DNA from: Fimbriimonadaceae bacterium
GTDB taxonomy: Bacteria; Armatimonadota; Fimbriimonadia; Fimbriimonadales; Fimbriimonadaceae
Assembly (NCBI GenBank): GCA_041911835.1
Contig: JAYROD010000345.1
Coordinates: 1 to 29,661, forward strand
DNA: 29,661 nt
Reading direction: 5' to 3'
Below the pieces are notes generated by a model. That model worked only from the letters and a program-made list of their open reading frames with translations, made no database searches and had not been told where the DNA came from. The translations under genes and the position numbers were made by a program. Position 1 is the first letter of the stretch. Every line of letters begins with the position of its first letter. Positions 1 to 29,661 of this stretch are shown piece after piece.

Positions 1-303
1 AACGAACTGCCAGATCTGATCACCAGACGCACAATCGATTGCCCGCAGATGATCGCCGCATGCCAAATAGAGTGTCCGGCCGTCCGGGGAGAAGGCCGCG
101 GCGCGGAGCCGCTCAGTGGGGCGCACTTTTTCGTCGGCGCTGCGGAAATCGAACGAATGAACGGGTGATAGGTCCTTCCAGAGCTTGACGCGTCGCTCTG
201 TGTCGCCGGTGACCATCCATTGGCCATTGGGCGAAAATGCGACAGTCATGACGGGCGCGTCATGTGCGGGAACGACACTGGGCTGAGTAATTTGTCGGGT
301 CAT
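1..303 (-). CDS. WD40/beta-propeller repeat protein, N-terminal part (runs off the window edge)
   Basis: Not in the ORF track. Manual translation from ATG at 303 gives MTRQITQPSVVPAHDAPVMTVAFSPNGQWMVTGDTERRVKLWKD...RAAAFSPDGRTLYLACGDHLRAIDCASGDQIWQFV with no stop. It has two WD40-like repeats (H..V..VAFSPNG...TG....VKLW). AAGGA RBS lies upstream. Confidence 0.85.
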   Translation of the reverse strand, partial: MTRQITQPSVVPAHDAPVMTVAFSPNGQWMVTGDTERRVKLWKDLSPVHSFDFRSADEKVRPTERLRAAAFSPDGRTLYLACGDHLRAIDCASGDQIWQFV

Positions 304-351
304 CGCTGCTGTCCTTGGATTCTTATACTTTAGCAGCGAGCGAATCGATTC

Positions 352-858
352 CTAAGGACTCGATTTTGGGGCGGACGCCTCGACCTGGATCGCCAAACTC
401 AGCTTCGAGGCACGCTCTGGTTTCATTTGCGAGAGCAGGGAAGCGGCTTTTTCGACGTCCATGAACGCAAGCACGCGGGCAAGTTCGGGATCTTTCCACT
501 GGTCGACCATCGGCAGCAATTTGTCCGTCTGAATCGAATTCCAAAGTTTTGCGATCTTCTTGGCCCCGCGATCCCAGTCTGGCTTGGGTGTATCACTCGG
601 TTTTGGCGCTGCAGCAGCCTGCTGGCTCTTCGTTTCCTTTGGAGGCACGGGCTTCTCAGGTGGAGCGGCGTTTGCCGACGGATCGATCTTCTTTTCAGAA
701 GCGGTTTGGGCCACTTGGCCCGAGCCTTCGCCATAGGGAAGCGGTGGCTTCTTTTTCTCCGGGCTCAGCCCGGGGATCGAAATGATGCCGCTCATGGCTG
801 CGCCGACGACTCCTCCGATCAGGGCAAGTGGGACGAGGATCATCACGACTTTGTTCAT
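352..858 (-). CDS. YlxF/FlbB/MotE-like flagellar motor accessory protein (N-terminal TM, Pro/Lys-rich linker, MgtE N-terminal-like helical domain)
   Basis: Hydrophobic N-terminus. C-terminal KIAKLWNSIQTDKLLPMV...LARVLAFMDVEKAASLLSQMKPERASKL is typical of this family. It is the last gene of the flgB operon, in the position of ylxF. Confidence 0.7.
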   Translation of the reverse strand: MNKVVMILVPLALIGGVVGAAMSGIISIPGLSPEKKKPPLPYGEGSGQVAQTASEKKIDPSANAAPPEKPVPPKETKSQQAAAAPKPSDTPKPDWDRGAKKIAKLWNSIQTDKLLPMVDQWKDPELARVLAFMDVEKAASLLSQMKPERASKLSLAIQVEASAPKSSP

Positions 859-861
859 CGT

Positions 862-1470
862 TTAGCTTCCACCCTTGAGCGCGGCAGCACGGGCCATCAC
901 TTTCTCGACGTAACGCTGCGTTTCAGCGAATGGCGGGACGCCCCGATATTTCTGCACCGCGCCGGGCCCCGCGTTGTAGGCGGCAAGCGCGAGCCTTGTG
1001 TCTCCGAATTTGTTGAGCATTTGGCCCAAATAGCGCGCTCCGGCCTGAAGACTCTGTGCTGGATCGAACGGGTTCGACACTCCAAGCAACCGAGCCGTCT
1101 CTGGCATCAATTGGGCCAGCCCCTTTGCGCCCGCGCTCGACACCGATTGGGGATTGTAGCTGCTCTCTACGCCGATGAGGGCTTCGAAGAGCTGAGGATC
1201 CACGTTGGCGGAGGCCGCTGCCTGCTGAATCAGACCCTTCATCTCCGCGGGAGCGCTTGGAGCATCGACGTGGAGGCCTGGGCCAAAGGGGTTCATGGGG
1301 GCAAGGCCCCCTCCGCCTTTGCCGATGGGGCCGCTCAAGCCACCGGTATCTGAAACCGAAAATGCGCCTGGAGACGCGACGGTCTCCGGAGGTTTCAAGG
1401 CGTCGAGCTTCGCTTGGATCTCTTGGATCCTCTGTTGGATTCCTGACGGACCGAGGGGCTGAATTCTCAC
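862..1470 (-). CDS. Soluble lytic transglycosylase (SLT domain), flagellar-operon associated
   Basis: Motifs ALIGVESSYNP (catalytic Glu), SSAGAKGLAQLMP, ALAAYNAGPG and ETQRYV. Start reassigned to GTG at 1470, which overlaps the fliJ TGA as GTGA and follows a GAGGAG/AAAGG RBS. The track start is 1521. Confidence 0.92.
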   Translation of the reverse strand: MRIQPLGPSGIQQRIQEIQAKLDALKPPETVASPGAFSVSDTGGLSGPIGKGGGGLAPMNPFGPGLHVDAPSAPAEMKGLIQQAAASANVDPQLFEALIGVESSYNPQSVSSAGAKGLAQLMPETARLLGVSNPFDPAQSLQAGARYLGQMLNKFGDTRLALAAYNAGPGAVQKYRGVPPFAETQRYVEKVMARAAALKGGS

Positions 1471-1889
1471 GAAGCCTTTCTCCTCATCACTGCCCACTCG
1501 TCTAGCTGCTTTTGCTCCCAACGGTTGAATTCAAGGCTCCAATCCTTGAACTGCTTTTGACGCAGCTTCTCGAGCACTTCGGCATCCCGGCGCTTTCGCT
1601 CCCATTCTGCGCGCGCCGCTTCCTCTTCTTCCTTGAGCATGTCCGCAATAAACTTCAGATCGCGCTCTTCGTCGTCAAGGCGAACCAAGAAGCTTTCCAA
1701 CGTCCTTCGTTCCTGAAGGGTGGTGGCTTCGTGCGATAGCGCAATCGCGCGCTTCTTATGGAGTGCGATGATGGATTCTTGCGCTTGCCAATGCTTGGCT
1801 TGTGCCTCGAGGAAGGCTTCCTTCGCCCATTGTTCGACGAGCTTTCGATAGTCGAGTACGCGTTCCAAGCTAAATGCAAATTTACGCAT
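1467..1889 (-). CDS. fliJ: Flagellar export protein FliJ
   Basis: N-terminal MRKFAFSLERVLDYRK and C-terminal EVLEKLRQKQ...EQKQLDE, coiled-coil. Directly downstream of fliI. Confidence 0.88.
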   Translation of the reverse strand: MRKFAFSLERVLDYRKLVEQWAKEAFLEAQAKHWQAQESIIALHKKRAIALSHEATTLQERRTLESFLVRLDDEERDLKFIADMLKEEEEAARAEWERKRRDAEVLEKLRQKQFKDWSLEFNRWEQKQLDEWAVMRRKAS

Positions 1890-3183
1890 CGATCAGCTCC
1901 TTAAGCTGCCGAACCGTATCAGAAAACTCGGCCCGCTGATCTTTGGCTTGGCGGAGGAACGCATTCACATCGGGCCATCGTTCCAGCGCCTTATCGGCAA
2001 TCGGTTTGGCGCCTGGCTTGTAGGCTCCGATGCTTACGAGATCTTCCACTTCGTCGTATGCGGAGATCAATTCTCTCAGACCATTCGACCAATTGACATG
2101 CTCGCCGGAAACGACCATCGGCATCGTTCGGCTGAGGCTCTCTTGGACGTCGATCGGCGGGTAGTGGCCCTTGGAAGTGAGCTTCCGATTGAGAACGATG
2201 TGTCCGTCCAAAATGGATCGTGACGTGTCGGCGATCGGCTCGCTGGTGTCGTCACCTTCGACGAGAATCGTATAGATGGCTGTAATCGAACCTTTGCTGC
2301 TGCAGCCTGCGCGTTCCATCAGTCGAGGAAGGATGGCGAAAACCGATGGTGTGTAGCCTTTCGTGCTGGGAGGTTCCCCAATCGCGAGGCCGACCTCTCG
2401 CTGCGCCATGGCGAATCGCGTCACGCTGTCCATCATCAGGAGCACATTAAGTCCCTGATCGCGGAAGTACTCAGCGATCGCCGTAGCTGTGAACGCCGCC
2501 TTGATCCGAACGAGAGCCGGCTCATCGCTGGTCGCGCAGATAATAACGCTCTTCCGCAAACCCTCATCGCCAAGATCGTTTTGAATGAATTCCTTGACCT
2601 CGCGGCCGCGTTCGCCAACCAGCGCGATCACATTGACATCCGCTTCTCCATTGCGAGCGATCATGCCGAGCAAAGTGCTCTTGCCGACTCCGGAGCCGGC
2701 GAAAATCCCCATGCGCTGCCCCTCCCCCATCGTCAGCGTTCCGTCGATCGCGCGAACGCCAGTAAGGAACGGCCGGTTGATCATCTTCCGCTGAAGCGCA
2801 TTTGGAGGCTGAGCGGATGCAGGGTAAGTCAGGTGGGTATCCAATGCGCCAAGGCCATCCATCGGCCGCCCAAGCCCGTCGAGCGTTCTGCCCAAAAGCG
2901 CTTCTCCGACCGGGATCTTGAGGCAGGAGCCGGTCGCTCGCACGAGGCAGCCGGCGCGAATTCCGGAGATCTCCCCCAAGGGAAGCAAGAGCGCGAGGTC
3001 GTTTCGAAAGCCGACAACCTCGGCTTGAACTGACTCTCGGTCGAGGCCTTCGATGATGCAAACGTCTCCAATGCGGGACTTCAGTCCACTTGCCTCGATG
3101 GTCAATCCAACGACCTGAGTCACTCGACCCAACACGTCTATCAACTGCAGGCCTTCGACCTTCTCTCGCAGGGCGTCGATCAT
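1882..3183 (-). CDS. fliI: Flagellar export ATPase FliI
   Basis: Walker A GIFAGSGVGKS, IGERGREV-like VGERGREV, Walker B LLMMDSVTR, KGYTPSVF and DGHIVL. Operon context. Confidence 0.97.
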   Translation of the reverse strand: MIDALREKVEGLQLIDVLGRVTQVVGLTIEASGLKSRIGDVCIIEGLDRESVQAEVVGFRNDLALLLPLGEISGIRAGCLVRATGSCLKIPVGEALLGRTLDGLGRPMDGLGALDTHLTYPASAQPPNALQRKMINRPFLTGVRAIDGTLTMGEGQRMGIFAGSGVGKSTLLGMIARNGEADVNVIALVGERGREVKEFIQNDLGDEGLRKSVIICATSDEPALVRIKAAFTATAIAEYFRDQGLNVLLMMDSVTRFAMAQREVGLAIGEPPSTKGYTPSVFAILPRLMERAGCSSKGSITAIYTILVEGDDTSEPIADTSRSILDGHIVLNRKLTSKGHYPPIDVQESLSRTMPMVVSGEHVNWSNGLRELISAYDEVEDLVSIGAYKPGAKPIADKALERWPDVNAFLRQAKDQRAEFSDTVRQLKELIDA

Positions 3184-3851
3184 GCGGCGGCTCCGGCAAC
3201 TGCGGCAACTTTGGCGAGCATCTGTTCAACGCGCGCGTCGACGGCTCCGCCATCGGTTTCGATGAGGCATCCGCCTCGGAACGACGGGTCGGTCGAGATT
3301 TCGATCGTCCTCAATCCTTGCACCGATCGCACCAATTCAGGAAGTCTCGATTCGATAGTCGCCGAGTCCGACGGATTCACATGGAGCGTCAACGATTGCG
3401 TGGGGATGATCTCACTGAGAGCGGCCTTCGCGATCGATACCACGCTGTCATGTCCGAGGGTCAATTCCTGATGCAAGATCCTCTCAGCGATGATGACGGC
3501 TAACGCCGAGAGCTCGGATTCCAACCGAAGCAAGAACTCCGGCATCCGCTCCTCGATAGAAGCCACGAATCGATCCAGTCTTTGGGCGAATTGATCGGCT
3601 TCCGCCTGATACCGTTCTCGCTCCTCCTCGAGCGCTTCTTCTCGCCCTGCGGCGAGCCCTGCGGCATAACCTTCGATTTGGCCGGCCGCATAGCCTTCCT
3701 GCCACGCCATGGATCGCTGACCGCCCGACGTGTGGGATCGTTTCTGCGTTGCGCGCAGCAACTGTGCTTGCTCGGCGCTGATGGGTTTAAGTACGGCGTC
3801 GTAGGAGGTGACTGCCGCATCTTCGGCCCGCTGGAGCGCTCGCCTAGACAA
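3180..3851 (-). CDS. fliH: Flagellar assembly protein FliH
   Basis: GxxxG repeats (EGYAAGQIEGYAAGLAAG), LHVNPSD, and GGCLIETDGGAVDARVE. Start reassigned to TTG at 3851, after GAGGAGGAAG and overlapping the fliG stop. The track start is 3875. Confidence 0.9.
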   Translation of the reverse strand: MSRRALQRAEDAAVTSYDAVLKPISAEQAQLLRATQKRSHTSGGQRSMAWQEGYAAGQIEGYAAGLAAGREEALEEERERYQAEADQFAQRLDRFVASIEERMPEFLLRLESELSALAVIIAERILHQELTLGHDSVVSIAKAALSEIIPTQSLTLHVNPSDSATIESRLPELVRSVQGLRTIEISTDPSFRGGCLIETDGGAVDARVEQMLAKVAAVAGAAA

Positions 3852-4854
3852 GCACTTCCTCCTCGCCTCGGCCAATGGAGATCTCGCCGTTTTCTTCCAA
3901 CCTTCTGATTACGGCGACGATCTTTTGTTGGGCCTCTTCGACCGTCCTGATCTTGACGGGACCCATAAACTCCATGTCTTCTTTCAGCATGCCTACGGCC
4001 CGCTCCGACATGTTGCCGAAGATCTTTTCCTGCACTTCGACTGCGACGCCCTTGAGCGCGGTGGCGAGGTCCTTGACATCGACCTCTTTAAGGACTTGCT
4101 GCACGGCGCGGTCATCGATTTGAACGATGTCTTCGAACACGAACATCATGTTTTTCACCGTGTCCGCCAGTTCGGGATTGTTCTCGCTCAGCGACTCGAT
4201 AATGAGGCGCTCGGTGGATCGATCGACCCTATTCAACAGGTCGACGAGCGCTTTCGGGCCACCGGCTTTCGTCATTTCGTGGCTGATGAGGCTAGAGACT
4301 TTTTTCTCGAGCACTTGCTCGACGCGACGGACGACCTCAGGCGGAGTCTGGTCCATCATCGCAATCCGTTCGGCGACTTCCGCACGCATCTCTTGGCTGA
4401 GCTTCGAGATGACCTGCGCGGCTTGGCTTACTGGGAGATAGGCCAGGATCAACGCGATTGTCTGGGGATGCTCGTCCTGGATAAAACTCAAGAGCTGCTG
4501 TGGATCGGCCTTCTTGAGAAATTCGAACGGGACGACCTGCATCGCCGAGGTGATTTTGTCGATAATCTCTACGGCTTTTTCACCGCCGAACGCCGCTTCG
4601 AGGACCTGCTTCGCGTGGCCCACACCGCCCTCGGCGATGTAGTCCTGAGCGACGGCCATGTCGTGGAATTCATTGATGATCGCTTCCCGCTGCTCGGGGC
4701 TGACGCGGTCGAGGCGGGCCACTTCAAGGGACAATTGCTCGACGTAATCTTGGTCGAAATTCTGAATAATCTTCGCAGCAATCTCTGGGCCCAAAAGCGT
4801 GAGCATCACGGCGGCCTTTCGGCGGTTGCTGAGTTCGTGAAGGGCTTTTCTCAT
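3844..4854 (-). CDS. fliG: Flagellar motor switch protein FliG
   Basis: KAAVMLTLLG, EHPQTIALILAYL, MFVFEDI, LATALKG and MSERAV...LKEDMEFMGPV motifs. ATGA overlap with fliF. Confidence 0.97.
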   Translation of the reverse strand: MRKALHELSNRRKAAVMLTLLGPEIAAKIIQNFDQDYVEQLSLEVARLDRVSPEQREAIINEFHDMAVAQDYIAEGGVGHAKQVLEAAFGGEKAVEIIDKITSAMQVVPFEFLKKADPQQLLSFIQDEHPQTIALILAYLPVSQAAQVISKLSQEMRAEVAERIAMMDQTPPEVVRRVEQVLEKKVSSLISHEMTKAGGPKALVDLLNRVDRSTERLIIESLSENNPELADTVKNMMFVFEDIVQIDDRAVQQVLKEVDVKDLATALKGVAVEVQEKIFGNMSERAVGMLKEDMEFMGPVKIRTVEEAQQKIVAVIRRLEENGEISIGRGEEEVLV

Positions 4855-6521
4855 CGTCGCTCATCCAACATCCAGCTCTTCAAGAGCATGGCTACGGTAT
4901 CCGGTCGATCGAGCGCCATCTTCTTCAGCTGCTCGAGCGGAATGTTCACCTTTGCCGCAATCGCATCGACGTGCTCCGGCATGCCTTGGCTTTGGTTGAA
5001 GATGATCGCAGGCATCGGGCCGTCGTTCCCAGGAAGTGCACTTTGGCGACGCTCATAGTTCTCTGGCATAGCATTGTCGCTCGATGGGGCCATGGACATC
5101 GGCATCGTCGAGCCGCCAGGTAGCGCGGCCACCATCACATTGGAACTTTTCGCCGCCTTGGTGATCGACTTGACGACCATGAAGCCGACGATAAGGAGCG
5201 CCACGATCGGCAGGATCGAAATGGCCTGTTGGATCTTGTCCCGTCCCGCCGCCGCCGCGGTCGCCGCATCGACGGCCTTCTTGGATTCTTGATCAAACGG
5301 AACCGTTGTCACATTGGCGCGGAAATTCGGGTCGTCCTTCTTGGGGCCGAGATATCCATCGACGAACGCTTGTATCTTCGAGGCGTCGGGATACTTGGAC
5401 TCGTTGACCAGCACGTTGACGGTCATCTGGGTCACGTCTCCGGGGGCGGCCTCCTCGATCGTGTGCGTCTCGTTGACGCCGTACTGTTCAGAAACTTGCT
5501 TGCCCTGATATTTGGGATCGGATGTGGTTGGGCTGAGGCCCGCTGGCTGGGAACCTGGAGCTCCCGGCGTCGTGCCGCCCGGATTGAAACCTGCGACACC
5601 ACCAGCCGCTGCTCCTGAATTGCCGTTCATCGTTTCATCGTTCATCTCGCGGCTGATCGGGCTCTCAGAAGGCGTACTTTCGTGTTTGTCGATGGTCTTG
5701 CGATCGTAATTGAGCACCACGTTCACCATGGCGAGGGTATTGCCTGGACCGAACGCGGCATCCATTTTCTGCTGGAGCTCTCGTTCTCGGCGTCGACCTT
5801 CGGCGATTTCAGCTTCGACTTTCCTCTGTGCGCCGCCTCCCGCGCCATCTTCCGATGCGCCATCGAAAACGACCATGCCTCGAGTGCTGCTGAGGACCGT
5901 GACGTTCTTCGATTCGAGTCCAGGAACCGAGTTCTGGACCAGCATGGCTATGGCGCGCGCCTCATCAGGCCCCAAACCGCCGCCGCCGGTTTCTGCGATC
6001 GTGACGCTTGCGGTTGCGGGGCTCTTCTCAACCTCGAACGGAGAACTGGAGAGGAGCACGAGGTGTACGCGAGCGCCGCTGACGCCGGCCATGGACTCGA
6101 TCGACTTCTCAAGCTCGCCTTCAAGCACGGCCTTGAGCCGCTCACGCTCGACGCTCGGAGTGGTCATCATCCCCAGTTTTTCCAGGTCGGCATTGCCGGC
6201 GTGACCCGAGCTTGGCAGCTTCTTTGCGAGCGCGAGCTTGGATTGGGCGGCGGCGACTTGATCGCTGGGCACGAAGACGTTGCCCTTCGCATCGATCTCG
6301 GTTTGAATGCCCTGCTTGCGGAGTTCGTCGTTGATCAAGCCCTGGTCGGCGGGGGAAAGCCCACCATAGAGCATGTCCATCTTAGGCCTGCTGGCAAAAA
6401 GCAGCGTGCCTCCGACGAGGACGACCAAAAACGCGCTCCCAAAGATCGTGACGACCCTCTGGGTGCGGTCGGCAGTTTCCCACCAAGTTCGTATTCTCAG
6501 TATTAGCGATCCCATAGACAA
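4851..6521 (-). CDS. fliF: Flagellar MS-ring protein FliF
   Basis: N-terminal TM, LEGELEKSIESM..V..ARVHLV, PATASV, LVQNSVPGL....V, second TM near the C-terminus, and terminal PDTVAMLLKSWM. TTG at 6521 fits the RBS spacing; ATG at 6515 is an alternative. Confidence 0.95.
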   Translation of the reverse strand: MSMGSLILRIRTWWETADRTQRVVTIFGSAFLVVLVGGTLLFASRPKMDMLYGGLSPADQGLINDELRKQGIQTEIDAKGNVFVPSDQVAAAQSKLALAKKLPSSGHAGNADLEKLGMMTTPSVERERLKAVLEGELEKSIESMAGVSGARVHLVLLSSSPFEVEKSPATASVTIAETGGGGLGPDEARAIAMLVQNSVPGLESKNVTVLSSTRGMVVFDGASEDGAGGGAQRKVEAEIAEGRRRERELQQKMDAAFGPGNTLAMVNVVLNYDRKTIDKHESTPSESPISREMNDETMNGNSGAAAGGVAGFNPGGTTPGAPGSQPAGLSPTTSDPKYQGKQVSEQYGVNETHTIEEAAPGDVTQMTVNVLVNESKYPDASKIQAFVDGYLGPKKDDPNFRANVTTVPFDQESKKAVDAATAAAAGRDKIQQAISILPIVALLIVGFMVVKSITKAAKSSNVMVAALPGGSTMPMSMAPSSDNAMPENYERRQSALPGNDGPMPAIIFNQSQGMPEHVDAIAAKVNIPLEQLKKMALDRPDTVAMLLKSWMLDERR

Positions 6522-6567
6522 TCGTTAGTCCGTAGGATGCTCACAATCGTATTCAGTTATCGGATAA

Positions 6568-6864
6568 CTAAACCTGCATTCGCATGACTTCTTGGTATGC
6601 CTCCAGCAATTTGTTCCTCACCTGCATCGTGAGCTGCAACGTCATGCTGGCGCGTTCCATCGCGATCATTACATCGTGAACATCTATCGGTTGACCCGTC
6701 ATGAAAGCGTTTTGCTTCGCAATAGAGTCTTGCTGCGAAGCGTTCACATCCTTCAGGACGTCCATCAACGTTTTGCCGAAGTCTTCACCCTTCTGGGAAG
6801 AAGATTCGACCTTCGATAGTGGCGCCTTATGCGTTATAGAAGCTGAGATCGGATCGATTGCCAT
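6568..6864 (-). CDS. fliE: Flagellar hook-basal body protein FliE
   Basis: DVHDVMIAMERASMTLQLTMQVRNKLLEAYQEVMRMQV is the canonical FliE C-terminus. Confidence 0.97.
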   Translation of the reverse strand: MAIDPISASITHKAPLSKVESSSQKGEDFGKTLMDVLKDVNASQQDSIAKQNAFMTGQPIDVHDVMIAMERASMTLQLTMQVRNKLLEAYQEVMRMQV

Positions 6865-6869
6865 TTTGA

Positions 6870-7262
6870 TTACATCTTACCGATCGTCAGAGCACTCTTG
6901 ATCATGCTCTTTGCTGTGTTGAATGCGGCGATATTGGCCTCATAGGCTCTGCTCGCCGACATCATATCAACCATTTCTGAGATGGGCTGAATATTCGAGT
7001 GGTAAACCTTGCCGTCCTTGTCCGCGTAAGGCGAACCGGGTTCGTAACTGGCTTCAAGCGGCCGCTGGTCGATGTCGATCCCGGTGACTTGCACTCCATT
7101 CTCGTTGCCTTCCAGCCGAACCATGTGTCGCCGGTAAGGGTCTTGCGCCCCGGTCTTCACGGAATTGGCGTTAGCGATATTGACGGAAATCACATCCATC
7201 CTGAAGCGCTCGGCGGCCATTCCCGTCGAGCTAATCCGCATTGCTTGTCCAAGTGTCGGCAT
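6870..7262 (-). CDS. flgC: Flagellar basal-body rod protein FlgC
   Basis: SSTGMAAERFRMDVISVNIANANS, YEPGSPYADKDG.V, and EMVDMMSASRAYEANI. TAATG overlap with flgB. Confidence 0.97.
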   Translation of the reverse strand: MPTLGQAMRISSTGMAAERFRMDVISVNIANANSVKTGAQDPYRRHMVRLEGNENGVQVTGIDIDQRPLEASYEPGSPYADKDGKVYHSNIQPISEMVDMMSASRAYEANIAAFNTAKSMIKSALTIGKM

Positions 7263-7636
7263 TATTTACCTTCCCTAATCACGCTCTTCATGTTGGCGAA
7301 ATAGTTATTCGTCATCTCTGTCAGTACTTGGTAACGCGCTTCCGTCTCCGAAATGGAAAAAACTTCACGCTCGAGGTCGACGTTGTTGCCGTCCTTTCGC
7401 ATCTCGGTGTTTGAAGGAGAAGTCTCCTGCGAAGAGTCTTTGAGTCGCTGAAGCATGGATGGGCCATGAACCGCTTCGTCGAGAACGATGTTGAAATCGA
7501 TATCTTTACGCTTATATCCCGGCGTATTGACGTTGGCGAGATTGGCCATCAACAGCGATTGGCGCTGTGAGGTCTTTCCCAACGCACGCTGGATATTCTC
7601 GAGCTGCGATCCAAATAGGCTTTCTGATATTTGCAC
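7262..7636 (-). CDS. flgB: Flagellar basal-body rod protein FlgB
   Basis: ANLANVNTPGYKRKDIDF and RKDGNNVDLERE. Start reassigned to GTG at 7636 after a CAGGAA RBS. The track start is 7732. Confidence 0.95.
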   Translation of the reverse strand: MQISESLFGSQLENIQRALGKTSQRQSLLMANLANVNTPGYKRKDIDFNIVLDEAVHGPSMLQRLKDSSQETSPSNTEMRKDGNNVDLEREVFSISETEARYQVLTEMTNNYFANMKSVIREGK

Positions 7637-7722
7637 GGCTAATTCCTGCCGCGCATCCTTTCGCTTCCAACGAGCCCGATCCTTGGGCCCGGTCGGACCA
7701 CCGCTGAGGTGGCCTATCATCT

Positions 7723-7749
7723 TTGTCGGCAAAGTTGCTGGGATTTGAA
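7723..7749 (-). promoter_or_regulatory. Possible sigma28 (FliA/SigD)-type promoter upstream of flgB
   Basis: Minus strand reads TTCAAatcccagcaacttt-GCCGACAA. The -10 differs from GCCGATAA at one position. The -35 (TTCA at 15 nt or TCAA at 14 nt) is a weak match to TAAA. Confidence 0.4.
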
Positions 7750-7788
7750 GGGCGCGACGGGGACATTTTCAAGCCATACTGCGTTCTA

Positions 7789-8796
7789 ATGCACGGCATC
7801 CTAGCGACTCTGGCTCTGTTTGGACCCCAGACTTGGACCTTTGTGGTCGGCGGGGACATCATGACCAACGGCATTTCAGGTTCGACGAATCCGTTTGCGG
7901 CGATTGCGCCGATCGTTCGCAAAGCCGACCTCGCGTACGCGAATCTGGAGATTCCGCTGACGACCGCGAACACGCGAACGCCGAGGAAGACTCCGGCGGA
8001 ATTGGCCCGACACGCCCAATTCATCCTCAAGGGAGACCCGGCGCATGCTCCCCAGATCAAGGCTGCCGGTTTCGATTTCGTCAGCCTTGCGAATAACCAT
8101 GCGATGGACTATCGCTCACAGGGGCTCTCGCAGATGTTGAAGCTTCTCAACAAGCATGGGATAGGGCACGCCGGCGCGGGCGCGAATCTAGATGGGGCGT
8201 TGAGGCCCGCGATCGTGAACGTCAATGGCCTCAAGGTGGGACTGATCTCGTTCTTGGGATTCCAGAACAACGGCTCATTGGTGAAGTGCACACCTGCAAA
8301 GCCAAAGAGCATGGGCATCGCCGTGCTGATGAACGGTGGCAAGATCGACTCGGCCGCCCGAAAGCGTATAGCCGACTATGTCGCTGCCGCGAGAGGGAAG
8401 TGCGACCTGCTTTTTGTGGCTTTGCACTGGGGAATCGAAAGGACGACCGTCCCGATTCGCTACCAGGTCGACATGGCGAGAGCGTTCATCGATTCCGGGG
8501 CGGACGGAGTGATCGGAGCCCATCCGCACGTTCTCCAGGGGACCGAGGTCTATCATGGCAAGCCGATTTTCTACTCTTTGGGGAATCTTTGTTCGCCGCT
8601 TCCTGCATCGACGGCGCTTTTCCGAATGACGTACGACGGAAAGAAGTTCGTTTCGATGCAGCCGATTCCTTGCCGAATCTCCGGAGGCCGCGTAACGCCT
8701 CTGACTGGTGGGGCAGCTGCTTCGGAGCTCCGGCGCATCGCCGGTCTGAATCAGGCAGTGAAGCGAACCTATCCGCAGACGGTCGTCCAGAGGTAG
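7789..8796 (+). CDS. CapA/PGA_cap family metallophosphoesterase-fold protein
   Basis: Motifs GGDIM, ANLE, SLANNHAMD, HAGAG, LHWG, IGAHPHVLQ and YSLGN. Start reassigned to ATG at 7789, which gives a short hydrophobic signal-like N-terminus. The track start is 7723. Confidence 0.88.
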   Translation: MHGILATLALFGPQTWTFVVGGDIMTNGISGSTNPFAAIAPIVRKADLAYANLEIPLTTANTRTPRKTPAELARHAQFILKGDPAHAPQIKAAGFDFVSLANNHAMDYRSQGLSQMLKLLNKHGIGHAGAGANLDGALRPAIVNVNGLKVGLISFLGFQNNGSLVKCTPAKPKSMGIAVLMNGGKIDSAARKRIADYVAAARGKCDLLFVALHWGIERTTVPIRYQVDMARAFIDSGADGVIGAHPHVLQGTEVYHGKPIFYSLGNLCSPLPASTALFRMTYDGKKFVSMQPIPCRISGGRVTPLTGGAAASELRRIAGLNQAVKRTYPQTVVQR

Positions 8797-8845
8797 CGCC
8801 AAACCACGTCCCAGGACTCGGATCGAGCCCCGATATACTGGGGCC

Positions 8846-10102
8846 ATGGACTCCGACCGCCTTCAAGCCGACGTCATCCAGAAGTACACCGACCACGTCA
8901 ACCCCTATCTCGCGAAGTTGATGAACTTCGCCGGGTTCAGCGTCGAGGCGCGCGCAGAGGGTTGCTACATCTATGGCCACGACGGCCGGAAGTATCTCGA
9001 CTGCCTGGGCGGCTATGGCGTTTACAGCCTGGGGCATCGGCATCCGAAGGTGATCGAGGCGGTGAAGAAACAGCTCGACACGATGCCGATGAGCGGCAAG
9101 GCGATGTTCAGCGAGAATCAGGCCAACCTCGCGACGAAATTGGCTGAGATTAGCCCCGGAGATTTACAATTCGCTTTCTTCTCGAACTCCGGGACTGAGG
9201 CGGTGGAAGCGGCGCTCAAGTTCGTGAAATGCGCGTCCGGGCGGAGCAAGATCGTCAGCACGAACGGAAGCTTCCACGGCAAGACGATCGGATCACTTTC
9301 CACCACCGGCCGCGAAAGATATCGGAAGCCATTCGAGCCATTGATGCCCGGCGTAGTCTTTGTGGACTTTGGCGATTTCGAGGCGATGAAGTCGGCTGTC
9401 GATGGTTCGACCGCCGCGGTGATCATCGAGACTATCCAAGGAGAAGGCGGCATCCATGTTTCACCCCCGGGCTATCTTTCTCTCATCCGTGAGTTGTGTG
9501 ATAAGAACGGCGCGCTGATGATCGTCGACGAAGTTCAGACAGGCTTTGGCAGAACCGGCAAGATGTTTGGATGCAACCACGAGGGGATCACGCCGGATGT
9601 CATGACCTTGGCAAAGGCTCTTGGTGGCGGAGTGATGCCGATCGGAGCGACGCTTGGAACGCCTGCCGTATGGGAGGCCGTTTTCAGTGAGAATCCGCTC
9701 TCGCATACGAGCACTTTTGGTGGGAATCCGCTTGCCTGCGCAGCTGGGCTCGCGACGATTCAGGTCATCGAAGACGAAGGCTTGGTGGAGCGCTCTCGAA
9801 CCGTCGGGCTTGTCATGAAGCACGCGCTGGAAGCGGTCAAGGATAAGCATCCCGATTTGATTGCAGAGGTTCGAGGGCGTGGGTTGATCCTTGGGGTCGA
9901 GTTCACGATGGACGACGTCGGTGAACTGACCATCGCGCAAATGATCAAGCGTAGTCTTTTGGCGGCGTACACGCTGAACAATAAACGGGTGATCAGGTTT
10001 GAGCCGCCGCTGATCGTCAGCGAGGAGCAGGCTATTTGGGCCGCCGAGACGTTTGGGGAGTCGGTGGCTGAGACTGCTGAATTGCTGGCTGAGTTGGTTT
10101 AG
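8846..10102 (+). CDS. Class III PLP-dependent aminotransferase (putrescine/acetylornithine aminotransferase-like)
   Basis: YLDCLGGYG, FFSNSGTEAVEAALK, SFHGKT, IIETIQGEGG, IVDEVQTGFGRTG, TLAKALGGG (PLP Lys) and HTSTFGGNPLAC. The substrate cannot be determined from sequence. Confidence 0.92.
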   Translation: MDSDRLQADVIQKYTDHVNPYLAKLMNFAGFSVEARAEGCYIYGHDGRKYLDCLGGYGVYSLGHRHPKVIEAVKKQLDTMPMSGKAMFSENQANLATKLAEISPGDLQFAFFSNSGTEAVEAALKFVKCASGRSKIVSTNGSFHGKTIGSLSTTGRERYRKPFEPLMPGVVFVDFGDFEAMKSAVDGSTAAVIIETIQGEGGIHVSPPGYLSLIRELCDKNGALMIVDEVQTGFGRTGKMFGCNHEGITPDVMTLAKALGGGVMPIGATLGTPAVWEAVFSENPLSHTSTFGGNPLACAAGLATIQVIEDEGLVERSRTVGLVMKHALEAVKDKHPDLIAEVRGRGLILGVEFTMDDVGELTIAQMIKRSLLAAYTLNNKRVIRFEPPLIVSEEQAIWAAETFGESVAETAELLAELV

Positions 10103-11112
10103 AATTCAATATTGACCTTCTGACCGATGTTGGCGGACTCAATCGCTCCGAACACCATGGCGAGGCTCTTGATGTTGTCGTGGCATTCTCCCATGGGGGT
10201 TGCACCGATTTTCAGCGCGTTTAGGAAATCGGCAAGCGAGCCTTCGATGCCGTTCTTGACGTTTTGATCAACCGCCGATACTACTGGAGTTACTTCGGAG
10301 AAGAAGCCGTCAGGCTTCGTGACTCTTTCTCCGTGGGGTAGGTCGTGGCCATTCCAAAGCGCCGTACCCTCGGAGCAGGTCGCGCGCCAGTCAGCCTCCC
10401 AACTCGTCGGGCCTCCTTCGGCACACCAGGAACCGGAGTAGGTGTATCGGATTCCATCAGTCAATTCGAAGACAACAGTCGCGCTGGCGTCGCCACTGTA
10501 CCAACTCCAGGGCGGATTGAACGATTCGCAATAGACGGAAACGGGATCGGCGCCGCTCAGGAAACGAGCAGCGTCGAACGTGTGAATCGCCATGTCGAGA
10601 AGGAGCGGATGCGGCATCTCATCGCGGAAGCCGCCGAAATGCGGGCCAAGATAGAAGTCGGATTTCAGCATCCCGAGCGACCCAAGGCTGGAGATGAGCT
10701 CGCGGAACGCCCAAAGTTGGGGATGGTAGCGGCGGCTTTGGCTGACCATGTAGAGTTTTCCCGCCTTTTCTGATGCGTGAACCATTTTCCGGGCTGATTC
10801 CATCGAGTCGGCCATCGGCTTTTCTCCGAGTACCGGCAGGCCCTTGCTCAGGCAAGCAAGAGTGACCTCGCGGTGGGATTCAGGTGGGGTGACATCGACG
10901 GCGAAATCGAATTGATTTTCCGCCAACGCTCTTTGGAGATCAGTCTCCGGAAGGCAGCCACCAAGCTCCAGTTCATGGATCGCCGCTTCAGATTTCCCTT
11001 CGACGAGATCAACCCAGGCGACAACCTCACACTCGCCTTGCTGCGCAAGGTTCTGCGCCCAAGATTTGCCCATACTGCCTGCGCCGATGAGCAGGACTCG
11101 GTATCGCGCCAT
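10099..11112 (-). CDS. Gfo/Idh/MocA family NAD(P)-dependent oxidoreductase
   Basis: Rossmann motif LLIGAGSMG, VLGEKP and LDMAIHTFD. Start reassigned to ATG at 11112 (MARYRVLLIG). The track start is 11163. Confidence 0.92.
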   Translation of the reverse strand: MARYRVLLIGAGSMGKSWAQNLAQQGECEVVAWVDLVEGKSEAAIHELELGGCLPETDLQRALAENQFDFAVDVTPPESHREVTLACLSKGLPVLGEKPMADSMESARKMVHASEKAGKLYMVSQSRRYHPQLWAFRELISSLGSLGMLKSDFYLGPHFGGFRDEMPHPLLLDMAIHTFDAARFLSGADPVSVYCESFNPPWSWYSGDASATVVFELTDGIRYTYSGSWCAEGGPTSWEADWRATCSEGTALWNGHDLPHGERVTKPDGFFSEVTPVVSAVDQNVKNGIEGSLADFLNALKIGATPMGECHDNIKSLAMVFGAIESANIGQKVNIEF

Positions 11113-11152
11113 GGTCTGCGTTCTACCTGCTGGTAGGCTAAACTCACTTGCT

Positions 11153-11947
11153 GTGATCGCCATACCGGGACAGATTTACGACGCGCCGGGCGGGCTGCCA
11201 CTCGATTTCGACTTCTTCCGCCCGAATCACGACGACGTGCTGCCGTTGGTGGTTTTCACACACGGCGGGGGTTGGATCAGCGGCGACAAGACCCATTTTC
11301 ATGAGGAGGCCTTCTTCCTCTGCGACAATGGGTTCGCCTGCGCCTGTATCAGCTACCGTCTGGCTCCACTCCATCCGTTCCCAGCGGCAGTCGAGGACGC
11401 GCAGAACTTCATTCGCTTCGCCCGTGCCAACGCCGAAAAGCTGATGATCGATCCGAACAGGATTGCGGCTATGGGGAGCAGCGCTGGTGGGCATCTCGCC
11501 GCCATGCTGGGACTCTGCGACGAACTCATCGGCGCTGACCATCATCCCGAGTGGACCAAATTCAGCCCGAAGGTCAATGCCGTCGTCGACTTCAGCGGAA
11601 TCACAGACCTTACGGCGCCGCGCGAACAGCACCTGCCGATCGCCTGGTCATTCTTGGAGCAGTTCATGGGGGCTCCTTTCGAGGACAACGAGGATTTGTA
11701 TCAAAAGGCAAGTCCCATATTTCACGTATCAAAGACCGATGCTCCGTTTCTGATCGTGCACGGGGACATGGACGACGTGGTCCCTATCGACCACAGCGTT
11801 CGGCTCCAGCAAGCGCTGTCTGCCGTAGGAGTTTCGAGCGAGTTGGTCGTTCTCCCGGGAGAGGGGCATGGGTTCTCCCTCGAAGTGTGGGATGAAGTCC
11901 GCCAGATCTACCTCGGGTTTCTCAAGCGGACCCTGGGTGTAACCTAA
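11153..11947 (+). CDS. Alpha/beta hydrolase, hormone-sensitive-lipase/BD-FAE-like esterase
   Basis: Oxyanion motif HGGGW, nucleophile elbow [17 protein letters not shown] (Asp) and GEGHGF (His). GTG start at 11153 was chosen to avoid overlap with the divergent gene. Confidence 0.9.
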
Positions 11948-11951
11948 AGCC

Positions 11952-12998
11952 ATGTCGCAATCCATCGTCGATCTTCGAAGCGATACGGTCACCCGGCCCA
12001 CGCCTGAAATGTATGAGGCGATTCGCCAAGCGCCTTTAGGGGACGACGTCTTGGGAGACGATCCGACCGTCCAGCGTCTAGAGAGCTTGGCTGCCGAGAA
12101 GGTGGGCATGGAGGCTGGGATGTTCGTTCCGAGCGGCTCGATGGGAAATCAGGTCGCTCTCGCTACGCACACGCGACCGGGCGACGCCGCAATCTTCGAG
12201 GAAGAGGCCCACATGCTCTTTTACGAAGCCGGTGCGCCGGGGGTCATTGCCCAGGTGGTCATGCGCACCGTGCCTTCCGATGGCGTCATGGATCCGGAGG
12301 AGGTCGAGAAACGAGTCCTTGCGAGATCGCTTCACACGCCCGGCACTGTCGTGCTATGCGTCGAAAATACGCATAACCGGAAGGGAGGAGCCGTTACTCC
12401 GCCCAACGTGATGCGGCAATACCGGGAACTGGCCGACCGGCACGGGATGAAGGTCCATCTCGATGGAGCACGGGTCTTCAATGCCGCGGTGTCGCTCGGC
12501 GTCGATGTCAAAGAGATCACCCGCCATGTAGATTCGGTGAGTTTTTGTCTGAGCAAAGGCCTCGGATCGCCAGTGGGTTCGGTACTGTGTGGTCCGGCGG
12601 ACTACATCCAGGCCGCGCGATTTTGGCGGAAACGCTTAGGCGGTGGAATGCGGCAAGCCGGAATTTTGGCGGCGTGTGGGATCGTCAGCCTTACAAAGAT
12701 GATCGATCGGCTGGCCGAAGACCACCGCCGGACGCGCGCCATGGCGGACGCGCTGCGGGGAGTACAGGGCTTGCGCGTTCCCAACGCCGTTGAAACGAAC
12801 ATCCTCATGGTCGACTCGGCTCTGCCAGCGGCGGATTGGGTGGCCGCGATCCGGACAAACGATGTCTGGGCGCTGCCGTTCGCGGCGAACCGTATCCGGC
12901 TCGTTTTTCATTACGATGTGGATGATTCGGGCCTCGATCGGGCCGTTTCGGCGTTCAAGGCTGCGGCTGAGAAGCTGGCGCATGCCCCGGTCGGCTGA
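11952..12998 (+). CDS. ltaE: Low-specificity L-threonine aldolase
   Basis: [57 protein letters not shown] (PLP Lys) and [11 protein letters not shown]. Confidence 0.95.
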
Positions 12999-13749
12999 AG
13001 CCAGAACCGCGCAACGTTTGGGCCATCAGCTTATCGTACGCCAGTTGAGCCAACACCTCCAGGTTGACGACATCCTCGCGGTTGTAGGCGATGAGCTGGT
13101 CCAGCGCCGTCTCGTTGCCCCACTGGTGAAGCCTCCAAAGTCGTATCGCGTCCTGTCCACCGAGCCCGTCGGTCTCCTCTCCCCTGGCTATACCAACCTG
13201 CTTTTCGATGCTCTTCAATCCGCCTCGGTATCCCAGGCGCTTGAGCGTCGGGCAAAGATCGATGTGGATTTGGTCGAATAGGATGCCCGGGAATCGCTTT
13301 TGAAGCATCGGTAGGTCGAACCCTGCGCCGAAGAAGGTGACGATCATCGAATAGTGCGAGATGACGTCGCGAAAGCTCTCCAGATCTCGGTCGCGAATGA
13401 GGCACTGAAATTCCTTGCCGTCATAAAGCCCGACGGTAGTGATCGCCTTGCCCGACTGGCCCCCATCCGTTTCGATGTCGAGATAGACGCAGGATTCTCG
13501 GAACTCGGGCCACGCTCTCCAGGCCTCGAGGCTGTTGAGCGCCTTGCGGAAGTATTGGTGATTACGCTGCTCGAGCGCGTCGATCGAATGTTCTAGCGTC
13601 CGCTTGGCTATCGCCTTCGAGGCCGTTCCGATGGAGACGTCTTCCAGCCGGTCAAGGAGCGAGCGCCAATCTTCGCAGCCTTGCTGCCAAAGCGCCCACT
13701 CGGTCTCGCGGCCGATCCCGGGTATATGGCAGAACGTCCGGGTGAGCAC
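12955..13749 (-). CDS. YprB-like RNase H-fold exonuclease (RNase_H_2) with an N-terminal helix-hairpin-helix
   Basis: TFCHIPGIG (HhH), YLDIETDG, FDLPML, GGLKSIEKQVGIAR and YNREDV. GTG start immediately after the upstream TAA. Confidence 0.85.
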   Translation of the reverse strand: MLTRTFCHIPGIGRETEWALWQQGCEDWRSLLDRLEDVSIGTASKAIAKRTLEHSIDALEQRNHQYFRKALNSLEAWRAWPEFRESCVYLDIETDGGQSGKAITTVGLYDGKEFQCLIRDRDLESFRDVISHYSMIVTFFGAGFDLPMLQKRFPGILFDQIHIDLCPTLKRLGYRGGLKSIEKQVGIARGEETDGLGGQDAIRLWRLHQWGNETALDQLIAYNREDVVNLEVLAQLAYDKLMAQTLRGSGFSRPGHAPASQPQP

Positions 13750-14322
13750 TTAGCCGCCGGGCTTCTTGCCCGAGGGCGGCGGCTGTTTGCCCCGTTCGAT
13801 CGGCGTGACCGATCGCACGTCCAAGACACTTGGCAGCGTCACGGTCATCGCGCTGCTGGTCAGCCAAAACTGCTTCTTGCTGGGATCCGAGAACCAGAAC
13901 TCGCCGGTGTTGAGGTCCTTGTCGAATTCACCGGTCAAGCGTATAAGCCCCGCGCCATACCATGTGGCGCTCATGTCCGTCCCGAACCACTGGATTCCGC
14001 GCCAGCTGCCTGTCACCACGATTTTTCCGGCGCCGAAATAGACCTGCCTCCCGTGGGCGTCATATTCCTTGCGAAGGTTGCCGGAAGGGACTGCAGTGCC
14101 CTTCAGCTGGCTGATCAGCACGGTACCTTTGAAGTCCATCTCGAATCTGCCGGAGGCGTCTACCGCCTTGAAACTCCCGATTTTGGTTCGCATATGCATG
14201 GTTGCGAACTTGGGGCTTGGGGTGACGCCCGCCATTTGCGCGGGAGTGGCCGGCTGAGCCGAAGCAAACGGCGCCAGAACGGCTGCGGCGAGAATAGTCG
14301 AGATCAAGACTGTGAATTTCAA
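13750..14322 (-). CDS. Hypothetical secreted beta-rich protein
   Basis: TTG start with AGGTAGG RBS and an upstream TAGAAT -10. Signal peptide MKFTVLISTILAAAVLAPFASA-Q. No recognised domain. Confidence 0.75.
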   Translation of the reverse strand: MKFTVLISTILAAAVLAPFASAQPATPAQMAGVTPSPKFATMHMRTKIGSFKAVDASGRFEMDFKGTVLISQLKGTAVPSGNLRKEYDAHGRQVYFGAGKIVVTGSWRGIQWFGTDMSATWYGAGLIRLTGEFDKDLNTGEFWFSDPSKKQFWLTSSAMTVTLPSVLDVRSVTPIERGKQPPPSGKKPGG

Positions 14323-14349
14323 GTGAGACCTACCTGGAGACGGGCTTCT

Positions 14350-14355
14350 ATTCTA
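14350..14355 (-). promoter_or_regulatory. Putative sigma70 -10 element (TAGAAT) for the secreted-protein/yprB operon
   Basis: TAGAAT on the minus strand about 27 nt before the TTG. No clear -35. Confidence 0.4.
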
Positions 14356-14436
14356 GCCCAAACCGTCCGTACGCCAATTCTGCGATTTCGATTGCGCACC
14401 GGGCCATCGGGCGCACAATTTGTACCGAAAAGCGCG

Positions 14437-14442
14437 TAAAAT
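14437..14442 (+). promoter_or_regulatory. Putative sigma70 -10 element (TAAAAT) for the ccmE operon
   Basis: TAAAAT 30 nt before the ccmE ATG, followed by an AAAGG RBS-like motif. No clear -35. Confidence 0.4.
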
Positions 14443-14472
14443 ACAGATGAGCCCTCCAAAGGTTGAAAACCA

Positions 14473-14868
14473 ATGAAAACTGGAACGATCATCGCCATCA
14501 TTTTGAGCGTCTTGGGACTTTCCGCGATGGTGGTCGCTTTCATCACCAGTGCGAGTCCCTATGTGACCATCGCCGAAGCTAAGATGCAAGGCGGAGACAA
14601 CCTTCACGTTGCGGGCGAGATTATCCCGGGGACGATGGTCAACAGTGGCGCCAAGCAAGAAACGCGATTCAAGATCAAGGATCAGAATGGCGAACAGATC
14701 GACGTCCTGTACACGGGTCCGGCCCCGGCGAACATGGGCTCGGTCGCAAGGGTCGTAGCGGTGGGCGGCGTCAAAGACGGCGTCTTCCTCGCAAACAAGC
14801 TCTGGATCAAGTGTCCGTCGAAGTACGAGAGCGAAAAGAAGAAAGAACCGTATTCGGCGAAAATGTAG
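14473..14868 (+). CDS. ccmE: Cytochrome c maturation heme chaperone CcmE, CxxxY type
   Basis: N-terminal TM, YVTIAE, OB-fold pattern (VAGEI...RFKIKD...IDVLYTGPAP...VVAVG...F.A..L) and KCPSKY. Adjacent to ccmF. Confidence 0.9.
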   Translation: MKTGTIIAIILSVLGLSAMVVAFITSASPYVTIAEAKMQGGDNLHVAGEIIPGTMVNSGAKQETRFKIKDQNGEQIDVLYTGPAPANMGSVARVVAVGGVKDGVFLANKLWIKCPSKYESEKKKEPYSAKM

Positions 14869-14871
14869 CTC

Positions 14872-17250
14872 GTGGACGCCCAACCACCCCTGAACCTGCC
14901 TGAGGCCCCGGCGTGGGCGGTCGCTGCCGGCGAGGCGGGCCGTTGGTGCATCTATCTCGCGTTCGCGCTCTTTCTCTTGTCTGCGGTTGGCTATTGGTTC
15001 GGGCGCCCATCCTTCGAGCGTTGGCCCCAGCGATTTTTCACCTTCGGCTGTTTGGCCCTGTTTGGCGCCTTCGGGCTCTTGGCATCGCTTTTCGTCACAG
15101 ATCAATTCGAATTCCAGTACGTTTTCTCGCACAGCGACGCCTTGGCTGCGATGCCGTACAAGGTCGCCGCGATCTGGTCCGGTCAGGAAGGCAGCTTCTT
15201 GCTCTGGGCATGCACTTCGGCGATCTTTGGCCTCCTCGTCGCGCCTCGGACAGCCCAGTTTCGGCGCTGGTTTACGGTTCCTTACGCCTTCTTCTTGGCC
15301 GGACTGGCGGGAATCTTGTCGTATGAGACCCCATTCACCATGCCGTTGATCGATGGGAGGCACCTCGTACCACCAACCGGCGCGGGCATGGCGCCGTCGC
15401 TCATGAACTATTGGGTGACCATTCACCCGCCCACTATCTTCCTCGGCTTTGGCTCGCTGGCAGTGCTCTTTTGTTGGGCGCTGAGCGCCATGGTCAATCG
15501 AGACCTCAAGAGCTGGGTGCCCCTCATTCGACCTTGGGCGATTGTGTCTACCACGCTCTTGGGGTTGGGGCTGACGATGGGTGGCTTTTGGGCATATGAA
15601 ACGTTGGGCTGGGGTGGCTTTTGGGCGTGGGATCCGGTCGAAAACGTTAGCTTTGTGCCCTGGTGCCTATCCGTTGCTTTTCTTCACGGCATATTTGTTC
15701 AAACAGCGAAGGGCAAGTGGATATTGGGCAATGCGATACTAGCTGCCTCAGCATTCCTCAGTTTCGTCTATGGAACGTTCTTGACTCGCTCAGGATTTCT
15801 GGGTGACACGAGCGTACACAGCTTCGCGGAGATGAACCGCACGGCGCTTTGGCTGCTTGTCGCCATCTTGGGCGCGGGGCTGCTCGCGTTCGGTTGGCAG
15901 TATTTCAGCCGCCTCATCCAATTCCGGCGCCAGCCTCAGATTGAGAGCGCCCCCGATGAGGACGCAACCCTGTTCTCAAAGCGAAATGCCTACGGAGTGG
16001 CCATTTGGCTCATGGTGGCATTCGCGCTCGGTGCGGGCGTCGGCATGAGCTGGCCCCTGGTGACCTCGATCGCGCTGAGCAAGCCCTTGGTGGTCGAGGC
16101 GCCACTTTATCATAAAGTTTTTAGCTGGTTCTTTCTCTTTACGATGCTGGGGATGGCATTGGGACCCTGGTTGAGCTGGCGCGGGACCGGCTTTCGCGCG
16201 CTGGCGACTCGGCTTTCGAATATCGTCGCACTGACTCTGGGGCTCCTCGGATTGATCGTTATCTGGATCAAGCTGCCAGATCACGGAGTGGGCCTCGAAC
16301 CGGGCGCTTCGATCCAAATGCCCTTCGGGATGTCGGCGCCCCTTGTGCCGTGGATGGCGACACTGATCGGATTCAGTCTGTTCGCACTACTCTCCAACCT
16401 CTGGTTCGGCATTGAGCGAATTCGCCGGAGCCCCGGCTCGCTCGGGGGCATCGTCATGCATCTGGGAGTCATCGTGACGCTGACGGGCTTGATCGTATCG
16501 CGTGGATTTGAGCGATCGGCACGCTTCGGCGTTCAGGATGGCCACCCCGCTACCGCCCTGGGATATACGGTTTCCTATCTCGGGCCAACCAAGACGGATT
16601 TGGCGGATCGCGACAATAAGATTCGGTTCGTCGTCGATAGTCCATCTGAGAAATTTGAAGCGACCCCGGGCCTCTACTACATTCCCCGCGACGATCAGCC
16701 ACCGTCCCCAATGGTTTGGCCGTATATACACCGTCATCCATTCTATGACTTGTACTTTTCGTTAGGACCGATGGTATTCGAGGCGACCGATCCGATCACG
16801 TTCAAGGTTGGCGAAAGCAAGCTCTTCCAGGAAGAGAAGATGCTCCTAACCTATCGGCGGATGACGGTGCAGGGCACCCCAGGAACCGTTGGCGTTAAGT
16901 TCGGCGCGGTGATGGAGCTCAAGTCCGCTTCGGGGACCATTACGGCCACCCCCACCTTCCAGGTGGGCAAAGACGGCCCCGTGTTCGAGGAGGCCCGGCT
17001 CAACGACAGTCTTTCGATCAAGCTGCTTCGAATCGACGCCAAAGACAAGTCGGTGACGGTGCAACTGAATTACGCGACTCCCCTATTCCCTGTGGAGCTT
17101 TTCTACAAACCGATGACGATCCTCGTGTGGCTGGGCGCTGGTATCATGGCGATCGGCGGCACGCTCGCCGCGCTTTACCGCAGAAATCGCCCCAAGATGG
17201 CCGTCGCCGAGCCCGGCCGAGAGGCAGAAGACATTCGAGCGGCCGTTTGA
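14872..17250 (+). CDS. ccmF: Cytochrome c heme lyase CcmF
   Basis: WSGQEGSFLLW, IHPP, WWD domain WAYETLGWGGFWAWDPVEN, AFLHG, FLTRSG...SVHSFA and MHLGV, with many TM helices. Confidence 0.95.
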   Translation: MDAQPPLNLPEAPAWAVAAGEAGRWCIYLAFALFLLSAVGYWFGRPSFERWPQRFFTFGCLALFGAFGLLASLFVTDQFEFQYVFSHSDALAAMPYKVAAIWSGQEGSFLLWACTSAIFGLLVAPRTAQFRRWFTVPYAFFLAGLAGILSYETPFTMPLIDGRHLVPPTGAGMAPSLMNYWVTIHPPTIFLGFGSLAVLFCWALSAMVNRDLKSWVPLIRPWAIVSTTLLGLGLTMGGFWAYETLGWGGFWAWDPVENVSFVPWCLSVAFLHGIFVQTAKGKWILGNAILAASAFLSFVYGTFLTRSGFLGDTSVHSFAEMNRTALWLLVAILGAGLLAFGWQYFSRLIQFRRQPQIESAPDEDATLFSKRNAYGVAIWLMVAFALGAGVGMSWPLVTSIALSKPLVVEAPLYHKVFSWFFLFTMLGMALGPWLSWRGTGFRALATRLSNIVALTLGLLGLIVIWIKLPDHGVGLEPGASIQMPFGMSAPLVPWMATLIGFSLFALLSNLWFGIERIRRSPGSLGGIVMHLGVIVTLTGLIVSRGFERSARFGVQDGHPATALGYTVSYLGPTKTDLADRDNKIRFVVDSPSEKFEATPGLYYIPRDDQPPSPMVWPYIHRHPFYDLYFSLGPMVFEATDPITFKVGESKLFQEEKMLLTYRRMTVQGTPGTVGVKFGAVMELKSASGTITATPTFQVGKDGPVFEEARLNDSLSIKLLRIDAKDKSVTVQLNYATPLFPVELFYKPMTILVWLGAGIMAIGGTLAALYRRNRPKMAVAEPGREAEDIRAAV

Positions 17251-17253
17251 CCC

Positions 17254-17616
17254 ATGCGCCTTTATCATCTGTTGAAAGCCAAGCTCCATCACGCGCGCGT
17301 CACGTACGCGAATGCAGACTATGTCGGAAGCATCCAGATTTGCGAGGACCTGATGACCCGCGTTGGGCTGATCGATGGGGAACTGGTTCACGTTTGGGCG
17401 GTCGATCACTCTGCCCGGATCGAGACGTATGCCTTCGGAGGGCCGCAGGGCGTGATTGGGCTGAACGGAGGGGCAGCACAGTTCTTTGAACCTGGAGACC
17501 GACTGATAATCGCGGCATTCGCGCTCTCCGACAAGCCGATCGTCCCCAAAATCGTATTGCTCGACGAGGAGAACCATGTCATCCGAGATCTCACACCCTT
17601 CAGCATCCTCGGTTGA
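17254..17616 (+). CDS. panD: Aspartate 1-decarboxylase
   Basis: LLKAKLHHARVT, self-cleavage site YVG-SI, RIETY, LNGGAA and GDRLIIAAF. Confidence 0.95.
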   Translation: MRLYHLLKAKLHHARVTYANADYVGSIQICEDLMTRVGLIDGELVHVWAVDHSARIETYAFGGPQGVIGLNGGAAQFFEPGDRLIIAAFALSDKPIVPKIVLLDEENHVIRDLTPFSILG

Positions 17617-18196
17617 CCTGGGCAGACTGCTCGAGGAGTCTGGCGCCATTCAAAAGGGCCATTTTGTCCTCTCGAGCGGGCGTCACAGCGACACGTATGT
17701 CGAGAAATTCCGCGTATTGGAGCGCCCGGACGTGCTTTCCGCGCTGTGCGGCGAGATCGTGGGTTGGCTGAGCGGCAAGTCGATCGAATTGGTTGCGGGG
17801 CCGACGACGGGGGGAGTCATCATTGCGTTCGAGATCGCCCGACAGGCCGGGACCCCCGCGATCTATGTGGAGAGCGTGGACGGCGTCAAGCAGATTCGCC
17901 GAAATGCCCAAATCCCCCCAGGTGCGCGAGTGTTGGTCGTCGATGACGTCCTCACGACGGGTGGATCGCTGATCGAAGTGGCCGAGGCCATTCGAATGGC
18001 CGGAGGCGAGGTGGTGGCCGCCGCGGTGCTCATCGACCGCTCCGAGGTCCCTTTGAACTTGGAGTACCCAATTTTCGCGGCATATCGAGTCGAGGCGAAA
18101 AGTTTTCCACAAGATTCTCTGCCGGAGTGGCTGGCAAAGACTCCGGCGGTCAAACCGGGGACCCGTCCGGGGGGATCTTCGAGCCCTTCAGGCTGA
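17576..18196 (+). CDS. pyrE: Orotate phosphoribosyltransferase
   Basis: GHFVLSSGRHS..YVEK, PRPP-binding motif LVVDDVLTTGGS and LIDRS. A GAGGAG RBS lies 4 nt before the ATG at 17576. Confidence 0.93.
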   Translation: MSSEISHPSASSVDLGRLLEESGAIQKGHFVLSSGRHSDTYVEKFRVLERPDVLSALCGEIVGWLSGKSIELVAGPTTGGVIIAFEIARQAGTPAIYVESVDGVKQIRRNAQIPPGARVLVVDDVLTTGGSLIEVAEAIRMAGGEVVAAAVLIDRSEVPLNLEYPIFAAYRVEAKSFPQDSLPEWLAKTPAVKPGTRPGGSSSPSG

Positions 18197-18333
18197 GTTC
18201 GAACCTGGGTTTGGTTCCGCCTGGCAAAGTTCCTAGGTGCTTTTCCGCCCGGAAAGGCGTCTCTATACCGATGCTTGAACCGCAGGTTCGGAGGAATATT
18301 ACGCAAATCGATAAAAATTCAGGCTCAGGGGGC

Positions 18334-18362
18334 TTGAATGTCGCGCGTAAGTTTGCTATGAT
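18334..18362 (+). promoter_or_regulatory. Sigma70-type promoter for the large lipoprotein gene
   Basis: TTGAAT (18334-18339), exactly 17 nt, then TATGAT (18357-18362), with an extended -10 TG (TTTGcTATGAT). Confidence 0.75.
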
Positions 18363-18382
18363 TGTGTGGTTCCTATCTAACA

Positions 18383-18430
18383 CATCCATTACGGACAGTG
18401 GAGGAGCATCCATTAAGGACAGTGGAGGAG
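18383..18430 (+). repeat. Tandem 24-bp direct repeat (2 copies, 1 mismatch) in the lipoprotein 5' leader
   Basis: CATCCATTACGGACAGTGGAGGAG (18383-18406) followed by CATCCATTAAGGACAGTGGAGGAG (18407-18430). The ATG is at 18433. Confidence 0.95.
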
Positions 18431-18432
18431 AT

Positions 18433-21114
18433 ATGAGACAGAAGCGTGCGCGTGTTGCGCTTGCGTGGTTGTATCCACTCATAGTTTTGGCGTTGGGTGG
18501 CTCAGCCATCCTTTCGTCCACGGGCTGCGGTGGTTCCAGCGATAATGGCGGAACTGGCGGCTCGGGGACTCTTCGAGTTAATGCAACGTTTGCGCCGTCG
18601 ACGTCGAAGGAAGCGGACGGGTTCATTGGGTCTCTGCAGGTAACGGTTAAGGACTCTGCAGGTCAGGTTCAGGGAACACCGGCTTGTCTGACTCGATCGA
18701 ATACGTCGGCGCAGTTTGACAATCTTGCAGACGGCTCCGGCTACGTGGTTGAGGTCAAGGGTTACCGAGCCACCAACTGCAGCGGAGACGTTATGGCGAC
18801 GGCGAACATCGGAGCAACCGTCAACGGTACTTCGACTCCCGCGATCGATGTTTCGGCGAACCTTTCGTCGGCCATCACCAGCGTGACGATCGACCCACAA
18901 GGAATCGCTCCGTTTGATCCAGGCGCAACGGCCACTTTCACCGCTACGGCTAAGGCCGGCAGCACGGTGGTTTTGACCTCTGCCCAGGATTCCAGCTTCG
19001 TGTATTCGGTTACGCCGAGCACCCTCGGTACGATCAACCAGAGCACGGGCGTTTTCACCGCTGCCAGCAATCTGAACGCAGATACCGCCGGTACGGTTAG
19101 CGTCGCACTGAAGGGCCTCAGCGCCAGCAGCGCGATCTCCGTTAAGGCAGCTGTGGGTCAGGCTAAGTTCAAAGTGAAGTGGGGCGCTATTGAGTACAAG
19201 CGCGATGTCGCCGGTTATGCCGGTGGTGTTGGCGTCGTTCTCACGAACACCTCGACCGGTCTTGCTATTCCGGCATTCTTCGCTCGCCCGGCTAATTTGA
19301 ACGCCACCGAGCAGGAGTACTTCATCGGCGGCCCGAACGTTCAGCAGGGCGCCTATACGCTGCAGGTCGAAGCCTTCACCGGCAACACCGACGCAGCCCG
19401 AGGCAACAGCCTTGGTATCGTTACCGTTCCGTTGACGGTTCCCGTCACGGCTGCGAACGAAGTGACGATCAGCGATCGACTCGACGGCAACGTCGCCAAG
19501 ATCGTGATCTCCTACCTCCGCGGTACGTGGAAGGATCTCGCTCCTGGCGGAACGCTCAACATGTTCATTGGTGACACGGTCAACCTCGACGCGCGAGCTG
19601 TCGACTCGGCCGGTAACGCACTGTTCTTCTCCGACTTCATCAAGTTCACCGTTCCTGCAGGGCAGACCGTTGTGAACCTCGATGACGTCAACCAGAAGGT
19701 CAGCGGCGTCGCTCTCGGTTCCACCGTCCTCACCGCCAAGGCGGGCGTGGCTACGGGTCCGAGCGCCACTGCTAACATCGTGATCGGCGCCGGCTTCGTG
19801 GTTGCCTACCAGTTCTTCGACGATCGACCAGGCGCGTTCTGCCAGAACATCGCCGTCTCGACTCCTCGAAATGGCTTCGCAACCGCTACCGAGTGGGTCT
19901 GCGACGTCGGCAACAATGGCGACTACTTTGACTCCGTTTCCTATCCGAACGGCTTCGGTCTGACGGCTGGTAACGACTATCAGGTCATCGAGCCCGCCAT
20001 CAGCGCGGACGGCAAGTACTTGCTCTTCGTCGTTGACATTCTTCAGAGTGCAACGTTCGTCGGCAACTGCGCCAACTACGGCAAAGACATCGTCAGCATG
20101 CAGATCGTGTACGATTCGAACGGTCGAATCACCGGTCTCGTAAACCCGGCTCGCGAAACCAAGCCGAACGACGGACACGAAGATCGAATGCCGACCTTCA
20201 ATCCGAAGCTCGAGGGTGGCGCGGCTCTGCCGACCATGTACTGGTCATCGATGAACTTCAACCAGGCCGGCGTCTTCAATGGCGAGAACGGCACCCTCTG
20301 GGAGTTCGGCGTTCCTGGCTCTGACTGGCCCAGCGTTCGCAAGATCTTCAAGAAGGTCATCCACTCTGGCGAATCCACCCAGACTCAGGTCACCGGTGGT
20401 TCGATCGGAACGGGTGGCGCAGAAGGCAACCACTTCTGGCCCGTCATCAATCCGGATGGAGCCGTCATGGCCATCATCCAGAAGCAACCGGCAAGCGGAA
20501 TCAACTTCGTGCAGTTCGGCGACACCCTCGCCAACCAGTGGCCGCGAACGAACTCGGCAGTATCGCCGTTCTTCTCGTTCTTCGGTCTGCCGTTTGGTGG
20601 CGCAACTCCTGAAACCGACCTCGGCTTCGAGAGCGCTCCGAACGACTTCGCGAGCACAGTTCCGTGGACTGTCAACGTAGACAACGGCGGCGTAGCCTCC
20701 GGTCCGTTCCCTGGTCAGATCGTACTCTTCGACCTGGCTACAACGTCAACCGCGACTTCGCCCGAAGTCAACATCAACCAGCAGTATCGACTTGCATGGC
20801 GACCGACGAAGAACGAAATCTTCGCTGTTCGAAACATCGCCGGCTTCAATCGAATCGACGTTCTTGAGAACGCTGTGATCGGCTCGCCGCTCAACGTGTT
20901 CCGACAAGAGCAGACTGGTGTTGTTGCTCCGTTCGCCGCGATCATCGCCAACCCGCTTCTCGCAGGATTCGTCCCGCAGGAGACCCTGGCTTATCGCGAG
21001 CCGTCCGGACAGGTTCGATTCCGAACCGACCTCGACACGCCCAACCTCGTTGGCGACGTGTACCCGGGTATCGGCTTCGGTCAGAACGACGTCTTCCCAG
21101 TGCCGAACCGCTAA
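18433..21114 (+). CDS. Large (893 aa) surface lipoprotein: duplicated beta-sandwich plus Ig-like modules and a C-terminal TolB/PD40-like propeller region
   Basis: Start reassigned to ATG at 18433 after GGAGGAG (track start 18127). Basic N-region, hydrophobic H-region and lipobox-like STG-C32 followed by a Gly/Ser linker. Ig-like (Big_2-type) segments begin ITSVTIDP and VAKIVIS. Blade-like motifs are EPAISADGKYLLF, WPVINPDGAVMAI and LAWRPTKNEIFAV. Confidence 0.85.
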   Translation: MRQKRARVALAWLYPLIVLALGGSAILSSTGCGGSSDNGGTGGSGTLRVNATFAPSTSKEADGFIGSLQVTVKDSAGQVQGTPACLTRSNTSAQFDNLADGSGYVVEVKGYRATNCSGDVMATANIGATVNGTSTPAIDVSANLSSAITSVTIDPQGIAPFDPGATATFTATAKAGSTVVLTSAQDSSFVYSVTPSTLGTINQSTGVFTAASNLNADTAGTVSVALKGLSASSAISVKAAVGQAKFKVKWGAIEYKRDVAGYAGGVGVVLTNTSTGLAIPAFFARPANLNATEQEYFIGGPNVQQGAYTLQVEAFTGNTDAARGNSLGIVTVPLTVPVTAANEVTISDRLDGNVAKIVISYLRGTWKDLAPGGTLNMFIGDTVNLDARAVDSAGNALFFSDFIKFTVPAGQTVVNLDDVNQKVSGVALGSTVLTAKAGVATGPSATANIVIGAGFVVAYQFFDDRPGAFCQNIAVSTPRNGFATATEWVCDVGNNGDYFDSVSYPNGFGLTAGNDYQVIEPAISADGKYLLFVVDILQSATFVGNCANYGKDIVSMQIVYDSNGRITGLVNPARETKPNDGHEDRMPTFNPKLEGGAALPTMYWSSMNFNQAGVFNGENGTLWEFGVPGSDWPSVRKIFKKVIHSGESTQTQVTGGSIGTGGAEGNHFWPVINPDGAVMAIIQKQPASGINFVQFGDTLANQWPRTNSAVSPFFSFFGLPFGGATPETDLGFESAPNDFASTVPWTVNVDNGGVASGPFPGQIVLFDLATTSTATSPEVNINQQYRLAWRPTKNEIFAVRNIAGFNRIDVLENAVIGSPLNVFRQEQTGVVAPFAAIIANPLLAGFVPQETLAYREPSGQVRFRTDLDTPNLVGDVYPGIGFGQNDVFPVPNR

Positions 21115-21137
21115 GGCTAAAGCATCAGGAAAACGTA

Positions 21138-21175
21138 GGAACCCCGGCCCCCAAAAGGGCCGGGGTCCTTTTTTT
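21138..21175 (+). terminator. Rho-independent terminator of the lipoprotein gene
   Basis: ACCCCGGCCC, loop CCAAAA, GGGCCGGGGT (perfect 10-bp stem), then CC and seven T. Confidence 0.92.
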
Positions 21176-21194
21176 GTGCAGGAAGGATAGGAAC

Positions 21195-22538
21195 CTAAGA
21201 GCCCTTGGCCATGCGAGCGAAGGTCTCTTTATCGACCGCCCGCATCATGCACTCTTCATAAGAGCAGTAGCCGTTCTTGAAGAGGTCCGCAAGGGATCGG
21301 TCCATCGTCTGCATCCCCAGCTGGGCAGATGTCTCGATAACTGAGTACATCTGGTGGGTCTTGCCCTCGCGGATGAGGTTCTTGATAGCCGGCGAACCAA
21401 TCATGATCTCGATGGCGGCGTTTCGACCTCCGCCGAGGCGAGGCAGAAGCTGCTGAGACACAACTCCCTCGAGCGTGTTACCCAGGAGCACGCGGATCTG
21501 ATCCTGCTGATCGCTGGGAAACACGTCGATGACGCGGTCGACGGTAGATGGCGCGTTCCGGGTGTGGAGCGTTCCAAACACCAGGTGTCCCGTTTCGGCG
21601 AGAGTGAGCGCGGCTTCGATGGTTTCCAGGTCGCGAAGTTCACCGACGAGGATGATGTCTGGGTCCTCGCGGAGCACTGCGCGCAGGGAATTGTGGAAGC
21701 TGAATGTGTCCGAGTGCATCTCCCGTTGGTTCACCATGCACTTCTTGTGGGAGTGGAGGTATTCGATCGGGTCCTCGATGGTGAGGATGTGCGCCTGGCG
21801 GTTGTCGTTGATGTCGTCGATCATCGTGGCGATCGTCGTCGATTTGCCCGATCCGGTCGGACCCGTGACCAGCACAAGACCAGATGAGCGCTTCGCCATC
21901 TCTCGGATGGTGTTAGGCAGGCCGAGCTGCTCGAAGCTGGGGATCTTGGTCGGAATGGCACGAAGGGCCGCGGCAACGCTTCCGCGTTGCATATAGGCGT
22001 TGAATCGAAAGCGACCGAGATCCTTCACACCATAACCGAAGTCCAGTTCGTGCGTGTCCTCGAATTTTTGCAGGTTATCGTTGGAAAGCGTGTCATAGAC
22101 CAACCGACGAGCGTCTTGGGCCTCAAGTGGCACGTAGGGAAGCGGAACGATCTCGCCATCGACCCGGACCATTGGTGGGAGCCCCACCGTGATATGAACG
22201 TCGCTTGCCTTCCGTTCGACCGCCATCCGGAGGATGTCGTCGATGTGTACGCCGTTCAGCGGCTGAGCATTCTCCATGGAGTACGTGTTCAGCTTGTGGC
22301 CGGCCTCGTTGCCTACGTCGTACTTGCTCGCGTTCACTTCGGGCATCAGCACCGATTCGGGGACCGGGGCTGGGGTGTACCCGTTCTGACGCGGCGGCGC
22401 ATCCGTTTCGGGTATCGCTTTGGCGTTGACGGGCATCCCATTCCGGGGATCGATCGCCAAGCCCTCCTTTTCAGCGGGGTTCGCTACGGTGGGCTGATCA
22501 CCCAGCACCTTGTTCCAAGAGAACTCTTTTTCTGCCAT
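21195..22538 (-). CDS. pilT: Type IV pilus retraction ATPase PilT with an N-terminal extension
   Basis: ASDVHITVG.PP..RVDG, GRFRFNAY, Walker A GPTGSGKSTT, TIEDPIE, LREDPDIILVGELRD, His box HLVFGTLHT, and AIKNLIRE (AIRNLIRE-like). Confidence 0.95.
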   Translation of the reverse strand: MAEKEFSWNKVLGDQPTVANPAEKEGLAIDPRNGMPVNAKAIPETDAPPRQNGYTPAPVPESVLMPEVNASKYDVGNEAGHKLNTYSMENAQPLNGVHIDDILRMAVERKASDVHITVGLPPMVRVDGEIVPLPYVPLEAQDARRLVYDTLSNDNLQKFEDTHELDFGYGVKDLGRFRFNAYMQRGSVAAALRAIPTKIPSFEQLGLPNTIREMAKRSSGLVLVTGPTGSGKSTTIATMIDDINDNRQAHILTIEDPIEYLHSHKKCMVNQREMHSDTFSFHNSLRAVLREDPDIILVGELRDLETIEAALTLAETGHLVFGTLHTRNAPSTVDRVIDVFPSDQQDQIRVLLGNTLEGVVSQQLLPRLGGGRNAAIEIMIGSPAIKNLIREGKTHQMYSVIETSAQLGMQTMDRSLADLFKNGYCSYEECMMRAVDKETFARMAKGS

Positions 22539-22548
22539 TGTTTTTCAC

Positions 22549-23442
22549 CTAAAGTGGTAGCTGCGCGGCCGATCGAATCGCCGCGCTTCCTTCCAGCACG
22601 AAAGTCTCGGCCCTTTGAGCCGTCAAGTTGAGAGCGTCCATCGCCCATGCAGGCAGCGCGAGCGGTTCGTCTTCGCCTTCCTCGGGCACTTTGGCTTTGC
22701 CCATGACTGTGAGATGGGCGATATGATGAGCGATGCATGTGCAGGCTTTGAGCGTCCTGTGAGGGTCATCGGGGGGCGCTTCATCGTCGTAATTGAGACC
22801 TGCCGTCAGCTCCTCAGGAAATCCCCACTTGGCGCCGACCGCGCTTGCCACTTCGATGTGGTCGCAGCCGTACGCGACTTGCTCGGATTGGCGATCCCCA
22901 TACCCGGCTTCGCGAGCCGCTTTGTAGAACTCAAACCGTTCAGGATTGGACTGATCCAAGAGCGTCTTGCCCACATAGTGAAGCAGCCCGCAGGTGTAGC
23001 ACTCTTCCGCGTTGAGACCGGGCACTTGCGATGCGATCCAGCGAGCACAGACTCCGGTATCGACCGATTGCCTCCACCAAGCGCGTCTCCTAAGCGACTC
23101 GGCGTCAGTCTTGCCTAAGAACAGCTCAAACACACCCATCGTCATGGCCAACTGGCGCACGGCACGAAATCCGAGAAAAGTGATCGCGTCCCGGATAGAC
23201 GTCACCTTTCTCGGCAATCCATAGTAGGCGGAATTCGCCATGGTGAGCAGCTTCGCCGAGAAGCCAGGGTCGACCACGATCACCGCCTCCATCTGCCTGG
23301 CAGAAGAGTCGGTCGAACCCGTGAGGTCGACGACTTTGAACACGACCTGAGGCAGGACGGCGATGTCCTGAATCCTGCTCAAGACGAATTCTAGGCCGGT
23401 CTCGTTGGGGTCTAGTGACAAAGCGGACAACTGGCCCTCCAT
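22549..23442 (-). CDS. Standalone HDOD-domain protein
   Basis: LPQVV.KV......S.......I..DPGFSAKLLTMANSAYYG...VTSIRDAITFLG, CGLLHYVGK, and HIEV...VGAKWGFPEEL. Confidence 0.9.
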   Translation of the reverse strand: MEGQLSALSLDPNETGLEFVLSRIQDIAVLPQVVFKVVDLTGSTDSSARQMEAVIVVDPGFSAKLLTMANSAYYGLPRKVTSIRDAITFLGFRAVRQLAMTMGVFELFLGKTDAESLRRRAWWRQSVDTGVCARWIASQVPGLNAEECYTCGLLHYVGKTLLDQSNPERFEFYKAAREAGYGDRQSEQVAYGCDHIEVASAVGAKWGFPEELTAGLNYDDEAPPDDPHRTLKACTCIAHHIAHLTVMGKAKVPEEGEDEPLALPAWAMDALNLTAQRAETFVLEGSAAIRSAAQLPL

Positions 23443-23475
23443 TTCAGGTCGAACGACGGTCGATCGGCAAGATTG

Positions 23476-25215
23476 CTAAGCATAAATCACCCTGAGGACT
23501 TCATCGACGCTGGTGACGCCCATGAGGATCTTCTGGACGGCGTCCATCTGCAGCGTGCGCATGTCGTTTTGCGTTGCCAGCCGGCGAAGGACGTGGCTTG
23601 GCGATTTCTTTAAGATTTCGTCCCGAATCTCATCATTGAATGTCATCAGCTCGTGCACTCCTGTTCTCCCACGATAGCCGGTGCCCTTGCAATGGTCGCA
23701 CCCGGCGCCACGGAAGAGGGTGATCTCTCCATGCGTGTCGGCTCCGATCTCATCGGGCACTGGAAAACCGTAGCGAACGAGGCTTTCTCGAGTGGCGCTG
23801 TAAGATTCCTTGCAATGCGGGCAGATTTGGCGCACCAGACGCTGGGCCAGAACCCCAATGATCGAGGACGAGATGAGGAATGGCTCGACATCCATGTCGA
23901 TCAAACGGGTCGCGGCGGACGGAGCGTCATTCGTGTGCAGCGTGCTGAGTACGAGGTGGCCGGTGAGCGCCGCTTCCATGGCGATCGTGGCGGTTTCGGA
24001 ATCGCGCATTTCGCCAACCATGATGATGTCCGGGTCCTGTCGAAGCATCGCCCTCAATCCCGCAGAAAACGTCATGCCGGCTCGAACGTTCACATTGCAC
24101 TGGTTGATGCCGTCGAGTTCGTATTCCACGGGGTCCTCGATCGTGACGATGTTCGTGTCACCGGTGGCGATCTTGTTAATGAGGGAGTAGAGCGTGGTGG
24201 ACTTACCCGAGCCCGTGGGGCCCGTCACCAGGATGATTCCGTAGCTTCTGGAGCCCATGTCCTCGAGGATCTTCAAGTTGTGGGGAAGGAAGCCCAATTT
24301 GGTGAGACCGATATTGACGCTGCCCTTGTCGAGGACGCGGAGGACGATCTTTTCGCCGTGCACGACAGGAAGGGTCGAGACACGGAAGTCAAAATCCCTG
24401 CCGCCGATCGTGGCGCTGACACGGTTGTCCTGGGGTACTCGTTTCTCGGCGATGTCCATGTTGGACATGATCTTGAATCTCGAGGTGAGCGGCGCCGTGA
24501 CCTTCTTTGGGAGGCGCATGGATTCGAGCATGACGCCATCCACCCTGTACCGGACCAACAGCGAATCCTTCCGGGGTTCGATGTGGATGTCGCTGGCCTT
24601 GTCAGTGACGGCCTGGTTGATGATCAGGGAGGCCAGCCGGATGATCGGGGCATCCTCTCCCAATTCACGAAGTTCGGCTTCGCTCAGTTCCTCTTCGTCG
24701 CGTGTCGCGAGTTCGAAGTCGCCGTCGAAGTCTTTCATGACGCCTTCGATGGCGTCGGTCATGTTGAATTCGATCTTGTAGTGAACCGAGAGCGAAGCGT
24801 CGATGTCCTCTTCGACGGCAATCATCGGTTCAATTTCCATCCCGGTGCTGAGGCGCAATTCGTCGATCACGAAGATGTCGAGGGGATTCGCCATCGCGAC
24901 GACGAGCTTGTTCCCCTGGATCTCGGTCGGCACCGTCTTGAAGCGCTTGGCAACTTGGGGCGTGAGGTACTGGAGCGCCTCGGGCTGTGGAACGACGTCC
25001 CCGATGTCGATGTATTGGATCCCCCAGACCTTGCCCAGGCAGCGCACCCTGTCTCGCTCGGCGATGAGTCCCATCTCCACGAGCACACGAGCGATCGGCT
25101 CGTTACCACCGAGCTCTCGCTGTTTATCCATGGCCAACCTGAGCTGCTCGCTGTTGATCAGCCCCTCTTCAACAAATACTTCGCCCGTAAGCATGCGCCA
25201 ATGCAGGTATTCCAT
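23476..25215 (-). CDS. pilB: Type IV pilus assembly / GspE-family ATPase PilB with an MshEN-like N-terminus
   Basis: ASDIHIEP, MDIAEKRVPQD, Walker A GPTGSGKSTTLY, TIEDPVE, LRQDPDIIMVGEMRD, HLVLSTLHTN, tetracysteine motif CPHC...CDHC and GYRGRTGVHE. PilB rather than GspE is inferred from the adjacent pilT. Confidence 0.92.
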   Translation of the reverse strand: MEYLHWRMLTGEVFVEEGLINSEQLRLAMDKQRELGGNEPIARVLVEMGLIAERDRVRCLGKVWGIQYIDIGDVVPQPEALQYLTPQVAKRFKTVPTEIQGNKLVVAMANPLDIFVIDELRLSTGMEIEPMIAVEEDIDASLSVHYKIEFNMTDAIEGVMKDFDGDFELATRDEEELSEAELRELGEDAPIIRLASLIINQAVTDKASDIHIEPRKDSLLVRYRVDGVMLESMRLPKKVTAPLTSRFKIMSNMDIAEKRVPQDNRVSATIGGRDFDFRVSTLPVVHGEKIVLRVLDKGSVNIGLTKLGFLPHNLKILEDMGSRSYGIILVTGPTGSGKSTTLYSLINKIATGDTNIVTIEDPVEYELDGINQCNVNVRAGMTFSAGLRAMLRQDPDIIMVGEMRDSETATIAMEAALTGHLVLSTLHTNDAPSAATRLIDMDVEPFLISSSIIGVLAQRLVRQICPHCKESYSATRESLVRYGFPVPDEIGADTHGEITLFRGAGCDHCKGTGYRGRTGVHELMTFNDEIRDEILKKSPSHVLRRLATQNDMRTLQMDAVQKILMGVTSVDEVLRVIYA

Positions 25216-25275
25216 GCGGGAAGCTAAGGGACCCTCGTAACATTCCTAGAGCGCCGCTTGGCCAGGGGCCCGTTT

Positions 25276-25284
25276 TGGTACAAT
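25276..25284 (+). promoter_or_regulatory. Extended -10 promoter for the tRNA
   Basis: TGgTACAAT, ending 10 nt before the mature tRNA 5' end. Confidence 0.6.
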
Positions 25285-25294
25285 GTTGAGGCGT

Positions 25295-25381
25295 GCCTTC
25301 GTGGTGAAATTGGTATACACGCTAGTTTCAGGTACTAGTGGCTTCACGGCCGTGCTGGTTCGAGTCCAGTCGAAGGCACCA
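25295..25381 (+). tRNA. tRNA-Leu (anticodon CAG)
   Basis: Acceptor stem GCCTTCG/CGAAGGC with discriminator A and encoded CCA. D-arm GTG..CAC. Anticodon arm CTAGT-TTCAGGT-ACTAG. Long variable arm. T-arm GCTGG-TTCGAGT-CCAGT. Confidence 0.97.
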
Positions 25382-25420
25382 ACTTCAGCTTATTGACGCT
25401 TTGATTGCGTCTTTATAGAT

Positions 25421-27373
25421 ATGCCACGTCCGCTCGTGCTTGGAAACGGCAGCCTCCTCGTGGCGATCGACCCCGAATACTGCATCCGCGACCTCTATTT
25501 CCCCCGGGTCGGTTATCCCAACCACCTCAATGGTTTTCCCATCAACATGGGAGTTTGGGTCGAGGACCAGTTCGCTTGGTGCAATGGCGACGGCTGGAAA
25601 CGGACGCTTGCCTACGTCGAAGGGACCCTCGTCGGCAAAGTCACGCTTGAACATGATGCGTTCCAACTCCGCCTGGAAATTCTCGACGCGGTGGCGCCCC
25701 AAGAGCCGATTTTCGTCCGGAGGCTCCGAGTACACAACCTCAAAAACGAGCGGAGGGAAGTGCGGCTATTCTTCACGCAGGATCTGAGGATCAACGAATC
25801 CGACATTGGCGACACGGCGTTCTTCGATCCATTTCTTGACTCGATGGTCCATTACAAGGGTCACGCCTATTTCCTCTTTTCCGGGGCGACGAGCGACGGC
25901 GGCATCTATGAGTACGCCGCGGGCATCAAGGATTTCGGTGGGATGGAGGGAACCTGGAGAGACGCCGAAGACGGCAATCTCAGTGGCAATCCGATCGCCC
26001 AGGGATCGGTCGATTCGACCTTCAGCATCCAGGCGCATATAGGCCCGAAGAAAGTTGCGGACGCCCGATATTGGTTCATCTGCGGGCATGGTTTAGACGA
26101 AGTATCCAACCACTACCACAACCTCATCAAGGCTGGATTCAATGAGGAGATCGACGAAGCAACCCGGTATTGGAGGGCCTGGTCCAATCGACCGGCCGAA
26201 GGCTTGGACAGTCTGCCGGAGGGGATTCGCCGCCTTTTTAGGCAAAGCCTGCTGATCATTCGCACCCAGATCGACAATGGGGGCGCCGTGATTGCAGCGA
26301 ACGACACGGACATCATGAAAACCAATCGGGCGACATACAGCTATATGTGGCCGAGAGATGGAGCGTTCGTGAGCTACGTCCTCGATCGGATGGGCTATCA
26401 GCAGTTGAGCAGACGGTTCTTCCGCTTCTGCAAAACCGTGCTTCCCAAGGACCGGCCAATCTTGCTCCACAAATACGGACCGGACGGCTCCGTAGGCGCG
26501 AGTTGGCACCCGTGGATCGTCGATGGAAAGCCGGAAGTGCCGTTCCAGGAAGATGAATCGGCGCTGACGATCCATTCACTCTGGGAGCATTATGCCAAGC
26601 ACCAGGATCTCGAATTCCTTGGCGAACTTTACGACTCCTTCGTCGTGCCTGTGACCGACTTCATGATGCGATATCGCGATCCCGGCACCGGGCTTCCGCT
26701 CCCCAGCTACGATTTGTGGGAGGAGCGACGCGGCGTCCATGCTTTCACCGTCGGAGCGGTCGCGGCGGCGCTCAGGTCTGCAGCAAAGATCGCGGATGCG
26801 TTGGGTGATGAGCGTTCCGCGGCCTATAAGACGTGCAGCGATGAGGTGGTTCACGCCATCGAAAAGTATCTCTTCGACGACCAGCGCGGTGTCTTCTATC
26901 GACGCGTGGAGCCAAGTTCGGCGCACCAGTTGGTGCCGGACAAGACGATAGACGCATCCCTTTTGGGACTGATCAATCTGAAGATATTTGAAGCGGACAA
27001 TCCTAGAGTCGCTTCGACGATCGAGGCCGTGGAGAATGCGCTCACCGTGCATTCCTCGGTCGGGGGCCTTGCTCGCTATGAGGGGGACTACTACTTCCGA
27101 GAATCCGATCGCTATCCGGGCAACCCCTGGATTATCTGCACGCTCTGGCTCGCCCAAGCGAAGCTGTTCACAGCGAAAAAGAAGGCCGATCTCAAACAGC
27201 CGCTTCAGACCTTGAATTGGGTCGTAAGCCATGCGGCTTCGACCGGAGTTCTCCCCGAGCAGCTCAATCCAGACACGGGTGAACCTCTGTCTGTGAGTCC
27301 GCTCACATGGTCGCATGCCGAATTCGTCAACACGGTCTTGGACGTCTTAGCGAAGAAGCGCGAACTCGGCTAG
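25421..27373 (+). CDS. Glycoside hydrolase family 15 (glucoamylase/trehalase-like)
   Basis: YSYMWPRDGA, FQEDE, catalytic YDLWEER, IDASLL, GGLARYEGDYY, NPWIICTLW and LPEQ...VSPLTWSHAE. Confidence 0.92.
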   Translation: MPRPLVLGNGSLLVAIDPEYCIRDLYFPRVGYPNHLNGFPINMGVWVEDQFAWCNGDGWKRTLAYVEGTLVGKVTLEHDAFQLRLEILDAVAPQEPIFVRRLRVHNLKNERREVRLFFTQDLRINESDIGDTAFFDPFLDSMVHYKGHAYFLFSGATSDGGIYEYAAGIKDFGGMEGTWRDAEDGNLSGNPIAQGSVDSTFSIQAHIGPKKVADARYWFICGHGLDEVSNHYHNLIKAGFNEEIDEATRYWRAWSNRPAEGLDSLPEGIRRLFRQSLLIIRTQIDNGGAVIAANDTDIMKTNRATYSYMWPRDGAFVSYVLDRMGYQQLSRRFFRFCKTVLPKDRPILLHKYGPDGSVGASWHPWIVDGKPEVPFQEDESALTIHSLWEHYAKHQDLEFLGELYDSFVVPVTDFMMRYRDPGTGLPLPSYDLWEERRGVHAFTVGAVAAALRSAAKIADALGDERSAAYKTCSDEVVHAIEKYLFDDQRGVFYRRVEPSSAHQLVPDKTIDASLLGLINLKIFEADNPRVASTIEAVENALTVHSSVGGLARYEGDYYFRESDRYPGNPWIICTLWLAQAKLFTAKKKADLKQPLQTLNWVVSHAASTGVLPEQLNPDTGEPLSVSPLTWSHAEFVNTVLDVLAKKRELG

Positions 27374-27382
27374 ACTAGCGTC

Positions 27383-29296
27383 GTGCCTTCCGCTCTCGCA
27401 TCGCTTCCCTTGAAACAGGTCCAAGTCACCGATCCGTTTTGGAAACGGTGGCAGGAAACCGTTCGCGACACCACGCTTGAGATCGAGTACCAGCAATGCG
27501 CCCAGACGGGAAGGATCGAGAACTTCGCGCGAGCGGCTCGTGGAGAAAAGGGTAGCTTTCAAGGCAGATACTATAACGATAGCGACGTATACAAATGGAT
27601 CGAGGCTGCCAGCCATACGATCGCTGCGCTTGGGCCCAGCGCGGCCATCGAGCGGCGCCTCGCCGAAGCGATTGAGAAGGTCGCAGCAGCTCAAATGGCG
27701 GACGGCTATCTCGACACGTACTTCCAGCTTCAGCACCCGGAATTGCGCTGGAAGTCGATCGCGGCGATGCATGAGATGTATTGCGCAGGGCACCTGATCG
27801 AGGCGGCAGTGGCCCACTTTCAGGCTACTGGAGACCGAACGTTGCTCGACGTCGCTGAGCGGCTGGCCGACCACATCTCCGGCGTCTTCGGGCCGCAGGC
27901 GCGGTTGGGTTTCTGCGGCCATGAAGAGCTAGAGCTCGCACTGGTCACGCTTGGAAGAGTTCTCGACCGACCGGAGTATCGGGCGCTGAGCGCTTGGATG
28001 GTGGAGCAGCGTGGAAAACGGCCCAGCCCGTTCGAGCCGGAGATGACCGACCCTGAGTGCCTCAAATTGGCTCCGTGGATGCCCCGAATGCTGATGCGGG
28101 ACGGTGTCTACACCGGCGAATATGTCCAGGACCACCTTCCACTGTCTGAGCAGGAAGACGTCGTCGGGCATGCCGTTCGAGCGATGTACCTATTCGCGGG
28201 AGCAGCGGATGCGAGCGATGATCCCAAGGTTTTCGAGGCACTCGAACGGCTTTGGACCCGCCTGACCGAGCGACGAATGTACGTGACGGGAGGCATCGGC
28301 TCGTCGGGCGAGAACGAAGGTTTCACGGTCGATTACGACTTGCCGAATCGCAATGCCTATGCGGAAACCTGCGCTGCCTGCGGGCTCATCTTTTGGGCGC
28401 AGCGGATGCTGAACCGAACTGGAGATTCCGAGTACGCCGATGTCATGGAACTGGCGCTCTATAATGGCGCGCTCGCCGGCATTAGCCTGGATGGAAGTCG
28501 ATTCTTTTACGACAATCCGTTGGAGAGCTTGGGAGACCATCATCGCTCGGGTTGGTTCGACTGCGCCTGCTGCCCGCCGAACATCGCGAGGCTGCTGGCG
28601 TCCATGAGCCGCTGTCTGGTGGGGCAGGACGGCAACCACTTTTACGTCCATATCCAGGCAGCGTCGGAGTCGACGATCGAAATCGCCGGGACAAAGGTCA
28701 AGGTTTTTGTCCACAGCTCCTATCCGTGGGACGGCGACTTCGAGATTGAGATCCGCACGCCTACGCCAGTCATCTTTGGACTGCACGTGCGAATCCCCGG
28801 CTGGTGTCCCAACCTGGAGATCCATGCTCCCGATTCCTATCCCGACGCTTCCTACGAGGGTGGCTACGCCGTGATCGAGCGCGAATGGAATGATGGAGAC
28901 CGACTCAAATTTTCTGCTCAGCTGCAGCCGACCTGGCTGCGCTCCAGTCCCAAGGTCATGGCGAATACTGGCCGAGTAGCGCTCAAGCGGGGACCCCTCG
29001 TGTACTGCCTCGAGGAAGCTGATTTGGGCACACAAGTCTCGAGGTTCATCGTTGATAGATCGACGGAGCCGGTAGTCGAATTCGAGCCGAGCCTTCTCGG
29101 TGGTGTGACGAGTCTGACCGTCGACGGCTGGATCGAGGCGGGTGAACCGGACTCTCTCTACTACGGTGCCGATCAGCGAACGGCAGAGCCCCGTCGGGCC
29201 AAATTCGTCCCTTATTTTGCCTGGGACAACCGAACCCCGGGCTCGATGCAGGTCTGGGTGCGCGACTCCGCCGAGAGCCCGTCGTCGAGGATCTAG
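27383..29296 (+). CDS. Glycoside hydrolase family 127 (beta-L-arabinofuranosidase-like, DUF1680)
   Basis: DSDVYKWIEAA, HEMYCAGHLIEAAVAH, GHEE, GHAVR, YVTGGIGS, YAETCAA (Zn ligands), CACCPPN and RGPLVYC. GTG start. Confidence 0.93.
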   Translation: MPSALASLPLKQVQVTDPFWKRWQETVRDTTLEIEYQQCAQTGRIENFARAARGEKGSFQGRYYNDSDVYKWIEAASHTIAALGPSAAIERRLAEAIEKVAAAQMADGYLDTYFQLQHPELRWKSIAAMHEMYCAGHLIEAAVAHFQATGDRTLLDVAERLADHISGVFGPQARLGFCGHEELELALVTLGRVLDRPEYRALSAWMVEQRGKRPSPFEPEMTDPECLKLAPWMPRMLMRDGVYTGEYVQDHLPLSEQEDVVGHAVRAMYLFAGAADASDDPKVFEALERLWTRLTERRMYVTGGIGSSGENEGFTVDYDLPNRNAYAETCAACGLIFWAQRMLNRTGDSEYADVMELALYNGALAGISLDGSRFFYDNPLESLGDHHRSGWFDCACCPPNIARLLASMSRCLVGQDGNHFYVHIQAASESTIEIAGTKVKVFVHSSYPWDGDFEIEIRTPTPVIFGLHVRIPGWCPNLEIHAPDSYPDASYEGGYAVIEREWNDGDRLKFSAQLQPTWLRSSPKVMANTGRVALKRGPLVYCLEEADLGTQVSRFIVDRSTEPVVEFEPSLLGGVTSLTVDGWIEAGEPDSLYYGADQRTAEPRRAKFVPYFAWDNRTPGSMQVWVRDSAESPSSRI

Positions 29297-29299
29297 GGC

Positions 29300-29563
29300 G
29301 TGAGACTGTTCAAGCGCCGGGAACCAGAAATCCAGGGACCGCTCTACGAAGAGGTTCGCGAAGCCATGAAGGATGTTCAGGCTTATGCCAAAAGCCACGG
29401 AGGTTCGATAGAACTCATCTCCGTCAATGAAGAGGGAGATGTGCGAATCAAGTTCCGAGGCGCCTGCGCGTTTTGCCCGATGGCGGACATTACGCTCAAG
29501 CTAGGAATCGAAAAAGAACTCCGTGCGCGTGTGCCCGGAGTCCGAAAGATCTCGCAGGCTTAG
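29300..29563 (+). CDS. NifU C-terminal (Nfu-type) CxxC domain protein
   Basis: SHGGSIELISV...GDVRIKFRGACAFCP..DITLKLGIEKEL...VPGV. Confidence 0.88.
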   Translation: MRLFKRREPEIQGPLYEEVREAMKDVQAYAKSHGGSIELISVNEEGDVRIKFRGACAFCPMADITLKLGIEKELRARVPGVRKISQA

Positions 29564-29661
29564 CCGCCCGATTTGTGGGGTTTGTCGACGCGATCGTCGG
29601 TGTAACCAGGGCTCCATTTCGAATCGGGAAGGTGAGTAACCTCGGCGAGTCGGGCCATATA
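29560..29661 (-). CDS. Possible 3' end of a convergent gene entering from the right edge
   Basis: Open minus-strand frame YMARLAEVTHLPDSKWSPGYTDDRVDKPHKSGG-stop. Its TAA overlaps the NifU TAG as TTAG, the same arrangement as at 10099-10102. Too short to assign. Confidence 0.4.
   Translation of the reverse strand, partial: YMARLAEVTHLPDSKWSPGYTDDRVDKPHKSGG

Follow-up and report, generated by a model that had tools for sequence, protein, structure and literature searches.

The window, that is, the whole 29,661-nt stretch of DNA that was analysed, carries a gene for an 893-aa lipoprotein (P0001), whose start and length agree with those given in the earlier note (Table 1). The open reading frame is a genuine gene, preceded by a separate promoter and by a strong ribosome-binding site (GGAGGAG, 2 nt before the ATG); its product has a lipobox cysteine at position 32, and it is followed by a terminator that it shares with the convergent pilT-like gene. 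Its neighbors are a CcmF-like gene, a gene for a PyrE-like phosphoribosyltransferase and the genes pilT, HDOD and pilB, and genes of the GH15 and GH127 families are found elsewhere in the window. Neither a tol-pal cluster around the gene nor usher or anchor genes adjoining it were detected at this locus. An operon link with the CcmF-like and phosphoribosyltransferase genes was considered and rejected because of the separate promoter and a gap of 237 nt, and also because this conserved pair adjoins in genomes that lack a gene of the P0001 type. The lipoprotein gene would be transcribed as a monocistronic unit.

Table 1. Features of the lipoprotein gene and of its product, with positions in the window.
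Feature	Position	Strand	Remarks
Sigma-70-type promoter	18334..18362	+	TTGAAT-17-TATGAT with TG extension; hexamers roughly kept in the orthologous loci of G003 and G020
5' leader, 47 nt	18386..18432	+	Built of two 24-nt units; in each, a short hairpin with GGA in its hexaloop precedes GGAGGAG
Lipoprotein ORF (P0001)	18433-21114	+	893 aa
Signal peptide with lipobox SSTG-C, aa 1-32	18433..18528	+	Cys32 is the predicted lipidation site
Gly/Ser-rich tether, aa 33-44	18529..18564	+	pLDDT <50
D1, seven-stranded beta-sandwich, first domain of module 1, aa 45-146	18565..18870	+	pLDDT 73-88; probable disulfide C85/C116
D2, Big_2-like Ig domain, second domain of module 1, aa 147-241	18871..19155	+	Structural matches
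D3, beta-sandwich, first domain of module 2, aa 242-353	19156..19491	+	Profile match to D1; 2yjl Z 8.3
D4, Big_2-like Ig domain, second domain of module 2, aa 354-453	19492..19791	+	SbsC 4uid Z 10.2; Sap 8s83 Z 9.4
C-terminal domain, probably a six-bladed PD40/TolB-type beta-propeller, diverged and with long insertions, aa 454-893	19792..21111	+	PD40 motifs, relatives and low-confidence models
Most variable stretch, aromatic/Gly/Pro-rich insertion between putative blades, aa 691-760	20503..20712	+	Orthologue identity
Intrinsic terminator hairpin, bidirectional	21141..21175	+	Common to the lipoprotein gene and the convergent pilT-like gene

The second GGAGGAG of the 5' leader is the Shine-Dalgarno sequence of the lipoprotein gene. 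The same 47-nt leader sequence with its two GGA hairpins recurs across genera: G020 has it unchanged, and G003 retains the second unit. It was seen in front of the P0001-type gene only. No Rfam family matched the leader, its hairpin was not shared by the three flagellin leaders, and FliW was looked for and not found.

Recognition of the lipoprotein signal considered a charged n-region, a hydrophobic h-region, the pattern [LIVMFWSTAG]2-[LIVMFYSTAGCQ]-[AGS]-C and the presence of the cysteine within the first ~35 residues. The N-terminus carries positive residues at R2, K4, R5 and R7, followed by an h-region at aa 8-27, and SSTG-C32 agrees with the PROSITE PS51257-style lipobox rule. Moreover, Cys32 is kept in 15 of the 16 aligned relatives, and a Gly/Ser linker follows it. 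The lipoprotein with a Gly/Ser tether described in the earlier note is supported. Processing by signal peptidase II would leave the protein anchored by a lipid at Cys32 and held by a short tether, as an extracytoplasmic lipoprotein. An outer membrane is likely because an Omp85/BamA gene is present in the genome. LolA was not found in this MAG, which is 89% complete.

The tether leads into a two-domain module that is duplicated within the protein. The repeat had been proposed from similarities read directly between aa 45-241 and aa 242-453, and it is real, but the raw similarity that was quoted for it did not hold, as a Smith-Waterman alignment of the two modules scored 46, with a non-significant z of 0.6 against shuffles. 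When the families of the two modules were compared profile to profile, the match reached a probability of 99.6% (E 7.8e-25, 184 columns), and it was recovered without the three canonical relatives (E 1.6e-16) and with close relatives only (E 2.2e-5), against E values of 0.36-0.99 in 15 column-shuffled control comparisons. Besides, either module of P0001 aligns with both modules of the distant relative P0017 (z 7-10), and obvious internal repeats are found in P0017 and P0012 (z 45 and 60, respectively). The modules are ~41% identical in P0012 and P0017 and have diverged past pairwise detection in P0001. Additionally, a complete lipoprotein paralogue of 446 aa is made of the two modules alone and stops exactly at the end of module 2, which confirms the domain boundary.

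AlphaFold modeled aa 44-453 with a pLDDT of about 80-90 as four beta-sandwiches, each module having 7 + 10 strands, in agreement with the sandwich followed by an Ig-like domain that had been suggested for each module. The Ig domains (aa 147-240 and 354-453, pLDDT 80-90) have the Big_2-type fold, with structural matches of Z about 10-11.7, which for D2 included LigA (8gyr, Z 11.7), a Big_2-CBM56 protein (7quz, Z 11.0) and phi29 (6qvk, Z 9.8). Big_2 (PF02368) gave no Pfam hit in P0001 at E <= 1; among its relatives, P0009 scored 23.8 bits, above the gathering score of 22.8 bits, and P0018 scored 22.7 bits. No Pfam family was found for D1, and a language-model search gave no named family; its fold matches included 1nkg (Z 8.7) and CnaB2 (8bdw, Z 8.6). 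The cysteines of the protein lie at positions 85/116 and 470/490/546. Since C85 and C116 are both present in 6 sequences and both absent in 10, they are consistent with the disulfide that had been suggested from the spacing of the cysteines. The four sandwiches may be pictured as a bead-on-string stalk, derived from the duplicated module, in which a CnaB/prealbumin-like sandwich precedes a Big_2-type Ig domain.

The nature of the C-terminal domain (aa 454-893) is less direct, and here the earlier proposal of a propeller-like tip was borne out only in part. Blade motifs of the PD40 type are present at aa 519-535, 585-605 and 667-683, and long insertions at aa 608-660 and 691-760, but PD40 (PF07676) remained under the Pfam cut-off in P0001 (15.3 bits, E 0.021, vs 20.9 bits), a self-comparison of the domain gave no significant blade repeat, and pLDDT was below 50 in the whole-protein and domain-alone models, with no gain from refolding the domain alone. 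The cut-off was passed in the orthologues P0003 (24.7 bits) and P0004 (24.5 bits), and P0012, P0017 and P0018 carry the same modules followed, at the same position, by canonical PD40 propellers (112-120 bits in P0017 and P0018). Besides, 10 of 10 language-model neighbors of the domain were PD40/TolB-like, at 0.92. Against a propeller counts the weak match of its profile to canonical PD40 propellers (E 1e-3, probability 20%). Every top fold match of the C-terminal model (pLDDT 41, pTM 0.53) was a propeller; within this low-confidence model, TolB 1c5k aligned with Z 12.8 (rmsd 3.3, 202 residues aligned, 16% identity) and 2ojh with Z 12.5, and TolB entries had the lowest rmsd and the highest identity, although five-bladed glycosidase propellers scored as high (Z 11-13.7). 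Altogether, the likeliest fold of the domain is a six-bladed PD40/TolB-type propeller, strongly diverged and with long loop insertions, as far as can be judged from these models and relatives.

The family is very small. An exhaustive phmmer search against 1.84 billion representatives returned 15 proteins, word-indexed homology searches with the whole protein, aa 454-893 or an N-terminal profile returned 3-4 proteins each, and the sole named relative belongs to an Armatimonadota MAG. No relatives were found in a single-protein search of genome contigs. A search with FliI, used to place the organism, gave as best named hits a Fimbriimonadia MAG at 67% and an Armatimonadota MAG at 61%, besides a 71% hit labelled as a Synechococcus MAG, a label that is probably wrong. 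Pfam, NCBIfam and PDB sequence searches with the whole protein gave nothing significant, and no full-length match to a characterised family among them; none of the outcomes named in the earlier note as refuting its reading was observed. The gene is patchy, being present in 3 of 41 related genomes, where it occupies a conserved slot, which other genera leave empty or fill otherwise. The syntenic orthologue of G020 is 25-29% identical to P0001, while the adjoining phosphoribosyltransferase is 63% identical, and by this measure of sequence identity the lipoprotein evolves much faster than its neighbor. The divergence is a mosaic concentrated in D4 and the propeller: P0003 shares 92-95% identity with P0001 in D1-D3 and 63% in D4, and aa 691-760 are 38-46% identical to orthologues vs 82-84% for aa 761-893.

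The closest systems share parts of this architecture. In the Big_2 arrays of Leptospira LigA/LigB, intimin/invasin and SbsC, the likeness lies in the fold of D2 and D4 and in the tandem stalk (8gyr Z 11.7, 4uid Z 10.2, 2n7s Z 8.1, 1f02 Z 8.1); however, the Ig domains of P0001 alternate with a second, unclassified sandwich, and its anchor is a lipid instead of a beta-barrel or SLH domain, with no host-matrix binding implied. The resemblance of D1 to CnaB/prealbumin-like sandwiches, such as CnaB2 of Lactobacillus plantarum and the domains of rhamnogalacturonan lyase, extends over 83-91 residues at Z 8.6-8.7, a level that reflects a common arrangement, and no sequence family match was detected. 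TolB and other six-bladed PD40 propellers resemble the C-terminal domain in blade motifs, in orthologue scores above the cut-off and in the superposition of a weak model. P0001 differs from TolB in that the TolB N-terminal domain is missing in the Pfam scan, the gene lies outside any tol-pal cluster, the protein is lipid-anchored whereas TolB is soluble in the periplasm, and it bears long insertions and blades too diverged for significant self-similarity. A further likeness is to the uncharacterised Armatimonadota lipoproteins P0012, P0017 and P0018, which have the same lipobox, the sandwich + Big_2 module (present twice in P0012 and P0017, as in P0001) and a C-terminal propeller, although theirs is canonical and that of P0001 heavily remodelled. 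A literature search joining PD40 with Big_2 found no papers.

Considered as a whole, the locus is best explained by a lipid-anchored stalk that carries a diverged propeller and binds a ligand non-enzymatically at the cell envelope or surface, an explanation that we regard as probable. The ligand would be a protein, peptide or polymer, and specificity may reside in the distal part (D4 and the propeller), the fastest-changing portion. Since the protein is built of known domain types, it is probably an ordinary fast-evolving binding protein. Searches of Pfam and NCBIfam found no enzyme family in P0001 at E <= 1, and no catalytic domain was detectable. The adhesin, S-layer-like or glycan-binding role put forward in the earlier note is a plausible candidate.

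Other explanations were weighed against the same evidence. Instead of being surface-exposed, the protein could face the periplasm as an envelope scaffold, attached either to the inner membrane or to the inner leaflet of the outer one, with a TolB-like propeller that binds a Pal-like or peptidoglycan-associated partner. The resemblance to a TolB-type propeller, a lipid anchor and stalk long enough for periplasmic distances and the failure to find LolA, so that lipoproteins may remain in the inner membrane, all fit such a scaffold, but core envelope machinery is usually conserved, and a patchy, accessory and very fast-diverging gene whose product has no TolB N-terminal domain makes this explanation unlikely. 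Distinctly improbable is a lipid-tethered carbohydrate-active enzyme in which a five-bladed GH43/GH32/GH68-like propeller on the Ig stalk would act on an external polysaccharide. By Z and aligned length, the top matches of the C-terminal model are indeed levansucrase, GH32 and GH43 (3om4, Z 13.7, 265 aligned; 6nob, Z 13.2), and the GH15 and GH127 genes lie 4-6 kb away; nevertheless, the low-confidence model reached a pLDDT of 41, these matches share 6-10% identity vs 15-16% for TolB, no GH family appeared in Pfam even at E <= 1, and the sequence motifs and family relatives are of the PD40 type. Moreover, about six strand groups are predicted in the domain rather than five, and a single acidic residue is invariant across its alignment.

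A component of a surface lattice (an S-layer-like coat made of Ig-like domains) is very improbable. The Foldseek list for P0001, which contains Ig-like domain arrays (those of the S-layer proteins Sap, EA1 and SbsC, and cadherins), and the structural-match lists are headed by Sap, EA1, SbsC and SbsB, but these S-layer proteins appear only because of their common Ig-like domains, with global TM-scores of ~0.1, and an SLH or other lattice-anchoring domain is absent in Pfam at E <= 1. Genes for S-layer proteins are normally conserved within a lineage and a lipid anchor is unusual for such proteins in bacteria, whereas the P0001-type gene occurs in few genera. The type V (FimA/Mfa1-like) lipoprotein pilin that had been offered as a speculative alternative, with the first domain polymerised by strand exchange, is scarcely credible. 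It would fit a lipoprotein precursor with transthyretin-like sandwiches and the weak structural hits on Gram-positive pilins that contain CnaB (3kpt Z 8.3, 3htl Z 7.8); however, the 50 best-scoring fold matches included no FimA/Mfa1-type chain, the sandwiches resemble the CnaB/rhamnogalacturonan-lyase type (Z about 8.5), Pfam gave no pilin family, no usher or anchor genes adjoin, and a multidomain protein of 893 aa with a propeller tip is ill-suited as a polymerising subunit.

To our knowledge, little work has been done on the Armatimonadota (Fimbriimonadia), most of which are uncultured, and their envelope proteins are almost uncharted. P0001 defines a very small family that combines a lipid anchor, duplicated sandwich + Big_2 modules and a probable propeller tip, in which the first-domain sandwich has no Pfam family, and its duplication is a worked example of a repeat hidden from pairwise comparison and recoverable via relatives. 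Since P0001 is in all likelihood yet another modular binding protein, little is gained from it in itself. The regulatory lead is more promising, since the short leader is far better conserved than its gene, remaining unchanged between genera whose proteins have drifted apart as described above. It is conceivable, though we consider it doubtful, that P0001 is a lineage-private, fast-diversifying surface receptor, e.g., an attachment factor or a phage or antagonist target, whose translation is gated by the gene-private dual GGA-hairpin operator overlapping the Shine-Dalgarno sequence. If true, such an arrangement would suggest that in the Armatimonadota one variable envelope protein is under CsrA-type or other RNA-binding control.

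The lipoprotein gene is encoded on the + strand, beginning at ATG 18433 (2 nt after a GGAGGAG) and ending at 21114 after 893 residues. Because the orthologues begin at matching MRQKRAR/MTNKRAR residues, comparison supports this ATG as the likely start over the upstream GTG 18127. In the database model of the orthologue P0003, the start lies 54 codons too early, and its residues 1-54 are an in-frame translation of promoter and leader, near-identical to the window's upstream region. Since the gene has its own promoter and terminator, it forms a separate transcription unit, 237 nt from the preceding gene. By a rule of PROSITE type, residues 1-32 contain a lipobox, with a basic n-region, a hydrophobic core and SSTG|C; the lipobox Cys is kept in 15 of the 16 aligned relatives and is followed by a Gly/Ser run, in agreement with the Cys32 lipobox and tether proposed in the earlier note.

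The proposed layout of a beta-sandwich followed by an Ig-like domain in each module was also corroborated. With the 16-sequence family alignment, AlphaFold modeled aa 44-453 at a pLDDT of ~80-90, with 7 + 10 strands per module. In structural comparison, aa 147-240 and 354-453 grouped with Big_2-type Ig domains (LigA 8gyr, Z 11.7; Big_2-CBM56 7quz, Z 11.0; SbsC 4uid, Z 10.2; phi29 capsid domain, Z 9.8), and the first domains with CnaB/prealbumin-like sandwiches (1nkg, Z 8.7; 8bdw, Z 8.6; 2yjl, Z 8.3) at the Z level of a common arrangement. Pfam did not detect Big_2 in the lipoprotein itself, and Big_2 exceeded the Pfam cut-off in the relative P0009; the first sandwich had no family in the Pfam scan and no named neighbors in the language-model search. 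A 446-aa paralogous lipoprotein of the same genome (435 aa counted from ATG; 52% identical) consists of the two modules alone and ends with module 2, fixing a domain boundary at ~aa 453; its gene follows immediately on a helicase-like one, and the conserved leader is absent there. A third lipoprotein (237 aa) shares the Ig domain alone, with one Big_2-like domain akin to aa 147-273 (33% identity, E 6e-10) before an unrelated C-terminal part. Regarding the suggested disulfides between spaced Cys residues, C85 and C116 are both present in 6 sequences and both absent in 10, which is consistent with a disulfide in D1; C470, C490 and C546 are less conserved.

Direct comparison of module 1 (aa 45-241) with module 2 (aa 242-453) revealed no significant likeness (Smith-Waterman score 46, z 0.6 vs shuffles), and the pairwise similarity described earlier did not hold. 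However, module profiles sliced from the family alignment aligned with 99.6% probability (E 7.8e-25, 184 columns), also without three relatives having obviously alike modules (E 1.6e-16) and with close relatives only (E 2.2e-5), compared to E 0.36-0.99 for column-shuffled controls (n=15). Moreover, each module matched each module of the relative P0017 (z 7-10), and the two modules of P0017 and of P0012 are ~41% identical to each other (z 45 and 60). On these profile comparisons and matches, the internal duplication is real.

For the C-terminal 440 residues, PF07676 stayed under its cut-off of 20.9 bits in the lipoprotein (15.3 bits) and passed it in the two closest orthologues (24.7 and 24.5 bits); distant relatives in which a canonical propeller follows the same modules reached 112-120 bits. 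The best ten language-model neighbors of aa 454-893 were all PD40 or TolB-like (at 0.92), and PD40-like hairpins recur along the domain (Table). Both C-terminal models were of low confidence (folded alone: pLDDT 41, pTM 0.53, ~six strand groups), and the best 50 structural matches of the domain folded alone were propellers (50/50). Among them, TolB entries had the lowest rmsd and highest identity (1c5k, Z 12.8, rmsd 3.3, 16% identity; 2ojh, Z 12.5), in favor of a TolB-type propeller, and five-bladed GH32, GH43 and GH68 enzymes scored as high as TolB (Z 11-13.7) with 6-10% identity, which counts against certainty. The domain profile aligned weakly with canonical PD40 propellers (E 1e-3, 20% probability), and self-comparison detected no significant internal repeat. 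Weighing the evidence for a PD40/TolB-type fold against these uncertainties, a propeller is probable and the PD40 type likely.

Features of the lipoprotein gene, its protein and related loci (nucleotide positions are in the window unless a locus is named; identities are to P0003, the closest orthologue)
Feature	Position	Strand	Detail
Promoter	18334-18362	+	TTGAAT-17-TATGAT, upstream of lipoprotein gene
Dual-hairpin leader	18386-18432	+	two 24-nt units, 5' of lipoprotein ATG
Leader counterpart	L088 11559-11605	-
Leader counterpart	L089 about 11668-11700	-
Four-codon frame	18421-18435		GTG-GAG-GAG-ATA-TGA
Terminator	21141-21166		GC-rich, bidirectional, downstream of lipoprotein gene
Phosphoribosyltransferase	17576-18196		206 aa
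pilB(MshEN)-HDOD-pilT-like trio	21195-25215	-
446-aa paralogue	L002 645-1952	-	contig C29 of the same genome
237-aa lipoprotein	L003 404-1117		contig C304 of the same genome
D1-D3	aa 45-353		92-95% identity
D4	aa 354-453		63% identity
C-terminal domain	aa 454-690		62% identity
C-terminal domain	aa 691-760		46% identity
C-terminal domain	aa 761-893		84% identity
PD40-like hairpin	from aa 519		EPAISADGKYLLF
PD40-like hairpin	from aa 585		RMPTFNPK...MYWSS
PD40-like hairpin	from aa 667		FWPVINPDGAVMAI
PD40-like hairpin	from ~aa 786		LAWRPTKNEIFAV
PD40-like hairpin	from ~aa 853		LAYREPSGQVRF

We regard the lipobox precursor with its four-sandwich stalk as the established part of the mechanism. The protein would be lipid-anchored and extracytoplasmic, acting as a non-enzymatic binder whose specificity may reside in D4 and the propeller. 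Because an Omp85 gene is present, the host genome indicates a probable outer membrane; LolA was not found in this 89% complete MAG (2.8-Mb). A tethered glycosidase is one less likely rival, resting on the five-bladed matches of the low-confidence C-terminal model. A periplasmic TolB-like scaffold is another, drawing on the TolB resemblance of that model; identity as TolB itself was rejected because, unlike TolB, the protein has no N-terminal TolB domain and its gene lies outside a tol-pal cluster. Concerning an S-layer component, Foldseek with the whole model listed Ig-like domain arrays (Sap, EA1, SbsC, cadherins) at low global TM-scores, which a beads-on-a-string arrangement would predict, and no SLH domain is present in the lipoprotein. 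A type V pilin is the least likely of the rivals.

Exhaustive searching with phmmer across 1.84 billion representatives found a family of 15 proteins, and only for P0004, P0008 and P0013 did the alignment continue from the modules into the C-terminal domain. The 40 related genomes yielded syntenic orthologues from two more genera, G003 and G020, and the order CcmF-like gene, PyrE-like phosphoribosyltransferase and lipoprotein gene is common to all three; the G003 orthologue also opposes convergent pilT-like and HDOD genes, as in the window. Since the matching backbone is present in other genera without the lipoprotein gene, an operon with its neighbors was rejected, and the gene is an accessory one, inserted where the surrounding order is conserved. 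In G020 the orthologue carries three modules at 25-29% identity, compared to 63% for the adjacent phosphoribosyltransferase. Divergence from P0003 is mosaic, being greatest in the distal Ig domain and propeller insertions.

Regarding the neighbors, the upstream phosphoribosyltransferase looks PyrE-like (GHFVLSSGRHSDTYVEKF motif) and not ComF-like, is 57-65% identical across its family and always lies 3' of a ~800-aa CcmF-like gene. The pilB-HDOD-pilT-like trio is convergent with the lipoprotein gene, and the HDOD and pilT-like pair, which adjoins the orthologue in G003, also occurs in genomes without the lipoprotein. FliI assigns the host MAG to the class Fimbriimonadia of Armatimonadota. The closest FliI relative (71%) belongs to L008 (CALRMU020000002.1), from a MAG labeled Synechococcus sp. 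UW140, suggesting a mislabeled or contaminated bin because its flagellar ATPase is most similar to Fimbriimonadia.

In each leader unit, a short hairpin whose hexaloop contains GGA precedes a GGAGGAG, and the second unit overlaps the SD. All 47 nt of the leader are identical in G020, although the intergenic sequence around it cannot be aligned and the protein has diverged as described; G003 keeps the second unit. Such conservation lends support to a function of the leader. Of 41 genomes, 3 contain the motif, exclusively 5' of the lipoprotein gene, and it matches no Rfam family. A CsrA gene is present in the host MAG, in which FliW was not found. The four-codon frame inside the second unit, whose TGA overlaps the lipoprotein ATG (ATATGA), could be a mini-ORF, a translational-coupling feature or chance.

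Altogether, the component parts (lipoprotein, Big_2, PD40, CnaB-like sandwich) are already known, and the family as a whole is very small and has no annotation. The lipoprotein is of modest interest as an assembly of known parts, and the leader may outrank the protein in importance.
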